Part shown: piece after piece, positions 1 to 64,000 of the stretch
How the letters are laid out: each line of letters begins with the position of its first letter
How positions within the stretch are numbered: the first letter of the stretch is position 1
From: Escherichia phage vB_EcoM_PTE-Eco09
Sequence record: PQ306574.1
Direction: 5' to 3' (one strand)
DNA: 64,000 nucleotides
The notes under the pieces: generated by a model
Databases searched by the model: none
The model's input: the letters and a program-made list of their open reading frames with translations, nothing else
What the model was told of the DNA's origin: nothing
Program-made: the position numbers and the translations under genes

Positions 1-17
1 GCTTTCGCCCCCTTTAA

Positions 18-3000
18 TTAGTCTTCCCAGATAAAGTCTACGGTACGAGTCAGATTATTGGCGATGATTTTAACATTACCAACCTTGATCCAGTCACGAA
101 CCGTCATAGAGTTCATTAAACCACCTTCTGCAACAACTGCCCCGATTTCCTGAGCGGTAGGCTTATTCTGTTTGGTGTAAATTTCACCCCATGCGGTCCA
201 TTGACCACCAGTACCGGAACGGATATAATGTTTATGAGTACCATCAGGGGACCAAAGCTGGGTAAGCCCGTCCGCGTCAGTACCCCATTGCATCAGAGTA
301 CCGTTTTTCTTCTCTGGATAAGTTTCTTTGATGTTCTGGGTAGTAACTCGCATATTCCAGAAACCGATGTTACCGATTGCCGGAGCGGTTGCCGCGCTAG
401 CTTCATGCTTAACAGAAACAATAGGCGCATTATCCATAGTCAGCTTGCCGACCATTGTATCGCCAGCATTCTTAACAAACCGACGGTTAAGAACTTCGTC
501 GGCGTTTCCTGCGTGTACGATCTGATATTTCTGTCCGGCGATCTCTGTAGTTAACGTTTGAGAACCTGCCTTGATGTTAACACTTCCACCGTGACCGATA
601 TTCAGCGTACCATCTGGGGAACGAGTCATTGCCGGATTAGACTGGTCAACAATGTATAAACCGCCTTGTTTCGCATACAGGTTACGACCTGCAATAAAGT
701 CTCTATATGCTGTCGCGTCGCCATTGTGTTTCATAGCAAAGGCGTAATGCTCAACGACTCCACCATCATTGATTTTACCGAAAGAGATAGCATCACTATC
801 AACAACTTGCGCTGTTCCAGTACCACCAACGATAATAGACCAAGAGTTTTTCATTCCTTCCGATGCGGTTGTGCCATGCAGAGTAATTCCGGTGTGACCG
901 TCAACTCCACGATCACCCAACACCAGATGACCATTACTCGGAACATCGGTCGAGTTCTTAGTCACAGACAGAGTTTCAAAGGAACCTGATTTTAAGCACT
1001 CTAAATCGCCCTTCACGTTAACGTTTTTATTAAACGTGTAATTGCTCTCTATGGTCTGATCAATGTCTCTACGCGCCCATTTAGAGGCCTCTACGTTACC
1101 CAATTTCAAACTATTCTGAGCGGTTGCCATCTTAGGTAAGAAATTAGCAAGTGCGTAGTTTAATCCTTTAGGGGTAACAGCAATTCCGTCATGCTGGTAG
1201 TTTCCTAGTTCTTGAGTAGAACCTTGCAGATTATCACCAACAAAACAGTTTTCCTGAGTAGCAACTTTCAAGAATCCACGACGCGCTTCGGTTGCTTTCC
1301 ATGTATCCTCTGTCTGAACAACATATTTGAAGTTCTTCGGAGAAATTGCTACATTGTCCATAATACCAGCCACGGTTTCGGCGTGAGTACCAACTCGGAT
1401 AATACCTTCTTTACCTTCGGTGGCCTTTTTGCCTTGCAGCTTTTTAGGCGTGATGATTGTAGTATCATCTTGACCAGCGTCAGTAAGCTGAGTAGTCGCA
1501 ACTTTAGCGACACCTTTTGTATCTTCGGTTGCATCCAGACCGCTGATCATGATACCTTGCCACAAATCACCAGTAAGGTTAAGCCCCTGAGTCGGATCTA
1601 CTTTCAAACGCTGTGCATTCTCAAAGAAGGTTTTAATCTTCAATGGGGTAGAAATGCGATCATCGTCACGACCTGCGTCAAATTCCGGCTGAGTTGCAAT
1701 TTCTGCTAAACCGTGTAAAGTTTCCGTTGCGCGGCGAGTATGCAACTTTTTAGGCGTGATGATATGGTTATCACTTTGACCTAAGTTTGTTTCTTCCTGA
1801 GTTGCAATTTCAGCGATACCAGTGCGCGATTCGGTAGCAGTACGTTTCGTTAGCGTGCGAGTCGTGATTAGTAAAGCATCTTGCGGGGTTGATTCTGTAG
1901 CCCCTTGCACTTCCGCGTCAGTTGCCAGATAGCCAACACCACGGGAAGTTTCGGTCGCCTTGACTTCGTTGATGTTTTGTGGCGTAACAATTTTAGCATG
2001 GTCGTTGATGTTATAGATCCCTGTACCAGCTTCGCCACGTCGAGCGGCAGCACTACCGCCAACCTGAACAATTTCAGCAATACCAGCGAGATCTTCGGAA
2101 GCGCGACGTTCTTCTAATTTCTTAGGAGTTATTGCGCGAGTATCGTCTAAACCTTCATTGGTTTCGTGCTGGGTTGCAATTTCCATCACACCACGACGGG
2201 CTTCGGTAGCAACACAGTCATTTAACTTTTTGGGTGTAACGATAACATCATCCAGGAAGTTGGAACCAGTATCTTGATGCGTTTCCGCTTGAGTCGCAAT
2301 GCGAGCAATACCGCGTCGAGTTTCGTTGGCTGTTTTATTAGACAGCATTTTTGGTGTTACAGCAACTTCGTCGCTAGGATTCTCTTCATGGTTTTTATTC
2401 GTTTCAGTCTGGGTAGCCAGTGCAATTACACCAACACGATCTTTACGAGTCGGATCTACTCGTTCTACAATCGGGTGAGCATGTGCCACCAACCAGTATT
2501 TCTTACCATCATCACCTTCTGAATAAGAGAACTCCAGATAAGGTACATAATCATTTGCAGCGTTGAAAGACAATTCAGACACTCCAGTCCATGTATCGGT
2601 CCCATTGAATGGGTACTCGCTACGCTTAGGAAACTGAACCATGTTTTTCTGCATAAGGATTTTTGTATCCTCTTCTGAGGTAATGATTCGGCAAGTCTGG
2701 TTTCCGTGCATATACTGCATAGAAACTTGAATACGATCACCCGGCTCGACATTGGTCGGCAGCGTCAGAGTAACATCACGACCACCAAATACAGCAACAT
2801 AGCTATTAGGTTGCAAGCGAGTGTCATTGATGATCGGTTTAAGACGAACAGACTGATCACCATCCCACAAACGCCATAAGTTTTCCGTCTTGTCAAAGAT
2901 GAATACACCATGACCGCTACGCTTACCGATAATCTCTTTTAGACCGGACGTGCCAATTGATTGTTCTTCTGCGTGCTCATGAACTTTAACCGTAACGTGG

Positions 3001-3758
3001 TTGGTTGCGGTTAATCCGTCAAGGTCTGTAGTCTGGATCATGTCGCCATTGTTGGCAAACTTAGGAAGCACTAAGGTAATATTACCCAACGAACTACGAC
3101 GAAATACCTGATCACCATTCTGCATTTGAATAGCATCAATCGCTGGCTGTGCGTACACACCGCGTGGCTCTGTTCCTGTCTGATAAACATGCCAACGATT
3201 ACGAACAAAGATGAAATAGTTCATTGCATACGGGGTAGTGCAATACCATTTTCGGTTGTACACATTACCGTTATGGTAAAACTCATGTCCTGTACTCAAA
3301 AACGATAATTCGTTAACACCACACTTGCCACCGATATCTTTTACTGTTATAGTGTCTCCCTCTGCTGGTTTAGTTGGCATAGAGAAAGTCAAGTTTGCAA
3401 ATTGACCATCTGCTGCGATATAATCACCAGACTGTAAAGGAGTATCACCGGAAGTTGCTGCAATATAATCCCAACGTGGGTCCGTGCGCAGTGCTTGCCA
3501 TTTAGTCGGGTCAAAATCACCTGCTGGCTTTGTGATATCTTCTTTTGCATAATACGGACGGTTTTGATAGATTGTAGTTCCGTATTGATCATAACCGCGA
3601 GTTGTGTCATACTGAGTAATGCCATTATGGTAATTGAAAAATTCAACGTTGACCGCATCCGTTGATGTGTTTTTATCTGCGTATGCTACATTGACGACCT
3701 TTTCATTACCAGCGTCAAAGCCAAATGTGGCCTTGAAATGTTGAGAAAAATCTGCCAT
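18..3758 (-). CDS. 34: long tail fiber proximal subunit (gp34-like)
   Basis: 1246-aa ORF; motifs IGGKxGVN, LPKFANNGD, ENLWRLWDGD, VQFPKRSEYP and C-terminal ...NVKIIANNLTRTVDFIWED match the T4 gp34 pattern as recalled; divergent from rnh as in T4. Confidence 0.85.
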   Translation of the reverse strand: MADFSQHFKATFGFDAGNEKVVNVAYADKNTSTDAVNVEFFNYHNGITQYDTTRGYDQYGTTIYQNRPYYAKEDITKPAGDFDPTKWQALRTDPRWDYIAATSGDTPLQSGDYIAADGQFANLTFSMPTKPAEGDTITVKDIGGKCGVNELSFLSTGHEFYHNGNVYNRKWYCTTPYAMNYFIFVRNRWHVYQTGTEPRGVYAQPAIDAIQMQNGDQVFRRSSLGNITLVLPKFANNGDMIQTTDLDGLTATNHVTVKVHEHAEEQSIGTSGLKEIIGKRSGHGVFIFDKTENLWRLWDGDQSVRLKPIINDTRLQPNSYVAVFGGRDVTLTLPTNVEPGDRIQVSMQYMHGNQTCRIITSEEDTKILMQKNMVQFPKRSEYPFNGTDTWTGVSELSFNAANDYVPYLEFSYSEGDDGKKYWLVAHAHPIVERVDPTRKDRVGVIALATQTETNKNHEENPSDEVAVTPKMLSNKTANETRRGIARIATQAETHQDTGSNFLDDVIVTPKKLNDCVATEARRGVMEIATQHETNEGLDDTRAITPKKLEERRASEDLAGIAEIVQVGGSAAARRGEAGTGIYNINDHAKIVTPQNINEVKATETSRGVGYLATDAEVQGATESTPQDALLITTRTLTKRTATESRTGIAEIATQEETNLGQSDNHIITPKKLHTRRATETLHGLAEIATQPEFDAGRDDDRISTPLKIKTFFENAQRLKVDPTQGLNLTGDLWQGIMISGLDATEDTKGVAKVATTQLTDAGQDDTTIITPKKLQGKKATEGKEGIIRVGTHAETVAGIMDNVAISPKNFKYVVQTEDTWKATEARRGFLKVATQENCFVGDNLQGSTQELGNYQHDGIAVTPKGLNYALANFLPKMATAQNSLKLGNVEASKWARRDIDQTIESNYTFNKNVNVKGDLECLKSGSFETLSVTKNSTDVPSNGHLVLGDRGVDGHTGITLHGTTASEGMKNSWSIIVGGTGTAQVVDSDAISFGKINDGGVVEHYAFAMKHNGDATAYRDFIAGRNLYAKQGGLYIVDQSNPAMTRSPDGTLNIGHGGSVNIKAGSQTLTTEIAGQKYQIVHAGNADEVLNRRFVKNAGDTMVGKLTMDNAPIVSVKHEASAATAPAIGNIGFWNMRVTTQNIKETYPEKKNGTLMQWGTDADGLTQLWSPDGTHKHYIRSGTGGQWTAWGEIYTKQNKPTAQEIGAVVAEGGLMNSMTVRDWIKVGNVKIIANNLTRTVDFIWED

Positions 3759-3792
3759 TATTGGGTCTCCTGTTATAATATGAAATTATTTA

Positions 3793-4374
3793 TTGTGTGA
3801 GGTGTTTGTTGTGGCAAAAACAAAATTTTGGGATATCGAGACACAGAAAGCGATAAAAGGTAGATTCTATCATGTCGATGGAATATTATACCATTTAAAG
3901 GATTCTGTAGCTGCTGGATTCCGAAAAGAAGGGTCCATATACAAAAAAGGTGATGTGGTAAGGGTATGTCTCCATAAAGAAGGATATTTATACTTTACAT
4001 TTTACAACAATGGTCATAAACTTAATCTGTTTGTACATAGAGTTGTCTGGTTTTTAGAGTATGGTACTCAGGTTGAACGAATAGATCACATAGACCAAGA
4101 CAAAACTAACAATAGACCGTCAAACATGAGAGAAGCAACCGAACAGCAAAATCAGTTTAACGTCTCAAAGAAAAAGGCTTGCCATAGCAAATATAAAGGT
4201 GTATCATTATCACCAAGCAAGAAAAAGCCGTGGAAGGCGTATATTGTTATCAATCGAAAGAATATACATCTAGGATACTTTGAGACAGAAGTTGAGGCGG
4301 CTAAGGCTTATGACCGTGCAGCACATGAAATAGTTGGCGAGTATGCTTATTTAAATTTTCCAAAAAGAGGATGA
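3793..4374 (+). CDS. HNH homing-endonuclease-like protein with AP2-type DNA-binding domain
   Basis: HNH-like block (IDHIDQDKTNNRPSNMRE) followed by AP2-like block (KPWKAYIVINRKNIHLGYFETEVEAAKAYDRAA); no in-frame ATG at 5' end, probable TTG/GTG start (3793/3802/3811) after SD GAGGTG. Confidence 0.55.
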   Translation: MCEVFVVAKTKFWDIETQKAIKGRFYHVDGILYHLKDSVAAGFRKEGSIYKKGDVVRVCLHKEGYLYFTFYNNGHKLNLFVHRVVWFLEYGTQVERIDHIDQDKTNNRPSNMREATEQQNQFNVSKKKACHSKYKGVSLSPSKKKPWKAYIVINRKNIHLGYFETEVEAAKAYDRAAHEIVGEYAYLNFPKRG

Positions 4375-4380
4375 TATATT

Positions 4381-4566
4381 ATGGTTAAAGTTGATTTGTC
4401 AGAAGGTGCAAAATGGGTAGTTGACAGAATCCCTGATAAGGATTACAATTATTTCCGCGCCGAATTAAACAATGCAATTCTGCGAGTTATGGAGAAGTAC
4501 GGGTATGACCGTGAAGTATCTAACTCGTTTGGCGAATATGTTGTTGTGAGAGTGGAGAGAACTTAA
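4381..4566 (+). CDS. hypothetical small protein
   Basis: 61-aa ORF tightly packed between HNH gene and rnh, ATG start; no recognisable domain. Confidence 0.4.
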   Translation: MVKVDLSEGAKWVVDRIPDKDYNYFRAELNNAILRVMEKYGYDREVSNSFGEYVVVRVERT

Positions 4567-4568
4567 TT

Positions 4569-5516
4569 ATGACGTATAACCCATTTACAAAAACGACCGC
4601 TACACTTAATGATTTCTTCGATGATCCAGAAGATAAACTGCCGGAAGGTGTGCATTTGATTGATATGTCGCAGCTTATGATTGCTACTATCTCACATACC
4701 TTTAAACCGGAAGATCCTATTAATGAAGGTATGATCCGTCATCTTATCCTTGACACCATGCGTTATAATATGACAAAATTCAAAGAGCAATACCCAATTA
4801 CGGTACTTGCCTTTGATTCAAGCAAAGGTTACTGGCGACGTGATATCGCCCCTTACTATAAACGCAACCGTAAGGAAAAACGAGACGCAGATCCGCGTGA
4901 TTGGGAGATGATCTTTGCTGCGATCAATAAGATCACCGAAGAGTTTAAAGAGAACATGCCTTATCACGTTATTAAGGTTGACAAAGTTGAAGCGGATGAT
5001 ATAATCGCTGTATTAACTAAAAAGTTTTCTGTAGAAGGTCGCCAGGTGCTAATCAACTCCGGCGATGGTGACTACACACAGTTGCACAAATACAAAAATG
5101 TGAAACAGTGGGCACCAGTACAGAAAGCGTGGAAGAAATGCAAATATGGTAGCCCTTACAAAGACCTTATGGTAAAATGTGTTAAGGGTGACGCAAAAGA
5201 CGGTGTAGCTTCTATCAAGTGCCGTAGTGATTTCATTATCTCACGACTGGAAGGAGAACGAGCTAAACCAATTGCAACCAAATGGTTAGAGCAAATTTTC
5301 GATGCCGAAGATCCAAAGTCTTTGATGACAGAGGAAGAAGCACGACGCTTTGACGAAAACCGCGAACTTATTGATTTTGAATTTATTCCTGATAACATCG
5401 AATATGAAATTTTGTTAGCATGGGAAAAATCTAAACCAGCACCACGCGGTAAAATTTATAACTATTTTGTAACAAATGCGTTAGTTAAAATGTTGCAGAA
5501 AATTGGTGAGTTCTAA
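4569..5516 (+). CDS. rnh: RNase H (5'-3' exonuclease / flap endonuclease)
   Basis: 315-aa ORF; strong similarity to recalled T4 RNase H (YWRRD..YYK.NR, MPY..., EADD.IAVL.KKFS.EG, GDGD(Y/F)TQLHKY.NVKQW, IPDNI, PPRGKIY.YFV). Confidence 0.9.
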   Translation: MTYNPFTKTTATLNDFFDDPEDKLPEGVHLIDMSQLMIATISHTFKPEDPINEGMIRHLILDTMRYNMTKFKEQYPITVLAFDSSKGYWRRDIAPYYKRNRKEKRDADPRDWEMIFAAINKITEEFKENMPYHVIKVDKVEADDIIAVLTKKFSVEGRQVLINSGDGDYTQLHKYKNVKQWAPVQKAWKKCKYGSPYKDLMVKCVKGDAKDGVASIKCRSDFIISRLEGERAKPIATKWLEQIFDAEDPKSLMTEEEARRFDENRELIDFEFIPDNIEYEILLAWEKSKPAPRGKIYNYFVTNALVKMLQKIGEF

Positions 5517-5526
5517 GGGTTGACAC

Positions 5527-6126
5527 ATGAAAGAACTTGAATTAAAATACTATGCACACTCACAAATTGGCGTCGAAACCATCTGTGATTTGTGGGTGGC
5601 AATGTATGACGGGTACAATCTCTTAGACCGAGATAACATATTAAAACACGAATTTTATTATGATACCGAAGATCATGCGCTACGTCAAAAAGGAATTTAT
5701 GCACGACTTGACTGTAGAAAATCAGAGATCATGGTCAAAATGGGTGATAATGAATCTGGACTATTCAACCGCGAGGAAATGACATTTTCAAATTGGGATG
5801 AGTTCGTCCATTTTATTGATAGTCTAGGGGTAAACTCCGACTATATCACTGCAATAATGCAAGTAATGACATATCGCAAGTCATTGACTCTAGATATGGG
5901 TTGTGGTATAGTGGAAATGTGCAAAGACACTTTCTATTATGGCAAAGTAGGCGAAGGATTGGGAAACACTGCTCATTATGAACTTGAGTTCGAGTTAAAA
6001 TCAGGTGATGAAAAAGCACTTGACATTATCCGAGAAATGATGCTAGAATATGTTGGTGACGATTTAAGTCCTAGCGAAATTTCAAAAGCTGAACGTGGTT
6101 TTCAATTAATGACGAAAGAGGGTTAA
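5527..6126 (+). CDS. CYTH-like (triphosphate tunnel metalloenzyme) domain protein
   Basis: 199-aa ORF beginning MKELELKYY (ExExK signature) with C-terminal acidic HYELEFELK motif; inserted between rnh and dsbA-like gene relative to T4 order. Confidence 0.45.
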   Translation: MKELELKYYAHSQIGVETICDLWVAMYDGYNLLDRDNILKHEFYYDTEDHALRQKGIYARLDCRKSEIMVKMGDNESGLFNREEMTFSNWDEFVHFIDSLGVNSDYITAIMQVMTYRKSLTLDMGCGIVEMCKDTFYYGKVGEGLGNTAHYELEFELKSGDEKALDIIREMMLEYVGDDLSPSEISKAERGFQLMTKEG

Positions 6127-6131
6127 ATATT

Positions 6132-6407
6132 ATGACTGAACAGAAAAAAGAAAAAGTAGTATTCGATGAAAATGTACACGGAAATACCCTGGCACAACTG
6201 ATTAAAGAAGCCAGCGATCAGAAAACCATTCAAGAAGCATATGGCGATAAGATCAAAGAGATCAAACAGCGTGCTAAAGAAGAATTAGGCGTAGATGGTA
6301 AAATGTGGGGCATTCTGTTTAAACTGTATCACCAGCAACAGCGCGAAACCTTCGAAGCAGAACGCGACGAAGCGGTAGAACTCTATGATCGGGTGTTCAA
6401 TGCTTAA
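6132..6407 (+). CDS. dsbA: DsbA-like dsDNA-binding protein (by synteny)
   Basis: 91-aa basic/acidic ORF in the position of T4 dsbA between rnh and 59; assignment by size and synteny only. Confidence 0.35.
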   Translation: MTEQKKEKVVFDENVHGNTLAQLIKEASDQKTIQEAYGDKIKEIKQRAKEELGVDGKMWGILFKLYHQQQRETFEAERDEAVELYDRVFNA

Positions 6408-6654
6408 TGAACATGCGGTAAAAGCCGCGAATAAAACAGCAAACGGTCTTGCAATCGAAAAACTGGTTGTTGAAGAGGGATTGACTTATCTTGAAGCGAC
6501 AACGCAGTTTGTAGAGGAAAACTCTATCGAATATGGTCACTATCAGAAGTATATTCCGGTGTCCATTATTGACAAGATCACACAAGAATGTATAGTAAAT
6601 AGAACACTCAGGAAGGGAGTGATCGACGAACCAACCAACACTCTCGATATTTAA
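6400..6654 (+). CDS. 33: gp33-like late transcription accessory protein (by synteny)
   Basis: ORF immediately upstream of gene 59, overlapping previous ORF; alternative start 6385; assignment by position only. Confidence 0.3.
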   Translation: MLNEHAVKAANKTANGLAIEKLVVEEGLTYLEATTQFVEENSIEYGHYQKYIPVSIIDKITQECIVNRTLRKGVIDEPTNTLDI

Positions 6655-6663
6655 GGGGTATGT

Positions 6664-7344
6664 ATGATCAGAAACCGTCTTCCTCCAGATCCAGATATGC
6701 GAATTAATGCTAAATCTGTGTATATGTTATATTGCATGATGAAAGCTCATATGAACGGGCGTTATGATTGCGTAAAATACAATTGGAGGATGCGGTTGTC
6801 TGATGCCGCATTCAATAAACGCAGAGATAAGTATTATTTCGCAAAATTAGCGGAAAAGTACAATCTAAGAGAATTATACTTCCTATTCCTAAGCAATCTG
6901 GTAGCTAATACCGATGCATGGGTAGGTGAAATCACCGATGTTGACGCATACGGGTTTTACATGGAGTACATCGGTAAAATCACTGATGCGGCAACACGAT
7001 TTGACGATGACATTAAAAGTCTTGTATACTTCTCAGAGAAACGCGGGGTTACTCTTAAAGAGCTAATTACATATAATCCCGCAACCGAAACTAGCGGTAT
7101 CTTTAAACTACTGCAAAATCGGATTATATCGTTTGAGTCGTTTATGTTGTTAGATAGCTTTCTAAATATAATCGACGAACACGACAAGGTAGCCAAAGAC
7201 TTGATTTGGCAAACTTATAGTGTTAAAATGAAGGCGTACAAGAAACTACTTGTTATTGACGCCGCAAAAGCAAGAGCATTATTTGTTAAAGTAGTTAAAG
7301 AGTGTAAAGAAATATCTCAATTAAAAGCCGAAACAAATAGTTGA
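6664..7344 (+). CDS. 59: helicase loader gp59
   Basis: 226-aa ORF; N-terminus (GKSVYxLYxMxKxHMNGxYDxxKYNWxMRxSDAAxxKRRDKYxFxKLxEKYxLxEL...SNLVANxDAWxG) matches recalled T4 gp59. Confidence 0.85.
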   Translation: MIRNRLPPDPDMRINAKSVYMLYCMMKAHMNGRYDCVKYNWRMRLSDAAFNKRRDKYYFAKLAEKYNLRELYFLFLSNLVANTDAWVGEITDVDAYGFYMEYIGKITDAATRFDDDIKSLVYFSEKRGVTLKELITYNPATETSGIFKLLQNRIISFESFMLLDSFLNIIDEHDKVAKDLIWQTYSVKMKAYKKLLVIDAAKARALFVKVVKECKEISQLKAETNS

Positions 7345-7368
7345 CAAGTAAATTTAAATCTGTATAAT
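7341..7368 (+). promoter_or_regulatory. sigma70-like promoter (TTGACA-16-TATAAT) upstream of gene 32
   Basis: TTGACA at 7341-7346, TATAAT at 7363-7368, followed by AT-rich leader before gene 32 (possible translational operator region). Confidence 0.5.
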
Positions 7369-7404
7369 AGTCTAGTAAATTAATCAAAAGAAGGAATAGT
7401 GAAT

Positions 7405-8373
7405 ATGTTTAAACGCCAAGATTCTTCCAAACTGCAAGCTCAACTGGCCGCACTGAAAGGTGGCAACGGTTTCTCCAAAGAAGATCCGAAAGAGTGGAAG
7501 ATTAAGACTGATGCAGCAGGTAACGGTGAAGCCCTGATTCGCTTCCTGCCGTCTAAGACAGAAGACGGTCTGCCGATTGTGAAACTGGTAAACCATTCCT
7601 TCAAAGTTAATGGCAAATGGTATTGGGAAAACTGCTCCAGCACCCACGGTGATTTTGATTCTTGCCCTGTGTGCAAATATATTAACGAAAAAGACTTGTA
7701 CAATACCGATAAAACCGAATGGCAACTGATTAAGCGTAAAGCGTCTTACTACGCAAACATTCTGGTACTGAAAGATCCTCAAGCACCAGAAAATGAAGGT
7801 AAGGTATTCAAATTCCGCTTCGGTCAGAAAATTTATGATAAGATCGTTGCAATGGTGAACGTGAATACCGATATGGGCGAAGTTCCGGTCGATGTAACTT
7901 GTGTGTTCTCTGGTGCTAACTTCCTCCTGAAAGCTAAGAAGGTTGATAAACACCAGAACTATGATGATTCTCGTTTCATGCAGCAATCACAGCTTCCGAA
8001 AATTGAAGACGAAGCATATCAGAAATATCTGATGGAAAACATGGTTGATCTGAGTGAGATTGTAGCGCCTAGCCAGTTTAAACCGTTCGATGAACTGGAA
8101 ACCAAATTTAAGAAAACTATGGGCGTTTCTATGGTAGCTGGTGCTGCGGCTTCCAGTGCTGCGGCAGCGATTAACAGCCAGCTTGACGATTTTGACGCAC
8201 AGATGAATGCATTCGATTCTGGTATGACCGCAGCTAACACTGTAGTTGGTATTAACGCAGCTAGCACGGCGTTAGATTCTTCCGCTGATGACCTGATGGC
8301 ATCTCTGGACCTGGGTGGCGGTACTTCCTCCGCTTCTGATCTGGATGATCTTGACGCTCTGTTAGGGATGTAA
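7405..8373 (+). CDS. 32: single-stranded DNA-binding protein gp32
   Basis: Strong match to recalled T4 gp32 (LPSKxEDG, VNHxFKxNGKWYxExCSSTHGDxDSCPVCxYI, [29 protein letters not shown]); ATG at 7405 preceded by SD AAGGAA. Confidence 0.95.
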
Positions 8374-8384
8374 TGAATTTTACA

Positions 8385-8408
8385 GCCTCCCTCCGGGAGG
8401 CTTTTTTA
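8385..8408 (+). terminator. intrinsic terminator after gene 32
   Basis: GCCTCCC-TCC-GGGAGGC hairpin followed by TTTTTTA. Confidence 0.7.
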
Positions 8409-8433
8409 TTGCCTAAAATTTTATGAAAAGGTG

Positions 8434-8461
8434 TTGACATGCTTATGTGGTAATGTATAAT
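8434..8461 (+). promoter_or_regulatory. early sigma70-like promoter (TTGACA-16-TATAAT) with conserved leader
   Basis: TTGACA 8434-8439, TATAAT 8456-8461, then conserved GCACACATCGAAACA leader and SD. Confidence 0.6.
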
Positions 8462-8491
8462 GCACACATCGAAACAATGGAGGATAAAAAT

Positions 8492-9706
8492 ATGTTAGTA
8501 CGTCAAGCGCATGAAATTGAATGGACTAAGGAGAAACATAATTGTAGAGCGAAAAGCCCAACAGATTTTTATGGTAAAATTTTAGAAATATGTAAAACAG
8601 AAAATTTAGTTTTTGTCGGCTTTGTTGGGGAATGGGAAGGAAACAAAACAAAAATAAAACTTATCTGCGAACATGGTCATGAATGGATATGTTCGATAGA
8701 TAAATTTGTAAGTAAAGGAACAAGATGTTCTCATAAACAATGTAAAGGTAAACGAATATCTAAAAAATTGTCTATATCCGAAACGGAATACAAAACGAGA
8801 ATTTTAGAAATATGTGAAACTGAAAATCTAATTTTCTTAGGTTTTGTTGGTGAATGGAAAGGGTGTGATACTAAAATTCGCATAAAATGCAAATACGGTC
8901 ATGAATGGGATGTATCTATATATAGCTTCACAAAAATGAATACCAGATGCCCTACATGCGCAGGACAGAACAGGACAAAAGACGAATACAAAACGAGAAT
9001 TTTAGAAATATGTGAAACTGAAAATATAATTTTCTTAGGTTTTGTTGGTGAATGGAAAGGATGCCGCACAAAAATAAAACTTAGCTGCAAACACGGTCAT
9101 GAATGGATATCTTCCATATTATGTTTTGTGTATCAAAATACTCGCTGTCCTGTATGTGTTGGTAGATTGTCTATCGACGATAGAATGATACAGATTAATC
9201 AAGTTTGCAATTCTTTAGGTTATGTAATAATTAAGATCCACGAAGAATGGAAAAACACAGAAACTAAAATTGATGTTAAATGTTTATGTGATTATATATG
9301 GACAACAACAATACATAGAGTCATACATGGGACTACAGGTTGCAGAAAGTGTGCTACACATGGATACAATACAAAAAAATCGGGGACTCTTTATATACAG
9401 AAATTAACCAACGATGATTCCTTTGTTGGTGTGAAATTTGGAATAACAAACAGAGACACGAATGAACGAATGAAAAACCAATCATCAAAGTCTAAATTCG
9501 ACCATGAGATCTTTTATGAATTGACTTTACAAGACGGTCAAAAGATCTTAGAATTAGAGAACAAGATCAAGAAAGCGATGAAAGGTAAAACTTCCTATAT
9601 CTCAAAAGAAGATATGCCGGATGGCTGGACCGAAACAGTAGCGCCGTCTGAATTGAGCACTATCATGTATATCGTAAAAACTTTTGAAAAAGAGTTGACA
9701 GCGTAA
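8492..9706 (+). CDS. protein with three tandem Cys/His zinc-ribbon-like repeats and C-terminal T5orf172/GIY-YIG-superfamily-like domain
   Basis: Repeated block YKTRILEICETENxIFLGFVGEWKGCxTKIxxxCKxGHEW...TRCPxC three times; C-terminus LYIQKL...FVGVKFGITNRDTNERMK resembles T5orf172; occupies the segG position between 32 and frd. Confidence 0.5.
   Translation: MLVRQAHEIEWTKEKHNCRAKSPTDFYGKILEICKTENLVFVGFVGEWEGNKTKIKLICEHGHEWICSIDKFVSKGTRCSHKQCKGKRISKKLSISETEYKTRILEICETENLIFLGFVGEWKGCDTKIRIKCKYGHEWDVSIYSFTKMNTRCPTCAGQNRTKDEYKTRILEICETENIIFLGFVGEWKGCRTKIKLSCKHGHEWISSILCFVYQNTRCPVCVGRLSIDDRMIQINQVCNSLGYVIIKIHEEWKNTETKIDVKCLCDYIWTTTIHRVIHGTTGCRKCATHGYNTKKSGTLYIQKLTNDDSFVGVKFGITNRDTNERMKNQSSKSKFDHEIFYELTLQDGQKILELENKIKKAMKGKTSYISKEDMPDGWTETVAPSELSTIMYIVKTFEKELTA
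8578..9150 (+). repeat. intragenic tandem repeats (about 200-225 bp units, 3 copies)
   Basis: Near-identical stretches such as ACGAGAATTTTAGAAATATGTGAAACTGAAAAT...TTTCTTAGGTTTTGTTGGTGAATGGAAAGG at about 8801 and 8999, and a diverged copy at about 8578. Confidence 0.7.
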
Positions 9707-9722
9707 CGCAATAGTGTATAAT
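9695..9722 (+). promoter_or_regulatory. early sigma70-like promoter
   Basis: TTGACA 9695-9700 (inside 3' end of upstream CDS), TATAAT 9717-9722, conserved GCACATATCGAAACA leader. Confidence 0.55.
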
Positions 9723-9751
9723 GCACATATCGAAACAACGGAGGATTAACA

Positions 9752-10081
9752 ATGTTTTTGAATGCCACCCTTTCCCAGAAAAGTGATAAAATCGAACTTC
9801 TGTATGTCATTGCTGATGTGGACGTACAACGAAGAAATATAGATTTAAAAATTCACAAATATTATACTATGAGCGAATATCATGAAATAGAGATCCCACA
9901 TAGTGTGTATCCTGCATTATTGTTAGGAAAAGGAAATCTAAGTGAATATTCTTTGAAAGTCATCAAAGATTCTAAATCAATGCTTGCTCATATGGAAAAA
10001 GATTTTCTTGATGAAGTTTCCGCGCTAGTTATTAAACTGAAAGAAGAAACAGCACCGCTTTTCATGGAACAAAAAGGTTGA
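9752..10081 (+). CDS. hypothetical protein
   Basis: 109-aa ORF with own promoter and SD GGAGGA; no recognisable domain. Confidence 0.45.
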   Translation: MFLNATLSQKSDKIELLYVIADVDVQRRNIDLKIHKYYTMSEYHEIEIPHSVYPALLLGKGNLSEYSLKVIKDSKSMLAHMEKDFLDEVSALVIKLKEETAPLFMEQKG

Positions 10082-10105
10082 CGCCGAACACAGATGATGT
10101 ATAAT
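10078..10105 (+). promoter_or_regulatory. early sigma70-like promoter
   Basis: TTGACG 10078-10083, 16-bp spacer, TATAAT 10100-10105, leader ACAAACATCGAAACA. Confidence 0.55.
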
Positions 10106-10136
10106 ACAAACATCGAAACAAAGAGAGGACTATATT

Positions 10137-10466
10137 ATGTGGACAGTAGAAAAAATCGTTGACGAATCAACCGAAATTGTCTCGTGTGGCACTATTGAAG
10201 AATGTCTTAAAGCCGCTAACCGTGAATGTATTACGGTTTATGAATCCCGTCGCGGTGATGGTAGCTTGATTCAAAGTGATTATCGTTACACCGCACATAA
10301 AATTGTATTCCGTTTCTGGGAAAACGGTGTCAATGTCGGTGTCAGCTTACTGAAAATGTGGCGTGATTATTCCGAACGCTACTATGTTTCTCCTGATGAT
10401 GGTAATGAATTTAAGACAGCAATCACAGAAGAAAATGTAAACGAAAACTATTTCAAACTGATTTGA
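10137..10466 (+). CDS. hypothetical protein
   Basis: 109-aa ORF downstream of promoter; no recognisable domain. Confidence 0.45.
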   Translation: MWTVEKIVDESTEIVSCGTIEECLKAANRECITVYESRRGDGSLIQSDYRYTAHKIVFRFWENGVNVGVSLLKMWRDYSERYYVSPDDGNEFKTAITEENVNENYFKLI

Positions 10467-10481
10467 TGGGAGATTTATATT

Positions 10482-11051
10482 ATGATTCAATGTGTATTTG
10501 CTATTGGTGACACTAAAATGTCAGATGAAAATTGGGCTTTTGGTTTTAAAGGCGGTTTACCGTGGGGGCGTCCAATTAAAAAGGACATGGAAAACTTTAA
10601 AATGCGCACTATGGGAGATGTTGATCTTGCGGCGGTTGTAATGGGACGTAATACCTTTGAAAGTCTGCCTAAAGCACTGGAAGGTCGTCTTAATGTGGTT
10701 ATTAGTACCGATGCCAGCAAGCCGACACCGAAAGCCAAAAACGGCGACCAGCCTAATGTGTATACTGGAATTGAATTAAAGGATCTGTTAAAAGTCCTGG
10801 AGAAAACGCAAGGTTTGGTAAGTGTTATCGGTGGACCTTCCCTGATTGAAAAAGCGGTTGACTTTGCGGATCGTATTGTGTTAACATATGTTCAACGAGC
10901 AGGAATTAATGATCCGTTCGAATATGATGTTGGTATCTCTAAGGAAATGATTCAGGAATTATATTTTGACTTTGCAACAAAAGAAGAACATAATTACTTC
11001 CTTGATGATTACCTGATCAGCGAACAAATTTTAGAACGTAAGAAGGCGTAA
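10482..11051 (+). CDS. frd: dihydrofolate reductase
   Basis: 189-aa ORF in frd position before td; N-terminal region resembles recalled T4 Frd / DHFR fold (GLPWGR, MGRNTFESLP, GRLNVVIS). Confidence 0.8.
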   Translation: MIQCVFAIGDTKMSDENWAFGFKGGLPWGRPIKKDMENFKMRTMGDVDLAAVVMGRNTFESLPKALEGRLNVVISTDASKPTPKAKNGDQPNVYTGIELKDLLKVLEKTQGLVSVIGGPSLIEKAVDFADRIVLTYVQRAGINDPFEYDVGISKEMIQELYFDFATKEEHNYFLDDYLISEQILERKKA

Positions 11052-11144
11052 CATGAAAATTCTGACAGATTATGAGTGCAAACATTGTGGTGAATCTTTG
11101 ATGTTTGCTGGTAGTCGGTGCTTACATTGCGGACGGGAACAATA

Positions 11145-11414
11145 ATGAAAGTCGGTATTATTCAATTATGGACGGCTACCAGTGAAAACTACGCAGTAGC
11201 CGTAGATTATTACGGTTTACAATATCTCTATGATGAAGCGAGCGCATCATGGCTTCCTGTGCAAGAAAATAGCGATATCTCAAGACCTGCTACTATATTC
11301 GACCGTGGCGTTGTCTTTATCGATATTGACGAGACAGTAGCAAAACTGCGTAAGAAAGCAATCAACAAGAAAAAGGTGATGTGGGATGAAAGAATATTTG
11401 AAACTATTGCGTGA
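11145..11414 (+). CDS. hypothetical protein (frd-td intergenic ORF)
   Basis: ORF with ATG at 11145 overlapping td start; no recognisable domain. Confidence 0.35.
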   Translation: MKVGIIQLWTATSENYAVAVDYYGLQYLYDEASASWLPVQENSDISRPATIFDRGVVFIDIDETVAKLRKKAINKKKVMWDERIFETIA

Positions 11415-12606
11415 TGTTCTCGATAATGGCTGGCCTCGTGAAGATCGAACGGGGGTAGGTACGCTCTCTAAATTCGGCGCAGAGATGCGAATTGACTTAA
11501 GCAAGGGTTTCCCATTACTGACCACTAAAAAGATGGCTACAGCCTCTGTAATTGGCGAATTGCTATGGTTTATGGAGGGATCACTTGACCGCCGTCGCTT
11601 ACAGGAAATTACACGCGGTAAGTTTGACGAAGAAGCCTTCGACATTTGGCGCGGCAACTGTCTTGATATGAAAGAAAAGAATCCTTTGCGATTCAATGGT
11701 TATAATGTCGGCAATATGTATGGTATGGCGTGGCGACGCAAACCGATTCATCCACACGGTGAAATCAAAATTAAGCGCGTTAAGAGCAAATATACACATA
11801 CATTTAAGCACCCGTGGGTAGAAGACTTTACGCCAACCAATGAAACAGAAGACCGTTTATGTGCTATCTGGCGTGGTATGCGTTATGAAGAGTTTGATTA
11901 TATTCTGGTAGCAGACCACTGGAAGACTCAATCTAATTTTGTTAATGATGCATATTGCTTGTGGGGATTCCAGGAATGGGTAGATGATGGTTATTTCGGT
12001 TATCTGCTTGATAGTGATTATCTGGGTGGGGATATTATAGCACCGGATACCACGATGTTTGTTAGTATGGACGTAGACACATCAAGCACTAAAGACGATG
12101 AAGAATATGTCTATCGCCCGAAGATTTGGGAAGACCAGTTACAAAACGTGATCGAACAAATTAAAAACAATCCAACGGATCGCCGGATCATTATTGACTC
12201 ATGGAACGTACAAGGAACACATAATGCTGTATTAGGTGTATGTCATCCTTTCGTGCAATTCTACGTCAATGAAGGTAAACTGTCTTGTATGTGGTTTCAG
12301 CGAAGCGTAGACAGCTTTTTAGGCTTGCCCTTTAACGTCGCCAGCTATGCGCTGTTAACTCACATCATAGCGAAAATGTGTGATCTTGAGGTAGGAGAAC
12401 TGATTTTCTCTGGTGGAGATACTCACATTTACAAAAACCATTTTGATCAAGTCATGGAACAGTTAAGCCGTGTTCCGTTTGATAAACCAACAATTGAGTT
12501 GCCGGAATTTAAATCTTTAGATGAGGTATTGACAAAGACTCCGAAAGACTTTAAAATTCACAACTATCAAAGCCATCCAGCGATCACCGCTCAAATGGCA
12601 GTATAA
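11386..12606 (+). CDS. td: thymidylate synthase with large in-frame insertion
   Basis: Canonical ThyA blocks (DRTGVGT, FPLLTTKK, ELLWF, DRRIIIDSWN, CHPFVQFYV, LSCMWFQRSVD, FLGLPFNVASYALL, GDTHIYKNH) but 406 aa versus about 264-286 aa for typical enzymes. Confidence 0.9.
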   Translation: MKEYLKLLRDVLDNGWPREDRTGVGTLSKFGAEMRIDLSKGFPLLTTKKMATASVIGELLWFMEGSLDRRRLQEITRGKFDEEAFDIWRGNCLDMKEKNPLRFNGYNVGNMYGMAWRRKPIHPHGEIKIKRVKSKYTHTFKHPWVEDFTPTNETEDRLCAIWRGMRYEEFDYILVADHWKTQSNFVNDAYCLWGFQEWVDDGYFGYLLDSDYLGGDIIAPDTTMFVSMDVDTSSTKDDEEYVYRPKIWEDQLQNVIEQIKNNPTDRRIIIDSWNVQGTHNAVLGVCHPFVQFYVNEGKLSCMWFQRSVDSFLGLPFNVASYALLTHIIAKMCDLEVGELIFSGGDTHIYKNHFDQVMEQLSRVPFDKPTIELPEFKSLDEVLTKTPKDFKIHNYQSHPAITAQMAV

Positions 12607-12609
12607 ACA

Positions 12610-12629
12610 AAGGGGGCGAAAGCCCCCAA
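12610..12629 (+). other. GC-rich hairpin with GAAA loop (GGGGGCGAAAGCCCCC) between td and nrdA
   Basis: Perfect 6-bp G/C stem with GNRA-type loop; no U-tract on + strand, T-tract on - strand. Confidence 0.5.
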
Positions 12630-12674
12630 TATGGAGGATAAACTTGTTCCTGCTAAAATATGAAGTGAGGTAAT

Positions 12675-14918
12675 ATGATTAAAAATGTTGTTAAGTCTTC
12701 CGGTCTGACTGTTCCGTTTGAAAAAGAAAAAGTAATGAAAATTCTGGAAGCGGCAGCCGAAGGTCATAACGTTGATCCATATGAATTGTTTGATATGGTT
12801 GAACCACTTCTGACAGAAGGTATGTCTACCAATGATATCCAGAAAGTATTGATTAAGGTCGCCGCAGATAACATCACGGTAGAAACACCCGATTATCAAT
12901 ATGTAGCAAGTAACCTTGCAATGTTCGCGCTTCGTAAATCAGTATACGGTCAATTCCAACCTATTGATTTTTATAGCCATATTGAGCGTAATATTGCAAC
13001 CGGAAAATATGATCGCGAAATTCTGCAAAAATATTCCCGTGAAGAAGTGGAATATCTGGAGAAATTCATCGACCATAAACTTGATTTTAAAATGACCTAT
13101 GCTGGTGCGATGCAGTTAAAAGAGAAATATCTTGTTCAGGATCGCAGCACTAAGAAAATCATCGAAACACCGCAATTTGCGTATATGCTGATCGGTATGT
13201 GCTTGCATCAAGAAGAGACCGAAAATCGACTTGAACATGTGATTGATTTTTATAATGCGGTTGCGAATAAGCAAATCTCTCTGCCTACTCCGATTATGGC
13301 AGGTGTGCGTACCCCAACACGCCAATTTAGTTCGTGTGTGGTGATTGAAAGTGATGACTCATTGCAGGGTATTAATGAAACCGCAAATGCAATCATCAAG
13401 TATATTAGCAAGCGTGCTGGTATCGGTATCAACGCTGGCATGATTCGCGCGGAAGGATCTAAGATCGGGCATGGTGAAGTTCGTCATACTGGAGTTATCC
13501 CATTCTGGAAACATTTTCAGACTGCCGTTAAGTCATGCTCACAAGGCGGTATTCGTGGCGGGGCGGCGACTCTCTATTACCCAATGTGGCATTTAGAGTT
13601 TGAAAGTCTGATTGTGTTAAAGAACAATAAGGGGGTGGAAGATAACCGCATTCGTCATCTTGATTACGGCGTACAGATTAATAACCTGATGGTAGAGCGA
13701 TTCCTTAAACGGGATTACATTACTCTGTTTAGTCCAGATGTTGCAGGTGGCTTGTTGTGGGATCTATACTTCCGAGATGAGGAAGGTTTCCGCCAGCTTT
13801 ACGAAAAACTGGAAAAAGATCCGAGTGTTCGTAAAACTCGTGTTAAAGCCGAAGACCTGTTTTTAGCGGTGGCAATTGAACGTTTTAACACTGGTCGAAT
13901 CTACCCAACGTTCACAGACAACATGAACAATCACGGGGCGTTTATTCGTAATGTAGCACCGATTAAACAATCTAACCTGTGTTGTGAAATTGCTCTGCCA
14001 ACAAAACCGATGGGTCGTGATGATTCAGAGATCAGCCTATGCACTTTGGCAGCATATGTTTTAGGTAATTTCGATATCGAAAATATGGAAGAAGTAGAAC
14101 GCATTGCTATGGTTATGGTGCGTGCACTTGACAACCTGTTAGATTATCAGGATTATCCTGTAGAACAAGCTCTGACAGCCAAAAAACGTCGCTCTCTGGG
14201 TGTTGGTGTGACTAACTTTGCATCGTATCTAGCAGATAATTTCTTCACATATGAAGACGCTAGCGAGTTTACGCATAAAACGTTTGAACGCTTGCAATAT
14301 GCTCTGATTAAGGCTAGTGTGCGACTGGCTAAAGAGAAGGGTGCTTGCGAACTGATGCACGAAACACGCTATGGTCGCGGTGAACTTCCTATCGACTGGT
14401 ACAAAAAGACAGTAGATGAACTGGTTGATCCGGTGTATGAGATGGATTGGGAAGAACTGCGCGAAGACCTGAAAAAATATGGCATTCGTAACAGTACGCT
14501 TTCGGCGCTGATGCCCTGTGAGTCATCTTCTCAGGTGTCTAACAGCACAAACGGTATTGAACCGCCTCGCGGGATTGTATCGGTTAAAGGATCGAAAGAA
14601 GGGCAATTTAATCAGGTTATTCCGAACGTAGAGAATAATGCTGATGTTATTGACCTGCTTTGGACACTGATCAAGAAAGGTAACAAGCCCTATCTGACAC
14701 TGGCAGCGATCATGCAGAAGTTTGTAGATCAGGCGATTAGTTCCAATACATCCTATGATCCAAGCACTTATAAGACTGGTAAAGTCGATATTGCTGATGT
14801 GTTAGATGATATGTTGTTCGCTCAACATTACGGTCTGAAAACCCTGTATTATGCGAACGTTCGCGACGGTGCAGATGGTACGGAAGACGCTAGCGAGTGC
14901 TCATCTTGCAAGCTGTAA
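12675..14918 (+). CDS. nrdA: aerobic ribonucleotide reductase large subunit
   Basis: 747-aa ORF with class I RNR alpha features and C-terminal Cys pair (ECSSCKL). Confidence 0.95.
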   Translation: MIKNVVKSSGLTVPFEKEKVMKILEAAAEGHNVDPYELFDMVEPLLTEGMSTNDIQKVLIKVAADNITVETPDYQYVASNLAMFALRKSVYGQFQPIDFYSHIERNIATGKYDREILQKYSREEVEYLEKFIDHKLDFKMTYAGAMQLKEKYLVQDRSTKKIIETPQFAYMLIGMCLHQEETENRLEHVIDFYNAVANKQISLPTPIMAGVRTPTRQFSSCVVIESDDSLQGINETANAIIKYISKRAGIGINAGMIRAEGSKIGHGEVRHTGVIPFWKHFQTAVKSCSQGGIRGGAATLYYPMWHLEFESLIVLKNNKGVEDNRIRHLDYGVQINNLMVERFLKRDYITLFSPDVAGGLLWDLYFRDEEGFRQLYEKLEKDPSVRKTRVKAEDLFLAVAIERFNTGRIYPTFTDNMNNHGAFIRNVAPIKQSNLCCEIALPTKPMGRDDSEISLCTLAAYVLGNFDIENMEEVERIAMVMVRALDNLLDYQDYPVEQALTAKKRRSLGVGVTNFASYLADNFFTYEDASEFTHKTFERLQYALIKASVRLAKEKGACELMHETRYGRGELPIDWYKKTVDELVDPVYEMDWEELREDLKKYGIRNSTLSALMPCESSSQVSNSTNGIEPPRGIVSVKGSKEGQFNQVIPNVENNADVIDLLWTLIKKGNKPYLTLAAIMQKFVDQAISSNTSYDPSTYKTGKVDIADVLDDMLFAQHYGLKTLYYANVRDGADGTEDASECSSCKL

Positions 14919-14926
14919 AATAAGTG

Positions 14927-14955
14927 TTGACGCGGGGAGAAATCCCCGCTATAAT
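14927..14955 (+). promoter_or_regulatory. PeSL-type early promoter (stem-loop in spacer)
   Basis: TTGACG 14927-14932, spacer CGGGGAGAAATCCCCGC (palindrome), TATAAT 14950-14955. Confidence 0.6.
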
Positions 14956-14986
14956 ACAACCATCAAAAACAAGTGAGGATTTTATT

Positions 14987-15154
14987 ATGACCAAATTAAA
15001 ATGTGTTGCTGTAGATTTTGAGCTAGCTGATAGCTTTGTTGTTGGTGATGAATATGATGCTCGACATGATGGGACTTGCTACTACGTCGAGGATGAATAC
15101 GGTGTAGAATGGGCGATTCTTCCTGATGATAAATGTTTTGAGGTTGTCGGATAA
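14987..15154 (+). CDS. hypothetical small acidic protein
   Basis: 55-aa ORF after PeSL promoter and SD GTGAGGA. Confidence 0.4.
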   Translation: MTKLKCVAVDFELADSFVVGDEYDARHDGTCYYVEDEYGVEWAILPDDKCFEVVG

Positions 15155-15330
15155 TGGCTACTGTATGGTTATTGATTGCAATAAGCAATTCAATGTATAA
15201 TTACGGAAATATGTCAAGCATTGAGTTTGCAACAAAGCAGGATTGCGTTAAAGCTCGCGAGATTATCCGCGAAGACAATAAACGCTTTATGAATCTATAT
15301 TGCGTTGAAAAACAAAAGGTGAACTAATGG
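15154..15330 (+). CDS. hypothetical small protein with N-terminal hydrophobic segment (paralog 1)
   Basis: MATVWLLIAISNSMYNYGNMSSIEFATKQDC...; start overlaps upstream stop. Confidence 0.3.
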
Positions 15331-15494
15331 CTACATTATGGTTATTGCTTTCCGTTAGCGTAGGCGTATATAATAAAGGAACTGTTACCAGCGTAGAGTT
15401 TTCATCATATCAAAATTGTTTTGAAGCTGTGCAGGAATTGCAGCAGGATAGCGAAATAAACAGAAATACTAAGTTCTTTTGTGTTAAAAAGTGA
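15327..15494 (+). CDS. hypothetical small protein with N-terminal hydrophobic segment (paralog 2)
   Basis: MATLWLLLSVSVGVYNKGTVTSVEFSSYQNC...; tandem paralog of previous ORF, start overlaps its stop. Confidence 0.3.
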   Translation: MATLWLLLSVSVGVYNKGTVTSVEFSSYQNCFEAVQELQQDSEINRNTKFFCVKK

Positions 15495-15502
15495 TAGTGA
15501 GG

Positions 15503-15562
15503 TGAATTAATCCTTCTTCTGGATACCTGATAAATAATGGTATACAGAAAAGAGGATTAATT
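15503..15562 (+). promoter_or_regulatory. inverted repeat sequestering the RBS of the downstream HNH gene
   Basis: GAATTAATCCT (15503-15513) pairs with AGGATTAATTC (15552-15562); 3' arm contains SD GAGGA, ATG at 15564. Confidence 0.5.
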
Positions 15563-15563
15563 C

Positions 15564-16211
15564 ATGAACTTACAAAAACTACATGACGCAATCATAGAAA
15601 AAGCAAAGACGAGAGGAACCGTTGAAGGGTATAAGGAAACACATCATATTTTACCGCGATCTATGGGTGGCGGTGATGAAGTTGATAACCTGATTGAGTT
15701 GACAGCAAAAGAACATTTCGTGATTCATCATCTGCTAGCAAAAATTCATGGTGGACCTATGGCACAAGCATTTGGTATGATGTGTTTAGCAAAAAATGCG
15801 AAGACCAATAAAAGAGATTATATTGTTTCGTCTAGGGTATATGAACAAGCTAGGGTACTTATCTCTGAACAAAGAAAGGGCAAACCTATGAAAGAAGAAA
15901 CGCGAAGAAAGATTAGCGAATCTTCGAAAGGTGTGTTGAAATCAGAAGAGACAAAAGCTAAAATGCGTAAGCCAAAAACAAAGGAGCACGCGTTAAACAT
16001 TTCAAAAGCTAGAATGGGCAGTAAAAATCCTATGTTTGGGAAACCATCGCCAACTAAAGGAATACCACATAGTGAGGAAATGAGAAAGCTGATTGCACAA
16101 AGGACAAAGGAAGCAACAATGGCAGATCCTTGTCCGCATTGCGGTAAAATTACCAATAAAGGCAATTCTCTACGATGGCACTTTGATAACTGTAAAATGA
16201 GGAATATGTGA
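15564..16211 (+). CDS. mobE: HNH homing endonuclease with NUMOD3-like repeats (mobE-like position)
   Basis: HNH motif (THHILPRSMGGGDEVDNLIELTAKEHFVIHH) and repeated K/R-rich NUMOD-like motifs; located between nrdA and nrdB as T4 mobE. Confidence 0.7.
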   Translation: MNLQKLHDAIIEKAKTRGTVEGYKETHHILPRSMGGGDEVDNLIELTAKEHFVIHHLLAKIHGGPMAQAFGMMCLAKNAKTNKRDYIVSSRVYEQARVLISEQRKGKPMKEETRRKISESSKGVLKSEETKAKMRKPKTKEHALNISKARMGSKNPMFGKPSPTKGIPHSEEMRKLIAQRTKEATMADPCPHCGKITNKGNSLRWHFDNCKMRNM

Positions 16212-17378
16212 ATGGGAAATACGGTATTTAATCGTGAACACGTTGATATTATGAATGAACCGATGTTTCTGGGCAGCGGTTTAGGTATCGCTCGTTATGA
16301 CATTCAGCGTCATCAAGTATTTGAAGAATTAATTGAAAAATCTCTGTCATTTTTTTGGCGCCCCGAAGAAATTTCACTTGCAACCGACCGCATTCAATAT
16401 CTTAATATGGGTGACGTTGAAAAGCGTTTCTTTACTGAAAACTTGAAGTATCAGACATTACTTGATTCTATTCAAGGTCGCGCACCGTCCGCAGCATTTG
16501 GTCCAATTGTATCTGATCCAACTCTCGATACATGGTTGCAAACATGGACATTCAGCGAAACGATTCATAGCCGAAGCTATACACACATTATGCGTAACTG
16601 TTTCATTGATCCGGCTAGTGAGTTCGACCAGATCATCGATAACCCTGCTATCATGAAGCGAGCGGAATCTATCGGGAAATATTATGATGATGTTCTTTAT
16701 TGGATTCGTAAGTATGAGAATGCAAAAGAAGATCTCCGCTATTGGGAAGAACGAGACGACCAGACAGCATTAGATGATGCAAGAAGATTTTTTGAAGATA
16801 CAAAACGAGATCTGATGGCTTCGATTTATCTGTGTGCACACTGCGTAAATGCACTGGAAGCAATCCGTTTTTATGTGTCCTTTGCATGTACTTTCAGCTT
16901 TGCCGAACGTGGTTTACTGGAAGGTAACGCGAAGATCATGAAATTTATTGCGCGTGATGAACAACTTCACTTAAAAGGAACACAATACATTATTCGTCAA
17001 TGGCAAACGGGGGTTGATGGTGATGAGTGGAAACAGATTGCGGAAGAACTTGAAGGCGAAGCAACGAAAATCTTTCTGGATGTTGTCGAGCAAGAAAAAG
17101 AATGGGTAGACCACCTATTCGCAATGGGGGCAATTCCTAACCTGTCACCGGAAATTCTGAAAACCTATGTAGAATACCTGGCAGATTCCCGTATGCGTGC
17201 TGCCGGACTGAAAAGCCCGTTTAGTGTTCGTCGTCATCCGTTACCGTGGATGCGTAAATGGTTGAACTCTGACGAAGTACAGAATGCAGCGCAGGAAGTA
17301 GAGATTATGTATCTGGTATCTCAGGTTAATACCGATTTAACAGACGACGACTACAACCGATTCGGGAAATATCTATGA
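16212..17378 (+). CDS. nrdB: aerobic ribonucleotide reductase small subunit
   Basis: 388-aa ORF with class I RNR beta di-iron/tyrosyl-radical-type fold features; position after nrdA. Confidence 0.9.
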   Translation: MGNTVFNREHVDIMNEPMFLGSGLGIARYDIQRHQVFEELIEKSLSFFWRPEEISLATDRIQYLNMGDVEKRFFTENLKYQTLLDSIQGRAPSAAFGPIVSDPTLDTWLQTWTFSETIHSRSYTHIMRNCFIDPASEFDQIIDNPAIMKRAESIGKYYDDVLYWIRKYENAKEDLRYWEERDDQTALDDARRFFEDTKRDLMASIYLCAHCVNALEAIRFYVSFACTFSFAERGLLEGNAKIMKFIARDEQLHLKGTQYIIRQWQTGVDGDEWKQIAEELEGEATKIFLDVVEQEKEWVDHLFAMGAIPNLSPEILKTYVEYLADSRMRAAGLKSPFSVRRHPLPWMRKWLNSDEVQNAAQEVEIMYLVSQVNTDLTDDDYNRFGKYL

Positions 17379-17851
17379 TATATTTTGTCGATTTAGATTT
17401 TACGATCACAGATCCAACGCATCGACTAGCAAAGATGCCAACCGAAAATCTTGATAAAGTCGAGTCATGGATCGAATATAACAAAGCATGTGGGGGAGAT
17501 TCCCCCATTTACGATGTAATTCGTGTTATTAATGCTCTTTCCGACAACGGGCATTTGATTTACATCCTCACAGGACGAAGTTCACATGCTTACATGGAAA
17601 CAATTGATTGGTTAATTTCTAACGGGGTGTGTTTTGATAAAATCTTTATGAGAGGCCGTACCGATTCCCGTAAAGACTATCACATCAAATTAGAGGTAAT
17701 TAAATCCTTTGATAAAGATGAAGTTGTCGGAGTCTTTGAGGATAACCCAGAAGTGATTAAAGTTTTGCGTGAAAATGGTTATCGTGTCTTTGACGTAGGA
17801 AATCACAAAGATAAGACGCGAGCGGATATTGCAAATCACGGTCATGATTAA
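17375..17851 (+). CDS. HAD-superfamily phosphatase (nucleotidase / 3'-phosphatase-like)
   Basis: N-terminal DxDxT motif (FVDLDFTIT), later ILTGRS and EDNPEV blocks typical of HAD hydrolases; start overlaps nrdB stop. Confidence 0.55.
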   Translation: MIYFVDLDFTITDPTHRLAKMPTENLDKVESWIEYNKACGGDSPIYDVIRVINALSDNGHLIYILTGRSSHAYMETIDWLISNGVCFDKIFMRGRTDSRKDYHIKLEVIKSFDKDEVVGVFEDNPEVIKVLRENGYRVFDVGNHKDKTRADIANHGHD

Positions 17852-17863
17852 TGTTTGTTCAAA

Positions 17864-17888
17864 GTCGCCCATAGTGGCGACTTTTTTG
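17864..17888 (+). terminator. intrinsic terminator
   Basis: GTCGCC-CATAGT-GGCGAC hairpin followed by TTTTTTG. Confidence 0.7.
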
Positions 17889-17898
17889 TTATTGGGTG

Positions 17899-17927
17899 TT
17901 GACAATCGGATCGGGGTATAGCATAAT
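17899..17927 (+). promoter_or_regulatory. PeSL-type early promoter
   Basis: TTGACA 17899-17904, 17-bp spacer, CATAAT 17922-17927, leader GCACCCATCGAAACGGAGG. Confidence 0.55.
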
Positions 17928-17951
17928 GCACCCATCGAAACGGAGGAACAT

Positions 17952-18170
17952 ATGGAAACAGAAGAACAAGTCATTGCATATTTTCATCGTAAAAAGATGA
18001 AACTTAGAATCGAAAAGCAGTACATCAATCACTACATTGACCGAGTTCACTTAACAAGTACACCTTACCTATTCCGGTTGATAAACCCTAGAAAACGGTG
18101 GGAGAAGTTGGATAGAAACACAAAAATAATTGATAAGCTCACCCAGTGGTGGAATGAATACAACAAGTAA
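17952..18170 (+). CDS. hypothetical protein
   Basis: 72-aa ORF after PeSL promoter. Confidence 0.4.
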   Translation: METEEQVIAYFHRKKMKLRIEKQYINHYIDRVHLTSTPYLFRLINPRKRWEKLDRNTKIIDKLTQWWNEYNK

Positions 18171-18177
18171 AAAGTAG

Positions 18178-18206
18178 TTGACACTGAATAACTGGGGTAG
18201 TAAGAT
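18178..18206 (+). promoter_or_regulatory. PeSL-type early promoter
   Basis: TTGACA 18178-18183, 17-bp spacer, TAAGAT, leader ACTCCCATCGAAACGAAA, SD GGAGAATCAAA. Confidence 0.5.
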
Positions 18207-18239
18207 ACTCCCATCGAAACGAAACAAAGGAGAATCAAA

Positions 18240-18458
18240 ATGAAATTTACTTGCACCGACTCTATCAGCAAGCACTTTGTAGTAGGCGAAGTATACGAAT
18301 CTACTACCATTCGCCAGCGTGACCTGATGGGTCGCCTTTACAATCAGCCAGTATTCATTATTGGCGAAGAATTGTTCTACATTGAAAACCGTCCGTGGGT
18401 TGCTTTCAATAAACGAGGACGCAAGGTAGCAAAATTCGAACTTGTCATTAAAAAGTAG
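18240..18458 (+). CDS. hypothetical protein
   Basis: 72-aa ORF after promoter/leader/SD cassette. Confidence 0.4.
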   Translation: MKFTCTDSISKHFVVGEVYESTTIRQRDLMGRLYNQPVFIIGEELFYIENRPWVAFNKRGRKVAKFELVIKK

Positions 18459-18487
18459 TTGACAGCATGAAACGGGGGTAGTAATAT
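18459..18487 (+). promoter_or_regulatory. PeSL-type early promoter
   Basis: TTGACA 18459-18464, spacer with GGGGGTA...TACCCCC palindrome spanning the -10 (TAATAT), conserved leader. Confidence 0.5.
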
Positions 18488-18525
18488 ACCCCCATCGAAA
18501 CGAAATACACTTTAAGGAGAATCAA

Positions 18526-18675
18526 ATGAACAACTTTGACGCGGTACTGAAAATGGCAATCGAAACTTACGCGGAGATCTCCGGCGAGAAAGTAGAGGAC
18601 ATTATCAAAGAATGTCAGAACTTTGAAAGCCAGACAGCCAAGAATGTTCAAATGTTGATGTTTGCGGTTGCATAA
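18526..18675 (+). CDS. hypothetical small protein
   Basis: 49-aa ORF (MNNFDAVLKMAIETYAEISGEK...) after SD GGAGAATCAA. Confidence 0.3.
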   Translation: MNNFDAVLKMAIETYAEISGEKVEDIIKECQNFESQTAKNVQMLMFAVA

Positions 18676-18683
18676 AAAAGCAG

Positions 18684-18712
18684 TTGACAGCATATCACGG
18701 GAGTAGTAAGAT
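18684..18712 (+). promoter_or_regulatory. PeSL-type early promoter
   Basis: TTGACA 18684-18689, 17-bp spacer, TAAGAT 18707-18712. Confidence 0.5.
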
Positions 18713-18745
18713 ACTCCCATCCCAAAACAACTAAGGAGTATCAAG

Positions 18746-19144
18746 ATGATTAAATTTCAAACTCGCAAAGACGTTCTGGACTTCGTTAAAGTTTTCGGTT
18801 ACGCTGCATTGCAACATGCAATGGACAAAATGACCATCTCCCCAGATCAGACTATGCTGATCCGTATGGTTAAAGCAACCGCCTACAAAAACGACATTAC
18901 CCTCTCAGAAATCAACGACGGTAATACTGTCCGCGAGGTAATTGTTTCTTTCGAATCACCGAAAATTGGAGGTTTTCATACCACGATGTTAGGTGAAATC
19001 ACTGTCACTGTATACGGGCAAGGTGGCGGAGTGTTTACCGTCAAAGAAGCAATGGAAAACGGAACACTGAACAAAGAAAAACTGGAATTTGTCCTGAAAA
19101 TCATCAATGAGCGTAACGAAGCTCGCGATATTCTGGAAAGTTAA
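18746..19144 (+). CDS. hypothetical protein
   Basis: 132-aa ORF after promoter cassette; followed by terminator. Confidence 0.45.
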   Translation: MIKFQTRKDVLDFVKVFGYAALQHAMDKMTISPDQTMLIRMVKATAYKNDITLSEINDGNTVREVIVSFESPKIGGFHTTMLGEITVTVYGQGGGVFTVKEAMENGTLNKEKLEFVLKIINERNEARDILES

Positions 19145-19150
19145 TAAGGT

Positions 19151-19176
19151 GGGCGGGAGAAATCCCGCCTTTGTTG
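19151..19176 (+). terminator. intrinsic terminator
   Basis: GGCGGGA-GAAA-TCCCGCC hairpin followed by TTTGTTG. Confidence 0.65.
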
Positions 19177-19194
19177 TGACGTGAGGAAAGGATA

Positions 19195-19656
19195 ATGATT
19201 AATGAGCTAATAGAAAACTATGGATTCGTTAAATATTCATGTTTAGAGTGTAAAGATGGTGACGTGATTCTACCGCCTCAGAAGAACCGTTTAAATGTTC
19301 TTTACGCTATTTCGGTTGATGATGAACTGGTATACATTGGTCAGACTGTCAATCTCAGAAAGCGGATCAATTATTAACGGACTAGCATTAACAGACAAAC
19401 ACCAACAGCGGATACTCGCAAGAGTAAGAATATTCATAAGGCGCTAGAGGAAGGTAAGACAGTAACATTCTATTACCGCCAGTGCTTTGAGTTATATATT
19501 GAGAATCCAACGGGTAAAGATATTATAAGCACTGCCGATATCGAAGAACCTGTTTTGATCACCAAATTTAAACCAGAATGGAACACAAATTATGTCAACA
19601 AAAGAAAACAACAAAAAAGTTTTAGCATTGTTCAAAAATCTGATGGCACTATGTGA
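19195..19656 (+). pseudogene. GIY-YIG endonuclease-like ORF interrupted by an in-frame TAA
   Basis: First 60 codons contain LYAIS...LVYIGQT...LRKRINY; TAA at 19375-19377; same frame stays open another 92 codons containing ...EEPVLITKFKPEWN (GIY-YIG C-terminal Glu/Asn region). Confidence 0.45.
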
Positions 19657-20761
19657 CGGATCTGATACGTTCTATTACAAAGATGAAATTACGGCGATGC
19701 AAACCCGTATGCGCATTTTTAGCTATCTGTACTTGAGCAAACCTGAAATGTGGAATAAACCAGATGCGTTAGAGTGTCGCGGGATCATGTTTGAAATTGA
19801 CGATAAAGGTCGTCCGGTCCGCATCGCATCTCGTCCTATGGAGAAGTTTTTTAATTTGGGTGAGAATGATCGCGCTCGCTTTAAGCCGGAAGATGTGGAA
19901 ATGGTCATGGACAAAATGGACGGTAGTCTAGTAAGCACATACATTGATAACGGCTATGTTCAGTTGAAGTCTAAAGCGGCCTTGTACTCAAGCCAGGCAG
20001 AGAGAGCAAACGGTCTTCTGTATTCAGAGAAGTATGCGGATCTACGCGCTAAGATTGCTGATATTGGGTCTGATTATACTTTCAACTTTGAATATACAGC
20101 GCCCAGCAACCGAATTGTTGTAGAATATTCTGAACCGTCGCTAACACTTCTGAATGTACGCCATAACGTCACAGGAGAGTACGTACCGCATCAAATGCTA
20201 TTTTCTGACGCAATCCTACGTCCTCATCTGGTAAATGCGTTACAGGTTGATTCAGCGCGTTTTAGCAATATTCTTGATGAAGTTCGGACCGCAGAAGGTA
20301 TCGAAGGAATTGTTGCACGCACTAAAGACGGTCAAATGTTCAAAGTGAAGAGTGAATGGTATATTGGTGTGCATAACATTAAAAACACATCGATGTTTCC
20401 TAATAACCTGATCTACTATGTCGTAGAAAGCGAAACCGATGATTTGCGTGCTGCATATGAAGGCGAACCGGAAGCACTGGAACGAATCGAGCTATTCGAG
20501 GAAGCATTCAGGTCTATTCTTCGCAATGCCTTCACGACAGCAACAGAATTTTATAACGCACACGCGGGAGAAGACAGAAAGACATATGCATCAAATGCGA
20601 CTATCGAATCACGTAAACATGGTGATGCACAAGCATATATTTTCATGTGTCTGATGATTGCATTTGATGGTCTTGATTATGACCGTATTCTGGATTCAAT
20701 GAAAACTTACTATCTACGGAATTATAAGAAACTTATTCCGGCTGATAAGATTGATTGGTAA
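19592..20761 (+). CDS. rnlA: RNA ligase 1
   Basis: Strong match to recalled T4 Rnl1/gp63 (PDALECRGIMFE, PVRIASRPMEKFFNL, DGSLVSTY, NFE(F/Y), NRIV, LLNVR.N.TGEY, LRP.LV, NIEG.VA, DGS/Q.FK.KS.WY, DRKTYA, FLKNYKK.IP). Confidence 0.9.
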   Translation: MSTKENNKKVLALFKNLMALCDGSDTFYYKDEITAMQTRMRIFSYLYLSKPEMWNKPDALECRGIMFEIDDKGRPVRIASRPMEKFFNLGENDRARFKPEDVEMVMDKMDGSLVSTYIDNGYVQLKSKAALYSSQAERANGLLYSEKYADLRAKIADIGSDYTFNFEYTAPSNRIVVEYSEPSLTLLNVRHNVTGEYVPHQMLFSDAILRPHLVNALQVDSARFSNILDEVRTAEGIEGIVARTKDGQMFKVKSEWYIGVHNIKNTSMFPNNLIYYVVESETDDLRAAYEGEPEALERIELFEEAFRSILRNAFTTATEFYNAHAGEDRKTYASNATIESRKHGDAQAYIFMCLMIAFDGLDYDRILDSMKTYYLRNYKKLIPADKIDW

Positions 20762-20767
20762 TAATAA

Positions 20768-20791
20768 GCGGGGCTAGTTCCCCGCCTTTTG
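20768..20791 (+). terminator. intrinsic terminator
   Basis: GCGGGG-CTAGTT-CCCCGC hairpin followed by CTTTTG. Confidence 0.6.
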
Positions 20792-20805
20792 TCGTTGGGG
20801 GTAAT

Positions 20806-21129
20806 ATGTCAAAGCTGATATACATTGTTATCATCTCTGTGTTGCTAGGGGTAGGTGGTAATATGTGGTGGGAAAATAAAAAGGAGGTAGATCGACTGAA
20901 TCAGGAATTTACAGAGTATAAGAAAAAGACAGATGAAAAGATGAAGGTCGTAGACTCACTACAAAAGGAGATGTACGGAATAAGAACTAAGTTTGCAGAA
21001 GAACAAAACAAAGCAATGAAAGACGCTACACGAGGCTATGTAGTAGCACAAAAACCAAAGTTGGTAGAGAAACAGCTTAATGATTCATTTAAGGAGTTTA
21101 CCGAAGAATTAAAGGAGGCTACTAAATGA
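20806..21129 (+). CDS. hypothetical membrane/coiled-coil protein
   Basis: N-terminal hydrophobic segment (LIYIVIISVLLGVGGNMWW) then charged coiled-coil-like region. Confidence 0.4.
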   Translation: MSKLIYIVIISVLLGVGGNMWWENKKEVDRLNQEFTEYKKKTDEKMKVVDSLQKEMYGIRTKFAEEQNKAMKDATRGYVVAQKPKLVEKQLNDSFKEFTEELKEATK

Positions 21130-21578
21130 GCATAGAAATATTGCCTACACAAGAGCAGATAAGCAATTTTAATCTGGTTGATTATCTGTGGATAGGTGCA
21201 AGCATTATTATCCTGATGGTGTTTTCAATTTTCGTGATACACTGGATGTTTAAGAAAGCACATAAGAATTTTCAGACCTCCATAATCCATGTCTTCGCTT
21301 TGCCTATTGTATTTGCGCTTTCTTCGTGTACAATGGACCATTATTCACAGGAACCGAAAGTACATCCTCCACTACCAGCACCAATAGAAAAAGTTGACAT
21401 TGACCTGAAAGTGGATACAATAGACGGTAAACCTAGAGTTTCTATGTCGTGGGAGGACTCCCAAAAATTCAGAGTCTGGCTTGCGGATATTAAGAGATAT
21501 ACACTTGAAAGTAAGTTGATCATGTGTTATTATCGAAAAGAACTTAATGAGGAACGGTGCAAACCGAAGGAGAAATAA
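21126..21578 (+). CDS. hypothetical membrane protein
   Basis: 150-aa ORF with hydrophobic helices near N-terminus; start overlaps upstream stop. Confidence 0.4.
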   Translation: MSIEILPTQEQISNFNLVDYLWIGASIIILMVFSIFVIHWMFKKAHKNFQTSIIHVFALPIVFALSSCTMDHYSQEPKVHPPLPAPIEKVDIDLKVDTIDGKPRVSMSWEDSQKFRVWLADIKRYTLESKLIMCYYRKELNEERCKPKEK

Positions 21579-22456
21579 TGCCGAAATGTGAAGTGATTTT
21601 AACCGTTGGTTGTTCTGGGTCCGGTAAAACTACATGGGCGATGGAAACATGTAAACGGTTTAGTAATTATCGTAATGTGAATCGTGATGATCTTCGTCTT
21701 ATGTTGTTTGGTGTTGACTCACATTTGAAATACAAGTATACTAAGGAAAAAGAAAAGCTGGTAGAGTCTATTCAGAGAATGATTGCTCGTGAGACTCTAT
21801 CACGCGGATTGAGTATCATTATCTCCGATACCAACCTGAAAGAAAAACATCGTGTATTCTACAAAGAACTTGCAAAAGAATTTAACGCGGTGTATACTGA
21901 ACAAGTGTTCAATGAATCATTTGAGACACTAAAGAAACGTAATTTCTATCGCGGTGAGAAAGCAATTCCACTTTCTCATTTGCGCAACCAATTTTATCTG
22001 ATGCAGGAATATATGGGTCAAGAAGTATACAAACCGAATACCATGCTGCCAAAGGCAGTGATCTTTGATATTGATGGGACATTAGCGGATAAGGGCGGTC
22101 GTCATCCGTTTGACTGGACAAAGGTCAAAGAAGATAAACCTCGTCCGCAAGTGGTCGAAATGCTTAAACTGTATCGTGATAATGGTTATCGTATCATTAC
22201 ATGCTCAGGGCGTGAGGATGTTTGCGAAGAAGATACTCTGCAATGGTTGCGTGAACAGGGTATTGAACCGAGTGATCACTTTCAACGTGAAACTAATGAT
22301 CGTCGTCCTGATCATGAAGTGAAGAAAGAGATCTTCTTCTCTGAAATTGCACCGCGTTATCATGTTGTTTTGGCGGTAGATGACCGTGATCAAGTGGTTG
22401 ACATGTATCGCTCAATTGGTGTAGAATGTTTTCAGGTTAACTACGGAGACTTTTAA
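21578..22456 (+). CDS. pseT: polynucleotide 5'-kinase / 3'-phosphatase
   Basis: P-loop GCSGSGKTTWA, NRDD, SDTNL, AVPL..LR.Q, HAD-type AVIFDIDGTLA, VVEM, VSGRE, VKKEIF, AVDDRDQVVDMYRSIGVECFQV...GDF match recalled T4 Pnk. Confidence 0.9.
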   Translation: MPKCEVILTVGCSGSGKTTWAMETCKRFSNYRNVNRDDLRLMLFGVDSHLKYKYTKEKEKLVESIQRMIARETLSRGLSIIISDTNLKEKHRVFYKELAKEFNAVYTEQVFNESFETLKKRNFYRGEKAIPLSHLRNQFYLMQEYMGQEVYKPNTMLPKAVIFDIDGTLADKGGRHPFDWTKVKEDKPRPQVVEMLKLYRDNGYRIITCSGREDVCEEDTLQWLREQGIEPSDHFQRETNDRRPDHEVKKEIFFSEIAPRYHVVLAVDDRDQVVDMYRSIGVECFQVNYGDF

Positions 22457-22659
22457 TGTTTACCGATAAACTCAAGCAATTAGGCGAAGCACTTGCTAAA
22501 CGTGGTTTTAGTGTTGATATTGAACCAGCGCCAGTTATGCCGTTTAGCGATGAACGTCGCAGTGTATATGTCATCATGAGAAATAATCATGGTGTGAATA
22601 CATTCAATGTAAAACAGTATAGCGACGGATCAGTAGAATACTTTCGCGTATACGGTTAA
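22456..22659 (+). CDS. hypothetical protein
   Basis: 67-aa ORF, start overlaps pseT stop. Confidence 0.35.
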   Translation: MFTDKLKQLGEALAKRGFSVDIEPAPVMPFSDERRSVYVIMRNNHGVNTFNVKQYSDGSVEYFRVYG

Positions 22660-22680
22660 TTAATATGTGAGGATTATATT

Positions 22681-23187
22681 ATGTTGTCACAAACTTACAT
22701 GCAGATCGCCTATCTGATCGCAAAGAACTCTAAATGTGTTTCGTGGAAGGTAGGCGCACTGATCGAAAAAGACGGGCGAATCATTTCTACTGGATTTAAC
22801 GGAACTCCAGCAGGGCAAGTAAATTGTAGCTGTCATGCACATAAAAACGGTTGGCTGGATGATGACGGCAAAATGATCCCAGAAAAACGACCAGAGCATA
22901 GTGCATGGTCACAGAAAAACGAGATCCACGCTGAATTAAATGCTATTTTGTTTGCTGCCCGTAGCGGTGTATCGATTGAAGGCGCTAGTATGTGGTGTAC
23001 TGCTTCACCGTGTCCAGATTGCGCTAAAGCAATTGCAAACAGTGGAATTAAATATCTATACTATTGCGACACATATGATCGAAATGGTGGGCGTGATTGG
23101 GCTGATATTCTGAATAATGCAGATATTACAATCACGCGTATTCCAAAAGCATTATTGACTGATTTGAAGGGTATTGATAATGACTGA
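22681..23187 (+). CDS. cd: dCMP deaminase
   Basis: CCSWKVGA.IEK.GRIISTG(Y/F)NG.PAG, SEWS.KNEIHAELNAILFAAR.G.SIEGA.M, SPCPDCAKAIA.SGIK match recalled T4 Cd and cytidine/dCMP deaminase zinc motifs. Confidence 0.9.
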   Translation: MLSQTYMQIAYLIAKNSKCVSWKVGALIEKDGRIISTGFNGTPAGQVNCSCHAHKNGWLDDDGKMIPEKRPEHSAWSQKNEIHAELNAILFAARSGVSIEGASMWCTASPCPDCAKAIANSGIKYLYYCDTYDRNGGRDWADILNNADITITRIPKALLTDLKGIDND

Positions 23188-23494
23188 ACAAGTTGATAAT
23201 ATCGCACTTCGTGAAGCACTAAAGAAAATGTTTTCGGTCGGTACTCACTCTTTTCAGTTTACTAAGAAAGATGGTACTGTCCGTGAGATGATCGCCACGC
23301 GAGATCCGGCACTGATGCCGTTTGAAACATACGAAAAGTGGTTAGTTCCGAATGTTGAAAAACCGCGTAAAGAATCAGAAACATCTTTGCCAGTATATGA
23401 AATTGCAGTTGAAGGTTTCCGTAGTTTTGGGCTTGATAGTCTGATTAATGTAGACGGGCTGACTCCAGCGCAGATCGTCGAAATTTATAAATAA
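23174..23494 (+). CDS. hypothetical protein
   Basis: 106-aa ORF overlapping cd stop. Confidence 0.4.
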   Translation: MIMTEQVDNIALREALKKMFSVGTHSFQFTKKDGTVREMIATRDPALMPFETYEKWLVPNVEKPRKESETSLPVYEIAVEGFRSFGLDSLINVDGLTPAQIVEIYK

Positions 23495-23535
23495 TTCATC
23501 ATTAAACTGTATTGATTTGAAGAGGTAATAAAATT

Positions 23536-23859
23536 ATGACCGTTAAAACTCCTAAAGCACTTGGTGACTATGTGATCATTGAAGCTAAAGCAGAAAGCGC
23601 AGGGACAGAAGTAAAAAGCTCTATGGGGATCATTATTGAGCAAAAGCGCACTATGGGCGAGATTCCGCTGGTAGGTAAGATTATTGATATCGGTGAAACG
23701 GTAGATAAAGAATTGCTGGGTAAAACTGTTTTACTGCCACATGGCAAGATGAATAAAGTTCCTCATCCAGACGTTATTAACGGCGTTAAGAAGGAAGAAG
23801 AGATCGACCTGAAATGGACTGTAACACACAAACAGAATATTGTGGTAGTTTACGGTTAA
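23536..23859 (+). CDS. 31: head assembly co-chaperonin (gp31-like)
   Basis: 107-aa ORF; GDYVIIEAK...GIII..K...GEIP..GKII..G..V and KVPHPD resemble recalled T4 gp31; position after cd. Confidence 0.7.
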   Translation: MTVKTPKALGDYVIIEAKAESAGTEVKSSMGIIIEQKRTMGEIPLVGKIIDIGETVDKELLGKTVLLPHGKMNKVPHPDVINGVKKEEEIDLKWTVTHKQNIVVVYG

Positions 23860-23870
23860 TGATTTTAAAC

Positions 23871-23899
23871 GGCGGGAAATAATCCCGCCTATATTTTGG
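23871..23899 (+). terminator. intrinsic terminator
   Basis: GGCGGGA-AATAA-TCCCGCC hairpin followed by T-rich tract. Confidence 0.6.
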
Positions 23900-23940
23900 C
23901 TATATGATTTTGTAAGTTATTGATTATTAAGGAATTTTAT

Positions 23941-24108
23941 TATGAAAACTATGAATGTAAACATCCACGAAATCCATACCGAAGTATTCACCGAAGAAGA
24001 CCAGTTTGGTGTATGGGTAAATCCTCATTCGATTACTATCGATATTCCTAATGACGATTATGATCCGTTCTCTCTGATTAGCGAGATTAGTTTTAATGAC
24101 TTCTGAAA
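23941..24108 (+). CDS. hypothetical small acidic protein
   Basis: 55-aa ORF with SD; overlaps start of next gene. Confidence 0.25.
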
Positions 24109-24575
24109 TTGATATCTATGCGGGTGGACCTTATCCATCGGGTGAATTGAGTAATTTCAATAAAAGACCATTCCGTCTATTTGGTTGCGATATTAACAGC
24201 ACAGAAGGATTTTTACAGGGGCTAAGATTTAAGAACCCTCAGAGACAAAGAGAAATCTTTTTGATGCACGGTGGCAAAGCAAAAAGAACCGGAAGAACTG
24301 AAAAGATTGAGAATCACCTGTTATATTTTCAGGGTCGCCAGATTCATCGAATGAGTGAGCATTATTACAGACTGGTACATCTGGCATTTGTTACGATGGC
24401 ACGGAATAACCCAGAATTTTGTAAAGCATTACTCGCTACCGGAAATAAGAAATTACGTCATAGTATAGGTGGAACTGATCCGTTAAAGACTATATTGACT
24501 GAATCGGAATTTTGTAGTATCCTCAATGATATTCGTGAACGTTTAACAAAACGAGGTGAAAATGTCAATTCTTAA
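24096..24575 (+). CDS. NADAR-domain protein (YbiA-like)
   Basis: GGPYPSGELSNFNKRPF...STEGFLQGLRF...MHGGKAKRTGR...CKALLATGNKKLRHSIGG resembles NADAR/YbiA signature blocks (SNF, SEHYFQAxKF, LLAT). Confidence 0.6.
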   Translation: MTSEIDIYAGGPYPSGELSNFNKRPFRLFGCDINSTEGFLQGLRFKNPQRQREIFLMHGGKAKRTGRTEKIENHLLYFQGRQIHRMSEHYYRLVHLAFVTMARNNPEFCKALLATGNKKLRHSIGGTDPLKTILTESEFCSILNDIRERLTKRGENVNS

Positions 24576-26058
24576 TATCATTAATCAGCTTGCAGCAACA
24601 GACAAAACATCGCTGAAAGAAAAGATTCTGAAAGAATCAGCAAGCAATGAAACGCTGAAAGAATGCTTTTATCTGGCATATTGCAAACAGGTTACGTTTG
24701 GCGTAAAGAAATACGATAAACCGTCTCGCTATTCGTCTGTATTGTCTTTATCCGGTGCATTACAGGTCTTTAAAAATAAACTTGCCACGCGTCAAGTAAC
24801 TGGTAATGCAGCATTACAACTAGTTACCGATACTCTGACTTGCTTGTCAGAGGATGATGCTAAAGTTGCAATGATGGTCCTGAATCGTGATCTGGAATGC
24901 GGCTGTTCCGCTACCACTGCAAACAAGGTATGGAAGAAACTGATCCCCCAGCAACCGTGCCACCTTGCATCGTCATGTTCTGATAAGACTATTGCTAATA
25001 TCAAGTATCCGGCGTATGCACAACTTAAAAGCGATGGCGCTCGTGGTATGGCTGATATTGACGGGGAAACATTAGCAATCTATACCCGCTCAGGTAATAC
25101 CTATCAAGGGCTTGATGATTTGTTTGCGGTTTTAGAGCGTCTACGAGGCCGTGGAATTGTTCTAGATGGCGAATTGGTATATATGCCTACCCTTTCGCAA
25201 ACACCAGCGCAGAACTTCGTTGAAAGCGTTTATGATGGTACTCTGTCATGGATATTTGAAGAAGAGGAAATGCCATTAACGCCAGTAGCGGAAGCAGTGA
25301 AAGAATCCGTTGTTGCAGATCGTCAGACCGGAAATGGTATCCTCAACAAATCACTTAAAGGAACTATTCCAAAAGAAGAAGCCCAATGTATTGTTTACAC
25401 TGTCTGGGATGTTATCGACCGTGATGTGTATTACGGAAACGAGAAAGCAACGAAGCAATATAAAGATCGATTCGAAGAACTAAAACAGATTGTTGAAGAA
25501 CTTAACGATCCTCGTGTTCAGATCATCGAAAACACTGTAGTTAACAATATCGATGAAGCTCGCGAAGTATATCATCGTTATGTCAACATGGGCTTAGAAG
25601 GTATTATCCTTAAAAATTTACATGGTGTATTTGAAGATCGCCGTAGTAAAGATCAGGTTAAATTTAAAGAAGTGATTGACTTCGACGCGGAAATTGTTGA
25701 TGTATATCCGCATAGTAAAGACCCCAATAAGGTAGGCGGTTTTACTGTCCGTAGTGCGTGCGGACGAATGATGACTAACACCGGATCGGGATTAACCGAC
25801 ACTACAACCGAAAAAGGTGATGATGGTATCGAACGTGTAATTCCGTTCGATCGTCGAAATGAACTCGACCGAGAAATGTTATGGGCTGACCGTCATAACC
25901 TGATTGGAAAAGTCATTGAGATGACATGCAACGGGTATATCCGCAGCAAATCACGTAAAGAAGATGAACCGGAGTTCTCTTTATTTCTCCCAATCATCAA
26001 ACGTATTCGCTACGACAAGACCACTGCAAATACAGTAAAAGAGGTATTCGATGTGTGA
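24562..26058 (+). CDS. 30: ATP-dependent DNA ligase
   Basis: Long matches to recalled T4 ligase (LTGNAA, RDLECG, ANKVW..LIP.QP..LASS, PAYAQLKADGAR, GIVLDGELVY, ASNGI.NKSLKGTI.KEEAQC, IENQVVNN.DEA, GLEGIILKN, RSK..FKEVID.D..IV..YPH.KDP.K.GGF, GSGL, LFLPI..R.R.DKT.ANT). Confidence 0.9.
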   Translation: MSILNIINQLAATDKTSLKEKILKESASNETLKECFYLAYCKQVTFGVKKYDKPSRYSSVLSLSGALQVFKNKLATRQVTGNAALQLVTDTLTCLSEDDAKVAMMVLNRDLECGCSATTANKVWKKLIPQQPCHLASSCSDKTIANIKYPAYAQLKSDGARGMADIDGETLAIYTRSGNTYQGLDDLFAVLERLRGRGIVLDGELVYMPTLSQTPAQNFVESVYDGTLSWIFEEEEMPLTPVAEAVKESVVADRQTGNGILNKSLKGTIPKEEAQCIVYTVWDVIDRDVYYGNEKATKQYKDRFEELKQIVEELNDPRVQIIENTVVNNIDEAREVYHRYVNMGLEGIILKNLHGVFEDRRSKDQVKFKEVIDFDAEIVDVYPHSKDPNKVGGFTVRSACGRMMTNTGSGLTDTTTEKGDDGIERVIPFDRRNELDREMLWADRHNLIGKVIEMTCNGYIRSKSRKEDEPEFSLFLPIIKRIRYDKTTANTVKEVFDV

Positions 26059-26527
26059 TAATGAAGGGGCGAAAGCCCCTAAACCTAAAAAATTGTCAAA
26101 GAAAGAGCAACGCCAGATCCTGAAAATGAAATATGGTGGACGTTGTGCCTATTGTGGCGAGGAACTAGGGGATCGCTGGCACGCGGACCACATCAAACCA
26201 GTATTGCGACGCTCAAAGGTAGTCTATGATGAAAATGGACGAATTGCCCGTAATGATGATGGATCATGGAAATATAAGGTTGTAGGAATGCATAAACCGG
26301 AGCATGATATACTTGATAACATGAATCCGGCGTGTGTGCAATGCAATCTTTATAAAAGCTGTATGGGCTTAGAATACTGGCGTAAGTGTATACGCGAGAA
26401 CTTCCAGAAGTACATTCAGCGCAATATGGGATTGCGAGCGGCTAAACGCTTTGGCTTGCTGTCAATCCACGACCAGCCAGTAGAATTTTATTTCGAAAAG
26501 TACGATCGCGAGCATCAAGAAAAATAA
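26051..26527 (+). CDS. HNH endonuclease
   Basis: Cys pairs and HNH core: CAYCG...WHADHIKP...N...CVQCN. Confidence 0.65.
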   Translation: MCDNEGAKAPKPKKLSKKEQRQILKMKYGGRCAYCGEELGDRWHADHIKPVLRRSKVVYDENGRIARNDDGSWKYKVVGMHKPEHDILDNMNPACVQCNLYKSCMGLEYWRKCIRENFQKYIQRNMGLRAAKRFGLLSIHDQPVEFYFEKYDREHQEK

Positions 26528-26539
26528 TTCAAAAAGTTG

Positions 26540-26568
26540 TTGACAGGGGATCGGTGATCCCCTATACT
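26540..26568 (+). promoter_or_regulatory. PeSL-type early promoter
   Basis: TTGACA, spacer GGGGATCGGTGATCCCC (perfect palindrome), TATACT, leader ACACACATCAAAACGAAACA, SD GGAGAATCAAAA. Confidence 0.6.
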
Positions 26569-26613
26569 ACACACATCAAAACGAAACACACTTTCTTAAA
26601 CGGAGAATCAAAA

Positions 26614-26925
26614 ATGAAATACATCGTAACGCTGCCAATGATTGACTTCGACGGAACCATGAACACCCAGAAGACCATGAGCGCGGAGAACCAACTGAAA
26701 AACGCTACCCTGATTCGTGAAGTTCGCAAGGCACTGGCAAAAGAATTTAACACCAAAATTCATTCTGTAACTGGCGAACGTTTCGCGGATCATCTTGATA
26801 TCAACATCAAACCAGTGCGCAACGGTGTTATCTCTGTAACAACCAGCCGCCCACATGCTGACGCTGATAATCTGACCGCTCGCGCAGAAGATGTAATTAT
26901 GACCGTTATCATGGAAAAACTTTAA
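26614..26925 (+). CDS. hypothetical protein
   Basis: 103-aa ORF after PeSL cassette. Confidence 0.45.
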   Translation: MKYIVTLPMIDFDGTMNTQKTMSAENQLKNATLIREVRKALAKEFNTKIHSVTGERFADHLDINIKPVRNGVISVTTSRPHADADNLTARAEDVIMTVIMEKL

Positions 26926-26933
26926 AAAAGTTG

Positions 26934-26962
26934 TTGACAGGGGATCACCGATCCCCTATACT
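26934..26962 (+). promoter_or_regulatory. PeSL-type early promoter
   Basis: TTGACA, spacer GGGGATCACCGATCCCC, TATACT. Confidence 0.6.
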
Positions 26963-26996
26963 ACACACATACCAACGAGATATAGGAGAATCAAAA

Positions 26997-27164
26997 ATGT
27001 TCCAGACTAAAGCAGAATGCGAAGCATACATTGTAGCAAACCACGGCGAAGATTATCTGAAATTTGACATTGTAGTAGCACAGAAGATCACCGGAATGGT
27101 TGCAAAATATCTGGGTGTTAAAGAAGGTTACTATCCGAGCAACGCACCGGAAATCAACAAATAA
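26997..27164 (+). CDS. hypothetical small protein (duplicated family, copy 1)
   Basis: MFQTKAECEAYIVANHGEDYLKFDIVVAQKITGMVAKYLGVKEGYYPSNAPEINK; near-identical copy at 30281. Confidence 0.5.
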   Translation: MFQTKAECEAYIVANHGEDYLKFDIVVAQKITGMVAKYLGVKEGYYPSNAPEINK

Positions 27165-27167
27165 TAG

Positions 27168-27196
27168 TTGACAATGATTAAAGGGAGTAGTAAGAT
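27168..27196 (+). promoter_or_regulatory. PeSL-type early promoter
   Basis: TTGACA 27168-27173, 17-bp spacer, TAAGAT, leader ACTCCCATCAAGACAACAAAC, SD GGAGAATCAAA. Confidence 0.5.
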
Positions 27197-27228
27197 ACTC
27201 CCATCAAGACAACAAACGGAGAATCAAA

Positions 27229-27408
27229 ATGAAAGCTATCGAAGTTCAGAAGTACATGGAAATCATCGTTGAAGGTAAAGCACATACAGTATTGACTACC
27301 CACGTAGGATATGATAAAAATGTGCATATGCTGGTAGACAATATCGGCTGGATGAAGTTTAATCCTAACGAGAACGTACAAGCTCAAGAAATGACCATCC
27401 CTTTCTAA
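27229..27408 (+). CDS. hypothetical small protein
   Basis: 59-aa ORF (MKAIEVQKYMEIIVEGKAHTVLTTHVGYDKNVHMLVDNIGWMKF...) after cassette. Confidence 0.4.
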   Translation: MKAIEVQKYMEIIVEGKAHTVLTTHVGYDKNVHMLVDNIGWMKFNPNENVQAQEMTIPF

Positions 27409-27420
27409 GAGGAATATATT

Positions 27421-27699
27421 ATGATGCGAATTACTGCAACGCTGGATAAGACACACAAAGAAAGATTTTTCGGTATGATCTTAAAAACGCCGATTTTCGA
27501 TAATTACCTTTATGTTGACTATGAAGGTCACATTAGCTATAAATGTAAAAATGATATTCGTGATTCCTTTGGTGATAAATCACAATCTGATATTCATGAC
27601 CACTGGTGGAACCATGACGAACCTTTACGAGTTATCGCAGTTGATGTAAAAACAACAAAAGAAGCTGATAAGGTAGTGAATGATTATGAGCAAATTTAA
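27421..27699 (+). CDS. hypothetical protein, HxxHW-motif family member 1
   Basis: 92 aa; shares YLYVDYEG...IxY, HDHWW and VIAVDV blocks with ORFs at 28123, 28446 and 29147. Confidence 0.45.
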   Translation: MMRITATLDKTHKERFFGMILKTPIFDNYLYVDYEGHISYKCKNDIRDSFGDKSQSDIHDHWWNHDEPLRVIAVDVKTTKEADKVVNDYEQI

Positions 27700-27943
27700 A
27701 GAATACAAAGCATATCAACAGATCCTGCGAGTATACGCACCAGAGTTCGCCGAAAAGATGATGGAAGATGCATCAAAATGCCCGTCCTTTTCTGGAAACA
27801 AAAACCATTATTCTACTCGTATTGTATCATGGAAAGAAACATGCTACACTCAACAGTGGATAAACGTTTTCTCAAAAACAATTGGTTGGAATGGTGTTAA
27901 TTATGGGTATTCAGAGTCAATTCAAAGATTATCGAGTGTATAA
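27680..27943 (+). CDS. hypothetical protein (FKxY...ADKMMxEASxCxSF family, copy 1)
   Basis: 87 aa; paralogous to following ORF. Confidence 0.4.
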   Translation: MIMSKFKEYKAYQQILRVYAPEFAEKMMEDASKCPSFSGNKNHYSTRIVSWKETCYTQQWINVFSKTIGWNGVNYGYSESIQRLSSV

Positions 27944-28121
27944 AGAAATCTGTGCTGTATTTGATGAGAAAACAGCAGATAAAATGATGAAAGAAGCGTC
28001 ACAATGTTCATCTTTTGTTGATAACAAAGATTTAAGAGTAAATGAGATCGTGTGCTGGAGCGACACGAAACATGAAATTGTATGGCGTACCGTGTACTAT
28101 AGCCGCGACCGAGGATTATAA
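27903..28121 (+). CDS. hypothetical protein (FKxY...ADKMMxEASxCxSF family, copy 2)
   Basis: 72 aa from ATG 27903; MGIQSQFKDYRVYKEICAVFDEKTADKMMKEASQCSSF parallels previous ORF. Confidence 0.4.
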   Translation: MGIQSQFKDYRVYKEICAVFDEKTADKMMKEASQCSSFVDNKDLRVNEIVCWSDTKHEIVWRTVYYSRDRGL

Positions 28122-28122
28122 A

Positions 28123-28431
28123 ATGAAATTAACTAAAAAGATTTTCCCAGAATTGCGTAACTGTCTGTTACTGGTTACTGAATATAAGCCGTATACGATC
28201 TACTTGTACGTTGATGAAAATCTGAAAATCCGTTACTATGATTATACGTCTCCAGTGATGCAATCATTTTCTCACTCGATAGCAAATAACTGTATGAATC
28301 ACAATCATTGGGTATCAAAAACGGATGACGATGCGTCAGAAGTTGTAGTGGTTGCATGGAATCTATCACCAGCGGAAGCAGATCAAGCACGCATTCAGCA
28401 TTACGCGAAAAACAACGGTCAAACTTTATAA
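28123..28431 (+). CDS. hypothetical protein, HxxHW-motif family member 2
   Basis: YTIYLYVDENLKIRYYDY...NHNHW...VVVVAWNL; SD GAGGA. Confidence 0.45.
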   Translation: MKLTKKIFPELRNCLLLVTEYKPYTIYLYVDENLKIRYYDYTSPVMQSFSHSIANNCMNHNHWVSKTDDDASEVVVVAWNLSPAEADQARIQHYAKNNGQTL

Positions 28432-28445
28432 GTGAGGAAAATATT

Positions 28446-28724
28446 ATGTTCAAAGTAGGTGATAAGTTTATTCTTAGTCGTGATATTCTCCCTAATCTGA
28501 AAGGTTGTATCATCAATCCTAGTAAAAATTCATGGTTTTATCTGTTTATCGACGACAAACTGAATGTACGCGCAGAATATAAAGAAGGTCTTCGTACTGG
28601 TCTAGGTTTCTTTCACGATCATGATCATAGCCATTGGCTAAACGGTGGATTCGAAGCAACGGTGCTAGCGGTTGATGTGACTTACACGAACATCATAGAA
28701 AAATATCAAAAAATTATTTTATAA
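28446..28724 (+). CDS. hypothetical protein, HxxHW-motif family member 3
   Basis: WFYLFIDDKLNVRAEY...HDHDHSHW...VLAVDVT; SD GTGAGGA. Confidence 0.45.
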   Translation: MFKVGDKFILSRDILPNLKGCIINPSKNSWFYLFIDDKLNVRAEYKEGLRTGLGFFHDHDHSHWLNGGFEATVLAVDVTYTNIIEKYQKIIL

Positions 28725-28730
28725 AAAGTA

Positions 28731-28759
28731 TTGACACCGGATCGGGGATATAGCATAAT
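28731..28759 (+). promoter_or_regulatory. PeSL-type early promoter
   Basis: TTGACA, spacer CCGGATCGGGGATATAG, CATAAT with GGGGATAT/ATATCCCC palindrome spanning -10. Confidence 0.55.
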
Positions 28760-28805
28760 ATCCCCATCGAAACGAGATACACTTTCTAACTAGGAGAATC
28801 AAATT

Positions 28806-29093
28806 ATGGCATACATTACTATCACTCTGAAAGTTAACAAATTCGCTCACGCTGCACACGAAACCGATAATGCAATCCGTAACAACAAGTTCGCACGTCT
28901 GGTACGCGATGCGGTAGCTAAAGAGTTCAACTTCAAATTTGCAGATGGTAAAGTTATCACTAAATGGACTCATGACGGCGAAACTAAAGTAGAACTTGCT
29001 GATAACTTCGCAAATCAGGAATATGCACACCGTCGCATTAATGAAATTATCAGCGATGAACTCTACTACGGTGTACAGGAAGGACTGTTTTAA
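28806..29093 (+). CDS. hypothetical protein
   Basis: 95-aa ORF after PeSL cassette; followed by terminator. Confidence 0.45.
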   Translation: MAYITITLKVNKFAHAAHETDNAIRNNKFARLVRDAVAKEFNFKFADGKVITKWTHDGETKVELADNFANQEYAHRRINEIISDELYYGVQEGLF

Positions 29094-29098
29094 TATAC

Positions 29099-29124
29099 GG
29101 GGCGTTAAGCCCCACCCCTTTTCA
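29099..29124 (+). terminator. intrinsic terminator
   Basis: GGGGC-GTTAA-GCCCC hairpin then CCCTTTTC. Confidence 0.55.
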
Positions 29125-29146
29125 TCCAACTATTGAGGATAATACT

Positions 29147-29455
29147 ATGAAAGATAATATCTTTGAATTTACCCGCGAAAATCTCCCAATGTTCCGAAAG
29201 TCTCTGCTTAAACTAGAGAACAGTAATTATGATGTATATTTTTACATCACCGAAGACCTAGAGATCCTTTACGCAGATTATCCAGGTCCGATCCGTACCT
29301 TCGAAGAAGCATCGCAGTATAAAAATGTTCACGGTCATGAGCACTGGTTACGAGAAAACCCAGGTCGCAAGAAAGCACGCGTTAAAGTGATTGCGATTGA
29401 CGTAACACCAGCATACGCCGACCGGATTGCACTGAATGATTATTTGTCTAAATGA
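29147..29455 (+). CDS. hypothetical protein, HxxHW-motif family member 4
   Basis: YDVYFYITEDLEILYADY...HGHEHW...VIAIDVT. Confidence 0.45.
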   Translation: MKDNIFEFTRENLPMFRKSLLKLENSNYDVYFYITEDLEILYADYPGPIRTFEEASQYKNVHGHEHWLRENPGRKKARVKVIAIDVTPAYADRIALNDYLSK

Positions 29456-29462
29456 TTTTATT

Positions 29463-29487
29463 AGCCGACCTTAGTGTCGGCTTTTTT
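29463..29487 (+). terminator. intrinsic terminator
   Basis: AGCCGAC-CTTAGT-GTCGGCT hairpin followed by TTTTTTA. Confidence 0.7.
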
Positions 29488-29512
29488 ATTGCATAAAATT
29501 TTAAAAAAGTTG

Positions 29513-29541
29513 TTGACACCAGATCACGCCTATAGCATAAT
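29513..29541 (+). promoter_or_regulatory. PeSL-type early promoter
   Basis: TTGACA 29513-29518, 17-bp spacer, CATAAT 29536-29541, conserved leader and SD. Confidence 0.55.
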
Positions 29542-29581
29542 ACACCCATCGAAACGAGATACCACTTAGGAGAATCAAACA

Positions 29582-29851
29582 ATGGCGCTGACTAAAACCA
29601 CTACCAACTTTGCAAAACGTCACGGCTTCGACCTTGAAATCAATAGCTTTAACGATTACACCCTTCTGTGTGTATATGAAATCGAAAATGATTGCGAGTG
29701 GATGTTCAGCTATCGCGTAAACGAAGACGGATCTTTCACTTGGAACGGAAATATCTATCTTGCACAGGAAGTAAAAGAAGAACTACCGGCGACTATCAAA
29801 GATGAGAAGCATTTACGTCAAGTTTTAAAATTTATTTCTGAAAATATCTAA
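29582..29851 (+). CDS. hypothetical protein
   Basis: 89-aa ORF after cassette. Confidence 0.45.
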   Translation: MALTKTTTNFAKRHGFDLEINSFNDYTLLCVYEIENDCEWMFSYRVNEDGSFTWNGNIYLAQEVKEELPATIKDEKHLRQVLKFISENI

Positions 29852-29859
29852 AAAAGTTG

Positions 29860-29888
29860 TTGACACCAAAGTAAGAACATAGCATAAT
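29860..29888 (+). promoter_or_regulatory. PeSL-type early promoter
   Basis: TTGACA 29860-29865, 17-bp spacer, CATAAT 29883-29888. Confidence 0.55.
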
Positions 29889-29921
29889 ACACACATACCG
29901 AAACGAACTGGAGAATCAAAA

Positions 29922-30203
29922 ATGAAATTCATCAAAGCAACCGAAATCCTGAAAAACAAAGAAGCATACATCGGAAACATCGTTGGTATGAACATTCGCG
30001 GCGCTGGTAGCCAGTGGACCAAACTGGTTGATGTTAAAGCTAAAGGCGATAAAATTGAGTTCACTGTAAAAATGCTTACTCATAACGCACATATGGGTAT
30101 CAAGACAAAAACGATGGCAGCAGATAAAAGCATCAACTATCAGGATCTGGGCGATTGGCTGAACTGGTGCAAAATACACAACATCGAAACTAATCACGAA
30201 TAA
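29922..30203 (+). CDS. hypothetical protein
   Basis: 93-aa ORF after cassette. Confidence 0.45.
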   Translation: MKFIKATEILKNKEAYIGNIVGMNIRGAGSQWTKLVDVKAKGDKIEFTVKMLTHNAHMGIKTKTMAADKSINYQDLGDWLNWCKIHNIETNHE

Positions 30204-30217
30204 TTTTAAAAAAGTTG

Positions 30218-30246
30218 TTGACGGGGATCGGGAGATCCCCTATAAT
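30218..30246 (+). promoter_or_regulatory. PeSL-type early promoter
   Basis: TTGACG, spacer GGGATCGGGAGATCCCC, TATAAT. Confidence 0.6.
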
Positions 30247-30280
30247 GCACACATACCAACGAGATATAGGAGAATCAAAA

Positions 30281-30448
30281 ATGTTCCAGACTAAAGCAGA
30301 ATGCGAAGCATATATCATTGAAACCCACGGCGAAGATTATCTGAAATTTGACATTGTAGTAGCACAGAAGATTGTAGGGATGGTTGCGAAATACCTCGGA
30401 GTTAAAGAAGGTTACTATCCTAGCAACGCACCAGAAATTAACAAATAA
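30281..30448 (+). CDS. hypothetical small protein (duplicated family, copy 2)
   Basis: MFQTKAECEAYIIETHGEDYLKFDIVVAQKIVGMVAKYLGVKEGYYPSNAPEINK; differs from 26997 copy at a few residues. Confidence 0.5.
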   Translation: MFQTKAECEAYIIETHGEDYLKFDIVVAQKIVGMVAKYLGVKEGYYPSNAPEINK

Positions 30449-30462
30449 TTTTATAAAAAGTG

Positions 30463-30491
30463 TTGACAGGGGAGGATAACTCCCCTACAAT
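30463..30491 (+). promoter_or_regulatory. PeSL-type early promoter
   Basis: TTGACA, spacer GGGGAGGATAACTCCCC, TACAAT. Confidence 0.55.
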
Positions 30492-30531
30492 ACAACCATC
30501 AAGACGAGATACCACTTAGGAGAATCAAACA

Positions 30532-30783
30532 ATGGCTAACATCGAAACCGCAAAGAAAATCGCTAAAGACCTGAACGTTAAAGGCTTCCGTAAACTGAAA
30601 TTACAGCGTGTACGCTACACCATCGGCAAACAGTGCTCTTTCATGAGCGAAGAAGTTGCTAACAGCCTGATTGATAACCTGATTGCGGCTGGCTGGGAAG
30701 TTGCGGATCTGAAAACTTGCCGCGAACTGGCTAAAAAAGGTCTTTTAGATTCTGTTACTATCAAACCAATGGGGGCAGCGTGA
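30532..30783 (+). CDS. hypothetical protein (first gene of coupled operon)
   Basis: 83-aa ORF after cassette. Confidence 0.45.
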   Translation: MANIETAKKIAKDLNVKGFRKLKLQRVRYTIGKQCSFMSEEVANSLIDNLIAAGWEVADLKTCRELAKKGLLDSVTIKPMGAA

Positions 30784-31025
30784 AAAGAAAATTAATTAAA
30801 CGCAATAAGGAATTTCTTAATAACTGCATTAAGGCCGCTAATGGTTGGCCTTTGTGCCTCTTCCTTTATGATTGGTATTCTAAACAATCAGTTGAGGAAG
30901 CACGACACTATAAGAAGATCAGAAAAGAATCACACACAAAACAAGGTCGCATTAACGGACTTTACTTAATGTGGCACGGTAAAGAACCGACTAAAATCTG
31001 TGCTGGGTTAAAGGGTCGTATATGA
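30780..31025 (+). CDS. hypothetical basic protein
   Basis: 81-aa ORF, GTG start overlapping upstream stop. Confidence 0.35.
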   Translation: MKRKLIKRNKEFLNNCIKAANGWPLCLFLYDWYSKQSVEEARHYKKIRKESHTKQGRINGLYLMWHGKEPTKICAGLKGRI

Positions 31026-31738
31026 AACAAAAATTAATATTCTGCAACTTTGACGGATCGGGAATAATGGGGCTAGAATGGGCTAAAGCAGGTCATAAGG
31101 TAGTCTGCTTTAATGCGGATGACGCCGACCACGGTACATACAAAAAGTATAATACCAGATTTGAACATCCAAACATTACCTATGTAAACACATGGATTGA
31201 TTTGAATTGGCTGGAAAGAGCAATGGACCTTGAATGGGGGAAACCGGATATTATCTTTGCATTCCCACCGTGCACCAATTTAGCTGTTAGTGGCGCTGCG
31301 CACTTTGAACGAAAGAAACTAGAACAAGGACCATTGATTCAAGTTCATGATGTAAGGGCAGCTAAAATAACCGCTTATTTGGGTGAATGGCTAGGAGTTC
31401 CCTACATGATAGAGAATCCTGTAAGCGTTATCTCTAGTATGTGGCGTAAGCCTGATTACATGTTCCATCCGTGGGAATATGGCGGTTATTTGCCGGAAGA
31501 TGATAAACATCCTACTTTTCCTGAGTATATCGCCGCCCGTGATATGTACCCGAAAAAGACTTGCTTATGGACCGGACAAGGCTTTATAATGCCAGAAAAG
31601 AAACCGTTGCAGATTAATAAAGGGTACAGTAAACAGCATTCTAAGCTAGGCGGGAAAGGAACGAAAACAAAGACTATCAGGTCACTTACCCCGCGAGGAT
31701 TCGCAAAGGCAGTATTTGAAGCCAATAAGGATCTATGA
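31022..31738 (+). CDS. short DNA (cytosine-5)-methyltransferase-like protein
   Basis: Motif I-like FCNFDGSG, motif IV-like FPPCTNLAVSGA (PC catalytic dipeptide, T instead of Q), motif VI-like IENPVS; only 238 aa, no obvious target-recognition domain. Confidence 0.5.
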   Translation: MKQKLIFCNFDGSGIMGLEWAKAGHKVVCFNADDADHGTYKKYNTRFEHPNITYVNTWIDLNWLERAMDLEWGKPDIIFAFPPCTNLAVSGAAHFERKKLEQGPLIQVHDVRAAKITAYLGEWLGVPYMIENPVSVISSMWRKPDYMFHPWEYGGYLPEDDKHPTFPEYIAARDMYPKKTCLWTGQGFIMPEKKPLQINKGYSKQHSKLGGKGTKTKTIRSLTPRGFAKAVFEANKDL

Positions 31739-32067
31739 TGAGATTGTTTAAGTATTCGCTAACGTCAAATTACGATAAACAAGGTCATTGCATCCGTTGC
31801 CCTGATTGTCATAGCCATAACATCGAAAGCAAGATCACCGATCATATTGATGGACTTTGGTCGCCAGCAAGTGAAATAGAATACTATTGCGCTGATTGTG
31901 GAATTGTAGTAGCATATTGGGCATACGGATCATATGATCCATACTTCCAGATGGGAGAGCGTTCAATCCCTGCGCTTATCTGGAGAATTAAGAACAATAT
32001 CCGGCATTCATGGGATGAGTTCTTAAAAGATATTGATTTACGTGATGACCCATTCAGGAGACTATAA
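31735..32067 (+). CDS. zinc-ribbon protein
   Basis: CIRCPDCHSHN...CADCG Cys4 arrangement; start overlaps upstream stop (ATGA). Confidence 0.4.
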   Translation: MMRLFKYSLTSNYDKQGHCIRCPDCHSHNIESKITDHIDGLWSPASEIEYYCADCGIVVAYWAYGSYDPYFQMGERSIPALIWRIKNNIRHSWDEFLKDIDLRDDPFRRL

Positions 32068-32068
32068 C

Positions 32069-32587
32069 ATGAACCGTTTAACGCCTAAACGCCGTTACTA
32101 TACCAATACTAAAAACTTTGTCATCTCTGTTTATGATGCATGGTTAGAAGATGGCTATATCAACATGAACCCAGATTATCAGCGTCCTTTAGTATGGGAC
32201 ACCGAAAACAAACGTATGTTTATTGAAAACCTGATTAATGATTTTCCGGTTGGTGCTATCGCAATGGCTAAGATTGATGATGGCTCTCGCTATGAGATCG
32301 AAATCGTGGACGGTAAACAGCGTTTAAACGCAATATTCTCCTTTATGAAGGATGAGTTTAGCATTGCTTGTAATGATGATTCTATGTTGTATTACAGTGA
32401 TTTTACGCCAGCAGAAAAGCGACGTTTCCGAAATCTCGGACTACCCGCGATCATGATGGAAGAGAGCACACGAGAAGACCGATTAGAGTATTTCTACAAA
32501 ACAAACTTTTTCGGTGTACCTCAATCGGAAGAACATCGCCAGCATGTGATTGCATTATTGCAAGATGAACAATTAAAAAATAACTAA
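32069..32587 (+). CDS. DUF262 / ParB-like nucleotide-binding domain protein
   Basis: NPDYQRPLVW and VDGKQRL (DGQQR-type) motifs typical of DUF262/ParB-Srx fold; ATG 1 nt after upstream stop. Confidence 0.5.
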   Translation: MNRLTPKRRYYTNTKNFVISVYDAWLEDGYINMNPDYQRPLVWDTENKRMFIENLINDFPVGAIAMAKIDDGSRYEIEIVDGKQRLNAIFSFMKDEFSIACNDDSMLYYSDFTPAEKRRFRNLGLPAIMMEESTREDRLEYFYKTNFFGVPQSEEHRQHVIALLQDEQLKNN

Positions 32588-32594
32588 AAAGTTG

Positions 32595-32623
32595 TTGACA
32601 GGGGATCGGTGATCCCCTATAAT
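32595..32623 (+). promoter_or_regulatory. PeSL-type early promoter
   Basis: TTGACA, spacer GGGGATCGGTGATCCCC (identical to 26546 copy), TATAAT. Confidence 0.6.
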
Positions 32624-32659
32624 GCACACATACCGAAACGAACTACTAAGGAGTATCAA

Positions 32660-32872
32660 ATGGCTAACATCGAAATCATCATTACCGACGTAACTTATGA
32701 CCGCATTAACGAAATCGGTACTGCATTACTGGAAGATGGAACAACTCGTACCATCAACTACGCAGAATACGTTGAAATGCGTGGTTGTATTAAACGAGTA
32801 GGAAAATATATCCTGATTGAAAAAGACTATTCAGGATACACCTTAGAGCAATTGCTTGATGGTGCATTATAA
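32660..32872 (+). CDS. hypothetical small protein
   Basis: 70-aa ORF (MANIEIIITDVTYDRINEIG...) after cassette; followed by terminator. Confidence 0.4.
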   Translation: MANIEIIITDVTYDRINEIGTALLEDGTTRTINYAEYVEMRGCIKRVGKYILIEKDYSGYTLEQLLDGAL

Positions 32873-32878
32873 TAAAAA

Positions 32879-32900
32879 GGGGCGTTAAGCCCCGTTTTCA
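32879..32900 (+). terminator. intrinsic terminator
   Basis: GGGGC-GTTAA-GCCCC hairpin followed by GTTTTCA. Confidence 0.6.
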
Positions 32901-32939
32901 TAAATATAGGTTTATAGGTTATCAACTAGAGGATATAAA

Positions 32940-34991
32940 ATGTTTAACTTAGAAATCGACGATCTAATGATTGAATCTTTCGAGAAATGGCTGTTGACGG
33001 AAGAGGAAGAAAACTTTGGCAGTATTGCTCCTGTACAGTGCTTAAAGCCTAAGCAGAATCCTAAACAGCTTTTTGCAGTACAGACACGCGATAAAGATGT
33101 GATTGTCCGTCTTTGCAACTTCACCAACAAAACACCTAAAATCATTCGTATGGGTGACAAGACCGCACATGTTGTACTGTGCGAAATGAACAAAAGCGGT
33201 CGTATTGTACAGCTTAAAAATGGTCTAGGCGATAACCCGATTGCAGTTATGTCAAGTGCTTTTGATGTGGTTATGGAAACAGCCCGTAAAGCGCAATTAG
33301 ACGCTGTTATGTTCCGTTTTAACGTATCCCGCATGAAAGGTAAGACCGAACTGGTTAAGCGCGTTATAGAGCGTTTGGTGCGTCGTACACCGAAGTTTGA
33401 AGTATTCCAGCAGGAAGTAATGACCAGCAAAAAGATCGCTTTAGTTGTTGTCAAGCGTCGCGGTATGGCGATTGATAAGATTAAAGGGATTAAACTTGAT
33501 GATTCCTTGTTCACTAAAGTAGAAAGTGATTTAGGTGATCGCTGGGTATCTAAGGCTACTGGTGAATCTCTGACTAAAGATGAGGCATATGCGGCTAGTC
33601 TTGTGTCAGAAGAAGAACGAAACGCGGAAGCGGAACAACGCGTAGCGGCTAAATCTCGTTTGACTAAAGAAGAAATGCTGAAAACTCAAGCGACCTATAA
33701 CAGCGACTATGTGAATCATCCAGAAAAAATTAATCTTAAACCGGAAGAAGATATCACCGAAGCCGAACCTAAGAAACAGTTTAATACTCTGATTGATCGT
33801 CAAGCCTTAGAACGTTCAACCGCCCGTTCTCTGAATGACTGGACAAGTGATATTATCACTCGCTATGGTTTCATGCGTACTATTTTTGAAAGCGAAGCCG
33901 ATGCAAAATACGCAGTAAGCGAACTGGTAAAAGTTCAGGATCAATATGATCCGTTGTCTGCGGAAGTTATCGCAGCATCAATCAAACGCTTAAAAGAAAT
34001 CATGAGCGAGGAAGTATTCGAAAACAAGATCACCGCCCGGGCAATGGATCGAGTAGACCAGTCTATGCCAGCAGATGTAAAAGCTGAAATGCTGCGTAGT
34101 CATATCACCCAGATTAAAACCGATGCCCTACGTAATGTTGCGTCCGGTATGTTTGAAGCAATTGCTAGCAACATGGGTGAAATGATGGCAGATATTGATC
34201 TTGATCTGCCAGGCGCGGAAGGTTTTGTGTTGAGCGAATATGCCGATGCAGCATACATCAATATGAACAACTTCCTAACTGATCGTAAGCTGGAAGAGTT
34301 TGAAGGCATCGCAGATCCAGAAGAATTGGTCAAGATGTGCGATGCACTGGATAATGCCTTCTCCAACTATGGCGTTAAACTTGATCCGGGTACTATTCTG
34401 TATCGTGGTATGGACTTCCGGTCGCAAATGTGGGAAACTGCACGTAAGCAAAAAGCGTTTTACTTTAAAAACTATGTGAGCACTTCCCTTGCACCTAACA
34501 TTTTTGGCGGCTGGAATGCAAACGTGGCTAGTGCCGTTGCTGGTGTTGATTCTATGGCTGGCTCTCGCGGTGAAGGTGGCGCTAATGTTGCTTTCTCCAT
34601 TGCTGGCGCGGAAAACATCCCTGTATTGCCAGTAGGTAACAAAGCATTTGCTTACAAAGAATGCGAGATTTTACTTCCTCGCGGTGTTGTGTTATCCTTT
34701 GATACGGTAACTCGTGCTACGGCATCGACGGATTCACAAGAAACTTATTACATTGAGGCACATATTATGAACAAAAATGAACTGGCAGCATTACAAGAAT
34801 CTGGCGAGATGATCGCGGACGGTGATGCATTCATCCGTGAAGGTGTTATTAAACCTGCTTCTGACCTGTCTTTCTCCAGCTTTATTACCGAAGCTAAAAC
34901 CGAACGTAAGAAAGCAGATAAGGCAACTCTACGTCAGCTTATCGCTGATCTGGTATCTGTAGACGCAATGCCAGATAAATTTAAAATGTAA
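32940..34991 (+). CDS. alt: ADP-ribosyltransferase Alt-like
   Basis: 683 aa (T4 Alt about 682); C-terminal ART triad R (LYRGMDFR), STS (YVSTSL), ExE (KECEILLPRG); position next to baseplate gene 54. Confidence 0.8.
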   Translation: MFNLEIDDLMIESFEKWLLTEEEENFGSIAPVQCLKPKQNPKQLFAVQTRDKDVIVRLCNFTNKTPKIIRMGDKTAHVVLCEMNKSGRIVQLKNGLGDNPIAVMSSAFDVVMETARKAQLDAVMFRFNVSRMKGKTELVKRVIERLVRRTPKFEVFQQEVMTSKKIALVVVKRRGMAIDKIKGIKLDDSLFTKVESDLGDRWVSKATGESLTKDEAYAASLVSEEERNAEAEQRVAAKSRLTKEEMLKTQATYNSDYVNHPEKINLKPEEDITEAEPKKQFNTLIDRQALERSTARSLNDWTSDIITRYGFMRTIFESEADAKYAVSELVKVQDQYDPLSAEVIAASIKRLKEIMSEEVFENKITARAMDRVDQSMPADVKAEMLRSHITQIKTDALRNVASGMFEAIASNMGEMMADIDLDLPGAEGFVLSEYADAAYINMNNFLTDRKLEEFEGIADPEELVKMCDALDNAFSNYGVKLDPGTILYRGMDFRSQMWETARKQKAFYFKNYVSTSLAPNIFGGWNANVASAVAGVDSMAGSRGEGGANVAFSIAGAENIPVLPVGNKAFAYKECEILLPRGVVLSFDTVTRATASTDSQETYYIEAHIMNKNELAALQESGEMIADGDAFIREGVIKPASDLSFSSFITEAKTERKKADKATLRQLIADLVSVDAMPDKFKM

Positions 34992-35007
34992 TTTTAAGAA
35001 ATAATGG

Positions 35008-35036
35008 TTGACTCAAACGGGGACTAGTTTTATACT
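35008..35036 (+). promoter_or_regulatory. PeSL-type promoter doubling as terminator hairpin for alt
   Basis: TTGACT, spacer CAAACGGGGACTAGTTT, TATACT; stem AAACGGGGACTAGT/ACTAGCCCCGTTT followed by TCTG. Confidence 0.5.
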
Positions 35037-35068
35037 AGCCCCGTTTTCTGTTATATGGGAGGCTTAAA

Positions 35069-35893
35069 ATGTTCAAGAAATTACAGGATTTTCGTATTTC
35101 AGAAGAATCACGCGAATCAATGATGGAACGTATGGATAATTACATCGAAACATATGACATTGAGGGGATTAATGGTTACATGATCACTGAGATGATCAGT
35201 GATCAGATTAACTTTGATGATTATGTGAAGGTTATCCGCTTCCTTGAGCGCGAGACACAAGATTATGGATTTGTCAAGAAAATCATTAATGTGATGTATG
35301 AAGTACACTCCGAAGAATTTGGAGATAATGTATTCAAACATTACAAACATAACAACATAACCCCAGCAGAATATAATGCAATCTGTGATTATGTGTCTGA
35401 ACAATACGAATGGGTAAATGGTGCTCTCTTAGGGGAAGAAGACATGACCGATGAGATATCAGAGATTGTCGATTTGATGGATTGCGTCATGGATAAAACC
35501 GAAAAGTTAAACGGTACTCTTTATCGAGGTCAACATCTTGACATTCAGACAATAGAGCGTATCATTGAAGATAAGGAGTTTACCTTTAAAAACTTTGTAT
35601 CTACCAGCATGACACCGATCATATTTGGAGGATGGCTATCAAACAGCACTAGCCTTTATTGTGAGAATCGATATGAATCAATGACCGGAAAGATGCAACA
35701 TTCTTGTAATGTATCATGGGTAATTGACGTAAAAGATCATAAAGGTTTTGTTGTTGGGTCAATTGCATGGAACCCTTGCGAATGTGAAGTAATTTTACCG
35801 CGAGGGACTTGCGTCAAGGTAAACGACGTAGTAGAATCTTTCGGCGATGAGAATCGTAGACAATTTACAATTTTCGGTGAGGTGACTAAATGA
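35069..35893 (+). CDS. second ADP-ribosyltransferase (Alt/Mod-like paralog)
   Basis: 274 aa; R (LYRGQHL), STS (FVSTSM), ExE (CECEVILPRG); catalytic region similar to C-terminus of upstream Alt. Confidence 0.7.
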   Translation: MFKKLQDFRISEESRESMMERMDNYIETYDIEGINGYMITEMISDQINFDDYVKVIRFLERETQDYGFVKKIINVMYEVHSEEFGDNVFKHYKHNNITPAEYNAICDYVSEQYEWVNGALLGEEDMTDEISEIVDLMDCVMDKTEKLNGTLYRGQHLDIQTIERIIEDKEFTFKNFVSTSMTPIIFGGWLSNSTSLYCENRYESMTGKMQHSCNVSWVIDVKDHKGFVVGSIAWNPCECEVILPRGTCVKVNDVVESFGDENRRQFTIFGEVTK

Positions 35894-36402
35894 AAATGAT
35901 TAAACTGATTGGTCTTGCGGCTTTGGTTGCTATGCTTAATGGGTGCGCTGTACATGAACTGGCACTGGCATCTAAGAATACACACGAGTTTGTACGGTCA
36001 TGTGAACGATGGCAGAAAGAGTCACGTTTTCCATTTAATAGCGTTGAAGATTGCGTGATTGACTACCTTGAAAAGAAAGACGCCTCATTACAGCGTTTAG
36101 GTCGTCAACCGGAATCAGCAGAACAGATCGCAAAGATTAAGGCAGATAAAGAAGCAGAGAAGAAACGCATTTACGAATATTATTATGGTCGTGAAAATTC
36201 AATTGAAGAAATGAATCGCAAAGCAATGGAAGATGCCGACCGTCGTAGACAATTTGGAGTATGTGTAATCGGGACGGAAGCAGCATATCAAGATGATCTT
36301 AATAGTGCGTATGATAACGGAGACTACGAAAAAGTTAAAATGCTGCGGTCTAAAGAATACCGTTATAAGCTACGTAAACAATGCGAACAGTTATTAAAAT
36401 AA
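35890..36402 (+). CDS. putative lipoprotein
   Basis: Signal peptide with lipobox-like LNGC (MKMIKLIGLAALVAMLNGC), charged remainder. Confidence 0.5.
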   Translation: MKMIKLIGLAALVAMLNGCAVHELALASKNTHEFVRSCERWQKESRFPFNSVEDCVIDYLEKKDASLQRLGRQPESAEQIAKIKADKEAEKKRIYEYYYGRENSIEEMNRKAMEDADRRRQFGVCVIGTEAAYQDDLNSAYDNGDYEKVKMLRSKEYRYKLRKQCEQLLK

Positions 36403-36403
36403 T

Positions 36404-36432
36404 AAAAGGGGGTATAATCCCCCTTTACATTT
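36404..36432. terminator. bidirectional terminator between convergent genes
   Basis: GGGGGTATAATCCCCC hairpin flanked by AAAA upstream and TTTACATTT downstream. Confidence 0.6.
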
Positions 36433-37360
36433 AGAATAACCTAGTAATAGAGTTGACTATCCTACCACCAACACCCTGTAATCTTGACAATGCACTACCA
36501 GCAAAGGTCAACGAACTTTTTTTACCCTCACCAACAGTATTTTGAATAAGATTTATTGCCTTATCCTCAATCCATTCTCGCGCGGCTTGCTCTCCTACTG
36601 CACCAGTTTGCATAGAACGATATGCGAAAGTAACATCGAATGTTGTGATCTCGTTGTTATTTTCATAACTCAATTCAGGAGAACTAACACCAACTGGAAT
36701 ACATCCACTAAACATCATAATTGTATGTGGTACACCCATTCGGTTATGTAAGTTAACCTGAATATCGGCTTCAACGTCAACAGGAAGCGCACGAAGCCCT
36801 GTAACGGGGTCTTCTACTGAGTTAACCCAATCCTGCATCGCACGGTAATTTGATGCGCTAGCGTCCATTCTAAAGCTCAACACAATCGGATCAAAATCAC
36901 GTCCGGTAATTCGAATGTTTGGCGCATTGTGGTTACGGTCCATTTCATAATTCAATCTGTTTTCTGGAACCTTAACAGCATACACCAGAAGACCGCTTGT
37001 CTTATATGCCATATTGAACCAATCCATGACATATGTACCAACTTCAAATTGCCCCAAAAGAGATTGAACTACTCGTGATGACATTGCACCCAACAAATAT
37101 TTTTTAACACCGGACGAGCTAACAGCTTTACGCACACCACCAATAGCAAGATTTGCTACCGCGTCAGTATAATCCCCACGAGTAATACCAAAATAATCAT
37201 TTAGTTTACCTGGTATAATATCATATACAGCACCACCAAAATTTTCTAGAATTTGCTGCGTCTTGCTACTAGGAACGGTGGCAAACGCCACCGAAAATAG
37301 ATTAGAACGCTGGAAGTCTAGATTAGCGGCTTGTTCATTGAAATCGTTTAAATCAAACAT
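36431..37360 (-). CDS. 54: baseplate tail tube initiator (gp54-like)
   Basis: 309 aa (T4 gp54 about 320); first gene of the 54-48-29-28-27-51 block adjacent to alt; assignment mainly by synteny and size. Confidence 0.65.
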   Translation of the reverse strand: MFDLNDFNEQAANLDFQRSNLFSVAFATVPSSKTQQILENFGGAVYDIIPGKLNDYFGITRGDYTDAVANLAIGGVRKAVSSSGVKKYLLGAMSSRVVQSLLGQFEVGTYVMDWFNMAYKTSGLLVYAVKVPENRLNYEMDRNHNAPNIRITGRDFDPIVLSFRMDASASNYRAMQDWVNSVEDPVTGLRALPVDVEADIQVNLHNRMGVPHTIMMFSGCIPVGVSSPELSYENNNEITTFDVTFAYRSMQTGAVGEQAAREWIEDKAINLIQNTVGEGKKSSLTFAGSALSRLQGVGGRIVNSITRLF

Positions 37361-38418
37361 TATAATTGACTCCCAAATACAGTACCACGGGAAAGAGTAA
37401 GAATCTCCCTGAACGATACTTCCAAAACAAAAGTGCTCGGTAAATTAGGAGATATTGCAAGCCCACCAAATTTACCATCTGGGGATTTATCAAGTCTTAC
37501 GTTAGAAATTTGCGCTGGTCCGAAAACATCACTTCTTCCCTCATATTCAGAACGTTTTCCAAAGTTTGATATCATCCATATAGTAGGATTCGATACAGTG
37601 GTTACGTTTGTCAAAAAGTCAGTTATTCCCTCAAATACAGTACCCGTTGTATCAGCACCTTCTGGAACCGTTTTAGAAAGAATTGTCTTTTTATACCATG
37701 CGTCAACTTCCGCTTTTAATTGTTTTGCGGTACTGGAAATACCACTAGACCCATAAGATAACTCTACAAACGTCTCATAGATAATCAGGATATTTCGTAG
37801 GTCTTCAATACTGCGTGGGGTTAAGTTCCAAACATAGTTTTTAGTTCTAGGATCTGCCCCAGCATACATGCTACGAGCGGTATTATAGATTTGCTCGTTT
37901 TTATCCGCAAGATAACCACCCGTCAAACTTTCCAACCCACCAAATACTGCGGTCGATGCCATAGTAGATAATGCGCCAGAAATAGTGCCACCGCCACGCG
38001 TAACGAGAGATTCACCAACATCATTAAACTTGTGACTTACCGCATCAACATCTGATTGACTACGAGGAAGTAGAATATTAGCAACGGCCTCACGTTCAAA
38101 TCCAACTCCCCTATTACTCGTATATTCTGCCTTACCACCATTAGAAATAGATAGACCAAACCCCTTGATCGTGTTTCCTTTATTTCTGAAATCTCGTAGA
38201 GAGTCGGTAACACGACTTTTATAATCATAGGCAGTAAACAACAAGCCGTTATTATAAAGGTCATTTATGTATATACCAGATGAATCATTGCCGCTAGCTC
38301 GTTCAGATGGAAATTGAGCGGTTAAAGTTGACTTGTCTTGTTTTTGAGTAAAACCAGCAGACGCTTTGACGCCTTTGTTAAAGGCGTCTTTAGCATCATC
38401 CAAAATTTGAATTTTCAT
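37360..38418 (-). CDS. 48: baseplate tail tube cap (gp48-like)
   Basis: 352 aa (T4 about 364); synteny. Confidence 0.6.
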   Translation of the reverse strand: MKIQILDDAKDAFNKGVKASAGFTQKQDKSTLTAQFPSERASGNDSSGIYINDLYNNGLLFTAYDYKSRVTDSLRDFRNKGNTIKGFGLSISNGGKAEYTSNRGVGFEREAVANILLPRSQSDVDAVSHKFNDVGESLVTRGGGTISGALSTMASTAVFGGLESLTGGYLADKNEQIYNTARSMYAGADPRTKNYVWNLTPRSIEDLRNILIIYETFVELSYGSSGISSTAKQLKAEVDAWYKKTILSKTVPEGADTTGTVFEGITDFLTNVTTVSNPTIWMISNFGKRSEYEGRSDVFGPAQISNVRLDKSPDGKFGGLAISPNLPSTFVLEVSFREILTLSRGTVFGSQL

Positions 38419-38419
38419 A

Positions 38420-40105
38420 TTAAACTATTCCTTTCTGTAATAGACCGGGAGAAGGTGTACTAGTTTGAGGTCTGGTTATCTGAACCGTTCTATTATTGTT
38501 ATAGATCTGCGTGTTTGCAACGTTGGCAGTATTAGTAACAGTATTATCGTTTCTAATATTTTGTAGCTGACCTTGTTCTATAGACTTAGCTTGTTTTGCT
38601 GTATCGGTTTCATCCGGTGGCGGTGGAGTAACAGCAGGTGCGTTCTTAGTAATACGAATCTTGTCGTATTGGTCAAGAAGTTCTTTAATTTTCTGTCTGT
38701 CTGTAGAAAGAAGGTCTGGATTGTCCAACACTTTACGCTGTTCATTAACATCATTATCAAGCGCAGCTAATTTATCTGGAAGAGTACCCGGTTTTACGGT
38801 CTTTAACATAGAGATATTTCGAACCATGTCACCCTCAACGTCAATAGTGATATTGCTACTCTTTCTATAGGCATCATCACTAACAGATTTTAGCTCTTTC
38901 ATCCTAGTAACTTCATATTTTTCCTGTTCAGTTAAAATAGGCTCTACTTGCATACTTGCCATACTGCTATATTGCTGATTAGCAAGTTTTGCTTGAGTCT
39001 GCATACCTTTCTGAATTTCTTCTTCTTTCTTCATACGGGCGTACAACTCTTTTTCTCGTTCATCCATTTTAACACCGCTACGCGCTTGTGCTTGTTTTAA
39101 AGCACCATATTCCAGAGTATCAGCCAACGAACCCATACCAGGAATAGAACGAAGTACCGACGCAAGACCTTTAGTTATTATTCTATCAAGCTGAAAAAAC
39201 GCATCAACCAACACATCAGCCAAACCACTAACAAGCTCGGTTACAAGTTCACCATATTCTTTATTTTCCCAATAGTTTTGTATACTTTCAACGGAAGTTA
39301 AAACTTTATCTAATGTAGAACCCCAATTTCCTGCCTTCCTCATAAACTCGCCAAAGTTCTCGTCAAACTGCTTACTCCAGTATCTAAAATGAATCATTAG
39401 AGTATCAACAGCAACAACGATCCCCAGAAGAATAGCTCCCCATTTGACAACCTCAAACATTGCGGTCACCGTCATTTTAAACAGCATAGAGAATATCTTG
39501 TTGGATACACCAACAGTCTCTTTAAATCCACCGCGAACCGCTTTGAGTAGCAGTTGCATATTATTGTCACGGTCGCTATTCTTATCTTTCTTTTTCTTTT
39601 TATTATCGTCTTTAGGCTTCTTAGGTAACGTAGGGTAGTTATCGTTATTTTGTTGTTCCGGTACACTCGGCAAAACTGGTTGCGGTGATGGCATAGTTTG
39701 TTCCGGCTGTTTATCATCCTTGATGGCATTTTCGATTGCATCGAGACCACTGGTGATCTTAGAAACGACGCTGAATCGACGTTCCATCATGACACCAAAA
39801 CCGCGTAATTTCTCATTCATTTGAGAAGAAAAGCTATTCAACTTCTGCAATTCTTCATAGGTTTTTTGAGTATTGCCAGCGGTAGATTGTGTGTTTTCTG
39901 CCGTTAATTCGTTGGCTGCGGTGTTATCCTCCACCGCTCCAATAACTTCATTAGATTTTTGTTCTACTGTCTCCGCCACCAATTCACTTGCAGCTTGAAG
40001 ATTATCAATAGAATCAAGTTTATCTAATTTGTTAAGTTTATCAATCGGGTTTTCTTCCGCTTCCTTGCGCATCCCGCGAAATGATGTTAATGCGTCATTA
40101 TTCAT
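38420..40105 (-). CDS. 29: baseplate hub / tail length determinator (gp29-like)
   Basis: 561 aa (T4 about 590), coiled-coil-rich with hydrophobic central segment; synteny. Confidence 0.6.
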   Translation of the reverse strand: MNNDALTSFRGMRKEAEENPIDKLNKLDKLDSIDNLQAASELVAETVEQKSNEVIGAVEDNTAANELTAENTQSTAGNTQKTYEELQKLNSFSSQMNEKLRGFGVMMERRFSVVSKITSGLDAIENAIKDDKQPEQTMPSPQPVLPSVPEQQNNDNYPTLPKKPKDDNKKKKKDKNSDRDNNMQLLLKAVRGGFKETVGVSNKIFSMLFKMTVTAMFEVVKWGAILLGIVVAVDTLMIHFRYWSKQFDENFGEFMRKAGNWGSTLDKVLTSVESIQNYWENKEYGELVTELVSGLADVLVDAFFQLDRIITKGLASVLRSIPGMGSLADTLEYGALKQAQARSGVKMDEREKELYARMKKEEEIQKGMQTQAKLANQQYSSMASMQVEPILTEQEKYEVTRMKELKSVSDDAYRKSSNITIDVEGDMVRNISMLKTVKPGTLPDKLAALDNDVNEQRKVLDNPDLLSTDRQKIKELLDQYDKIRITKNAPAVTPPPPDETDTAKQAKSIEQGQLQNIRNDNTVTNTANVANTQIYNNNRTVQITRPQTSTPSPGLLQKGIV

Positions 40106-40623
40106 GATAGGAGATCCAATATGTTAATGCCACCATAGATAGTACCTTCTGGAGTATCTAAGGCAACGGTTTTTCTTAATCCTGTAGCCCAATTCATAAT
40201 AAACGCTGGGAATTTATGAAAGTCTACACTAGGATCGTGATAGTGATTGCTTAGGAAATTTGCATCATCATGTGTATATTCAGAAGAGAGCATAGGAGGC
40301 GTGAACTTGAATTTCTCGCCATTAAATTCAAACTCCGATTCTGTACAGATATAAACATCATCCAATCGCAAACCATCTTTTTCTTCTAGGCATTTGCCAT
40401 TAAAAGAGCATAAGTGAAGCATAACATATTCTGCTTCGGCTGCATTTAGTCCTGGGTGAATGGAATCAAGTAGAATTTTTAAAGTATCTTCACAGCTACG
40501 AACATCTTTTAATAATCTGTGCTGTTTGATCCCCATTTTAGGGATCTTGATATGTTTCCCGTTAACGGTAATATTTTTAACAGGAACAACAAATTTTAGA
40601 GATGGTTTAGTATCAGTCATCAT
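40102..40623 (-). CDS. 28: baseplate hub distal subunit (gp28-like)
   Basis: 173 aa (T4 about 177); synteny. Confidence 0.55.
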   Translation of the reverse strand: MMTDTKPSLKFVVPVKNITVNGKHIKIPKMGIKQHRLLKDVRSCEDTLKILLDSIHPGLNAAEAEYVMLHLCSFNGKCLEEKDGLRLDDVYICTESEFEFNGEKFKFTPPMLSSEYTHDDANFLSNHYHDPSVDFHKFPAFIMNWATGLRKTVALDTPEGTIYGGINILDLLS

Positions 40624-41729
40624 ATTTTACCTTCAAATTGTACATCTTTCAAAATCTCACTATGACTAAACATGTGAATATGTGTTAATGATTGTTCTCG
40701 ACAAATTTCATGAACAACTTCATCGACAATAAAATCGGTGCGAATTTGCTGTTTAGCATCAAAGAATCTTAGCTTTTGTGCTGGACGTAGAGAGAAATTA
40801 CCATGACACACCGCGCTGGCATAGGAATCAAATTGTCCAAAAGTTGCCAGTTTAGAACCTTCAAGATACGCGTTTTTATATGTCAAATTACCATAAGCGC
40901 CACCATGAGCAAAATGAGCTATGTTATCACCATTACCCACTACAATCTTGTTATACTGCTTCGTGATGAAATCAATTGTTGTGTAAGTGACATTAGCGAA
41001 TGAGTTTTTTGTTACCGCATTACTCTTAGTATCCCACTCAAAGTTAAACACCATCAAATATTCGCTCATATCCATGAATTGTCCTGTTAGGGTAGGCTCG
41101 GTGACGATAGCAGGAATTGGATCACCCTGCATCAGTAGTTTATGATCGGTGATCTTGATCCCGTCAAAGTCCTCCCAACAATAAACGAACGATTCGTTGT
41201 CTACACTCTGACCATGCGTTCTCACATATTCAAAATAATCGTTAACGGTGTTCACCCACGGACACTTAGGAATGAATACGTTTACTCCCGTAATGGCAGG
41301 TTTCCACAATGGAACATTTTTATAGATCGCGTCTATCATACTGGTGATGTTATTCACCGCGTTAGTGTCGGTAGCGCGAGAAAACTTTAGATTCAGCGTT
41401 TCATGGTAGCTCTTTAACTGGAAGGTTATTATATTATCGGCCTTAGAGTCAACCGTCACATTACTATGCGCGATACCATATATCCGGTTGAATACTTGTT
41501 CAGTATTAGCCGTTGATAATGAAATTTGTATAATCTCTGTTCCTGCTAATTTCGTATGAAGCGCCTTAGAATCATATATTTGTAACAATCCTTCATTGAC
41601 ACCACGAAGAGAATCACGTAATGTCATTGTAATGAAGGTAGCACCCAATTCAACAAATCTATTTTCCAAAAATGCTTCATAATCTTGATATAGCTTTATA
41701 GAGACGTTAGGAAATCCGGGTCTTTGCAT
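40620..41729 (-). CDS. 27: baseplate hub subunit (gp27-like)
   Basis: 369 aa (T4 about 391); synteny. Confidence 0.6.
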   Translation of the reverse strand: MQRPGFPNVSIKLYQDYEAFLENRFVELGATFITMTLRDSLRGVNEGLLQIYDSKALHTKLAGTEIIQISLSTANTEQVFNRIYGIAHSNVTVDSKADNIITFQLKSYHETLNLKFSRATDTNAVNNITSMIDAIYKNVPLWKPAITGVNVFIPKCPWVNTVNDYFEYVRTHGQSVDNESFVYCWEDFDGIKITDHKLLMQGDPIPAIVTEPTLTGQFMDMSEYLMVFNFEWDTKSNAVTKNSFANVTYTTIDFITKQYNKIVVGNGDNIAHFAHGGAYGNLTYKNAYLEGSKLATFGQFDSYASAVCHGNFSLRPAQKLRFFDAKQQIRTDFIVDEVVHEICREQSLTHIHMFSHSEILKDVQFEGKI

Positions 41730-42480
41730 TATTTGCCTCTTTAACGTCTTTTTCTACTAATGTTAGGGCGATATTTCTTTCTACTGGCAACATATCCATT
41801 AGATCACCAAACGAATAACTACTTTTCACAAGCAGATGATTAATCCTATAAAAAGTAAAAAGCTCATCTGGATTAAGGATTAGTTTATATAACCCCAACA
41901 AATCGGTATATCTTAATTCGTGTGTATCACAGCATTTGATCTTCTGCTCAATCAAAATGGTGTGCATTTTCTTTACTATGGTTTCAAATTCTGAGAAGGA
42001 TATCGAATCTATAACCTGATCGCGCACTTCCTCCGGCAATTCGGTCCATGCATACTCATTATCACCATCAGAAACGCTCTCAATCGCTTCTAGAAACGTT
42101 TTTGCGTAGTCGGTTGATGGTTTCACATACTTAAACTTAATTTTAAGTCCAGCCGTTTCTAGGACGATTGGTTGCAGTGCCGGAACAGCAAGGTTTAACA
42201 ATATTCGCTTTTCCTTACCGCAGGTCGGACACTTAAAAGAAAGTGGTAATTTTGTTTTACCTATTGAGCTAGTAAAAACGTTCAGGAAAATATATTCTCG
42301 GAATATCGGGTCCACATCAGGGTATAATTCCTCCAACAATTCATCTAGAATCAATTGTTCCTCCGATGGATTGCCCTTCATATCAGCCGAAACTAAAAGA
42401 AAATCACGATAATCTTTTACAGTGAATGGCTTAAAACGTTTAGCCCCGCCATCTGGCATTTTAATTCGTATAACATTCAT
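41707..42480 (-). CDS. 51: baseplate hub assembly catalyst (gp51-like)
   Basis: 257 aa (T4 about 249); synteny; TATAAATA late promoter 21 nt upstream. Confidence 0.55.
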   Translation of the reverse strand: MNVIRIKMPDGGAKRFKPFTVKDYRDFLLVSADMKGNPSEEQLILDELLEELYPDVDPIFREYIFLNVFTSSIGKTKLPLSFKCPTCGKEKRILLNLAVPALQPIVLETAGLKIKFKYVKPSTDYAKTFLEAIESVSDGDNEYAWTELPEEVRDQVIDSISFSEFETIVKKMHTILIEQKIKCCDTHELRYTDLLGLYKLILNPDELFTFYRINHLLVKSSYSFGDLMDMLPVERNIALTLVEKDVKEANNAKTRIS

Positions 42481-42500
42481 AATACAATCCCCCTTTCGGG

Positions 42501-42508
42501 TATTTATA
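42501..42508 (-). promoter_or_regulatory. T4-type late promoter (TATAAATA) for gene 51
   Basis: TATTTATA on + strand = TATAAATA on - strand just upstream of gene 51 start. Confidence 0.55.
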
Positions 42509-42540
42509 AAATACTAAATAATTTCTATGTATCATAAGAG

Positions 42541-43179
42541 GTGTATACTATGCAACATATTTTCAAGATTAAGTTAGGTGATAAGACGATCACCGCTAGA
42601 GCATTCACCTATGAAGAATTTCAGAAACTAGTAGAATATAAGAGCACCGGACGTCTTAAGGAAGCGGTATTAGACATTATCAATGATTGCACAGGAATTA
42701 ACGCATTAGAGTTAGAGAAATGCGAGGCTGAATACCTATTCCTTATGCTATGGTGTCATAGCCTAGCAAAAGAAAATTTCAAATCTACGTGGGTGTGTGG
42801 AGTATGTAACAAAGAGAAAGAATATAATCTTAATGTTGAACGGACACAGATCCCAGACACAGAACCATATCTGTTAGATTTAGGAGGGGTTAAAATCAAA
42901 TTCCGTCCTCCGCGTTTTACAGAAGATGACGATATCATGCAGATGGTAATTGCTTGTATTGATTATATTGTCATTGATAATCAGGAATTTGATATTCATG
43001 ACCTAAACGAACAAGACTTCGACACCATACTAAGTATGTTGACAACAGAACACGTAGAGACTATCATCGATGAATTGACAGGTCCACAAATCACACTGGC
43101 AGTACCGATCAAGTGTGATTGCGGGGAGTCCGGTATTCATTCGATCAGGGGTCTTAATGAATTTCTGACGATCCTTTGA
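42541..43179 (+). CDS. 26: baseplate hub subunit (gp26-like)
   Basis: 212 aa (T4 about 208), divergent from gene 51 and directly upstream of confirmed gene 25. Confidence 0.6.
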   Translation: MYTMQHIFKIKLGDKTITARAFTYEEFQKLVEYKSTGRLKEAVLDIINDCTGINALELEKCEAEYLFLMLWCHSLAKENFKSTWVCGVCNKEKEYNLNVERTQIPDTEPYLLDLGGVKIKFRPPRFTEDDDIMQMVIACIDYIVIDNQEFDIHDLNEQDFDTILSMLTTEHVETIIDELTGPQITLAVPIKCDCGESGIHSIRGLNEFLTIL

Positions 43180-43186
43180 GGTAGTT

Positions 43187-43573
43187 ATGACAACAGTTAA
43201 CCAGATGTACACTGACTTAAACCTAGAGTTTAAGCTAGCATGGAACAACGATATTAAAAAGAACACAGGGATTAAAGCGATTAAAGATTCCATATTGCTG
43301 ATCATAACCACGGCTAAGGGATCTCGCCCGTTTGATCCGAACTTTGGATGCGATCTAAACCGCGCACTATTCGAAAACATCAACCCATTGACTGTGGATA
43401 CCTTGTCTAAGAACATAACCGAATCGATAAGAAACTACGAACCACGAGTAAAAAGGCTTGACGTAGACGTCACTCCGCAGTATGATGAGAACTCGATTAT
43501 AGTAACGGTTTATTTTTCTGTTATAGACAATCCAGATGAGTTAGAACAACTTAGAGTTAGATTGTCTAAATGA
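43187..43573 (+). CDS. 25: baseplate wedge subunit gp25
   Basis: Strong match to recalled T4 gp25 (IITT.KGSRPFDP.FGCDL...LFEN..PLT.DT....I..S.RNYEPR...L.V.V.P.YD...I.V...FSVIDNPD..EQ). Confidence 0.9.
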   Translation: MTTVNQMYTDLNLEFKLAWNNDIKKNTGIKAIKDSILLIITTAKGSRPFDPNFGCDLNRALFENINPLTVDTLSKNITESIRNYEPRVKRLDVDVTPQYDENSIIVTVYFSVIDNPDELEQLRVRLSK

Positions 43574-43588
43574 TTGAGGTGTTTTATT

Positions 43589-43996
43589 ATGGATCTGAAT
43601 GAACTAAAAGACCAGCTTGACGCTGACGTCAAGATCGACGCAACAAAGCTACAATGGGAAGCACTTAATAACCCTGTAGTTTACTCTAAATGGCTGCGTG
43701 TGTATAGTGAAGCAAAGCGCGAGATCATTGCGCTGGAAGCAAAGAAAAAGAAAGCCACAAAAAATAAACTTGACTTTTACACTAATCGTAGTGATGAATG
43801 GTGTAGAGTGGAGTACGCCACATCAGAATTGAAAGTTGTGATGGCGGCAGATGATGATATCCTACCATTGGATACAAAAATTGCTTATTATCAAATGGTT
43901 ATGGATTTTGCTGGCAAGGCTCTTGATATAATCAAATCACGAGGATTCGCGATCAAGAATGCTATAGAGTTGCGTATGCTTGAGTCTGGAAAGTAA
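43589..43996 (+). CDS. uvsY: recombination mediator UvsY
   Basis: Matches recalled T4 UvsY (D.TKLQ.EA.NN...YSKWL, DEW, LDF...ALD.IKSRGFAIK, E.GK at C-terminus); ATG 43589 after SD GAGGTG. Confidence 0.85.
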   Translation: MDLNELKDQLDADVKIDATKLQWEALNNPVVYSKWLRVYSEAKREIIALEAKKKKATKNKLDFYTNRSDEWCRVEYATSELKVVMAADDDILPLDTKIAYYQMVMDFAGKALDIIKSRGFAIKNAIELRMLESGK

Positions 43997-44008
43997 GACA
44001 CTAAATAT

Positions 44009-44200
44009 ATGCAGGAGGAAGGATTTATGACTTGTATTTGTGCTGTATGTAAACAGCCAATCGAAATGGCGTTGGCTGTTAAAATCGAAAATCATGTTGT
44101 TCATCCGGGATATTGCGAAGAATTTGCAAGCCGGAATCATTTGAGCGAATCAAGTGCAGAAGAACAAGAACAACTGGTAGAAACTACTTTGATTCTCTAA
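44009..44200 (+). CDS. hypothetical Cys-rich small protein
   Basis: 63-aa ORF with CICAVCKQ...C motif after uvsY. Confidence 0.35.
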   Translation: MQEEGFMTCICAVCKQPIEMALAVKIENHVVHPGYCEEFASRNHLSESSAEEQEQLVETTLIL

Positions 44201-44238
44201 AGGAATTTGTTGATAACCGATTTTAATTGGTTTATTTC

Positions 44239-44264
44239 GCCCCATCAATGATGGGGCTTTTTTG
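44239..44264 (+). terminator. intrinsic terminator
   Basis: GCCCCAT-CAATG-ATGGGGC hairpin followed by TTTTTTG. Confidence 0.7.
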
Positions 44265-44278
44265 TATCCGATGATTTA

Positions 44279-44515
44279 TTAAAAATCCTCTTCCGGCTCC
44301 TCTTCCGGCTCATTTTCACTCTCTAACTGTTTTCTTCGACCTGCGATTGCATCACGAATAGAGATATCATCTGACGGTTTGAGATCGGTCTCTTTCTTGC
44401 GCTTTTCATAATATTTTTCAAGCTCGTCCAAACCTTCCATAGTATTACAAGAATAGATTTTATTCATGAAACCATCAATAACCGCCTCGGCTAAGAATCG
44501 TTTAAAACTAATCAT
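44279..44515 (-). CDS. uvsW.1: UvsW.1-like small acidic protein
   Basis: 78-aa ORF immediately downstream of uvsW (T4 UvsW.1 about 76 aa); assignment by position and size. Confidence 0.4.
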   Translation of the reverse strand: MISFKRFLAEAVIDGFMNKIYSCNTMEGLDELEKYYEKRKKETDLKPSDDISIRDAIAGRRKQLESENEPEEEPEEDF

Positions 44516-44536
44516 TTTTAATCTCCGTAAAAATAA

Positions 44537-44556
44537 GGGGCATACAGCCCCTATTT
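44537..44556 (-). terminator. hairpin/attenuator between uvsW and uvsW.1
   Basis: GGGGC-ATACA-GCCCC hairpin with T-rich flank on - strand. Confidence 0.45.
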
Positions 44557-44557
44557 A

Positions 44558-46060
44558 TTAAATTTCGATTGTTTTGGTTGAATAATCGAATTTATCTTCG
44601 TTGTACACTCGAACCCTTTCTATGCCGTGCTTAGTTGCGTAATTGAGATGACTATATTGCTTCTTAGCGGTCTTACTCTTTGTCTTTATACCCAACAAAT
44701 CAATAATATCCCATACATAAGCAATATCCTTAGAACCATGCTTACGCAATGCACGACCAATACTTTGACGAACAATAGTAGACTCTTTGACAGGATGACC
44801 GAAAATTACATGGTGTAAGTTCTTGATAGAAACGCCAGTAGAGAAAACGCCGTAGGAGGCGACGCAAATGATCCCGGTCTCTCCTTCCGCTAATTTTTTG
44901 AACTCGTCTCGTTCCGCAGTCTTAACCCCACCATCAATGTAGTAAACCTTATCATGTACCTTCTGTAAGGCTTCATACATCATTTTTCCGTGTTTAGTGT
45001 TGCGAAACATTAAAAAGACGTTTTCGTTCTTCTTAGCGAGTTTTAGTGCCAAATTACACACAAACTTATTCCGTCTGCCGTGTGAAGTTATATATTTGAT
45101 CTCTTCCGCGTATTCTTTCCCCTTAATAGCCGCGCATTCATCATCAGCATATTTTAGGAATAGACAGTTGATTTTCAGTTTTGTAACTTGTCCTTCATCC
45201 ATAAGACGATCAATACTTACGATCCTAGATATATCTCCAAACAATCCAACGTATTGCAAAGCATTACACTTACCCTCACGAGGTGAACCAGTCATACCAA
45301 TCTTAAATTGGCAATGAGTCATATCATTTACAATATTTTGAAGGTTTTTAGCGGTTGCTTTGTGACATTCATCGACAATAACCATTCCGTATTGCTGGAA
45401 CCACTCTTTAGGCATCTTACATGCAGATTGCCAAGTTGAAACAGTTATCAATCGTTCCCCCGGATGTTTTTGGCTACCACTCATCATTGTATGGATAGCC
45501 TCAAAAGGGAATAGCCTATAATCAATGAAGTCATCACGCATCTGGAGAACAAGAGAAGTAGTTGGAACAATGATTAACACCTTTCCCTCGTAGTTTTCCA
45601 GATACCATCGAGATAATAAACAAGCAATCAAACTTTTACCAGCAGAAGTAGGCAAAACTAACATTCTACGACGATTATGTATACCCTGAAATACAGCTTC
45701 ACTTTGATACCAGTGAGGGGTGATCTTATTAGCGCCAGAATATATCGCCAACGAACCGATCCAACTGTCAATGTCTTCTTTAGTGATTTTCTCCTTTTCC
45801 AGAAGACGGGGATCAATCCAAACAGAATAGCTCATATTCTTAGCAAAGATACCCAAAGTTTTGATCAGTCCGATAGGAAGAGTGTTTTCATAGGTAAATA
45901 GCCGGATTCGCCCATCCCATTGCCCGTAGCGATAACGAGGATTAAATCTTGCACCTTCAATCTCAAAAGAAAAATAGTCTCGTAGTTCCATAGATATTGA
46001 ATCAGAGCATTCAATTTTAACAAAACTATAATTCATAAAATGCACATGAATATCTTGCAT
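44558..46060 (-). CDS. uvsW: DNA helicase UvsW
   Basis: Extensive match to recalled T4 UvsW (HWYQ, NRRR.L.LPTSAGKSLI, YLENYEGK.LIIVPTT, DEC, GSPR.GK.N..QYVG.FG.I, KLKIN, HG..NK..., VASYGVFSTG.S.KNLHHV, KHGSK.IA.VWD.ID, Y.HLNY..KHGI.R). Confidence 0.9.
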   Translation of the reverse strand: MQDIHVHFMNYSFVKIECSDSISMELRDYFSFEIEGARFNPRYRYGQWDGRIRLFTYENTLPIGLIKTLGIFAKNMSYSVWIDPRLLEKEKITKEDIDSWIGSLAIYSGANKITPHWYQSEAVFQGIHNRRRMLVLPTSAGKSLIACLLSRWYLENYEGKVLIIVPTTSLVLQMRDDFIDYRLFPFEAIHTMMSGSQKHPGERLITVSTWQSACKMPKEWFQQYGMVIVDECHKATAKNLQNIVNDMTHCQFKIGMTGSPREGKCNALQYVGLFGDISRIVSIDRLMDEGQVTKLKINCLFLKYADDECAAIKGKEYAEEIKYITSHGRRNKFVCNLALKLAKKNENVFLMFRNTKHGKMMYEALQKVHDKVYYIDGGVKTAERDEFKKLAEGETGIICVASYGVFSTGVSIKNLHHVIFGHPVKESTIVRQSIGRALRKHGSKDIAYVWDIIDLLGIKTKSKTAKKQYSHLNYATKHGIERVRVYNEDKFDYSTKTIEI

Positions 46061-46064
46061 CACA

Positions 46065-46796
46065 TCACCTTTTAACAAGTTTTCCAAGAACAAAACCATC
46101 AGGAGGGGTGTCACCGCGTTTCACGACCTTATTAACTACCCCGTTGTTATACCACTTACTACCAGTATGAAAATCGTTAAGCCTTGCTACACGCTCGGCG
46201 AGAGCACCGGACTCACGATCCTTTTGGACTTGTCTTAGACACATTTCCCTGTTAGCGGCTTTGCGTTCCTCCGTCCATTCTATATGGTCCCACCCAACAT
46301 GTAAATTACCCTTGACGAATCCGTCAGGTGGAGTTTCTCCATCTCGAACTCGTATAGATTTAACACCGTCGTTGTACCATGTGCTGCCGGAAACACTATC
46401 TCGCATACCTACTATTGCTTTTTTTAGTTTTCCAGTTTTCATATCACGTTCTACGCGCTCTTTGGCAGAAGAAGACATTTTAGCGCGTACAGAGTCTGAG
46501 TATACCTGGTCTCCGTCATAACGACCGCCAGTAACTACATTATAATAATTGGGATCTTTTACAATGTCAACAGTGACAAGTTCTTTTTCGTATAGGTAAG
46601 CATCTTGCTCGGTATCAAACATTTTTAATATGCGCTTCTCGAAGTTCTCAATGCCATATTTTTCAAATGCAGCACGAAGAAGGTCACCAGACCCCATATA
46701 TCCATCATGCATATTGTTAGTAGAATGTTTACCTATATACAATTTGCCGTTTACAAGATTCTTTATCTCATAAACATAATGAAATCTTTTAGCCAT
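46065..46796 (-). CDS. GIY-YIG homing endonuclease (Seg-like)
   Basis: N-terminal FHYVYEIKNLVNGKLYIGKHS GIY-YIG motif; C-terminal repeated DNA-binding modules (GSTWYNDGVKSIRVRDGETPPDGFVKG / GSKWYNNGVVNKVVKRGDTPPDGFVLG). Confidence 0.75.
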   Translation of the reverse strand: MAKRFHYVYEIKNLVNGKLYIGKHSTNNMHDGYMGSGDLLRAAFEKYGIENFEKRILKMFDTEQDAYLYEKELVTVDIVKDPNYYNVVTGGRYDGDQVYSDSVRAKMSSSAKERVERDMKTGKLKKAIVGMRDSVSGSTWYNDGVKSIRVRDGETPPDGFVKGNLHVGWDHIEWTEERKAANREMCLRQVQKDRESGALAERVARLNDFHTGSKWYNNGVVNKVVKRGDTPPDGFVLGKLVKR

Positions 46797-46868
46797 AGTA
46801 AAAATCTCCGTATGCAATAAATACAGTATACAAATATTTATACAAACACCCCCAATCAGGAGAATAAC

Positions 46869-47597
46869 ATGTTTGATAAAGAATATTTCGAAGAACTCCG
46901 CGCTATTGCGGCGTCCGACGACAAAGAATCACAGAAAGCCACTAAAACAGAATTAGCGGACTACGCAAAACAATTTGATATAAAGGTCAAAAAGACGCTC
47001 TCGCTAGAGAACATGATCGAGTTCGTAGAAACAGAATTAACTAAACTGGCTTCCGAAATGGAAGAAGAAACTCCGGCAGAAGGAACCAGTATTAACGATC
47101 TTATTCTGGCAGCAGACACCGCAGATGATAAAGTGGTATTCGACGAAGTTGATCCGTCTCTGGTTGAAGCAATGAAAGAACCAGAACAAAAAGAAGAACC
47201 AATTACAATTGAAGTTGTAGAAGAAGCCAAACCACACACAGTACCAGTTACAATTGAAGTTGTAGATGTACCGGAAGTTAAAGTGGAATCTCCGGTAGCC
47301 AACCTTTTCTCTGACGAAGCAGATCATCGTTCCCCAGCACATGACACTGATTCATTTTGCGATCTTACTGGCTTCCGTCCGACCATTTGCTTGATCGGTG
47401 GCGGTCGTGGTTACTACTCCTGCCCGTGGTGGATTTTCGACTGGATCGTTAATACTCCAGATTGGAAGAAGTATCCAGAGCGTTTCCCGCACGCGTATGT
47501 ACACGACACCCTCAAGTCACTGATCTATTATATCAAACGCGATGGGTCTGTCAAGGTGCGAGAGACTAAACATAGCCAATTCCACACACTCAAGTAA
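46869..47597 (+). CDS. acidic repeat protein with Hoc-like C-terminal WW(I/V)FD motif (possible Inh-like capsid protein)
   Basis: 242 aa; internal repeat PITIEVVEEAKP/VPVTIEVVDVPEV; C-terminal GYYSCPWWIFDWIVN resembles Hoc C-terminal IGWWVFDEIVK; occupies the inh position between uvsW side and hoc. Confidence 0.4.
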   Translation: MFDKEYFEELRAIAASDDKESQKATKTELADYAKQFDIKVKKTLSLENMIEFVETELTKLASEMEEETPAEGTSINDLILAADTADDKVVFDEVDPSLVEAMKEPEQKEEPITIEVVEEAKPHTVPVTIEVVDVPEVKVESPVANLFSDEADHRSPAHDTDSFCDLTGFRPTICLIGGGRGYYSCPWWIFDWIVNTPDWKKYPERFPHAYVHDTLKSLIYYIKRDGSVKVRETKHSQFHTLK

Positions 47598-47862
47598 TTT
47601 TTGGGTGATAAAAGTTGTGAAATATTTGTTATAATTTTAATTGTAGTTCCGTTATGCAATTAAAAAGAGGATACTACATGTCTAACAAAATCAATGTATT
47701 ACATCAAACAGAACAAATACCCAGACGAGATCGATACTATTTCGGCCTCGTTGCATCACTATTCTAATACTCATGTATTGGAATCTCGCAATGGTTATCT
47801 GGTTGATGGCAATCAACTATTTCAATTAATTAAATTCGGATTTTCTATGGGAGTGGCTTTAT

Positions 47863-49077
47863 ATGGCTTTCACAGTATCAATTAAATCTGACAAAAGATG
47901 TTTTCTTGCTGGAGATGGTTTCACCTTAACGGCGACTGTAGCGGGTGACGAACCATTACCCAGCAATTTGACATATACATGGACAAAAGACGACCAACCA
48001 CATGAAAATAGCACAGCTACGCTATCTGTAGTAGGTGCAACAAGTGAAAATGCGGGTAGCTATAAAGTAACGGTACAGGATACCGATACGATGGAATCAG
48101 TAGAATCTGAAGTTTTCCTCATGGAAGAAGCTGAATTAATCGTAAATATCACCGAACCGCAGCATTTCTACGTATCATCACAAACAGACGTAGAATTACA
48201 TGCAACAGTAAAATTTTCTGGTGGGAAGACTCCAGCAGACAACTATGAACTACATTATAGTTGGAGTAAGGGCGAAGACGTTATAGACACAACACAGGAT
48301 ATTACGATCCAAAAATTTACAGCAGATAAAAACGGCGTGTATACTGTAAAAGTGTGGGGTGAGTCGGAAGATTCAGCCGCTAGCGCATCGACTAAAATCA
48401 TGCTGGCAACAATGAACGTAGATCAGGATGTGGTGGAATCAAAGACCGTGGCACTAGGTAAGGAGATCTTACTTAATTATGTTGTGTCAGAGGACATTGT
48501 AGGCGATTCTAGCGGTATGCCTAAATTGACGATCAAACATAACTGGTATTTGCAGCGCGAAGGGCAACCGTCACCGACTCTGATCGGTAGTGAGGACGGC
48601 GAAGCACTGGAAGGATTTTCTATCATGCCAGACGGTCATCTGTTCAAAGAGAGTGCTACTTACGATGACACAGCCAAATTCTGGTGTGTTGCTAAACTAT
48701 ATCAACAGATTGAAGATGAACCAGTAGAAGTTGCAACAAGTACAAGTAGAAAATGTTCAATGGAAGTTGTTAAAATGTTTCGTTACGTACACCCGATCCC
48801 GTGGCGCAAAACTTCATTTATCTACATTGGATGGTGGGTATTTGACGAGATTGTTAAATTCAATGAGGCTGGGTTAGAGTGGCGTGACCGAGAAGTTTAT
48901 TCTACCAGCAAGTACGCCAAAGATCTGGAGACAATCGCGGCAGCGGAAGAAAAATATAGTGATTGCACTTGCATGGAATCTCGCAATGGTTTCATGTATC
49001 ATTCCAAAGAGTTACATAAACTGGACCGAGATACGTTAGAGCGAGTTCTACGCATTCGTGAAACGCATCCTGCTTAA
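47863..49077 (+). CDS. hoc: highly immunogenic outer capsid protein Hoc
   Basis: Ig-like repeat signatures (LTYTWTKDD...AGSYKVTVQD) and C-terminal capsid-binding region matching recalled T4 Hoc (YVHP.P.R.S..YI.GWWV.DEI.K..E.G..W......ESRNG...H). Confidence 0.8.
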   Translation: MAFTVSIKSDKRCFLAGDGFTLTATVAGDEPLPSNLTYTWTKDDQPHENSTATLSVVGATSENAGSYKVTVQDTDTMESVESEVFLMEEAELIVNITEPQHFYVSSQTDVELHATVKFSGGKTPADNYELHYSWSKGEDVIDTTQDITIQKFTADKNGVYTVKVWGESEDSAASASTKIMLATMNVDQDVVESKTVALGKEILLNYVVSEDIVGDSSGMPKLTIKHNWYLQREGQPSPTLIGSEDGEALEGFSIMPDGHLFKESATYDDTAKFWCVAKLYQQIEDEPVEVATSTSRKCSMEVVKMFRYVHPIPWRKTSFIYIGWWVFDEIVKFNEAGLEWRDREVYSTSKYAKDLETIAAAEEKYSDCTCMESRNGFMYHSKELHKLDRDTLERVLRIRETHPA

Positions 49078-49088
49078 TGAAATCTATC

Positions 49089-49115
49089 AGCCATCCTTCG
49101 GGGTGGCTTTTTTGT
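49089..49115 (+). terminator. intrinsic terminator after hoc
   Basis: GCCATCC-TTCG-GGGTGGC hairpin (UUCG loop) followed by TTTTTTGTTTTT. Confidence 0.7.
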
Positions 49116-49124
49116 TTTTAGTGC

Positions 49125-49152
49125 TTGACAGAGCGATTTAGATGCCTATAAT
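49125..49152 (+). promoter_or_regulatory. sigma70-like promoter (TTGACA-16-TATAAT)
   Basis: TTGACA 49125-49130, TATAAT 49147-49152. Confidence 0.5.
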
Positions 49153-49279
49153 GGCACGCATCGACATGCTACTGTCCATAGTGAGGCGAATAAAATATTA
49201 TGAATATGGGGGTTGAAATGGCGTTGATAACTGTTACTGTATTATTCGTTGTTGTGTTTATGAATGTATGAGGTGAAGT

Positions 49280-49477
49280 ATGAATGAGATTGTACGATTG
49301 ATCAAAGAAGCACCAATCGAGATGTATTTTCTGGCTTTGGTTGCAACAATGGTCTATCAGCTAGTCGCATGTCATGTGTGGAAGTCGGAAAATGCTTTTA
49401 TCCGGTTTTTTGGTACTGTCATGATCCAGTTTCCGGTACTGATCACTATCCTGTTAATCGTCAATGGGGCGAAGTGA
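49280..49477 (+). CDS. hypothetical small membrane protein
   Basis: 65-aa ORF with two hydrophobic segments. Confidence 0.4.
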   Translation: MNEIVRLIKEAPIEMYFLALVATMVYQLVACHVWKSENAFIRFFGTVMIQFPVLITILLIVNGAK

Positions 49478-49752
49478 TGGACAAGAAAACAGCGTTAATG
49501 GTTTACATGCTACGAGAAGACCACGGTCTTAATTTTGTTGATATTGCTAAAAAGATTGGCGGGATCAGCGGACAAGATGCGGCTAAGGCATGGTTGATGG
49601 TAAAAGATGCACGCGAGGCTTACGCCAGCCGCGAAAAGGTTGTTTATCGTAAACACCATATCAACAAAAAATTTAAAAATAAAGTTCAAAAACGTGTTGA
49701 CAAGCCAAATAACACTGTTATAATGGACGCATTCAAACGGGCAATGTCCTGA
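49477..49752 (+). CDS. hypothetical basic protein
   Basis: 91-aa ORF, ATG overlapping upstream stop (TGATG). Confidence 0.4.
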   Translation: MDKKTALMVYMLREDHGLNFVDIAKKIGGISGQDAAKAWLMVKDAREAYASREKVVYRKHHINKKFKNKVQKRVDKPNNTVIMDAFKRAMS

Positions 49753-49798
49753 TTTGTAATTAATATTCTGAATAACTAATCAATAGAGGTGACTAATT

Positions 49799-50236
49799 AT
49801 GAAATTCCGTAAAAACCACGTAGCAATGAAAAAGGCAATGTTCGAAGCATTCAAAGCAGTTGATCAGGGCGGTGTTACTCTGATTGAGCAAATTAATGTT
49901 GATGTTTGGCAATCTCCGGCGATCACCTGCTCCCGTCTTGCTACGGCTGGCCTTCTGAAAGTTCACAGCTCTACCGCATACGACGAAGCATTGCAAGTCA
50001 TTAAGGCTTTTGCGGGAGACGTTACCAGCAAGTGGGTCTATGTGAATAAAGGTGAAATTGCGGTTGCTCACGTAGGCAACAATATTCAGATGGAAATCAA
50101 GATTAAGGAAGGGTCTAAACGCAATCAGATGCTTGTTCGATTCCAACCATACAAAACTAACGTAGTGCCGGATGATCTGATCATCTCTAAGAGTAATGTT
50201 ACCATTCGCCGAAATCAGATCGTTATCAACAAATAA
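49799..50236 (+). CDS. hypothetical protein
   Basis: 145-aa ORF with SD GAGGTG; followed by terminator. Confidence 0.45.
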   Translation: MKFRKNHVAMKKAMFEAFKAVDQGGVTLIEQINVDVWQSPAITCSRLATAGLLKVHSSTAYDEALQVIKAFAGDVTSKWVYVNKGEIAVAHVGNNIQMEIKIKEGSKRNQMLVRFQPYKTNVVPDDLIISKSNVTIRRNQIVINK

Positions 50237-50244
50237 TTAACATT

Positions 50245-50271
50245 AGCCGTCCTTCGGGGCGGCTTTTTTGT
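50245..50271 (+). terminator. intrinsic terminator
   Basis: AGCCGTCC-TTCG-GGGCGGCT hairpin followed by TTTTTTG. Confidence 0.7.
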
Positions 50272-50322
50272 ATATGTTATTAACATAATTTTAGTTTACA
50301 TGTGCACAATATTAATACTGTT

Positions 50323-50497
50323 TGATTAAATTATGATCAAAACGAAGAAAGATCTTTAGAACATAGAAAATGTATCTTTGGTTAATTATTAATCACTACA
50401 TATTGTAACACAAATGTTATACTCCGTAGGAGTTCGCGAAGCGATATCCTTTTGTGTAGTTTTTACATGTATGATTAAATTATGATCAAAACGAAGA
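50323..50497 (+). repeat. pair of 26-bp direct repeats in a 380-bp non-coding region
   Basis: TGATTAAATTATGATCAAAACGAAGA at 50323-50348 and 50472-50497, each preceded by TTTACATGT and containing TGAT/ATCA dyad elements. Confidence 0.7.
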
Positions 50498-50650
50498 CTT
50501 ATCTTATAGAATAATAAAAATTTGTTTCGAACATTTATTAATCAATTACTGGAAGTGTTTTTAATGCTCGCTGTGCTCGCTTCCGCTACGCGGATACTTG
50601 TATTTGTTATTAACTTGTAGTATGATATTGCTTTCTATGGAGGAAATATT

Positions 50651-51238
50651 ATGTTTGACCAGTTACAAGATCTATTTGGAGTAAAACCACTTCGTAGATG
50701 TGCTTTAATCGGCTCTAGAAAAGCGCCTAGCGACATTTTGATAATGGCTAGTACCATTGGGAGGGTATTGTCAGAAAATCGCGTTGTAGCGCATTCTGGA
50801 GGGGCTTACGGTATGGACAATGCTTTCATGAAGTATTACGATCCAGAGTATAGAAAAATTTTCATTCCAAATTGGAAGTTTTATGACCACAAGCATAACG
50901 GTCATGATGTGATTGCATGGCAAACCTTAGAACAAAAAAATCTGGCGATGGATGAATTAGAACACGTTTATGATAATCCTCGTTCTATACCGTTATACAT
51001 GCAAAATCTGTTTTCTAGAAATGTTGCTCAAGTCTTAGGTGAGACACTTGATGATCCTGTAGATTGTGTGATATTCTGGGCGAAAGAAGTTAATGGAATC
51101 GTTTCTGGAGGAACTAGAATTGCTGTTTATGTTGCCCGTAGACATGGGATACCATGTTTTAACTTATATCATCAAGAAAATAGATCCGCCGTCGAAAAAA
51201 TCTTGGGCGGATCTGACTTGTCTTGGTTAGATATTTAG
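50651..51238 (+). CDS. DprA/Smf-like Rossmann-fold (SLOG superfamily) protein
   Basis: ALIGSRKAP, VAHSGGAYGMDNA, LFSRNVAQVLG and IVSGGTRIAVYVARRHGIPCF blocks parallel DprA signature (GSR ... SGxAxGxD ... FxxRN ... SGxxxTAxxA ... G). Confidence 0.5.
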   Translation: MFDQLQDLFGVKPLRRCALIGSRKAPSDILIMASTIGRVLSENRVVAHSGGAYGMDNAFMKYYDPEYRKIFIPNWKFYDHKHNGHDVIAWQTLEQKNLAMDELEHVYDNPRSIPLYMQNLFSRNVAQVLGETLDDPVDCVIFWAKEVNGIVSGGTRIAVYVARRHGIPCFNLYHQENRSAVEKILGGSDLSWLDI

Positions 51239-52480
51239 TTAAGCGTTGTCAATCTCAAGCGGTGGCAGTTCGATTCCTAAAATGTAGGACATTTCTGAAC
51301 GTCCAGCCATTTTACCCCAATCGTCACCCTTGATGACCTGGTGTTCTTCCTGATCAACTTTTGATGTATATGGGTTGACAGAGAGTGAATAACGATTCAT
51401 AATAGCTACATGATGCTGGAAGCTATTAGGGTCAATTACACTCTTATACGCGCCAGCGCCGTCGGCTTCTGTATATGGGGAGTAGAACAGAGAACCTACA
51501 CTCTCCATATCACCGATCATGTGCTTACAACCAACGAGCATATAATCGAAAGGTGTTGTCGTGTCTGCGTACACTTCCAGACCGCAACGTAGACGACCTT
51601 CGCTTAGAGCATTGTCGGTTTCTTCCATCCAACCGGAAGATTGCAGGAGGCCAACCACGCGAGAAGACGCCAAAACGTATGTACCAGCAAAGGAGGAAGT
51701 CCGCAACATTTGATTGCTCATTTCGCAAGCATAGCGGTAAAGTTCACGCGCTTGTGTTGGTGCATCCTGAACGCTAACGAGAGAAAGTACGCCATCAGGG
51801 GTGATCCCTTTAATTTTATAGCGAGATGATACAGTGATCAACTTCTGAATAATATCTTTGTTGATCTCTTCGGAAGCAACAGTAGCCAGAAGATCAATTA
51901 CAGAGTTTTCAGAGTTGATTTGGCTTGCCTCAAGATCCTGCATCAATTCGGTCGTGAATGAGGTTTTCAGTTTACGAGAACCTACATTAACTTGCCACTT
52001 GTCAAACTGCATAGAGGTAGACGCAATTTCGGTGTTTTTATCTTCAAAGTATTCTACCGATGCACAATCGCTATAGAAACGAATTTTGTTTGTCATTACG
52101 CCTTTAAAGATCGCAGCTTCTGGAGTTGCGGCATCTTCACCGACTGTACCAGCGGTCACAACTTCGTATACAACATCGCCTGATTTGAATAGTGCGCCTT
52201 CGTCATAAGATTTTTCTTTTGAAAACTCTTCAATCTCTGTGCGATCACCAACCGCGCCACCGTAGGTTGCAGCAGTTCGGAAAGTCATCTGACCATCATG
52301 ATTAAGATAACGTAGGCCGTACAATGCAGATACTGGTTGATCCGTTGGCTGGATTGCTACCAGATCAGAGAAAATCAGGTTGTTTACCGCGCGAGTTAAT
52401 GATAATAGTTGCGGTCGCGCTGTCTGGTTAGCTACTGAGGAAGTAGATTCCCGCAACAGTTCAGTAAAAATATGAGTCAT
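51239..52480 (-). CDS. 24: head vertex protein gp24
   Basis: Matches recalled T4 gp24 (ELLRESTS...RP.L..LTRA...LI.SD.VA.Q.T.QPV.A.YG..YLN, KWQ..V.SRKLKT..T.EL.QDLEA, DLLAT....EINKDI.Q.LITVS.RYK..GIT, LYR..CEM, SIFY.PYTE, NPYT, DKMAGRS); ATG taken at MTHIF (52480). Confidence 0.85.
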   Translation of the reverse strand: MTHIFTELLRESTSSVANQTARPQLLSLTRAVNNLIFSDLVAIQPTDQPVSALYGLRYLNHDGQMTFRTAATYGGAVGDRTEIEEFSKEKSYDEGALFKSGDVVYEVVTAGTVGEDAATPEAAIFKGVMTNKIRFYSDCASVEYFEDKNTEIASTSMQFDKWQVNVGSRKLKTSFTTELMQDLEASQINSENSVIDLLATVASEEINKDIIQKLITVSSRYKIKGITPDGVLSLVSVQDAPTQARELYRYACEMSNQMLRTSSFAGTYVLASSRVVGLLQSSGWMEETDNALSEGRLRCGLEVYADTTTPFDYMLVGCKHMIGDMESVGSLFYSPYTEADGAGAYKSVIDPNSFQHHVAIMNRYSLSVNPYTSKVDQEEHQVIKGDDWGKMAGRSEMSYILGIELPPLEIDNA

Positions 52481-52517
52481 GTTTATGAATCCTGTATTTG
52501 CCTTAATGGATATATCA

Positions 52518-52525
52518 TATTTATA
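52518..52525 (-). promoter_or_regulatory. T4-type late promoter (TATAAATA) for gene 24
   Basis: TATTTATA on + strand about 40 nt upstream of gene 24 ATG on - strand. Confidence 0.55.
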
Positions 52526-52564
52526 CAAAAAGAAAAAGGAATCCAAAGGATTCCAAAAATAAAC

Positions 52565-52717
52565 TTACTTCTTCCTAGAAACATTATCAACGCTACGGTT
52601 AACTTTGTTTACCAGATTAATTGCATGATCAGAACGAATAATTGCATAAGCTAATGCTAACATCAATTCGTTGTATTCCTTACGAGTCATAACATAGCTG
52701 TTTTCTTTCTTACTCAT
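52565..52717 (-). CDS. hypothetical small protein
   Basis: 50-codon ORF (MSKKENSYVMTRKEYNELMLALAYAIIRSDH...) with strong SD AAGGAGG 5 nt upstream of ATG. Confidence 0.35.
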   Translation of the reverse strand: MSKKENSYVMTRKEYNELMLALAYAIIRSDHAINLVNKVNRSVDNVSRKK

Positions 52718-52974
52718 GCATTCCTCCTTATGGAGAATTTTGGGTTAGTTCAGGGAACAGCGTACCAAAACCAAAAATTACCGCTAGCGTCACGCTGGAA
52801 TGCCATAACAAGGTCCGTCATACACCAGATCTTGTATATCTATCAAATCTATCCGACCCAACATCAGCATGAACGCTCATTTCATTCATTGGTCCCTTTG
52901 CCATGCAGTTACTACGAAAATTGGTGGAATTGTTTGTTGTGTGTATCTATTTTCGCTCCCAATAGAATATAGGC

Positions 52975-53108
52975 TTGCAACCTTATTTATGACGGGTTAT
53001 AATACGCAAAAAGGGAAGACCCTTTCGAGTCTTCCCTTTGGAATTAACACTTTACACTGTCATAAGGTTTATGATAGGTCGGGTATTGCACCCGACCGGA
53101 GTTTTTCA
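52975..53108 (+). ncRNA. candidate small RNA (promoter to terminator unit, antisense to gene 23 3' region)
   Basis: TTGCAA (52975-52980)-17 bp-TATAAT (52998-53003), then about 95 nt with two stable hairpins, the second (GGTCGGGT...ACCCGACC) followed by GGAGTTTTT; no ORF with RBS inside. Confidence 0.3.
53005..53036 (-). terminator. intrinsic terminator downstream of gene 23
   Basis: GGGAAGAC...GTCTTCCC hairpin followed on - strand by TTTTTGCG. Confidence 0.6.
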
Positions 53109-53121
53109 GGAATTGCTTATA

Positions 53122-54705
53122 TTAGCAACCTTTAACCCAAACACGACGGAAGTATGCGTTTTTACCTACGCTGTCTTTGCTCAACATACCGGAGGTGATG
53201 CGAGCGGACGGTGACTGGGATTTGCTGTCTGCAAACGGGTTAATACCGATGCCGTAGCGAGTCTTGAAGCCAAGAACCGGGTGGAAAGACTGCGGGTCAG
53301 TTGCACGCAGCGGAGTCAGAGCAACATACGGAGCATAGTAGATACCAGCATCCATTTCGTTATCGCCTTTGTAACCTACGGTGAAGTAGTCCTGACGAGC
53401 ATACTGGTCGATGAATACTTTGTACTTACCAGCCAGAACACCAGCGAAAACAGCTTTAGTGGTGTCGGTATTCAGACCCTGTGCAGCACCCTGCATAGCA
53501 AGACTGATACCCTGATCAGCAGAAGCCAGAATGTTTACAACGTTACGGGAAGCGATAATAAAGTTACCAGCACCGCGACCAGTCTGACGAGCGATTTCAG
53601 CAGCTTCTTTGTCGATCTGGTAGATCAGAGATTTGAAGGATTCACCAGCCCAACGAGCACCGCGAGTATCGATCGGGTCTTGCAGGTCAAATACACCAGC
53701 TTTAGAACCAACGGTCTGAGTCATACCAGTCTTACCAACCTGAGCGGTAAAGTTGATCACATCAACGATTTCGCGGTTGATTTCCAGCAGAACTTCGTTA
53801 GCCAGGATAGCATTCAGTTCGGCATCAGCATCCATACCGTGTACAGCACGCAGATCCTGCGCAACTTCGATAGAGTAACGAGCTTTCAGTTGGCGAGATT
53901 TCGCTTCAACAACCTGTTTGTCAATACGCATTGACATTTCGTTCCACGGGTTATTCTGAGAACCATTAAACCCTTGCTGCAATTCAGCGATGGAAGTAGC
54001 CATACCAGCAGCAATTTCAGCCAGTTCGCCTTTTTCGATCAGCTTCATTACGCATTCATCAAGGGTATCTCCCGCCTGAGTAGGTGTTACGGTAGAACCT
54101 TTAACGTTTTGCAGATATGCAATACCAGTCTGTTCGAATACGTGATATACAATATCACCTTCGTTGATTGCTTGGCTGTTTTGCAGTTTCTGGAATGCAG
54201 TACCAGTCGGAGAGCTTGCGGTTGCGTCTTTAGCGGCAAGAGAGCTATGATATACATCCGGCGCAAACATCGGGTGGAATGCTTCGCGAGCATCGGATTT
54301 CAGCGGATCGCCACCGTATACAGAACGGATTGCAAAGATCTGGCTAGTCGGAGTGCTCATCGGCTGAACGCCACAAATATCAAATGCGATCAGGTTAGGG
54401 ATAGCACGGCGAACCATACCGATAACAGCCGGACCTACGTTGGTGATTGCACCAGTGGTCTGACCTGCGGCGATTTTGGATGCATCGTAACCGTGGTCGC
54501 CAGCAACTTCTGCTTCGGTGATAAAGCCACCAAATGCTTCAACAACTTTTTCATCCTTATAGATCGGGTCTACAGCAAAATCCGCTTCCTGAGATTCCAG
54601 AATTTTAGCAACCAGTTTCTGCTTAGACGCAGTTGCGATTTCCGGCAGTTTTTCGTTCTCCAGCAGCGGGGACCATTTTTCCATCAGTTCTTTGGTAGTT
54701 TTCAT
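53122..54705 (-). CDS. 23: major capsid protein gp23
   Basis: Strong match to recalled T4 gp23 (KW.PLLE.E.LPEIA, GGDHGY.A..IAAGQT.GA.T..GPAV.GMVRRAIPNLIAFDICGVQPM..PT.Q.FA.R.VYG.DP). Confidence 0.95.
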   Translation of the reverse strand: MKTTKELMEKWSPLLENEKLPEIATASKQKLVAKILESQEADFAVDPIYKDEKVVEAFGGFITEAEVAGDHGYDASKIAAGQTTGAITNVGPAVIGMVRRAIPNLIAFDICGVQPMSTPTSQIFAIRSVYGGDPLKSDAREAFHPMFAPDVYHSSLAAKDATASSPTGTAFQKLQNSQAINEGDIVYHVFEQTGIAYLQNVKGSTVTPTQAGDTLDECVMKLIEKGELAEIAAGMATSIAELQQGFNGSQNNPWNEMSMRIDKQVVEAKSRQLKARYSIEVAQDLRAVHGMDADAELNAILANEVLLEINREIVDVINFTAQVGKTGMTQTVGSKAGVFDLQDPIDTRGARWAGESFKSLIYQIDKEAAEIARQTGRGAGNFIIASRNVVNILASADQGISLAMQGAAQGLNTDTTKAVFAGVLAGKYKVFIDQYARQDYFTVGYKGDNEMDAGIYYAPYVALTPLRATDPQSFHPVLGFKTRYGIGINPFADSKSQSPSARITSGMLSKDSVGKNAYFRRVWVKGC

Positions 54706-54738
54706 GTTCTTTAAACCTTGTTTGTTGTTAACCTAAAG

Positions 54739-54746
54739 TATTTATA
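54739..54746 (-). promoter_or_regulatory. T4-type late promoter (TATAAATA) for gene 23
   Basis: TATTTATA on + strand about 34 nt upstream of gene 23 ATG. Confidence 0.6.
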
Positions 54747-54764
54747 AAGTAGATTTGAATTACA

Positions 54765-55559
54765 TTAGATGAAATTCAGGTAGCGGGATACGCCGGAATC
54801 TACAGTTGCCTTTTTCTCTGATTCTTCGACAGCTTCTGCAATAACATTCAGCTTGTCGGCATCAGTATTTAGTGATTCTTCAATCTTCGCTGGTTTGTCT
54901 TCTTTCTTAGCAACCATTTCGACAATTGCAGTTAATTTCTTATCGAAAGTTTCGCTATATTCCAGACCTTCAATCAGCGCGGTTACTTTTTCTTTCTGAG
55001 TATCGGAAAGATCACGAGTGCTTTCATTGATCGCTTGTTCTCGCTTCATGCCACGAATTTCGCTTTCAAGTTGCAGTTTGGCATCAAAGAGTTCAGAGGT
55101 TTTTTCTTTTTCTTCTTTGAGTGCTTCGTCAAGTTCAGCAACAACGTCTACAGATTCTTCCGGTACTACAACATTGTGAGTAACGAAAACATCTTTCAGA
55201 GAACCAATCAGGGATTCGCACAGATCCGCTTTAATATTACGGGTGACGGCTTCTTTATTTTCTGCCAGCCATTTAGCGCCTAAGTGATTCAGGAATTTGT
55301 CTGCATCTTCGTACAGTTTGGTTTCAATCTCGGTGCGTGCTTCTTCGACCTTTGATTCTACCAGTTCATCGGCTTTAGCGGCGATTTTTTCAATGTGGCT
55401 TTCTGCCAGAGCAACAGCATTAGCTTTTACCGCCTGAGCGTAGATAGTACCAAAATTTTCTTTTACTTCCGGCGACAGTTCGACGGATTCAAACAGGTCA
55501 TCGAGAGCAACGTCTACGGTGATCTGTTTTGCTTCTTCGAGCAGCATTTCTTTAAGCAT
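54765..55559 (-). CDS. 22: prohead core scaffold protein gp22
   Basis: 264-aa Glu/Lys/Ala-rich coiled-coil protein (T4 gp22 about 269 aa) between 21 and 23. Confidence 0.75.
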   Translation of the reverse strand: MLKEMLLEEAKQITVDVALDDLFESVELSPEVKENFGTIYAQAVKANAVALAESHIEKIAAKADELVESKVEEARTEIETKLYEDADKFLNHLGAKWLAENKEAVTRNIKADLCESLIGSLKDVFVTHNVVVPEESVDVVAELDEALKEEKEKTSELFDAKLQLESEIRGMKREQAINESTRDLSDTQKEKVTALIEGLEYSETFDKKLTAIVEMVAKKEDKPAKIEESLNTDADKLNVIAEAVEESEKKATVDSGVSRYLNFI

Positions 55560-55590
55560 GGTTATAACCTTCTTGTTGATAACGACGTTA

Positions 55591-56286
55591 TTATTTATAG
55601 CGTTTAGATAACGCTTCTGCGAGCGCCATAAACGCGCTATTATTCGATTCTACGATGTTTTGTTGTGAGGCTGTAGGGTTAGTCACTTTTTCGGTTTTGT
55701 CGCTTTCTGGTGCGTCTGACGAGCTAGAATCGCTATCCGTTGACTCAACCACCGGAGTTACCCACGCATCAGGTGCGCTCGGACCCCATACAACATCAAC
55801 ACCAACCGTCAACACAAAACCTTCCTGTACAATATTGTATCCGCGACCGGAGTCTTTCAACCGACCCAACCCACGGGAGGAAACGCCAGGAATCCAGCCA
55901 GCGCGAATCAGTGCAGCAAGTTTATCACCTGCGCCTTTATCCCCTTCAATAACACGGGCTTTACCCATCACGTTATTACCTTCCCACCATAATTTTTCAA
56001 TTATGATGCAAGCATTAGATGGATCTGGCATTGCTCTTGCTGGGTGATTAAGTTCGCCTAGAGCTTGATGTGTCTCAACTTGTTCATGTATGTATTTAGT
56101 AACCGCATTTTCTAGAACACTGCGAGGATACCAGCGTTTATTGCGGTTTACTGTTTCGGCTTGCAGGAAAATCCCTTGAATATAGAGATTTCCTGTAGCC
56201 TTATCATCAAATGATTCAAGCAATGACGAACTACCGCGAGCACAAGGAACGCCCCATTGTTCGATCAGTAATTCGTTCTTTTCCAT
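55591..56286 (-). CDS. 21: prohead core protease gp21
   Basis: LLIE.WG, N.NKR.YP, GELNHP blocks match recalled T4 gp21; position between 68 and 22. Confidence 0.8.
   Translation of the reverse strand: MEKNELLIEQWGVPCARGSSSLLESFDDKATGNLYIQGIFLQAETVNRNKRWYPRSVLENAVTKYIHEQVETHQALGELNHPARAMPDPSNACIIIEKLWWEGNNVMGKARVIEGDKGAGDKLAALIRAGWIPGVSSRGLGRLKDSGRGYNIVQEGFVLTVGVDVVWGPSAPDAWVTPVVESTDSDSSSSDAPESDKTEKVTNPTASQQNIVESNNSAFMALAEALSKRYK
55592..55599 (-). promoter_or_regulatory. T4-type late promoter (TATAAATA) for gene 22
   Basis: TATTTATA on + strand about 33 nt upstream of gene 22 ATG, within the 3' end of gene 21. Confidence 0.5.
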
Positions 56287-56297
56287 GTTGTTTCCTG

Positions 56298-56705
56298 TTA
56301 TAATCCTAACGCCTTACGTTTACGCATTGCTTTTTTGCGCTTACGTTCCGCATGACGTTCGATAGATGGATTTGCACGTTTGGTTTTTGCAGCACGACGG
56401 GCAATTTGACGGCGTTTAGCTTTGCTTAGGCCAGTAGTCATGTAAGCATTACGCTCACGGGTTTTGCGATCTTTCTTACGTGCAACTTCCCCGCGTGCGT
56501 TTACATGTTTAACCATTGCTTCATTTACAGTAATTCCGTCGATGATAGACAGCATTGCTACCGCCAGTTCCGGCTCATCCTCGGAGATACCTTCAACGAT
56601 TTTCAATAGTTCTTCTGACTCAAACATAGCCAACATGTCCAATTTTTCCTGTGCTTCCGGCAGAAAAGTTTCTAAGTCAGCTTTAGGAGTAAAATCTTTA
56701 ATCAT
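56298..56705 (-). CDS. 68: prohead core protein gp68-like
   Basis: 135 aa (T4 about 141), basic C-terminus; synteny. Confidence 0.6.
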   Translation of the reverse strand: MIKDFTPKADLETFLPEAQEKLDMLAMFESEELLKIVEGISEDEPELAVAMLSIIDGITVNEAMVKHVNARGEVARKKDRKTRERNAYMTTGLSKAKRRQIARRAAKTKRANPSIERHAERKRKKAMRKRKALGL

Positions 56706-56717
56706 GTTGGCTTCCTA

Positions 56718-56957
56718 TTATTCGTCGTCTTCTTTATCTTTTTTATCGTCTTTGCGATCTTCGTCTTCGTCGTCCTCATAATCCATATCTTCATCATCGC
56801 GGTCTTTTTCTTCTTCGCCTTCGATCATGATACTGGATGCGATTTCGACACGCTGAGATTCGATGATCTGGGCTTTTTTAGCCTCCATGATCTTATCAAA
56901 TTCTTTTTCGATCAGCGTTAGATCGCGAGTTTTAATTGCTTCGATAAATTGTTTCAT
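56718..56957 (-). CDS. 67: prohead core protein gp67-like
   Basis: 79-aa ORF with highly acidic C-terminal tail (T4 gp67 about 80 aa); synteny. Confidence 0.6.
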   Translation of the reverse strand: MKQFIEAIKTRDLTLIEKEFDKIMEAKKAQIIESQRVEIASSIMIEGEEEKDRDDEDMDYEDDEDEDRKDDKKDKEDDE

Positions 56958-58523
56958 TTAAAAATCCTCTATTTCATCGGGAGTTTGTTTAAAGCGCGGA
57001 TCGTTCGCTTCTTCTTCGATCTGTTTCTTCTCGGTGTCCATCTGGTCATCGGTATATTTCAGAATGTCACGCATCACTGTCTGGTTAGAGAAATATTTAC
57101 CAATGTAAGGTGTAATACGTTCGATTAGACCGATTCGACGTTCTAAAATTTCCGCGTCTTTAACTTCTGTATAATAAGAGTCCCGATGGAAAACCACCTT
57201 GATATTATTTATTTCACGATCCCAATCGTCTTCCGTAATTACATTTTTGAGAATCAGATTATATTTCAGAGGATCGCGCAATACTTCCGAAAACTGTGAT
57301 TGCAGAGTTCTAATGAATTTCGAAAATTCCAACTCATCGCGAGTAATTTCTGAACCGTCACCACCGATCACCATATTAGCATCGGAGAGATTACTGCGTG
57401 ACAATGGCACACGCAACGCTTCATACAATTTACGGTTAAAGTAGCGAATATCATCGATATCACTCATACCGGATGCACCGGGTAAAGTAGTAACGTCGGT
57501 GATTGCTTTACCATCTCGACGCTGTAACCAGTAGTCCTCTGTCATTGATAGATTTGCTTGCTGGTTTTTAAGTTTACCAGTCGATGCATCATAAACAACG
57601 CGGTTTTTAAAAGACTGTGCCACTGAGTTCATGTGCTGTGCAGCCTTGCGGTTGTTCATGTTTCCGGTATCAATAAAGAACACTCGGCGTTCCGGTGCAC
57701 GCGTGATACGATAAACGACCATTGCGTCTTCCAACAATTTAAGCTGGTTTGCTGGCTTAACAGCCCGATGCAAATAACCAATGATATATTTATCATCGCA
57801 ATCCATCAAGCCGCTGTGAGCGTATGTAATAGCACTACGCGGGATTTTAACGCGACTATTAGGAGAGAATACTTGACCACCTGCGCAATAAGAGCTATTG
57901 CCTACAGTGTAAATGAAATATTCTTTCGTTGCTTTATAAATTTTACCTTCCGGTGTGTCTTCTGTAATGATCTCTCGAACGTATTCAAGATTACGTGGGT
58001 CAAGCTGGCGTAATTCTACGATACCATCTTTTGGATTTTTGCCGATGATTTTATGGAAGAAAATACGCGAATCGACATACCAGCGACGGAACATATCCTG
58101 ACCGCGCCTATCAAACTGGATAGTGTTTAAAAGATCTTTAAATTCTTCATGAATGCGCTCTTTTACAGATTCACTAAAGCCAGTCGCCTCAAGATTTAAT
58201 GAAACAACTTCATGACCTTCTTCAAATACAATCGCATCGTTAACGATATTTTGTACAGCGTTTTCGACTTCATGGTTATTCATCAAACCGCGATATGTGT
58301 TAACTAATTGCTTAGTTGTGCTGATTTTCTGGTCGGTGCTGTAAAATTGCTGGGTAAGAGAGTTCCACGCGCTAGCAGGTAAATTATCATTAATTTCTAC
58401 TTCCGTAGCACCATCATTGTTTTTAGGTGCGGCGATAGACTCTGCTTTATCTTTAATTTGTTCTTCGTATTTGTCGTTGTCAAAATCAGCCCAACGCGCA
58501 AGCATTTTTAATCTACTAAACAT
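56958..58523 (-). CDS. 20: portal vertex protein gp20
   Basis: 521 aa (T4 about 524); position upstream of 67/68/21; portal-sized acidic protein. Confidence 0.8.
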   Translation of the reverse strand: MFSRLKMLARWADFDNDKYEEQIKDKAESIAAPKNNDGATEVEINDNLPASAWNSLTQQFYSTDQKISTTKQLVNTYRGLMNNHEVENAVQNIVNDAIVFEEGHEVVSLNLEATGFSESVKERIHEEFKDLLNTIQFDRRGQDMFRRWYVDSRIFFHKIIGKNPKDGIVELRQLDPRNLEYVREIITEDTPEGKIYKATKEYFIYTVGNSSYCAGGQVFSPNSRVKIPRSAITYAHSGLMDCDDKYIIGYLHRAVKPANQLKLLEDAMVVYRITRAPERRVFFIDTGNMNNRKAAQHMNSVAQSFKNRVVYDASTGKLKNQQANLSMTEDYWLQRRDGKAITDVTTLPGASGMSDIDDIRYFNRKLYEALRVPLSRSNLSDANMVIGGDGSEITRDELEFSKFIRTLQSQFSEVLRDPLKYNLILKNVITEDDWDREINNIKVVFHRDSYYTEVKDAEILERRIGLIERITPYIGKYFSNQTVMRDILKYTDDQMDTEKKQIEEEANDPRFKQTPDEIEDF

Positions 58524-58539
58524 TATTCACCTCGAATTG

Positions 58540-58562
58540 GGAGAAATTAGGCGGGGAACTTC
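58540..58562 (-). terminator. hairpin between gene 19 and gene 20
   Basis: GCGGGGA-ACTTC-TCCCCGC hairpin. Confidence 0.4.
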
Positions 58563-58581
58563 TCCCCGCATGATAATATAT

Positions 58582-59076
58582 TTATTCTACCCAATCGATA
58601 GCAAAAGTAACTTCAAACGTTTCAACTTCGTTGTTTTGTTCCCAATCGAGGGTTACTTCACCAACGTTGGTCGGGAAAATACCGTACAATGTTTTTTCGC
58701 TAGTTGATTCGGTGTTACGGTTAAGTTGACGAACAATAGCTTGTTTCTTATATTGTGCAGGAGTTGCACCAGTGATCGCCGAACCAGTGCCGTGTGTCTG
58801 ATCGCTCCATGCAACGATAGCATCACGGATCTTGTGTGCGTCATCGTTGAATACAGTGATGGTCCAGTCGTCGTATACACGGTCGCCAGCGATGTTAATT
58901 TTACGGTTTTGATAGCCTATAGCAATTTTTTCTACGGTAGCAGCCGGGACAGTCGCAGCCTTACACATCAGCTTAAAGTTTTGCCCCAGATACGGGATCT
59001 CAACTTCAAACAGGTTAGGACGAGCAAAATCGCCAGACTCGAAACCGCGTGTAATATCATTCAAATCGAGTGCCAT
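58582..59076 (-). CDS. 19: tail tube protein gp19
   Basis: Strong match to recalled T4 gp19 (FESGDFARPNLF.VEI.YLGQNF...CKA...PA..VEKI..G..NRKIN.AGDR..DDWT.TV.ND.AH, AEYKK.AIVRQ, WPTNVGE..LDW..NNE..TFEVT). Confidence 0.9.
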   Translation of the reverse strand: MALDLNDITRGFESGDFARPNLFEVEIPYLGQNFKLMCKAATVPAATVEKIAIGYQNRKINIAGDRVYDDWTITVFNDDAHKIRDAIVAWSDQTHGTGSAITGATPAQYKKQAIVRQLNRNTESTSEKTLYGIFPTNVGEVTLDWEQNNEVETFEVTFAIDWVE

Positions 59077-59096
59077 AATTGATATTCCTTAATAGA

Positions 59097-59120
59097 GCGG
59101 GGATTTTCTCCCCGCTTGAT
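59097..59120 (-). terminator. hairpin/attenuator between gene 18 and gene 19
   Basis: GAGCGGGGA-TTTTC-TCCCCGCTT hairpin downstream of gene 18 stop. Confidence 0.45.
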
Positions 59121-59149
59121 TTAACTTTTAATCTATGCTAATTTACTGA

Positions 59150-61153
59150 TTATGCCTGGTTAGCTGGACCGATAATTTCGTCAAAATCAGAACCAGTTGC
59201 AACAGCAGTGAAATTGAGCATGATATAGTTGATCGATTTTGCTGGTTTGATGAACATACTAGCAACAAATTCGTTACGATCAATTACATCCGGCGTGTTA
59301 TTCGTGGTGTCGCATTGTACTCGGAAGTCATAAATGCCACCCAGAGAGCGAATCGTGCTGAGATATTGCGAAACCTCCATACGGAAGGAAGCGCGAGTAA
59401 AGTTATCGTTGTTTTCAAACAGTTTGTATTTGCTTGAATCGCCGATATTCTTTTTCAGCATGTTAAACAGACGACGAACGTTAATGCGGTCAAACGGGCT
59501 AGGAACAGTCGTAGCGGTTTTATCACCCATCAGGATAAAACCTTCACCACCAGCACCGATTACCGGGTTAATTGCGGCCTGATACAGACGATCGCGGTGC
59601 GCCTTGCGAGGCTCAATTGCCAGTTTAACCACGTTCATGATCTGACCACGGTTATAACCTGCCGGACTCATCCACGGCTGGGATACAGCATCAGTACGAG
59701 CGCACAAACCAGCAATATCAGCAGCCAACGGAACCCAACGGTTTACGTCGTTGTATTTGTCATACTGATATTTGTAGTTACCATCAATAACCGCGTAAGT
59801 GGTATTAATGTTCATGTTGTTTTCATTATAGTTTCCTGAACCTTCGCGCCATGCAATCAGGTTATCAATTGCGGTAGTCACCGGAATATTAACAACAGTG
59901 CTACGCGGCGGAGAAACCATTACTAAGCAATCCTGACGCTCATCACCGATGGAAACAGCATGTTTCTGTACGGTAGAGAACGCATCGCCTTCGCCAGCAC
60001 ATGCACCAGCGATCAACAGGTTTACGTGAATAGATTCTCGTTCAGCAAACAGATCCCAACCTTGCATCATCGCACCGATGAACGGATCAGCACCAACTCC
60101 ACCAGTCGTTGCTTCGTTAGCAGAAACACCACCAGCAAGAGAGATAATACCACTGAAACCATCTACCCACCCTTGAGCGGTTGCATAGATGTACTGGCTA
60201 GAACCACGAGCAAAGAAGTCGTCCATGTAGATAGAATTGCCGTATACGTCTTTATCCCCTTTCAGAGTAGACAGTACATAGGATTCTACCACAACACCAT
60301 CACGACGAACAATAAATGCATATTGATTATCATTCTGCGGTGCATATGGAATCAGGTTGCGTGCTGCGGCACGAGTTCCGCCGAACGGATACATAGTTAA
60401 TTCAGGTGCTACCGCGCCACTGAACGCGCTACGTGCCAGAATTTCAACTTCCAGCGAGTTGCCAATCTCACCAGCATAGATCGCGCTTACCGCTGGCATA
60501 TCATACTTCTGGAGTTTAGTCAAGAAAGTCTGATTTGTGATATTGGCGCGGGAAGTTTCCAGATCCGTTAACAGAAGACCGGAATCAGTAACAATTTTAG
60601 TTACTGACAGCGCCGCACTACCGTTACCTGACGAAGAAGTGAACTCTGCCGTCCAACCGCCATCAAGTTCTGGATATACACCGATTGCTTTAGCGTGAGC
60701 GATAATTTTACCAGATGGGATAAATACGCCCTTAACTTTACCATCACCATCAACTTTAGTTACTTTACCAGCAGTTTCAATATCTTGACGGTTATGTTTA
60801 ATCTTGATGGTATCGCCTACTTCATAGTTTGAACCTTCGTTTGTGATTTCAAACTCGATGTTACCAGCTAGGGCAGTTGCGTTTTTCGCTTTTTCTTTAT
60901 TCAATACACGAACAACACGCAGGTCATTGCCATACTGGAGGAAGTTAGCCCCGCTCATGAAATAGTCTGCGGTGTTATTATCCGGCTGACCAAATTTATT
61001 AACTAATTCAACTTCATTAGTTACTTGAATAATCTGGAAAGCTGGACCCCATTGGAATTTACCTACCAGTGCAGCGCGACCAGTCGCAGATTGCACAATG
61101 GTAGTGGAGAGAGTAGTTTCTTTCGTTTCGAAACCCGGTGATAATAGAGTCAT
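59150..61153 (-). CDS. 18: tail sheath protein gp18
   Basis: 667 aa (T4 about 659); position between 17 and 19. Confidence 0.85.
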   Translation of the reverse strand: MTLLSPGFETKETTLSTTIVQSATGRAALVGKFQWGPAFQIIQVTNEVELVNKFGQPDNNTADYFMSGANFLQYGNDLRVVRVLNKEKAKNATALAGNIEFEITNEGSNYEVGDTIKIKHNRQDIETAGKVTKVDGDGKVKGVFIPSGKIIAHAKAIGVYPELDGGWTAEFTSSSGNGSAALSVTKIVTDSGLLLTDLETSRANITNQTFLTKLQKYDMPAVSAIYAGEIGNSLEVEILARSAFSGAVAPELTMYPFGGTRAAARNLIPYAPQNDNQYAFIVRRDGVVVESYVLSTLKGDKDVYGNSIYMDDFFARGSSQYIYATAQGWVDGFSGIISLAGGVSANEATTGGVGADPFIGAMMQGWDLFAERESIHVNLLIAGACAGEGDAFSTVQKHAVSIGDERQDCLVMVSPPRSTVVNIPVTTAIDNLIAWREGSGNYNENNMNINTTYAVIDGNYKYQYDKYNDVNRWVPLAADIAGLCARTDAVSQPWMSPAGYNRGQIMNVVKLAIEPRKAHRDRLYQAAINPVIGAGGEGFILMGDKTATTVPSPFDRINVRRLFNMLKKNIGDSSKYKLFENNDNFTRASFRMEVSQYLSTIRSLGGIYDFRVQCDTTNNTPDVIDRNEFVASMFIKPAKSINYIMLNFTAVATGSDFDEIIGPANQA

Positions 61154-61184
61154 TAGAATTTCCTCATCTTTTTATGCATTATCG

Positions 61185-64000
<2,816 letters not shown>

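Follow-up and report, generated by a model that had tools for sequence, protein, structure and literature searches.

A predicted free-standing AP2-HNH homing endonuclease gene at a conserved intergenic site of RB49-like coliphages

Our analysis of a stretch of 64,000 nucleotides (the window) from Escherichia phage vB_EcoM_PTE-Eco09 (PQ306574.1), an RB49-like T4-type coliphage of the genus Krischvirus, indicates that the open reading frame at 3793-4374 on the plus strand is a real gene which, judged from its sequence, encodes a free-standing homing endonuclease of the AP2-HNH class. We consider it likely (probability roughly 0.85) that this homing endonuclease gene (HEG) spreads by homing in Krischvirus. 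Both this type of gene and the sequence itself were known before; our analysis adds the site at base level, the start codon, a set of linked substitutions and a population signature, and the importance of these results beyond annotation is small. The coding sequence and its domains are as follows.

3811-4374, plus strand: predicted HNH-AP2 homing endonuclease coding sequence, 187 amino acids, GTG start, TGA stop at 4372-4374
4030-4155, plus strand: HNH_3 (beta-beta-alpha-metal) nuclease motif, Pfam match to residues 80-121 of the 193-codon ORF
4186-4338, plus strand: C-terminal AP2 DNA-binding domain, three-stranded sheet and helix, Pfam match to residues 132-182 of the 193-codon ORF

The first-pass annotation had claimed HNH and AP2 domains for this protein, and profile searches supported both. 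Pfam matched HNH_3 with an E-value of 1.6e-12 (47.3 bits, cut-off 24.8) and AP2 with an E-value of 3.6e-8; the AP2 score (34.0 bits) is just 0.7 bits over the Pfam gathering cut-off of 33.3, and this assignment is backed by sequence and fold matches in the PDB. The protein also matched phrog_99, 'HNH endonuclease' (PHROGs, E = 2.5e-46), and no family was found for it in NCBIfam. In phmmer searches of the PDB sequences, the C-terminal third matched the plant AP2/ERF proteins WRI1 (E = 3.4e-8), ERF096 (E = 6.9e-7) and AtERF1 (E = 2e-5), and residues 43-159 matched I-HmuI (E = 3.9e-4). An AlphaFold2 model built on 70 homologues (pLDDT 92.2, pTM 0.85) had I-HmuI (1u3e) as its best Foldseek match in the PDB, with 24% identity over 109 columns and a probability of 1.00, followed by the AP2 domains of WRI1, TEM1 and AtERF1 with an rmsd of 1.2-1.7 A and 39-44% identity. 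In the numbering of the 187-residue protein, the motif residues are H76, D92-H93, N101, N105, R107, N114 and N117. Among the 70 aligned homologues D92, H93, N105 and R107 are invariant and the remaining four are conserved in at least 90%, indicating that the HNH nuclease motif is complete.

The structural likeness to I-HmuI covers residues of about 43-159, that is, the N-terminal sheet and the beta-beta-alpha-metal motif, and the TM-score is about 0.4 over the whole chain. I-HmuI differs in being encoded by an intron and in having a helical C-terminal DNA-binding part with a helix-turn-helix instead of AP2. I-HmuI, from Bacillus phage SPO1, nicks one strand, and by analogy a nicking mechanism is plausible for the HEG protein. 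The C-terminal 60 residues have their fold in common with the plant AP2/ERF proteins (AtERF1 1gcc, WRI1 7wq5, TEM1 7et4), and the AP2/ERF motif YKGV...W...LG...AA.AYD is also found in the HEG protein, although the plant proteins are eukaryotic transcription factors without a nuclease domain.

AP2-HNH proteins have been recognised as a class of homing endonucleases since 2004 (Magnani, Sjolander and Hake 2004, as cited in PMC1524935 and PMC10448857). Genes of this class were pointed out in RB49 and RB43 (Nolan et al., PMC1524935), ORF040 of RB49 was noted again as AP2-HNH (Arbiol et al., PMC2839356), and others were noted for the ICP1 phages (Barth et al., PMC10448857). A tblastn search found no paralogues of the HEG protein within the window, and five paralogues, 39-53% identical, at other intergenic sites of Krischvirus genomes:

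upstream of gene 3 in AV108
between a-gt.4 and gene 47 in RB49 (RB49ORF040c)
upstream of vs.8 in JSE
after gene 39 in W115
between genes 61 and 56 in ELT3

RB49ORF040c resembles the HEG in having an N-terminal HNH_3 and a C-terminal AP2 domain in about 185 amino acids, and in being free-standing, intergenic and sporadic in T4-type phages. It aligns with the HEG protein over 97% of the length with 48.9% identity, but is a different paralogue, at a-gt.4 | gene 47 instead of gene 34 | ORF61-rnh, and begins with ATG instead of GTG. Closer to the window gene are those of G37-3 (QBO64846.1), FL15 (XAO14301.1) and pEJ01 (UYE95268.1) and the unannotated frame of KFS-EC, whose proteins are identical to that of the window, and ELT4_124 (UNY41502.1), which is one residue away. 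The ELT4, FL15, G37-3 and pEJ01 genes have the same site, the same GTG start and the same length of 187 amino acids; they stand in a different backbone, since the window has AV108-type flanks and the other allele of the neighbouring CYTH-domain gene. The ELT4 and FL15 products are named 'homing endonuclease', and those of pEJ01 and G37-3 'hypothetical protein'. Among the matches listed from a collection of 5.8 billion proteins, there were no relatives between 97% and about 53% identity; thus these matches pointed to no donor in another phage group. The mob genes of T4 (mobA-E) are likewise free-standing HNH genes lying between conserved genes and co-transcribed with their neighbours, and an AP2 domain is not mentioned for them in the review consulted (PMC2988022). 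None of the T4 mob proteins was among the close homologues listed.

The order of the genes around the HEG is gene 34, HEG, a 61-codon ORF (ORF61), rnh, the CYTH-domain gene, dsbA, 33, 59 and 32. The first-pass annotation had placed the HEG between gene 34 and rnh, at a junction of conserved genes. Its free-standing, intergenic position was confirmed, with gene 34 on the left and the conserved ORF61 on the right, but the immediate adjacency to rnh does not hold, as ORF61 parts the two. The same annotation had proposed a comparison with relatives lacking the insert. When the window was aligned with seven carriers and six empty genomes (AV108, Phi1, FL37, kvi, Delraymugoa and JSE), the site could be defined to the base, and the records searched divide into 8 occupied and 50 empty ones. 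The elements of the site are as follows.

18-3758, minus strand: gene 34, long tail fibre proximal subunit, left neighbour of the HEG
3787-3794, minus strand: gene 34 late-promoter box, AATAAATA in occupied and TATAAATA in empty genomes
3794-4362, plus strand: 569-bp segment confined to occupied genomes, in place of 21 bp (AAAATAAGGCTTGATAGAAAC) of empty genomes
4363-4380, plus strand: right junction AAAAGAGGATGA, identical in occupied and empty genomes
4381-4566, plus strand: ORF61 (61 amino acids; phrog_3594, of unknown function), which separates the HEG from rnh and occurs in all relatives
4569-5516: rnh (RNaseH_C, E = 2.6e-37)

The replacement of 21 bp by 569 bp agrees with the lengths of the locus. 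The left junction falls on the upstream edge of the late-promoter box of gene 34; TATAAATA upstream of gene 34 is the T4-type late-promoter consensus. On the right, AAAAGAGGATGA provides the three final HEG codons (K-R-G) and the TGA stop, and also the Shine-Dalgarno sequence of ORF61, GAGGA (4367-4371). With its junctions at the late-promoter box and at the next Shine-Dalgarno sequence, the element takes up no more and no less than the dispensable stretch separating two control elements.

A megablast search with positions 3000-6200 found 58 phage records, all from RB49-like coliphages of the genus Krischvirus. The query was covered completely (100%) in eight of them, which are occupied (ELT4, G37-3, KFS-EC as GenBank and RefSeq copies, PHB13, FL15, FL20 and pEJ01), and the remaining records gave 82% query cover in two pieces with the HEG absent. 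A 121-nt probe of the empty site of AV108 matched 50 records from end to end with at least 96.7% identity, whereas it matched the eight carrier records over its first 55 nt only (89.1%). The empty site, matched in 50 of the 58 records, is thus the common and conserved state, and the HEG is polymorphic for presence and absence at one conserved intergenic site, outside any intron or intein. A scan of IMG/VR with a left-flank pattern found only two contigs.

The occupied sequences fall into two alleles. Allele B, carried by PHB13, FL20 and the Logan metagenomic contig L022, differs from allele A, the main allele, by nine shared substitutions, five non-synonymous and four silent. PHB13 and FL20 each have a different +1 insertion, at 3942 (in an A6 run) and 3965, which truncates the protein and may reflect either decay or sequencing error. 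Public annotation of the HEG is inconsistent. In KFS-EC (L006, 3802-4365), RefSeq copy included, the gene is uncalled, and in PHB13 (L007, 3946-4365) and FL20 (L009, 4117-4365) the +1 frameshifts leave only 3' fragments called; in FL20 a spurious minus-strand ORF covers the 5' part. The GTG start is a cause of such annotation failures, from the uncalled gene of KFS-EC to the fragments in PHB13 and FL20.

The mechanical ORF of 193 codons (3793-4374) is preceded by an in-frame stop at 3781-3783. The non-ATG start claimed in the first-pass annotation, 'TTG or GTG', agrees with the absence of any in-frame ATG before codon 112, and the comparison with relatives narrows the choice among the candidates TTG 3793, GTG 3802 and GTG 3811 to the last one. 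We consider GTG 3811, giving 187 amino acids, the most likely true start instead of TTG 3793, on the grounds of the Shine-Dalgarno position, the deposited annotations, the N-termini of homologues and a deletion in allele B. A GAGG sequence at 3799-3802 lies 8 nt ahead of GTG 3811, a good Shine-Dalgarno sequence in composition and spacing. GTG 3811 is the annotated start in ELT4, G37-3, FL15 and pEJ01, and the representative of a metagenomic protein cluster (P0001, 187 amino acids) begins at the same GTG. The homologues begin 2-6 residues ahead of a conserved K-x-W-D motif and have no counterpart to the N-terminal MCEVFV of the longer frame. In allele B, a 1-nt deletion (T3805) means that TTG 3793 and GTG 3802 no longer lie in frame; in contig L022 the ORF is nevertheless intact from the GTG equivalent to 3811. 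The allele B frame and the missing N-terminal extension in homologues led us to reject TTG 3793 and GTG 3802 as starts. The remaining 5' part of the mechanical ORF is listed here.

3793-3810, plus strand: 5' extension of the mechanical ORF, containing the GAGG Shine-Dalgarno sequence, without a homologue counterpart and out of frame in allele B; probably an untranslated leader

The 5' region of the HEG folds modestly (-14.8 kcal/mol, z = -2.3). By prediction the Shine-Dalgarno sequence is for the most part unpaired (P = 0.75), with a start codon that is roughly half-paired in both alleles, so a hairpin sequestering the ribosome-binding site, of the kind known for I-TevI or segB, was not convincing. 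Low-level translation from the GTG start is something we infer only. A non-ATG start is not a trait of the family, as four of the five Krischvirus paralogues begin with ATG. In T4, mobA is likewise predicted to begin with GUG, the only free-standing HEG of that phage for which this is so (PMC2988022).

The HEG is accompanied by changes in the 5' untranslated region of gene 34.

3772-3786: six insert-linked substitutions in the gene 34 5' UTR (3772 T>G, 3778 G>A, 3783-3786 TTCA>AAAT)
3752-3779, plus strand: predicted sigma-70-like promoter CTGCCA-16-TATAAT, with an extended -10 TGTTATAAT at 3771-3779, from a consensus scan

All six substitutions were present in the nine occupied sequences examined, metagenomic contig included, and in none of the six empty genomes aligned, save for A at 3783 in Phi1. 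They may be either the co-transferred left arm of the cassette or changes conferring immunity on the target site. Two of them convert CTTTTATAGT to CTGTTATAAT and thereby form an extended -10 (TGnTATAAT) 16 nt after CTGCCA; the consensus scan scored 10 of 12 positions plus TG in the window, against 9 of 12 (TATAGT, without TG) in the empty AV108 site. By this pattern match, 3752-3779 is predicted to be an early promoter for a transcript of HEG, ORF61 and rnh, which would begin near 3786. The deleted 21 bp hold the TTGATA of a promoter-like site, TTGATA-17-TATATT, which was seen, again as a pattern match, only in empty genomes. That the six-substitution patch of 15 bp is itself a functional part of the mobile unit, removing the element's own target and rewiring the divergent control region, seems to us rather unlikely. 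If it were so, its TGnTATAAT would stand in for the deleted TTGATA-17-TATATT site, the late box would have passed from TATAAATA to AATAAATA, and the cassette would bring its own 'immunity plus promoter repair' arm.

To compare the element with its surroundings, we calculated pairwise diversity among the six carriers of the main allele; it was 0.18% in the insert and 2.4-2.9% in the 570-bp flanks. The insert is thus about 15 times less diverse than the flanks, and an element far less diverged than its flanks in different backbones bears the signature of horizontal spread. The closest backbone relative of the window, AV108, is an empty phage with 99.7% identity over the shared part, and the flanks of the window match it up to distances of 151 bp (left) and 83 bp (right). 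In the left flank, the window and AV108 both have G at 3434 and 3621, positions at which the other carriers all read T and A. On the right, C4446, C4458, G4497, C4509, A4583 and G4595 are common to the window, AV108, FL37 and kvi; no single database carrier has the full set, and at 4583 they all differ from the window. By these AV108-type markers, the exchanged segment spans no less than 3772-4362 (591 bp) and no more than 3622-4445 (824 bp). Since the next relatives in the right flank, FL37 and kvi, are also empty, a gain in the window lineage is more parsimonious than a loss in AV108, and on this ground gain is the probable direction of the exchange. These results are consistent with a recent acquisition of the HEG by homing in the window phage, although ordinary recombination of a young cassette could also explain the low diversity of the insert.

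The region around the HEG is otherwise a mosaic of recombination. The CYTH-domain gene (5527-6126, plus strand) has two alleles about 17% apart over 5501-6000, a 600-nt form in the window, AV108, FL37, kvi and Delraymugoa and a 597-nt form in all seven database HEG carriers and JSE; this gene thus forms a sharply delimited block of recombination, at a distance of 1.1 kb from the HEG. At the 5' end of gene 34, a short mosaic block of 12 substitutions in 23 bp (3660-3682), about 100 bp from the HEG site, divides FL37, kvi, Delraymugoa and Phi1 from the window, AV108, JSE and all carriers.

A mechanism for the spread can be proposed from what is established for I-HmuI and for free-standing endonucleases of T4 (PMC2988022). 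When carrier and empty phages infect the same cell, the HEG protein would be made from the GTG start on an early transcript which also carries ORF61 and rnh, and the GTG start may keep its level low. The AP2 domain and the N-terminal sheet would bind the empty allele, and the protein would nick or cut it close to the intergenic site between gene 34 and ORF61. Recombination-dependent repair of the T4 type would then use the carrier genome as template and bring the HEG, along with short tracts on either side, into the genome that was cut, and carriers would be immune owing to the replaced 21-bp segment and the six substitutions in the adjacent 15 bp. In T4, free-standing HEGs spread by such intronless homing, and often they are cassettes that lack a promoter and lie within existing transcripts (PMC2988022). 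The short tracts seen in the window hint tentatively at a cut near the insertion site, a reading which depends on the flanks of the donor. Together with the six linked substitutions, these tracts are also the only indirect indication of super-Mendelian inheritance with co-conversion of flanking markers. The DNA cut by a free-standing T4 HEG often lies hundreds of bp away from where the gene is inserted (PMC2988022), and thus the target of the HEG need not be the intergenic site.

Movement of the HEG as passive cargo, by ordinary homologous or PeSL-type recombination in which the nuclease has no part, would find a parallel in RB49 and phi1, whose optional ORFs are shuffled through promoter-stem-loop cassettes (Arbiol et al., PMC2839356). 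It would also agree with the highly mosaic region, with its many unrelated recombination patches, and with the promoter-like element immediately upstream of the insert. However, no G-tract/C-tract PeSL stem-loop was found in the 74-bp empty intergenic region or beside the insert, the sole terminator-like match is inside gene 34, and the two junctions share no repeat beyond an A-run. The full conservation of the catalytic motif and the confinement of the 15-fold drop in diversity to the insert, as expected of self-driven transfer, also speak against passive movement, which we regard as improbable. The arrangement of a PeSL cassette, an early promoter with a G/C-tract stem-loop on both sides (PMC2839356), does not apply to the HEG, where only the promoter-like element upstream was seen.

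The protein might, on the other hand, have been domesticated as something useful to the phage, such as a regulator of the gene 34/rnh promoters, a weapon that destroys or shuts out the genomes of competing phages or a silencer of defences. AP2 domains serve as sequence-specific silencers in the phage CasPR proteins (bioRxiv 10.64898/2026.02.23.707548), T4 intron endonucleases such as I-TevI double as autorepressors (PMC2988022), and the insert lies between two divergent promoters, with linked substitutions which alter both promoter-like boxes. Yet CasPRs are without HNH domains, while the nuclease residues of the HEG are conserved, and the absence of the HEG from 50 of the 58 close relatives together with the frameshifted copies in two carriers forms the pattern of a dispensable selfish gene and not of a fixed useful one, which makes domestication highly improbable. 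We give almost no credence to the window copy being an inactive remnant on its way to loss with its reading frame still intact: the window protein is identical to those of G37-3, KFS-EC, FL15 and pEJ01, all motif residues are present, and the AV108-type backbone argues for a recent transfer, even though the life cycle of HEGs predicts decay after spread, allele B departs from allele A at five amino acids and four silent sites, two isolates carry it in a frameshifted form, and GTG is a weak start codon. Spread by homing is our preferred reading of the HEG.

The case shows how a free-standing HEG fits a gap of 21 bp that has an essential late promoter on one side and the ribosome-binding site of the following gene on the other. 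For Krischvirus HNH-AP2 proteins, that of the window included, the literature searched gave no measurement of nuclease activity, of a cleavage site or of homing, nor was a biochemical characterisation found in it for HNH-AP2 enzymes of T4-type phages; a base-resolved pair of empty and occupied sites is provided here for this class. The window phage, a carrier, and AV108, an empty phage, are naturally near-isogenic and could serve directly in a homing cross.

The first-pass annotation had named four further elements of homing-endonuclease type in the window. All four ORFs exist, but the HNH assignment at 15564 was only weakly supported.

15564-16211, plus strand, 215 amino acids: NUMOD3 (E = 2.7e-9) and phrog_655 'homing endonuclease' (E = 1.8e-55), no Pfam HNH, weak IscB-like HNH stretch at residues 25-51
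26051-26527, plus strand, 158 amino acids: Pfam HNH (27 bits), phrog_2118 and weaker endonuclease VII-like PHROG matches
46065-46817, minus strand, 250 amino acids, mechanical start TTG: SegE-type GIY-YIG (E = 1.3e-8), resembling group I intron endonucleases
61188-63998, minus strand, 936-codon ORF: Terminase_6N and Terminase_6C (large terminase, gene 17) at residues 494-896, LAGLIDADG_3 segment at residues 362-420

As the HNH stretch of the first of these is weak, the label 'HNH-NUMOD' is supported only in part. The start of the ORF at 26051 overlaps the end of an upstream 500-amino-acid ORF by 8 nt, and the mechanical ORF at 46065-46817 overlaps the start of a downstream 518-amino-acid ORF (44558-46114) by 50 nt. 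The LAGLIDADG_3 segment in the terminase ORF, which runs almost to the end of the window, is consistent with an intein-type insertion.

An extra gene of 597 nt, annotated as HNH or homing endonuclease, is found between genes 59 and 32 in ELT4, FL20, pEJ01 and kvi (L004 7316-7912, L009 7315-7911, L010 7315-7911 and L013 6771-7367), where it overlaps the end of gene 59; the window is without it at the gp59 | gp32 junction (7345-7398). This position between genes 59 and 32 is presumably that of segG in T4. The gene 32 promoters of T4 are located inside segG (PMC2988022).

Follow-up and report, generated by a model that had tools for sequence, protein, structure and literature searches.

The 64-kb window analysed here comes from an RB49-like, T4-type coliphage of the genus Krischvirus. 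Positions 8492–9706 of its plus strand, on which all features described below are located, hold an intact open reading frame running from ATG 8492 to TAA 9704–9706. It encodes a protein of 404 aa which matches the 'endonuclease' family PHROG 681 (E = 7e−92) and which in this study emerges as a putative homing endonuclease. In the two nearest genomes (FL04 and FL37) the GenBank label of the gene is 'hypothetical protein'. The choice of ATG 8492 over an upstream GTG at 8447 is favoured because homologues share the start MLVRQAHEI, and a conserved N-terminal motif of 23 aa (M..R.A.EIEW....AKSP, 8492–8560) is kept as far as homologues from Salmonella prophages. There is no paralogue of the gene within the window. 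A phmmer search of PDB sequences with the whole protein returned zero matches at E ≤ 1, and NCBIfam profiles produced noise only.

The gene lies downstream of gene 32, between the latter and small ORFs proximal to frd, in a neighbourhood that includes the essential genes 32, frd and td. The intrinsic terminator of gene 32 (8384–8402), with a G+C-rich stem of 8 bp and a T run after it, is annotated as a terminator in relatives. Further downstream are an early sigma-70-type promoter of the endonuclease gene (8434–8461; TTGACA, 16 nt, TATAAT; 12/12) and its Shine–Dalgarno sequence GGAGG (8479–8483). Sites homologous to this promoter carry an early promoter signal annotation in RB49, and early transcription of the gene from this consensus sigma-70 promoter is predicted. 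The first-pass annotation had assigned the gene to the slot occupied by segG in T4. However, in T4 the gene order is 59 – segG – 32 – frd.3, that is, segG is located upstream of gene 32, between 59 and 32, whereas the present gene follows gene 32, and the two therefore occupy different slots.

CapR-type modules and the C-terminal nuclease domain

The N-terminal part of the protein is an array of repeated modules. The CapR homology domain (PF21817) is matched in four stretches, with 108.3 bits against a cut-off of 24.2 (E = 2e−31), and the array also matches the DUF4379 'treble clef' profile (E = 3e−7). At the amino-acid level the repeats score far above chance in sequence comparison. They had initially been described as triplicated; the modules themselves are real, but there are four of them, the fourth being divergent. 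Modules 1–3 are mutually 52–68% identical in amino-acid sequence, whereas module 4 is only about 25% identical to the others. Candidate metal ligands are C59, H63 (or H61), C79 and C84 in module 1 (aa 24–96, 8561–8779), the second knuckle of which is Cx4C; C133, H137, C153 and C156 in module 2 (aa 97–162, 8780–8977); C199, H203 (or H201), C219 and C222 in module 3 (aa 163–228, 8978–9175); and C264, C266, C284 and C287 in module 4 (aa 229–297, 9176–9382). The candidate ligand pattern is C-x3-H or C-x-C, about 20 residues, and C-x2-C (C-x4-C in module 1). Ligand positions are kept in all four modules and several of them are invariant or nearly so throughout the family, C284 and C287 of module 4 being invariant.

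In the AlphaFold model the first ligand pair of a module is placed in a β-hairpin and the second at the start of a helix. This predicted layout is closer to a treble clef than to a classical zinc ribbon. The ribbon, which had been the original proposal, was therefore set aside, as the predicted ligand placement is that of treble-clef fingers and agrees with the DUF4379 match. What stands of that proposal is the zinc-finger type of DNA-binding module, to which both the CapR and the DUF4379 matches point. CapR itself binds DNA and requires its Cys pairs for this (PMC8096241). Collectively, the comparisons support the repeated Cys/His modules as putative zinc-finger DNA-binding modules. Structure prediction had been suggested as a check, and the resulting models have pLDDT values of 88.9 for the full-length protein and 95.8 for the nuclease domain alone. 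Since the high pLDDT of the full-length model is accompanied by a pTM of 0.37, the protein is best described as confidently predicted domains on flexible linkers.

An HMM built from the four modules of the window detects from two to six module copies in relatives, and this exact array is present in only two of 50,697 phage records (FL04 and FL37). The relationship between modules 2 and 3 is uneven along their length: according to a hand count on the module alignment, their first ~43 residues are 81% identical, whereas the part comprising strand 3, helix 2 and the second knuckle is about 43% identical. At the DNA level there is an internal repeat of three 123-nt copies, of which the middle one is located in module 2 (8786–8908). 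The copy in module 3 (8984–9106) is 87% and the remaining one 70% identical to it. The longest exact run, shared by modules 2 and 3, is 42 nt, and whole modules show 61–69% nucleotide identity, so that the earlier description of these DNA repeats as near-identical was an overstatement.

The C-terminal domain (aa 298–404, 9383–9703) is a GIY-YIG-superfamily nuclease domain of T5orf172/MUG113-like type, with the topology β-β-α-β-α-α. Its predicted structure has the GIY-YIG core fold, a three-stranded antiparallel sheet and helices in the order β1-β2-α1-β3-α2-α3. In alignments of 16, 55 and 67 homologues, the invariant residues are Y301 (codon 9392–9394), K315 (9434–9436), G317, R326 (9467–9469), E356 (9557–9559) and E381 (9632–9634). 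The catalytic set of the superfamily is thus in place, with the Tyr of strand 1 (Y301), the Arg of helix 1 (R326) and the metal-binding Glu before the last helix (E381). As cited in PMC10448857, T5orf172 nuclease activity in Odn needs the aligned Glu. The second Tyr ('YIG'), on strand 2, is absent, and the corresponding motif reads V-K315-F-G317-I-T, with an invariant Lys in the Tyr position. This Lys represents the T5orf172 variant of the motif, because homologues annotated with PF10544 also have K-[IV]-G.

Profile searches link the domain to T5orf172 and MUG113 through its homologues. In a Pfam scan of the whole protein, MUG113 (PF13455) remained below its cut-off (15.8 bits vs 22.3, E = 0.022), PF10544 gave nothing at E ≤ 1 and PF01541 gave no match; the isolated C-terminal domain did not match the MUG113 and T5orf172 Pfam profiles. 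A word-indexed search with this domain alone retrieved only eight close matches, and an exhaustive HMMER search collected 754 representative homologues. When 66 homologues of the domain, all at E < 1e−11, were scanned against Pfam, 13 matched MUG113 and five matched T5orf172 (E ≤ 1e−3). Using hhalign, the Krischvirus-type domain profile was aligned to homologues annotated with PF10544/PF13455 at 95.4% (E = 1.8e−8) and 96.1% (E = 2.8e−9), a significance that is reached only when the intermediates P0063 and P0126 are part of the target profile; against three PF10544 domains of Vibrio phages alone, the probability was 1%, with no significant match. Taken together, the fold, the catalytic residues, the Pfam matches of homologues and the hhalign results support the assignment of the C-terminal domain to the T5orf172/MUG113 proteins of the GIY-YIG superfamily, in agreement with what had been proposed from the sequence at the outset. 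This domain is also the best-conserved part of the protein. When alleles are compared, synonymous codon differences outnumber nonsynonymous ones in the last 70 codons (89 vs 50), which points to purifying selection.

Occupied and empty loci among Krischvirus relatives

Ten loci of relatives were compared. The gene is absent from four of them (Makalu_003, OZ035808, SAP and KFS-EC) and alleles are present in the other six (RB49, Skers, Cognac, Makalu_001, FL38 and FL37), the flanks being 95–100% identical across the compared loci. Variable presence at a single locus of near-identical genomes, next to conserved or essential neighbours, is the distribution by which homing endonuclease genes are recognized, and it is observed over these ten loci. 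In a wider megablast search, the 40 matches listed span either about 2.4 kb or about 3.1–3.7 kb, which suggests that the locus is empty in roughly half of them.

Occupied loci differ in the length of the array. At the gene-32 locus, the alleles encode proteins of 392–541 aa with four to six modules (four or five in the six occupied loci of the ten), and metagenomic relatives with the same nuclease domain have two or three. All six occupied loci share one conserved nuclease 3′ end, which is found under differing arrays. Compared to the allele of FL37, the gene has eight nucleotide differences, all eight of them nonsynonymous, as could be the case if constraint on the binding array were relaxed. 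To look for a target site or immunity, we calculated identity in 100-nt bins across 7100–11300 in the ten relatives and aligned the intergenic region; neither a target site nor an allele-specific immunity signature was seen in the flanks. Likewise, polymorphisms in gene 32, in the intergenic region and in a downstream 109-aa ORF (orfB, 10137–10466) do not follow the presence or absence of the gene over the ten loci.

We consider that the gene is probably a free-standing homing endonuclease gene, belonging to the T5orf172 branch of the GIY-YIG superfamily and residing in a Krischvirus. In this case, the four CapR-type Zn(Cys/His)4 modules, strung together at the N-terminus like 'beads on a string', would bind a long specific DNA site, with one sub-site expected for each module. 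The C-terminal GIY-YIG-fold domain would cut nearby DNA by means of Tyr301, Arg326 and the metal-binding Glu381, with Lys315 replacing the second Tyr, as in T5orf172 proteins. In a mixed infection with a relative that lacks the gene or carries another allele, the cut would be made in or near the gene 32/frd neighbourhood of the competitor, and recombinational repair from the endonuclease-carrying genome would copy the gene together with flanking markers into the competing genome.

Flanking promoter cassettes and alternative explanations

The gene is bounded by two copies of an 82-nt direct repeat. The left copy (8407–8488) comprises an A/T-rich upstream region, the promoter, a leader and the Shine–Dalgarno sequence, and the right copy (9668–9749) overlaps the last 13 codons of the gene and its stop codon. 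A 31-nt core of this repeat occurs exactly twice in the window, with zero occurrences expected by chance, and the insert amounts to exactly one repeat unit of 1261 bp. A second early promoter on the right side (9695–9722; 12/12) serves a downstream ORF of 109 aa (orfA, 9752–10081), and its −35 box, TTGACA, coincides with endonuclease codons 402–403 (TTG ACA). A third copy of promoter and leader (10078–10105; 11/12) precedes orfB. On the left, the terminator and the promoter together form a composite of terminator plus early promoter which resembles the promoter/stem-loop (PeSL) cassettes of RB49 and phi1 (Arbiol et al. 2010, PMC2839356); unlike the left side, the right side, at promoter 9695–9722, has no terminator-like stem. 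As in PeSL cassettes, repeated consensus early promoters bound facultative genes and mark recombination joints. In contrast to PeSL cassettes, the cargo is a putative mobile endonuclease gene rather than an ORFan, and the right-hand copies overlap the 3′ ends of coding sequences and lack the stem-loop.

The junctions fall within repeated promoters, and promoter-mediated (PeSL-type) recombination could therefore relocate the cassette with no need for nuclease activity. Accordingly, the gene might be a mere passenger, spread and lost by recombination between the PeSL-like promoter/leader repeats, with a nuclease that has a role other than homing, or none. The endonuclease gene, orfA and orfB are indeed delimited by three promoter and leader copies, and the insert of one exact repeat unit is in line with such exchange. 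In RB49 and Skers, the 3′ end of the endonuclease gene is followed by an orfB-type leader, the joint lying within the promoter, and orfA is deleted, and identity between FL37 and the window is ~100% up to about position 10100, falling to 70–88% at the third promoter. There is also a precedent in the ORFan cassettes and the PeSL-mediated mini-circles of RB49 and phi1 (PMC2839356). We nevertheless regard this explanation as unlikely, since it does not account for purifying selection on an intact catalytic domain with invariant catalytic residues, and the stem-loop that belongs to a canonical PeSL is missing from the right-hand repeat. Moreover, such exchange is compatible with homing, as double-strand breaks would stimulate just this kind of recombination. 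Under the homing explanation, the promoter/leader cassettes on both sides would provide homology and ensure that the gene downstream continues to be expressed once the insertion has taken place.

It appears quite improbable that the protein is a domesticated, Odn-like weapon which cleaves satellite, prophage, competing phage or host sequences read by the CapR array. Such domestication of T5orf172 nucleases is documented for ICP1 and is probable for coliphages (PMC10448857), prophages of Salmonella and E. coli encode homologues of the same architecture, and the restriction of the array to two of the 50,697 phage records points to rapid turnover. However, DNA-binding domains of Odn type share nucleotide-level homology with the element they target, whereas a search of the phage collection revealed no bacterial or satellite DNA matching the array. 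As to the homologues in bacteria, they are full-length nucleases and not targets, and homing endonuclease genes are classically recognized by just such a pattern of presence or absence at a fixed locus beside essential genes. Finally, although CapR is a repressor binding a −35 region, I-TevI autorepresses its own expression (both discussed in PMC8096241) and near-identical promoters flank the gene, a nuclease-inactive DNA-binding regulator that represses or tunes promoters, perhaps the flanking early ones, is very hard to reconcile with a nuclease domain which CapR itself lacks and which here is the most conserved region, with invariant Tyr, Arg and Glu under purifying selection.

Relation to known nucleases and DNA-binding proteins

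The putative homing endonuclease gene described here is a new example of a published class, not a new kind. Its architecture had at first been treated as unusual, but putative homing endonucleases of the T5orf172 family that carry CapR domains in repeated form are already known (Netter 2021, PMC8096241; Barth, Dunham and Seed 2023, PMC10448857). A tblastn search links the gene to ICP1 ORF174 (gp174), a named T5orf172/CapR homing endonuclease gene (PMC10448857). In common with the class of ICP1 gp174 and gp165, the protein has N-terminal zinc-finger repeats (CapR/DUF723/DUF4379) and a C-terminal T5orf172-type GIY-YIG nuclease, and it shares with the published class degenerate nucleotide repeats, a module number that varies between alleles, patchy presence among close isolates and essential genes as neighbours. 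The differences are threefold. The carrier is a T4-type Krischvirus, outside the enriched lineages named in PMC10448857, and a search of the available supplementary files of that study for entries from RB49 or Krischvirus returned none. The nuclease represents a divergent sub-branch with the motif G-W/Y-T-E-T that falls under Pfam cut-offs. In addition, the ligand order of the modules is C-x3-H or C-x-C followed by C-x2-C, and the motif given in the paper is CxxC...CxC.

The closest counterparts are alleles of related phages. The RB49 allele is RB49p240 (NP_891811), labelled 'endonuclease' in RefSeq, and that of Skers is labelled 'putative GIY-YIG nuclease'. RB49p240 and the alleles in Phi1, GEC-3S, Skers, Cognac, JEP8 and FL38 have the same architecture and are located directly downstream of gene 32. 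Their last ~70–90 codons share at least 93% nucleotide identity with the present gene, and overall protein identity is only 39–51% because the DNA-binding arrays differ. In some of these alleles the first downstream small ORF has been replaced.

Like T4 SegG, the protein is encoded by a free-standing GIY-YIG-superfamily gene that has an early or middle promoter and adjoins gene 32 of a T4-type genome, and like the T4 Seg enzymes it would be expected to cut the genome of a competitor, followed by co-conversion of flanking markers. Unlike segG, however, the gene is on the opposite flank of gene 32, and the order of domains is reversed, as the first-pass annotation had noted: the GIY...YIG motif of SegG is N-terminal (residues 3–24). 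Zinc-finger repeats are found in place of the Seg-type C-terminal DNA-binding region. Position and sequence (BLASTP E = 2.2) rule out orthology to SegG, and the reversed order, the lack of similarity to SegG and the missing PF01541 match place the protein outside the T4 Seg family (SegA–G). The CapR protein of PLE belongs to the same module family (PF21817) and has the conserved Cys pairs, but it is satellite-encoded, consists of one binding region with no nuclease domain, and represses the capsid operon of ICP1.

Although none of the underlying concepts is changed, the architecture, the repeats and the proposed mechanism all having been published previously, the results allow the gene to be annotated as a putative homing endonuclease of T5orf172 type that has four CapR zinc-finger modules. 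They also place in T4-type Krischviruses a class whose published descriptions concern mainly ICP1, T5-like phages and phages of Aeromonas and Vibrio. More tentatively, the gene-32 locus of Krischvirus may be viewed as a natural 'zinc-finger-nuclease' series, in which one T5orf172 nuclease is combined with two to six CapR modules. It is likewise conceivable, if speculative, that each module reads its own sub-site and that specificity is re-programmed by duplication, loss and exchange of modules, in which case the contrast between the two parts of modules 2 and 3 would mark the specificity-determining surface. In a bolder form of this view, the array would recognise the repeated early-promoter cassettes, thereby linking cutting to promoter-mediated gene shuffling. 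In any case, these easily grown coliphages provide at one locus a compact set of natural alleles, with four to six modules on one nuclease domain and with empty sites as well, and this set would suit a first experimental test of homing and modular DNA recognition in the T5orf172/CapR family.

Predicted zinc-finger array and nuclease domain

The first-pass annotation had correctly placed the putative endonuclease gene of this Krischvirus (RB49-like, T4-type) coliphage at 8492-9706; it is on the plus strand (ATG at 8492, TAA at 9704-9706, 404 aa), with a GGAGG ribosome-binding site 8 nt before the ATG. A mechanical ORF list puts the start upstream, at GTG 8447, but the ATG is preferred because homologues share the same beginning, MLVRQAHEI. 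Residues 1-23 (8492-8560) carry a short motif, M..R.A.EIEW....AKSP, ahead of the first zinc-finger module; it is kept even in Salmonella prophage homologues with 30-38% overall identity.

A Pfam search matches four stretches of the protein to the CapR homology domain (PF21817; E-value = 2e-31; score 108 bits, cut-off 24.2 bits) and also finds DUF4379, a 'probable treble clef zinc finger'. There are four modules, at aa 24-96, 97-162, 163-228 and 229-297, and not the three reported at first pass. Modules 1-3 share 52-68% amino acid identity, whereas the divergent module 4 is only ~25% identical to them, which probably explains the lower count. The DNA repeats described there as near-identical do exist, as three in-register copies of 123 nt, but the outer copies are 70% and 87% identical to the middle one, no exact match runs longer than 42 nt and whole modules share 61-69% of their nucleotides. 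In every module there are four candidate metal ligands, the first pair (C-x3-H or C-x-C) in a beta-hairpin and the second (C-x2-C; C-x4-C in module 1) where a short helix begins. In the AlphaFold model a module consists of a helix, three strands, the short helix and a second knuckle; the full-length pLDDT of 88.9 with a pTM of 0.37 indicates confident domains whose relative arrangement is free. The predicted layout would suit a treble-clef finger more than the classical zinc ribbon. A search for solved structures closely resembling a module returned only weak dsRBD-like matches.

The C-terminal part (aa 298-404) scores 15.8 bits against MUG113, under the Pfam cut-off of 22.3, and the same search gave no T5orf172 or GIY-YIG match. 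Nevertheless, four independent lines, including homologues, hhalign and invariant residues, place it in the T5orf172/MUG113 branch of the GIY-YIG superfamily, as had been proposed. An exhaustive HMMER search collected 754 representative homologues, all with the domain at the C-terminus. Among 66 diverse homologues scanned with Pfam, MUG113 was found in 13 and T5orf172 in five, the commonest partner domains being CapR (32), DUF4379 (27) and DUF723 (15). The Krischvirus-type domain aligns with PF10544/PF13455-annotated homologues at 95-96% hhalign probability. Six residues (Tyr301, Lys315, Gly317, Arg326, Glu356 and Glu381) do not vary in any of three alignments, of 16, 55 and 67 sequences. Lys replaces the second Tyr of the motif, as it also does in PF10544-annotated sequences, so this is the T5orf172 form. 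Comparison of six alleles over the final 70 codons gives 89 synonymous and 50 nonsynonymous codon differences, as would be expected under purifying selection.

The gene 32-frd interval and its alleles

Genes 59 (6664-7344) and 32 (7399-8373) lie upstream of the endonuclease gene, and two 109-aa ORFs, orfA (9752-10081) and orfB (10137-10466), followed by frd and td, lie downstream. Over the 3.65-kb region around the gene, identity is 99.7% to Escherichia phage FL04 and 96.5% to FL37. The gene had been assigned to the slot of T4 segG; however, the T4 order is 59 - segG - 32 - frd.3 - frd.2 - frd.1 - frd - td, so segG sits on the other flank of gene 32. The two genes are alike in being free-standing members of the GIY-YIG superfamily that abut gene 32, but their proteins show no similarity (E-value = 2.2), and their domain orders are indeed reversed: the GIY...YIG motif of SegG is N-terminal (residues 3-24), whereas the nuclease domain here is C-terminal.

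In the Skers record (MW748999), the gene at the gene 59 position (1-439 of the locus compared), which holds the helicase loader in the other relatives, is labelled 'putative HNH homing endonuclease', probably a mis-annotation. The thymidylate synthase ORF (11386-12606, plus strand, 406 aa) matches Thymidylat_synt in two stretches, the best being aa 250-406 on profile positions 110-266. The split implies an in-frame mid-enzyme insertion of roughly 140 aa that matches no separate Pfam family; the td genes annotated in RB49 and relatives are about as long.

The interval occurs in three states among close relatives: orfA only (Makalu_003, OZ035808, SAP, KFS-EC), endonuclease gene only (RB49, Skers, FL38), or both (the window phage, FL37, Cognac, Makalu_001). 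Alleles at the locus share 39-51% overall identity and have four to six modules, while their last 210-270 nt are common at >=93% nucleotide identity; in metagenomic relatives that share this nuclease domain the number is two or three. A DNA-level search of 50,697 phage records found the binding array of the window in FL04 and FL37 alone. The FL37 allele (1395-2609 of its locus) differs by eight nucleotides in seven codons, all nonsynonymous and none synonymous (Q159K, R161K, I179L, C211H, H290Y, K361E, L388V), which hints at relaxed or diversifying selection, the number being too small for significance.

In Salmonella enterica contigs (8001-9047 of the loci examined), a 348-aa homologue comprises three CapR modules and the same nuclease domain. 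Its gene borders an integrated prophage adjoining the csg curli operon, from just inside the prophage edge, and directly adjoins a large serine recombinase; a 320-aa gene with a faint MUG113 match and a UvsW-like helicase are nearby.

Promoter repeats and proposed mode of movement

The endonuclease gene has a perfect promoter, TTGACA-16-TATAAT (8434-8461), just past the gene 32 terminator stem-loop (8384-8402), which itself has a 1-nt deletion (one G fewer, loop region) relative to all nine aligned relatives, FL37 included. This promoter, with its leader and ribosome-binding site, belongs to an 82-nt direct repeat, whose copies at 8407-8488 and 9668-9749 flank the gene with a spacing of 1261 nt. 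Codons 402-403 of the endonuclease gene double as the -35 box of the second promoter. A third copy of the repeat precedes orfB (promoter at 10078-10105), and the empty site has just one.

We consider it likely that this is a free-standing homing endonuclease gene. The four-module array, presumably zinc-bound, would recognise a long DNA site, the GIY-YIG domain would cleave the genome of a competitor near the gene 32 locus, and repair would then copy the gene into it, the flanking promoter repeats giving homology for repair and keeping downstream genes expressed. The analysis shows the layout of the gene, the nuclease fold, its conserved catalytic residues, selection on that domain and the presence/absence polymorphism; binding of zinc and DNA, cleavage, a target site and homing are inferred. 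Among ten loci compared, no flank polymorphism co-varied with the gene, and hence no target or immunity signature was found. Alternatively, though rather improbably, the gene moves by promoter recombination alone and the nuclease is irrelevant. Joints at the locus do match the promoter-mediated (PeSL, promoter/stem-loop) cassette shuffling reported in RB49 and phi1 (PMC2839356): in RB49 and Skers the 3′ end of the gene is fused to an orfB-type leader within the promoter, and the identity of FL37 to the window is ~100% as far as about position 10100 and 70-88% beyond. As for orfB itself, relatives carry two allelic forms (70-88% vs 95-100% nucleotide identity) that do not co-vary with endonuclease gene presence; in FL37 the form switches exactly at the third promoter copy, marking a recombination joint. 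We regard as unlikely a domesticated weapon against satellites, prophages or competitors, akin to the T5orf172 nuclease Odn. That the protein is a nuclease-dead regulator like CapR is highly improbable, given its conserved catalytic domain.

A published class of putative homing endonucleases

This architecture has been described before. The satellite protein CapR binds DNA via conserved Cys pairs and is similar to the N-terminal part of ICP1 proteins ending in a T5orf172 domain (Netter et al. 2021, PMC8096241). Such proteins were described as a class of putative homing endonucleases with repeated CapR, DUF723 or DUF4379 zinc fingers as 'beads on a string', degenerate recombining nucleotide repeats, domain swapping, variable presence and essential genes nearby; homing by the class was stated to be experimentally unverified (Barth, Dunham and Seed 2023, PMC10448857). 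In tblastn searches, the window protein matched ICP1 ORF174 (gp174) directly, and the family is present in 621 phage records. The architecture noticed at first pass, an observation confirmed in part with an interpretation supported in part, therefore belongs to an already published class. Neither the text of PMC10448857 nor the supplementary files searched mention RB49 or Krischvirus; the RB49 homologue already carries the RefSeq label 'endonuclease'. The protein is a further example of this kind; it comes from a T4-type lineage and its four-module array is rare. These results are of value mainly for a better annotation of the gene and for a tractable coliphage allele series, in which homing and modular DNA recognition by the CapR/T5orf172 family could be tested experimentally for the first time.

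What the first reader, a model, noticed from the sequence alone, without database searches (positions are those of the whole stretch)
11740..12129. Insertion of about 130 aa in thymidylate synthase
All ThyA catalytic blocks are present and in frame, but between the GYNVGNMYGMAWRR block and the DQLQNVIEQIKNNPTDRRIII block there are about 130 residues where E. coli ThyA has about 7. The insert is rich in aromatics (W/Y/F) and has no intein junction residues and no frame break, so it looks like an inserted protein domain in the variable 'small domain' region rather than an intron or intein.
Basis: partly seen in the sequence, partly recalled or inferred. Interest (0 to 1): 0.6.

Follow-up and report, generated by a model that had tools for sequence, protein, structure and literature searches.

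The report
Dead homing-endonuclease domain inside thymidylate synthase
The thymidylate synthase of this RB49-like coliphage carries, in one surface loop, a 131-residue folded domain that is the shrunken, inactivated remnant of a phage homing endonuclease; intact versions in other phages appear to spread as in-frame protein domains, without an intron or an intein.

Summary
The td ORF (11386..12606, 406 aa) is a complete ThyA with one contiguous 131-aa block (aa 119-249, nt 11740-12132) where E. coli ThyA has 9 residues. It is not an intron, an intein or an artefact: all 58 Krischvirus records with a td match carry it.

The block is homologous to the divergent HNH module of 'IPA-HNH' homing endonucleases (Barth et al. 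2023; ICP1 gp59). Other phage TS genes carry a full ~245-aa version at the same site: N-terminal beta domain, helical domain, HNH-like motif and a NUMOD-like tail. The Krischvirus copy keeps only the two junctions and the middle part. It retains the hydrophobic core residues but has lost the family's invariant polar residues (K, Y, S, C 0/7; N 3/7, D in the window). It has also turned acidic (pI 4.8 against 8.2-9.3).

AlphaFold predicts a confident autonomous domain (pLDDT 93-94). dN/dS is 0.12-0.42 for the insert against 0.01-0.09 for the core.

Intact versions look mobile. UE-S1 carries one while about 20 relatives 95% identical in the flanks lack it, and the replaced tract includes flanking td codons.

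Verdict: a fixed, degenerate relic of an in-frame, non-splicing homing-endonuclease insertion. No paper found here describes it.

The parts
11386..12606 (+). td (thyA-type thymidylate synthase) ORF, 406 aa plus stop, in frd-td-nrdA synteny
   Evidence: ORF list; PF00303 E=1.5e-84; E. coli ThyA E=1e-68; RB49/Phi1/JSE td annotation
11386..11739 (+). TS core, N-terminal part (aa 1-118), ending in GNMYGMAWRR
   Evidence: Aligned to E. coli ThyA 1-~101; invariant D20 R21 T22 G25 W116 R117
11740..12132 (+). The insert: 131 aa (aa 119-249), a degenerate IPA-HNH homing-endonuclease-like module read in the TS frame
   Evidence: Boundaries from MAFFT. Homology: tblastn to UE-S1 TS insert E=2e-12; HMM built from free-standing proteins only E=9e-5; hhalign 97%, E=1e-10. 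Autonomous fold, pLDDT 93.6
11737..11775 (+). Predicted long beta-strand 1 (aa 118-130, RKPIHPHGEIKIK): N-terminal junction, conserved in long and short inserts (PHG.I.I.R); inferred to form half of a two-stranded stalk
   Evidence: DSSP of models; junction conservation. Pairing of the two strands is inferred, because model coordinates could not be inspected
11842..11985 (+). Helical subdomain (aa 153-200), equivalent to the family's KLY.IW..M..RCY...V.VC..W.NF.NF segment. It has a ~10-aa deletion and keeps W162, W179 and F185
   Evidence: DSSP helices 153-171, 177-180, 182-189, 195-200; column table; alignments
11896..11904 (+). Indel hot spot within the insert: RB49-type alleles have 4 extra residues here (FD-SEYN-LFLV against the window's FD-YILV)
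   Evidence: 390-nt against 402-nt insert variants among Krischvirus; P0001 against window. This is the lowest pLDDT block of the insert (88)
12001..12081 (+). Degenerate HNH-like (beta-beta-alpha-metal) motif, aa 206-232: YLLDSDYLGGDIIAPDTTMFVSMDVDT, against the family's QLDKD..GN.IYSPDTC.F.P..IN
12106..12135 (+). Predicted long beta-strand 2 (aa 241-250, EYVYRPKIWED): C-terminal junction, conserved in long and short inserts (.V.RP.I.)
   Evidence: DSSP; junction conservation
12133..12603 (+). TS core, C-terminal part (aa 250-406), including catalytic C286 (CHPF), R266/R267, R306-S307-D309, N317 and H347-Y349
   Evidence: Aligned to E. coli ThyA 110-264; invariant columns; dN/dS 0.01-0.09

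Best explanation
The 131-residue block is the fixed, shrunken and inactivated remnant of an IPA-HNH-type homing-endonuclease module. An ancestor of this td lineage acquired the module as an in-frame insertion in a surface loop (E. coli ThyA 101-109).

In the intact form, seen in Asteriusvirus UE-S1, Klebsiella Alcyoneusvirus KP13-7 and many metagenomic TS, the whole ~245-aa endonuclease-like protein is translated as an internal domain of TS. No intron or intein is needed, because the loop tolerates a domain held between two long strands. I infer that this TS-endonuclease fusion cuts insert-free td alleles during co-infection, and that repair copies the insert together with flanking td sequence.

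The Krischvirus lineage has lost the N-terminal beta domain, the NUMOD-like DNA-binding tail, ~10 residues of the helical domain and the invariant polar motif residues, and the domain has become acidic. It therefore most likely neither binds nor cuts DNA. What remains is a compact folded domain on a working thymidylate synthase. Purifying selection is weakened but real, probably because a misfolding or imprecisely deleted insert would destroy an important enzyme. The insert may also keep the td target site interrupted, which would protect it from active relatives.

Shown here: the block, its homology, its predicted fold, the loss of signature residues, dN/dS and the presence/absence mosaics. 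Inferred: nuclease activity of the intact forms, homing, inactivity of the relic and the reason it is retained.
For: Single block at one loop. A homology chain links the window insert to the HEG family: window insert to UE-S1 TS insert by tblastn E=2e-12; UE-S1 insert to PHROG 'HNH endonuclease' families at 4e-32 and 7e-25; UE-S1 insert to 1,131 phage records, mostly free-standing HNH/HTH homing-endonuclease ORFs, including ICP1 'previously GP59', a founding IPA-HNH HEG (PMC10448857). Independent tests agree: an HMM built only from 48 free-standing proteins hits window td 169-241 at E=9e-5, hits the short-insert TS (1e-4 to 7e-3 for five of six; P0006 0.1) and hits no ordinary TS; hhalign gives 97%, E=1.1e-10. 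Free-standing members behave as HEGs: they sit next to group I intron matches that split T7-like terminase genes. A deletion series runs from long to short inserts with conserved junctions. Signature residues are lost while core residues are kept. Charge flips from pI 8.2-9.3 to 4.8. The fold is confident and autonomous; the best PDB fold match is the HNH enzyme PacI, and BFVD matches are insert-bearing TS and phage homing endonucleases. dN/dS is 0.12-0.42 for the insert and 0.01-0.09 for the core. Mobility signatures: UE-S1 against 121Q td is ~97% nt identical at codons 1-90 and 455-517 but ~50% in between; at a second TS site, 2 of 31 Schiekvirus records carry the module. The short insert is inherited vertically in gp32-frd-td-nrdA synteny.
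Confidence: 0.75

Rival explanations
1. Same origin, different present. The relic has been exapted and now does something useful for the phage, for example docking Td into the T4-type dNTP-synthesising enzyme complex, binding another phage or host protein, or regulating TS. It is kept for that function, not merely because it is hard to delete.
For: dN/dS 0.12-0.42, clearly below 1, in every comparison. The insert is retained in frame in all 58 Krischvirus records and in T4-like relatives with only 60-67% core identity. Confident compact fold. Strongly conserved surface-type motifs within short inserts (DAYCLWGFQEWVD, GGDI.APDT). The shift to an acidic surface could reflect a new binding function.
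Against: Selection is 3-10 times more relaxed than on the core. Length varies between close relatives (4-aa indel, 126-139 aa). Insert identity falls much faster than core identity (55% against 85%). No partner or activity is known. Purifying selection on foldability alone would give the same numbers.
Confidence: 0.2
2. The insert is still an active homing endonuclease, or at least a site-specific DNA-binding domain, working from within Td.
For: It is homologous to a homing-endonuclease family. It keeps both aspartates of LDxD (D209, D211) and the fold. HNH enzymes can work with a non-canonical general base, for example Tyr in PacI (PMC4081073).
Against: The family-invariant K, Y, S and C are all replaced in 7/7 short inserts, and the helix N is D in the window. 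The N-terminal beta domain and the NUMOD-like or AP2-type DNA-binding tail are deleted. Net charge is -11, pI 4.8. The insert is fixed in every Krischvirus td record found (58 of 58), so no empty target exists in this group.
Confidence: 0.03
3. An ordinary lineage-specific elaboration of the TS small domain, like the 50-residue L. casei insertion, unrelated to mobile elements. Alternatively, the endonuclease family could derive from the TS insert rather than the reverse.
For: TS is known to tolerate length variation in this region (L. casei 316 aa against E. coli 264 aa). Pfam finds nothing in the insert.
Against: Homology to free-standing phage proteins is significant by three independent routes. 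Free-standing homologs occur at 1,588 places in 1,131 phage records, against only 11 TS-embedded representatives in 1.84 billion proteins. The module occurs at two different TS sites and in TS of different clades (P0017, P0137, A2). It shows presence/absence among near-identical genomes.
Confidence: 0.02
4. A self-splicing element (group I intron read through in frame, or an intein), or a sequencing or assembly artefact.
For: T4 td famously contains a group I intron. Inteins occur in phage nucleotide-metabolism genes (bioRxiv 10.1101/2025.01.02.630785).
Against: No Rfam hit at E<=1. Nolan et al. found no group I introns in RB49 (PMC1524935). The reading frame is uninterrupted and under purifying selection at the protein level. 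There is no Hint domain, no C/S/T at the junctions and no HN (and the sequence). No alternative-frame ORF of at least 40 aa lies beyond nt 11821. The same block is present in 58 independently sequenced genomes.
Confidence: 0.01

Closest known systems
[quoted passage not shown]
   Same: The module is homologous to these proteins. The long TS insert hits ICP1 gp59. The window insert hits a profile of free-standing members. Both share the W..M..RCY / VC..W.NF.NF / LDKD..YSP.TC.F..N architecture, both are too divergent for the Pfam HNH models, and both associate with essential nucleotide-metabolism or replication genes.
   Different: Described IPA-HNH genes are separate ORFs, free-standing or intron-associated, with a C-terminal AP2 domain. 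Here the module is translated inside the host enzyme. The long TS versions have a NUMOD-like tail instead of AP2. The window copy has no DNA-binding tail, no N-terminal beta domain and none of the invariant polar residues. Barth et al. do not mention TS and state that T4 has no IPA-HNH genes.
ShiLan domain (Arsenault, Gosselin & Gogarten 2025, PMC11855218)
   Same: It is an insertion in a phage enzyme gene (a DNA methylase) that stays open in the host frame, is neither an intron nor an intein, behaves like a homing element and is predicted to loop out of the host protein.
   Different: In ShiLan the HNH endonuclease is encoded out of frame and the in-frame product is a bystander loop. Here the endonuclease-like module is itself the in-frame product, and no alternative-frame ORF exists. 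The host gene, the phage group and the HNH subfamily all differ.
Inteins and mini-inteins with decayed endonucleases
   Same: In-frame invasion of a conserved enzyme by a homing-endonuclease-bearing element. The endonuclease part then decays and shrinks once the element is fixed (the homing cycle).
   Different: There is no Hint splicing domain, no junction nucleophiles and no sign of excision. The insert stays in the mature protein, so the host tolerates it structurally rather than by splicing (and the sequence).
T4 td group I intron with I-TevI, and HEG-split genes (Aeh1 nrdA/mobE)
   Same: The same host gene family (td) and the same gene neighbourhood are targeted by homing endonucleases in T4-like phages. 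Flanking exon sequence is co-converted.
   Different: Those elements avoid disrupting the protein by RNA splicing or by splitting the gene into two polypeptides. Here there is a single polypeptide with an internal extra domain. No intron was detected.
L. casei-type small-domain insertion of ThyA (PDB 1lca family)
   Same: Extra residues in the variable small-domain region of an otherwise canonical ThyA.
   Different: The loop differs (E. coli ~84-88 against 101-109 here). The insert aligns to no solved TS. The origin is also different, namely a mobile endonuclease. The Enterococcus phage A2 and P0137 proteins do carry the endonuclease module at the L. casei-type site.
PacI restriction endonuclease (PDB 3m7k)
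   Same: It is the best structural match of the insert model. It is a small HNH (beta-beta-alpha-metal) enzyme related to homing endonucleases that lacks the canonical His general base.

Membership tests
ThyA-type thymidylate synthase (PF00303) | Profile match above the curated threshold over the whole fold | tested here: met
   PF00303 283.8 bits against a cut-off of 24.3, in two stretches flanking the insert; E. coli ThyA E=1e-68
ThyA-type thymidylate synthase (PF00303) | Catalytic Cys and dUMP/folate-binding residues conserved | tested here: met
   C286-H287, R21, R266/R267, R306-S307-D309, N317 and H347-Y349 are invariant columns in a 57-sequence alignment; core dN/dS 0.01-0.09
ThyA-type thymidylate synthase (PF00303) | Enzymatic dTMP synthesis | not testable with these tools
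   Needs an assay or thyA complementation
IPA-HNH homing endonucleases (Barth et al. 2023) | Sequence homology to the divergent N-terminal HNH-like domain of ICP1 gp59/gp209/gp115-116 and relatives | tested here: met
   UE-S1 long insert to ICP1 gp59, tblastn E=5e-9. Window insert to a free-standing-only HMM, E=9e-5. hhalign 97%, E=1.1e-10. The link from the window to ICP1 is transitive through profiles
IPA-HNH homing endonucleases (Barth et al. 2023) | Family-invariant polar motif residues (LDKD Lys, YSP Tyr/Ser, TC.F Cys, helix Asn) | tested here: not met
   Window has S210, I218, A219, T223 and D231. Counts: K 39/39 and Y 39/39 in free-standing plus long inserts against 0/7 in short inserts; S 38/39 against 0/7; C 36/39 against 0/7; N 37/39 against 3/7
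IPA-HNH homing endonucleases (Barth et al. 2023) | C-terminal AP2 (or other) DNA-binding domain | tested here: not met
   No AP2 or NUMOD segment in the window insert. The NUMOD-like tail of long inserts is deleted. Net charge -11
IPA-HNH homing endonucleases (Barth et al. 2023) | Separate gene (free-standing or intron-borne) next to or within an essential gene | tested here: not met
   The module is read as an internal part of td, with no internal start and no alternative-frame ORF
IPA-HNH homing endonucleases (Barth et al. 2023) | Site-specific DNA cleavage and homing | not testable with these tools
   No biochemical data for any family member in the papers read. There is only indirect evidence for the long forms, from the mosaics
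Canonical HNH / HNH_3 nuclease (PF01844, PF13392) | Profile match; His general base and Asn/His metal ligands in a beta-beta-alpha-metal fold | tested here: not met
Intein | Hint splicing domain; N-terminal Cys/Ser; C-terminal His-Asn followed by Cys/Ser/Thr | tested here: not met
   No Pfam hit on the insert. The insert starts with K119-P120 and ends with W248-E249, followed by D250
Group I / group II intron | Catalytic RNA structure; interruption of the reading frame | tested here: not met
   No Rfam match at E<=1 in 11200-12800. The frame is continuous and under protein-level purifying selection
ShiLan-type insertion (hidden out-of-frame HNH) | An endonuclease ORF in another frame of the insertion | tested here: not met
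   The only alternative-frame ORFs of at least 40 aa touching the insert end by nt 11821. The homology to endonucleases is in the TS frame
L. casei-type ThyA small-domain insertion | Extra helices inserted between E. coli residues ~84 and ~88; homologous among Gram-positive ThyA | tested here: not met
   The window insert lies after W116-R117-R118 (E. coli 99-101), not before the G.LG.VYG block. No residue of 119-249 aligns to any solved TS, including 1lca

The most novel reading that the evidence does not exclude
The TS inserts may reveal a further lifestyle for homing endonucleases, besides free-standing genes, intron ORFs and inteins. In this lifestyle the endonuclease invades a tolerant surface loop of an essential enzyme directly in frame and is expressed as a permanent internal domain of a bifunctional enzyme-nuclease. 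It homes between phages with co-conversion of flanking codons, as in UE-S1 against 121Q at one TS site and Schiekvirus A2 against its relatives at a second site. After fixation it decays into a new structural domain of the host protein, as in Krischvirus Td. This would be a direct route by which selfish nucleases create domain insertions in core metabolic enzymes.
Probability: 0.45. Interest if true: 0.8.

Novelty: new variant of a known kind. Interest (0 to 1): 0.62.

Why it matters
Homing endonucleases are thought to survive in essential genes by hiding in self-splicing introns or inteins, or by sitting between genes. These thymidylate synthases suggest a simpler route: insert in frame into a loop that tolerates a whole extra domain and stay in the mature protein.

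If the intact versions are active, they are natural enzyme-nuclease fusions with a built-in, testable target, the insert-free td allele of sister phages. They would also explain mosaic td genes in jumbo phages.

The Krischvirus copy shows the end point. A selfish nuclease has decayed into a stable 131-residue domain of a core metabolic enzyme, retained in every RB49-group td record found since RB49 was sequenced and annotated only as 'thymidylate synthase'. This gives a concrete, datable example of how domain insertions in enzymes can originate. It is also a warning for annotation: Vibrio phage D181's TS-family protein is labelled 'HNH endonuclease'. Finally, it offers a naturally validated permissive site in ThyA for protein engineering.

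Tried and rejected
1. The large word-indexed protein search with the insert alone found nothing. The exhaustive HMMER search later found 11 representatives, all TS.

2. Pfam on the insert, on UE-S1 TS and on the D181 protein gave no domain other than PF00303. The PHROG hit of the window insert alone was only marginal (E=0.064). Homology needed intermediates and profiles.

3. Intron: no Rfam hit. Intein: no features. Hidden out-of-frame ORF as in ShiLan: none. All three rejected.

4. An HMM that included the window insert hit td, but that test is circular. I replaced it with a profile built from free-standing proteins only.

5. I looked for another copy of the module in the window. There is none. 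ORF 3793..4374 matched only through its AP2 domain and is a canonical HNH-AP2 gene.

6. I looked for a close td relative lacking the insert, to date the insertion in the Krischvirus lineage. None exists in the phage collection: identity drops from at least 90% to under 60%. All closer metagenomic relatives (P0002-P0006) already carry the short form.

8. I could not read model coordinates, so contacts between the insert, the active site and the dimer interface were not analysed.

9. Literature searches for RB49 td insertions or in-frame endonuclease domains in TS found no description.
Full report
**1. What is there**

The window comes from a Krischvirus, the RB49/Phi1/JSE group of T4-like coliphages. 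Nucleotides 10400-13000 match 49 Escherichia phage genomes at 95-100% identity. ORF 11386..12606 (+) encodes a 406-aa protein lying between frd (10482..11051) and nrdA (12675..14918).

- It is a ThyA-type thymidylate synthase. PF00303 scores 283.8 bits and E. coli ThyA gives E=1e-68.
- Both matches split in two. Residues 1-~118 align to ThyA 1-~101, and residues 250-406 align to ThyA 110-264.
- In a multiple alignment the window has 131 residues (aa 119-249, nt 11740-12132) between GNMYGMAWRR and DQLQNVIEQIK. E. coli has 9 there and ordinary phage TS have 4-31.
- The insert has 17% aromatic residues, against 11% in the core.
- All catalytic and substrate-binding residues of TS are invariant.

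**2. What it is not**

- No RNA family, group I introns included, matches 11200-12800 at E<=1.
- The frame is continuous.
- The junction residues (K119; E249 followed by D250) are not intein-like, and Pfam finds no Hint or any other domain in the insert.
- No alternative-frame ORF of at least 40 aa extends beyond nt 11821. This rules out the 'hidden out-of-frame HNH' arrangement of the ShiLan domain (PMC11855218).
- It is not an artefact. All 58 phage records whose td is at least 90% identical carry the block. They carry it in two length variants, 390 or 402 nt.

**3. Where it comes from**

A tblastn search with the insert found two distant hits. One is the 517-aa TS of the jumbo coliphage UE-S1 (34% identity, E=2e-12). 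The other is a 477-aa TS-family protein of Vibrio phage D181, annotated 'HNH endonuclease' (E=7e-7). Both carry a larger insert at the same position.

- The UE-S1 insert (~245 aa) matches PHROG 'HNH endonuclease' families at E=4e-32 and 7e-25.
- It has homologs at 1,588 places in 1,131 phage records. Most are small separate ORFs annotated HNH or HTH homing endonuclease, or DNA-binding protein.
- One of these is ICP1 'previously GP59'. gp59 is one of the three proteins on which Barth, Dunham and Seed (2023) founded the 'IPA-HNH' class. These are HNH-like domains too divergent for the Pfam HNH_3 model, usually followed by an AP2 domain (PMC10448857).
- Free-standing members behave like homing-endonuclease genes. 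In the T7-like phages fPS-64 and CHRF_10027 the ~180-aa homolog lies between two pieces of the large terminase gene, directly after a group I intron match (Rfam RF00028, E=1e-3 and 4e-9, both below the gathering score).

The window insert belongs to this family by tests that do not use it as training data.

- A profile built only from 48 free-standing proteins hits window td residues 169-241 at E=9e-5. It hits five of the six short-insert TS at 1e-4 to 7e-3 (P0006 scores 0.1) and hits no ordinary TS.
- A profile-profile comparison of short inserts against free-standing proteins gives 97% probability and E=1.1e-10 over 70 columns.

**4. A deletion series**

The large protein database holds 17 clusters of insert-bearing TS found with the full td query, and further searches found more.

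Long inserts (244-283 aa) have four segments:
- (i) a beta-rich N-terminal part (G.YEVIGK..VVI.F..TGS..IKD.F.PSVEGVGYLG);
- (ii) a helical part (KLY.IWKDMIIRVYNPR..H.SY..V.VCKRW.NF.NFY.D);
- (iii) an HNH-like motif (QLDKDYYGS.IYSPDTC.F....NK.LNGGG);
- (iv) a NUMOD1-like tail (GFKIY.Y...FYS...LQ..RGL.RKA).

The short inserts comprise the window and P0001-P0006 (126-139 aa).
- They keep both junctions (KP.HPHG.I.I.R and EYVYRPKIW).
- They have lost (i) and (iv), and have a ~10-aa deletion in (ii).
- They keep (iii) in altered form (LLDSDYLGGDIIAPDTTMFVSMDVD).
- P0014, D181, P0124 and P0128 are intermediates.

The window also encodes a canonical HNH-AP2 gene at 3793..4374. Set against its RIDHIDQDKTNNRPSNMREAT..QN, the family motif LDKD..GN.IYSP.TC.F..IN occupies the HNH position, with Lys in place of the catalytic His.

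A column count over 28 free-standing, 11 long-insert and 7 short-insert sequences gives the following:

| Position | Free-standing + long | Short inserts | Window residue |
|---|---|---|---|
| Lys of LDKD | 39/39 | 0/7 | S210 |
| Tyr of YSP | 39/39 | 0/7 | I218 |
| Ser of YSP | 38/39 | 0/7 | A219 |
| Cys of TC.F | 36/39 | 0/7 | T223 |
| helix Asn | 37/39 | 3/7 | D231 |

The hydrophobic core residues W162, W179, F185, L208, P220, T222 and F225 are kept in 7/7 short inserts. Long inserts and free-standing proteins are basic (pI 8.2-9.3, net +2 to +13). Short inserts are acidic; the window insert has pI 4.8 and net charge -11. This pattern is what a fold that has been preserved while DNA binding and catalysis were lost would look like.

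**5. Structure**

- AlphaFold2 with a 57-sequence alignment gives mean pLDDT 93.1 and pTM 0.91 for the whole protein. Insert blocks score 88-98.
- The insert alone gives pLDDT 93.6 and pTM 0.86, so it is predicted to be an autonomous domain.
- Two long strands (118-130 and 241-250) lie at its ends. I infer that they pair as a stalk, but I could not inspect coordinates. They enclose helices 153-200 and short strands 206-209 and 224-227.
- Foldseek against viral predicted structures returns over-long phage TS (491 and 564 aa). After those come small phage proteins that include annotated HNH homing endonucleases and the nieznany homolog (E=5e-5 to 1e-2).

**6. Selection**

Nei-Gojobori dN/dS in 13 pairwise comparisons is 0.01-0.09 for the TS core and 0.12-0.42 for the insert (the fourteenth pair was saturated). 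For example, window against P0002 gives core 0.09 and insert 0.16; window against Phi1 gives 0.04 and 0.42. Insert identity falls faster than core identity (50% against 67%, and 55% against 85%). The insert is therefore under real but relaxed purifying selection. The short form sits in conserved gp32-frd-td-nrdA synteny in Krischvirus and in three metagenomic T4-like lineages, so it is inherited vertically.

**7. Signs that the intact form is mobile**

- UE-S1 carries the insert. About 20 Asteriusvirus genomes (121Q, PBECO4, phAPEC6 and others) are ~95% identical in the flanks and have a 309-aa TS without it.
- Codon by codon, UE-S1 and 121Q td are ~97% identical at the nucleotide level over codons 1-90 and 455-517. 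They are only ~50% identical between those points.
- The replaced tract thus contains the insert plus ~25 upstream and ~90 downstream td codons. That is what endonuclease-initiated gene conversion with co-conversion of flanks would produce. Ordinary recombination cannot be excluded.
- The same insert, at 82% nt identity, occurs in Klebsiella Alcyoneusvirus KP13-7 and phiKp_21.
- P0017 carries it in a TS of the ordinary DLGRVYG.QWR clade.
- A second, independent site exists. In Enterococcus phage A2 and in P0137 the module, with a NUMOD1-like HTH, is inserted between E. coli positions ~83 and ~88. From memory, this is the site of the L. casei insertion.
- Among the 31 Schiekvirus records with a match, only A2 and phage 163 match across at least 80% of the query. 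Most of the rest, at 89-96% identity, match in two pieces across a shorter interval.

**8. Mechanism proposed**

Shown: the points in sections 1-7.

Inferred:
- The intact module is a nuclease that, as part of the TS polypeptide, cuts insert-free td alleles and is copied in by repair.
- The loop at E. coli 101-109 tolerates the domain, so no splicing is needed.
- In the Krischvirus lineage the element became fixed and then lost its DNA-binding parts and active-site residues.
- It survives as a compact domain because imprecise loss or misfolding would damage TS. The interrupted target site may also protect td from active relatives.

A present-day exapted role, such as protein-protein docking, is compatible with the dN/dS values. 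It is my main rival explanation, at about 0.2.

**9. Relation to what is known**

The closest named family is IPA-HNH. The window insert meets the homology criterion. It fails the motif, DNA-binding-domain and separate-gene criteria, so I describe it as a derived relic of that family, not as a member in working order.

The closest concept is the ShiLan domain, which differs in that its endonuclease is encoded out of frame. Inteins, the T4 td intron with I-TevI and HEG-split genes solve the same problem by splicing or by splitting the gene, and here neither occurs.

The papers I could search do not describe the RB49-group td insert or any TS-embedded IPA-HNH module. Nolan et al. 2006 list only two HNH/AP2 ORFs for RB49 and no introns.

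**10. Verdict**

The feature in the window is itself a fossil, which limits its interest. It does, however, point to an apparently undescribed in-frame, non-splicing way for homing endonucleases to live inside an essential enzyme, one that can be tested directly in available phages.

- Novelty: new variant of a known kind.
- Interest: 0.62.

Noticed in passing
window 3793..4374 (+): A 193-aa ORF is a canonical HNH_3 + AP2 homing-endonuclease-like gene (RIDHIDQDKTNNRPSNMREATEQQN, then YKGVSL...WKAYI...LGYFETEVEAAKAYDRAA). It lies just beyond the 5' end of a 1246-aa minus-strand ORF (18..3758), transcribed divergently. It matches the free-standing IPA-HNH profile only through its AP2 domain (E=4e-10). 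It is probably the RB49ORF040c-type 'AP2 domain HNH endonuclease' of Nolan et al. 2006.
   Followed up: partly
window 11118..11414 (+): A 98-aa ORF overlaps the td start codon by 29 nt. It is annotated as a hypothetical protein (RB49ORF236c / phi1p236) in relatives. It had a marginal, probably meaningless, hit to the module profile (E=0.013).
   Followed up: no
L009:4588-7239 (metagenomic T4-like phage carrying P0005 td): nrdA is split into a 476-aa piece and a piece of at least 324 aa by a 237-aa ORF with a faint I-HmuI NUMOD-like hit. This is a homing-endonuclease-split ribonucleotide reductase like Aeh1 nrdA/mobE, two genes downstream of the insert-bearing td.
   Followed up: no
L003:792-3331 and L004:645-3242 (T7-like phages fPS-64 and CHRF_10027): The large terminase gene is in two pieces, separated by a group I intron match (Rfam RF00028, E=1e-3 and 4e-9, below the gathering score) and a ~180-aa free-standing IPA-HNH-like ORF with no AP2 domain. 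fPS-64 also has a second annotated homing endonuclease immediately upstream.
   Followed up: partly
L002:2638-4071 (Vibrio phage D181) and D148: A 477-aa TS-family protein with the endonuclease module is annotated 'HNH endonuclease'. Its TS core is divergent (ETRSG instead of DRTG; DAHTY instead of GDTHIY), so it may not be a dTMP synthase but another member of the TS/hydroxymethylase superfamily.
   Followed up: no
L006:2090-3565 (Enterococcus phage vB_EfaM_A2): A 491-aa 'thymidylate synthase' carries the module plus a NUMOD1-like HTH at the L. casei-type site. Its N-terminal core is atypical (no DRTGTGT motif), which suggests a TS-like pyrimidine hydroxymethylase or modifying enzyme. Only A2 and phage 163 among 31 Schiekvirus records carry the insert.
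   Followed up: partly
L007:671-1693 and L008:476-1693 (metagenomic Krischvirus-like contigs): Between gene 32 and frd lies a 340-405-aa ORF with CapR domains (PF21817). This DNA-binding domain is typical of T5orf172 homing endonucleases in ICP1, so it is another HEG-related gene in the same neighbourhood. Its length differs between the two contigs.
   Followed up: no
window 11590-11739 and the corresponding region of all insert-bearing TS: TS proteins carrying the insert at this site almost all share an unusual upstream flank (DIW.GNCLD....NP.RFNGYN.GNMY....WR) instead of the usual TIW..NA......A.F.GDLG.VYG.QWR. In UE-S1 this flank was imported together with the insert. It may mark the co-converted, cleavage-resistant version of the endonuclease target.
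   Followed up: partly

Follow-up and report, generated by a model that had tools for sequence, protein, structure and literature searches.

The 64,000-nt stretch of DNA analysed here (the window) belongs to a phage of the genus Krischvirus, the RB49-like T4-type coliphages, as judged from megablast matches of 95-99% identity, and the segment that follows its nrdA gene (12675..14918) raises the question what two very short open reading frames, placed back to back, could contribute to such a phage. ORF A (15154..15327, + strand) starts with ATG and comprises 58 codons, i.e. 57 amino acids and a stop, and ORF B (15327..15494, + strand) starts with ATG as well and encodes a paralog of 55 amino acids followed by a stop. 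A first-pass annotation had described the pair at 15154-15494 as tandem paralogous, small, membrane-like ORFs located between nrdA and an HNH gene. With regard to their presence and position, to the N-termini MATVWLLIAIS and MATLWLLLSVS and to the overlapping stop and start codons, this description was accurate, as the TAA of ORF A (15325-15327) and the ATG of ORF B share one base within a TAATG junction. Absent from it were the existing annotation of both genes in RB49, a third coupled ORF upstream and the variable nature of the HNH gene.

That the two ORFs are paralogs is borne out by BLASTP, which aligns the proteins over their full length with 38% identity and 75% positives (E=6e-16), and by their common PHROG, since both match the phrog_5579 profile end to end (ORF A: residues 2-53 on profile 1-52/52, E=6.8e-24; ORF B: residues 2-55 on profile 1-52/52, E=5.7e-24). 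Moreover, the window proteins A and B are 100% identical to RB49ORF232c (RB49p232) and RB49ORF231c (RB49p231) of phage RB49, for which UniProt holds the entries Q7Y3I7 and Q7Y3I8. The first-pass observation, correct as it is, consequently concerns genes that have long been annotated as hypothetical in RB49 and about 50 relatives; we find no difference from these entries or from the PHROG, and none of them carries a function. A Shine-Dalgarno motif is present for both ORFs, as for the coupled ORF upstream, the one for ORF B being AAGGTG, 5 nt ahead of the ATG. In 11 Krischvirus genomes, pN/pS amounts to 0.065 for A, 0.21 for B and 0.20 for the upstream ORF, the variable sites of all three being mostly third codon positions, and A and B are thus under purifying selection. 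These low ratios, together with the homologs found in unrelated phages, show that A and B are more than chance ORFs. They are real genes and true paralogs that belong to an existing family and can be lost.

The gene order in Krischvirus is td, nrdA, U, A, B, nrdB, phosphatase, in which ORF U (14987..15154, + strand; RB49p233) encodes an acidic 55-aa protein and is the first of a coupled trio, its stop codon overlapping the ATG of ORF A in another TAATG. All three members of the trio (p233, p232 and p231) are annotated as "hypothetical protein" in RB49. ORF U has a Shine-Dalgarno sequence GAGGA 8 nt upstream, a net charge of about -10 and three Cys; it matches phrog_16302 of unknown function (E=9e-42) and weakly DUF7244, and has no homology to A or B. 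Just past the nrdA stop, a sigma-70-type promoter-like site (14927..14955, + strand; TTGACG, 17 nt, TATAAT) agrees with the consensus at 11/12 positions, which is the best match of the region, and is conserved in phages FL20 and G37-3. It is probably the early promoter of a compact unit made up of U, A, B, the homing endonuclease where present, and nrdB, and we infer from the layout that the unit would be transcribed from this site and its translation coupled through the TAATG overlaps. Within the promoter spacer, 14 nt past the nrdA stop, the sequence also reads as a 7-bp G+C-rich hairpin with a GAAA loop (GCGGGGA-GAAA-TCCCCGC; 14932..14949, + strand), and the predicted RNA fold of 14919-14990 reaches -21 kcal/mol (z=-3.9). 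The record of Ec_Makalu_003 labels this hairpin 'terminator'; there is no clear T-run at 14932-14949, and an Rfam scan of the region gave no match of note.

ORF U is broken in FL20 by a frameshift and in G37-3 and JEP8 by stop codons, and its tblastn matches are split or N-terminally truncated in FL37, AV108, FL04, FL38 and kaaroe, which could reflect decay or sequencing errors. A functional link between U and A through co-loss, as FL20, G37-3 and JEP8 might suggest, was rejected, because A is intact in FL37, FL04, FL38 and kaaroe, where U looks disrupted by tblastn only.

As to the downstream side, the similarity to most Krischviruses ends at 15511 and returns in nrdB (16212..17378). The segment in between is an inserted homing-endonuclease cassette (15512..16211, + strand) whose HNH gene at 15564..16211 matches Pfam NUMOD3 (2.7e-9) and the homing endonuclease family phrog_655 (1.8e-55). 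This 215-aa HNH+NUMOD3 gene sits exactly at the nrdB start codon in the window and in SSG23, SFHK24, phiS, JSE, AV108 and FL15, and the first nrdB codons differ (MGNTVFNREH versus MSVFNREH in RB49). A different gene of 179 aa, annotated as HNH_3 endonuclease in G5211, occupies the same slot in G5211 and G37-3, and most relatives have no endonuclease ahead of nrdB, which in most of them starts 16 nt past ORF B. The gap ahead of nrdB is a polymorphic homing-endonuclease site, and the cassette lies outside the A/B unit but forms its downstream border in this genome. The placement between nrdA and the HNH gene is therefore correct as a position, although the HNH gene, being a variable insertion, is no fixed neighbour. 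The idea that A and B form part of the endonuclease cassette was likewise discarded, as most relatives with A and B lack the endonuclease and JSE, AV108 and FL15 show the reverse.

Free-standing HNH endonucleases are known to insert in the gap between nrdA and nrdB (PMC2988022). Phage T4 offers a parallel, with the short non-essential ORFs nrdA.1, nrdA.2 and nrdB.1 and the mobE slot in a like position among td, nrdA and nrdB, and one-base stop/start overlaps occur in the T4 td-nrdB region, too (PMC2988022). Homology of A and B to nrdA.1, nrdA.2 or nrdB.1 was considered and rejected, the family HMM yielding only noise (E>3) in the T4 locus.

Natural variation indicates what the phages can do without. 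Among the 58 Krischvirus records that carry ORF U, both A and B are present in 52; two records hold one A/B recombinant copy and four hold none. The latter represent three phages, JSE (two records), AV108 and FL15, in which the gap extends precisely from the ATG of ORF A through the stop of ORF B, while U, the homing endonuclease and nrdB, as well as nrdA, are retained. In FL20 and G37-3, an exact one-unit deletion has its junction in the shared 5' sequence TAATGGCTAC..TATGGTTATTG, and the remaining gene has the A-type MATV start followed by B sequence. As natural phages without A and B exist, the two genes are not needed for laboratory propagation and are dispensable. In JEP8, ORF A (positions 528-701 of the retrieved locus) carries C31F, i.e. 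a change of an invariant cysteine, in addition to the premature stop in U; this locus could be decaying, or the record could contain a sequencing error.

Given this arrangement, it might be argued that A and B matter mainly in cis, namely as short coupled frames that pass ribosomes on from the promoter to nrdB and tune its expression, with the peptides themselves being functionless. Such a relay would fit the chain of one-base TAATG overlaps and the distance of 16 nt from B to nrdB in most relatives. It would, however, leave unexplained the strong purifying selection that acts on the protein sequence, the occurrence of the same protein family in many unrelated gene contexts and its confident predicted fold, and nrdB is retained in the natural variants devoid of A and B. 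We hence regard this explanation as extremely unlikely.

What did not hold of the first-pass description is the term membrane-like, which hydropathy, conservation and an AlphaFold2 model contradict. Taken at face value, it would make A and B peptides that are secreted or anchored in the membrane, such as factors of superinfection exclusion or lysis timing; the hydrophobic N-terminus would be the anchor or the signal peptide, and the cysteine pair of the family would form a periplasmic disulfide. The N-terminus is strongly apolar over a window of 11 residues (Kyte-Doolittle about 2.2), two invariant cysteines would suit an oxidising compartment, and a Foldseek search of BFVD gives, at rank 35 (E=0.12), one neighbour under the label 'putative secreted protein'. 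However, the apolar run extends over only about 9-11 residues, compared with the 18-20 or so of a transmembrane span, and the highest 19-residue Kyte-Doolittle mean is 0.61 for A, 1.07 for B and at most 1.43 over 50 family members, none of which (0/50) reaches the transmembrane threshold of 1.6 or above. In 42 of the 50 members no Lys or Arg precedes the hydrophobic core, which often begins at residue 2-3, and these consequently have no signal-peptide n-region; no Cys that could belong to a lipobox is found near the N-terminus. Signal peptides are usually poorly conserved in sequence, whereas the near-invariant residues W5 and L7 fall inside the hydrophobic N-terminal segment.

The same segment is confidently modelled as a strand of a sheet. 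The AlphaFold2 model, built on a shallow alignment of 32 diverse homologs, has a pLDDT of 87.9 (about 87 for residues 1-10) and a pTM of 0.68 and places beta1 at residues 3-11, beta2 at 20-25, the helix at 28-41 and beta3 at 46-54 of ORF A; it supersedes a poor model (pLDDT 57) obtained from the two paralogs only. According to this model, the hydrophobic N-terminus is a strand of the domain, and the computation supports a beta-beta-alpha-beta fold with no transmembrane segment. Since hydropathy, charge pattern, conservation and model all point in the same direction, the membrane or signal-peptide reading was rejected; we consider it quite unlikely that A and B act as anchored or secreted peptides. 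A Foldseek search of the PDB returned nothing below E=0.2. The best solved neighbour, SbtB (PDB 6MMQ; PII-like/ferredoxin-like alpha+beta), reaches a TM-score of 0.75 normalised to the query, but at E=0.24, with about 10% identity and many gaps, the match falls short of significance and amounts to a generic resemblance among small alpha/beta proteins, with no evidence of kinship. In BFVD, the protein matches best with its own paralog and with further small phage proteins that share its fold and are likewise uncharacterised.

The family to which A and B belong extends well beyond Krischvirus. An exhaustive search of 1.84 billion representative proteins gave 48 profile matches at E<1e-3, about 45 of them 50-76 aa long; three long repetitive matches are spurious, one member of 113 aa has a C-terminal extension, and a metagenomic one of 44 aa (P0004) is an A/B hybrid. 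C31 and C50 (ORF A numbering) are invariant in an alignment of 50 sequences, W5, L7, G18 and F25 are conserved in at least 90% of them, and a second set of 32 sequences has the same pattern; the spacing between the cysteines is 19-21 residues in A and B and varies over the family. By tblastn, members were found in Drexlerviridae (JeanPiccard, Motto, Henu7), in the Autographiviridae phage SDFMU_EhYP and in the jumbo Erwinia phage Hallingskeid, and metagenomic members sit on further phage-like contigs. The family comprises proteins of about 50-70 aa in approximately 15 phage settings. Neither A and B nor 32 relatives matched Pfam; searches of NCBIfam and of PDB sequence profiles gave no match, nor did the anti-phage defence profiles of PADLOC at E<=1, and a literature search returned no paper that mentions the A/B ORFs or PHROG 5579.

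Copies in tandem or in pairs are not restricted to the locus studied here. An unrelated high-GC phage contig (L016) carries two diverged tandem copies with a GTGA stop/start overlap, and another (L010) has two family copies 4.3 kb apart. In a rough neighbour-joining tree, the Krischvirus A and B proteins group with the single copy of a T4-like metagenomic phage (L029), which places the duplication within the T4-like phages, and the two L016 copies are not sisters.

A more specific clue could come from the neighbouring genes, which were inspected by hand in about 15 settings. In the T4-like metagenomic contigs L029 and L030, the order is frd, td, a split nrdA, the family gene and nrdB, with a NrdA 84% identical to that of the window; the L029 phage has a single PHROG 5579 copy between nrdA and nrdB and no ORF U. 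The nrdA gene of both contigs (L029, positions 1753-4940) is interrupted, and thereby split into two parts, by the gene of an I-HmuI/NUMOD-like endonuclease, an arrangement that a review describes for Aeromonas phage Aeh1 (PMC2988022). Contigs L008 and L009 encode NT5C and ThyX, then, further on, the family member and a 131-aa protein followed by nrdB/nrdA; in L017 the family gene comes after nrdA, HNH, nrdB and two further genes; and in L010 it stands between ThyA and DHFR, with nrdA and glutaredoxin further along. In Tempevirinae, a homolog of the window phosphatase gene immediately precedes the family gene, and a dNMP kinase is encoded close by. The window gene in question (17375-17851), which comes after nrdB, encodes a 158-aa phosphatase ("polynucleotide kinase"), and its homologs in T1-like Tempevirinae (L006, 1971-2501; L007, 1932-2504) are 39-43% identical and joined to the PHROG 5579 gene by a stop/start overlap. 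The phosphatase gene is thus a second recurring neighbour of the family besides ribonucleotide reductase (RNR).

Settings without nucleotide-metabolism neighbours are also numerous and place the family gene between an ATPase and DNA polymerase, between DNA ligase and primase-helicase, next to NinG, or in an RNA ligase region, a Dam/DUF551 region, an rIIB region, an SU10-like early region or a jumbo-phage tRNA region. An IMG/VR scan with a narrower alignment added two loci, neither of which has nucleotide-metabolism neighbours. About two thirds of the family contexts lack such a neighbour and RNR is missing from many of the host phages, which leaves the case for a specific link to this enzyme weak. 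The family thus represents an accessory gene of early or DNA-metabolism regions, with a link to nucleotide supply that is suggestive but non-exclusive.

This bears directly on the possibility that A and B specifically serve deoxynucleotide synthesis, as a two-cysteine redox protein or a carrier of metal or Fe-S. By analogy with bacterial nrd operons, a four-cysteine A/B dimer would then service ribonucleotide reductase or thymidylate synthesis. Small cysteine-containing proteins encoded beside bacterial nrdA/nrdB are known, namely the 2Fe-2S ferredoxin YfaE and the redoxin NrdH. Such a role would agree with neighbours such as nrdA/nrdB, ThyA/ThyX, DHFR and glutaredoxin in at least three to four phage lineages, with an invariant cysteine pair of which one member lies at a helix N-terminus, and with tandem or paired copies in three lineages. 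The likeness to YfaE and NrdH is nevertheless one of analogy only, as A and B resemble them neither in sequence nor in profile, lack a CXXC or four-Cys motif and are predicted to fold differently; no thioredoxin, glutaredoxin, NrdH, NrdI or ferredoxin model matches, and the Cys-Cys spacing varies. Furthermore, most contexts are without RNR, the T1-like and lambdoid carriers having none within the fetched flanks, and JSE, AV108 and FL15 keep nrdA and nrdB yet lack A and B. Overall, a dedicated helper role seems very unlikely to us. Its most concrete version, a four-cysteine A/B heterodimer with a metal/Fe-S centre or a redox dithiol that services phage or host deoxynucleotide synthesis, for example by upkeep of the NrdB cofactor or by reduction of NrdA, is a long shot; if it were true, PHROG 5579 would represent a new minimal accessory class of the RNR/thymidylate pathway across many phage groups.

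We return to the reading that we consider fairly probable, namely that A and B are non-essential, soluble cytoplasmic paralogs that form dimers or dock onto a partner and act as modulators in early infection. Both genes would be translated, as accessory genes that arose by tandem duplication within one family of small proteins (PHROG 5579) and then diverged, and each product would fold into a cytoplasmic, soluble mini-domain of some 55 residues in the order beta1-beta2-alpha-beta3, in which WLLIAIS is predicted to be a buried strand and no membrane anchor. In beta1 (V4-I10) and beta3 (L48-V51), apolar side chains would point to both faces. As both strand faces are apolar and the single helix covers one of them, we infer that the second face of the sheet is buried by a subunit or partner, most likely, as far as can be told from the sequence, through dimerisation or through docking on a partner protein. 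A dimer would presumably be an A/B heterodimer in the present phage and a homodimer where a single copy exists. The invariant cysteines at the helix N-terminus and in the middle of beta3 most likely serve as a structural element or as a redox/metal site; given how the strands and the helix follow one another, C31 in the first helical turn and C50 in mid beta3 would lie at similar height, which makes a contact between them geometrically plausible. As for their likely role, the two proteins would attach to some other protein early in infection and modulate it, possibly in nucleotide supply or DNA metabolism, near whose genes the family is often found.

The present importance of these genes is small, as they have been hypothetical since the RB49 genome and were already grouped in PHROG, and we regard the finding as an ordinary one of low to moderate interest. 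What the analysis adds is the correction to a soluble beta-beta-alpha-beta domain, the definition of the family by an invariant Cys pair and by a range that takes in Straboviridae, Drexlerviridae and Autographiviridae as well as a jumbo phage and temperate-like contigs, the natural change in copy number through recombination between paralogs, and a recurring but non-exclusive nucleotide-metabolism neighbourhood. A function, if found, such as a partner protein or a metal or redox site, would annotate one of the many conserved mini-proteins of phage early regions across numerous genomes together.

Two further observations concern individual records. In the Enterobacter phage SDFMU_EhYP, a 56-aa family member (family HMM E=2e-23; positions 2501-2671 of the retrieved locus) is absent from the annotation and lies within a 1.1-kb annotation-free stretch between the AAA ATPase and DNA polymerase genes; it is a gene missed in the public record. 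In the window itself, the thymidylate synthase at 11386-12606 has 406 aa, with 412 aa in L029 and 295 aa for the ThyA of L010, and from these lengths it seems to contain an internal insertion of about 110-120 residues.
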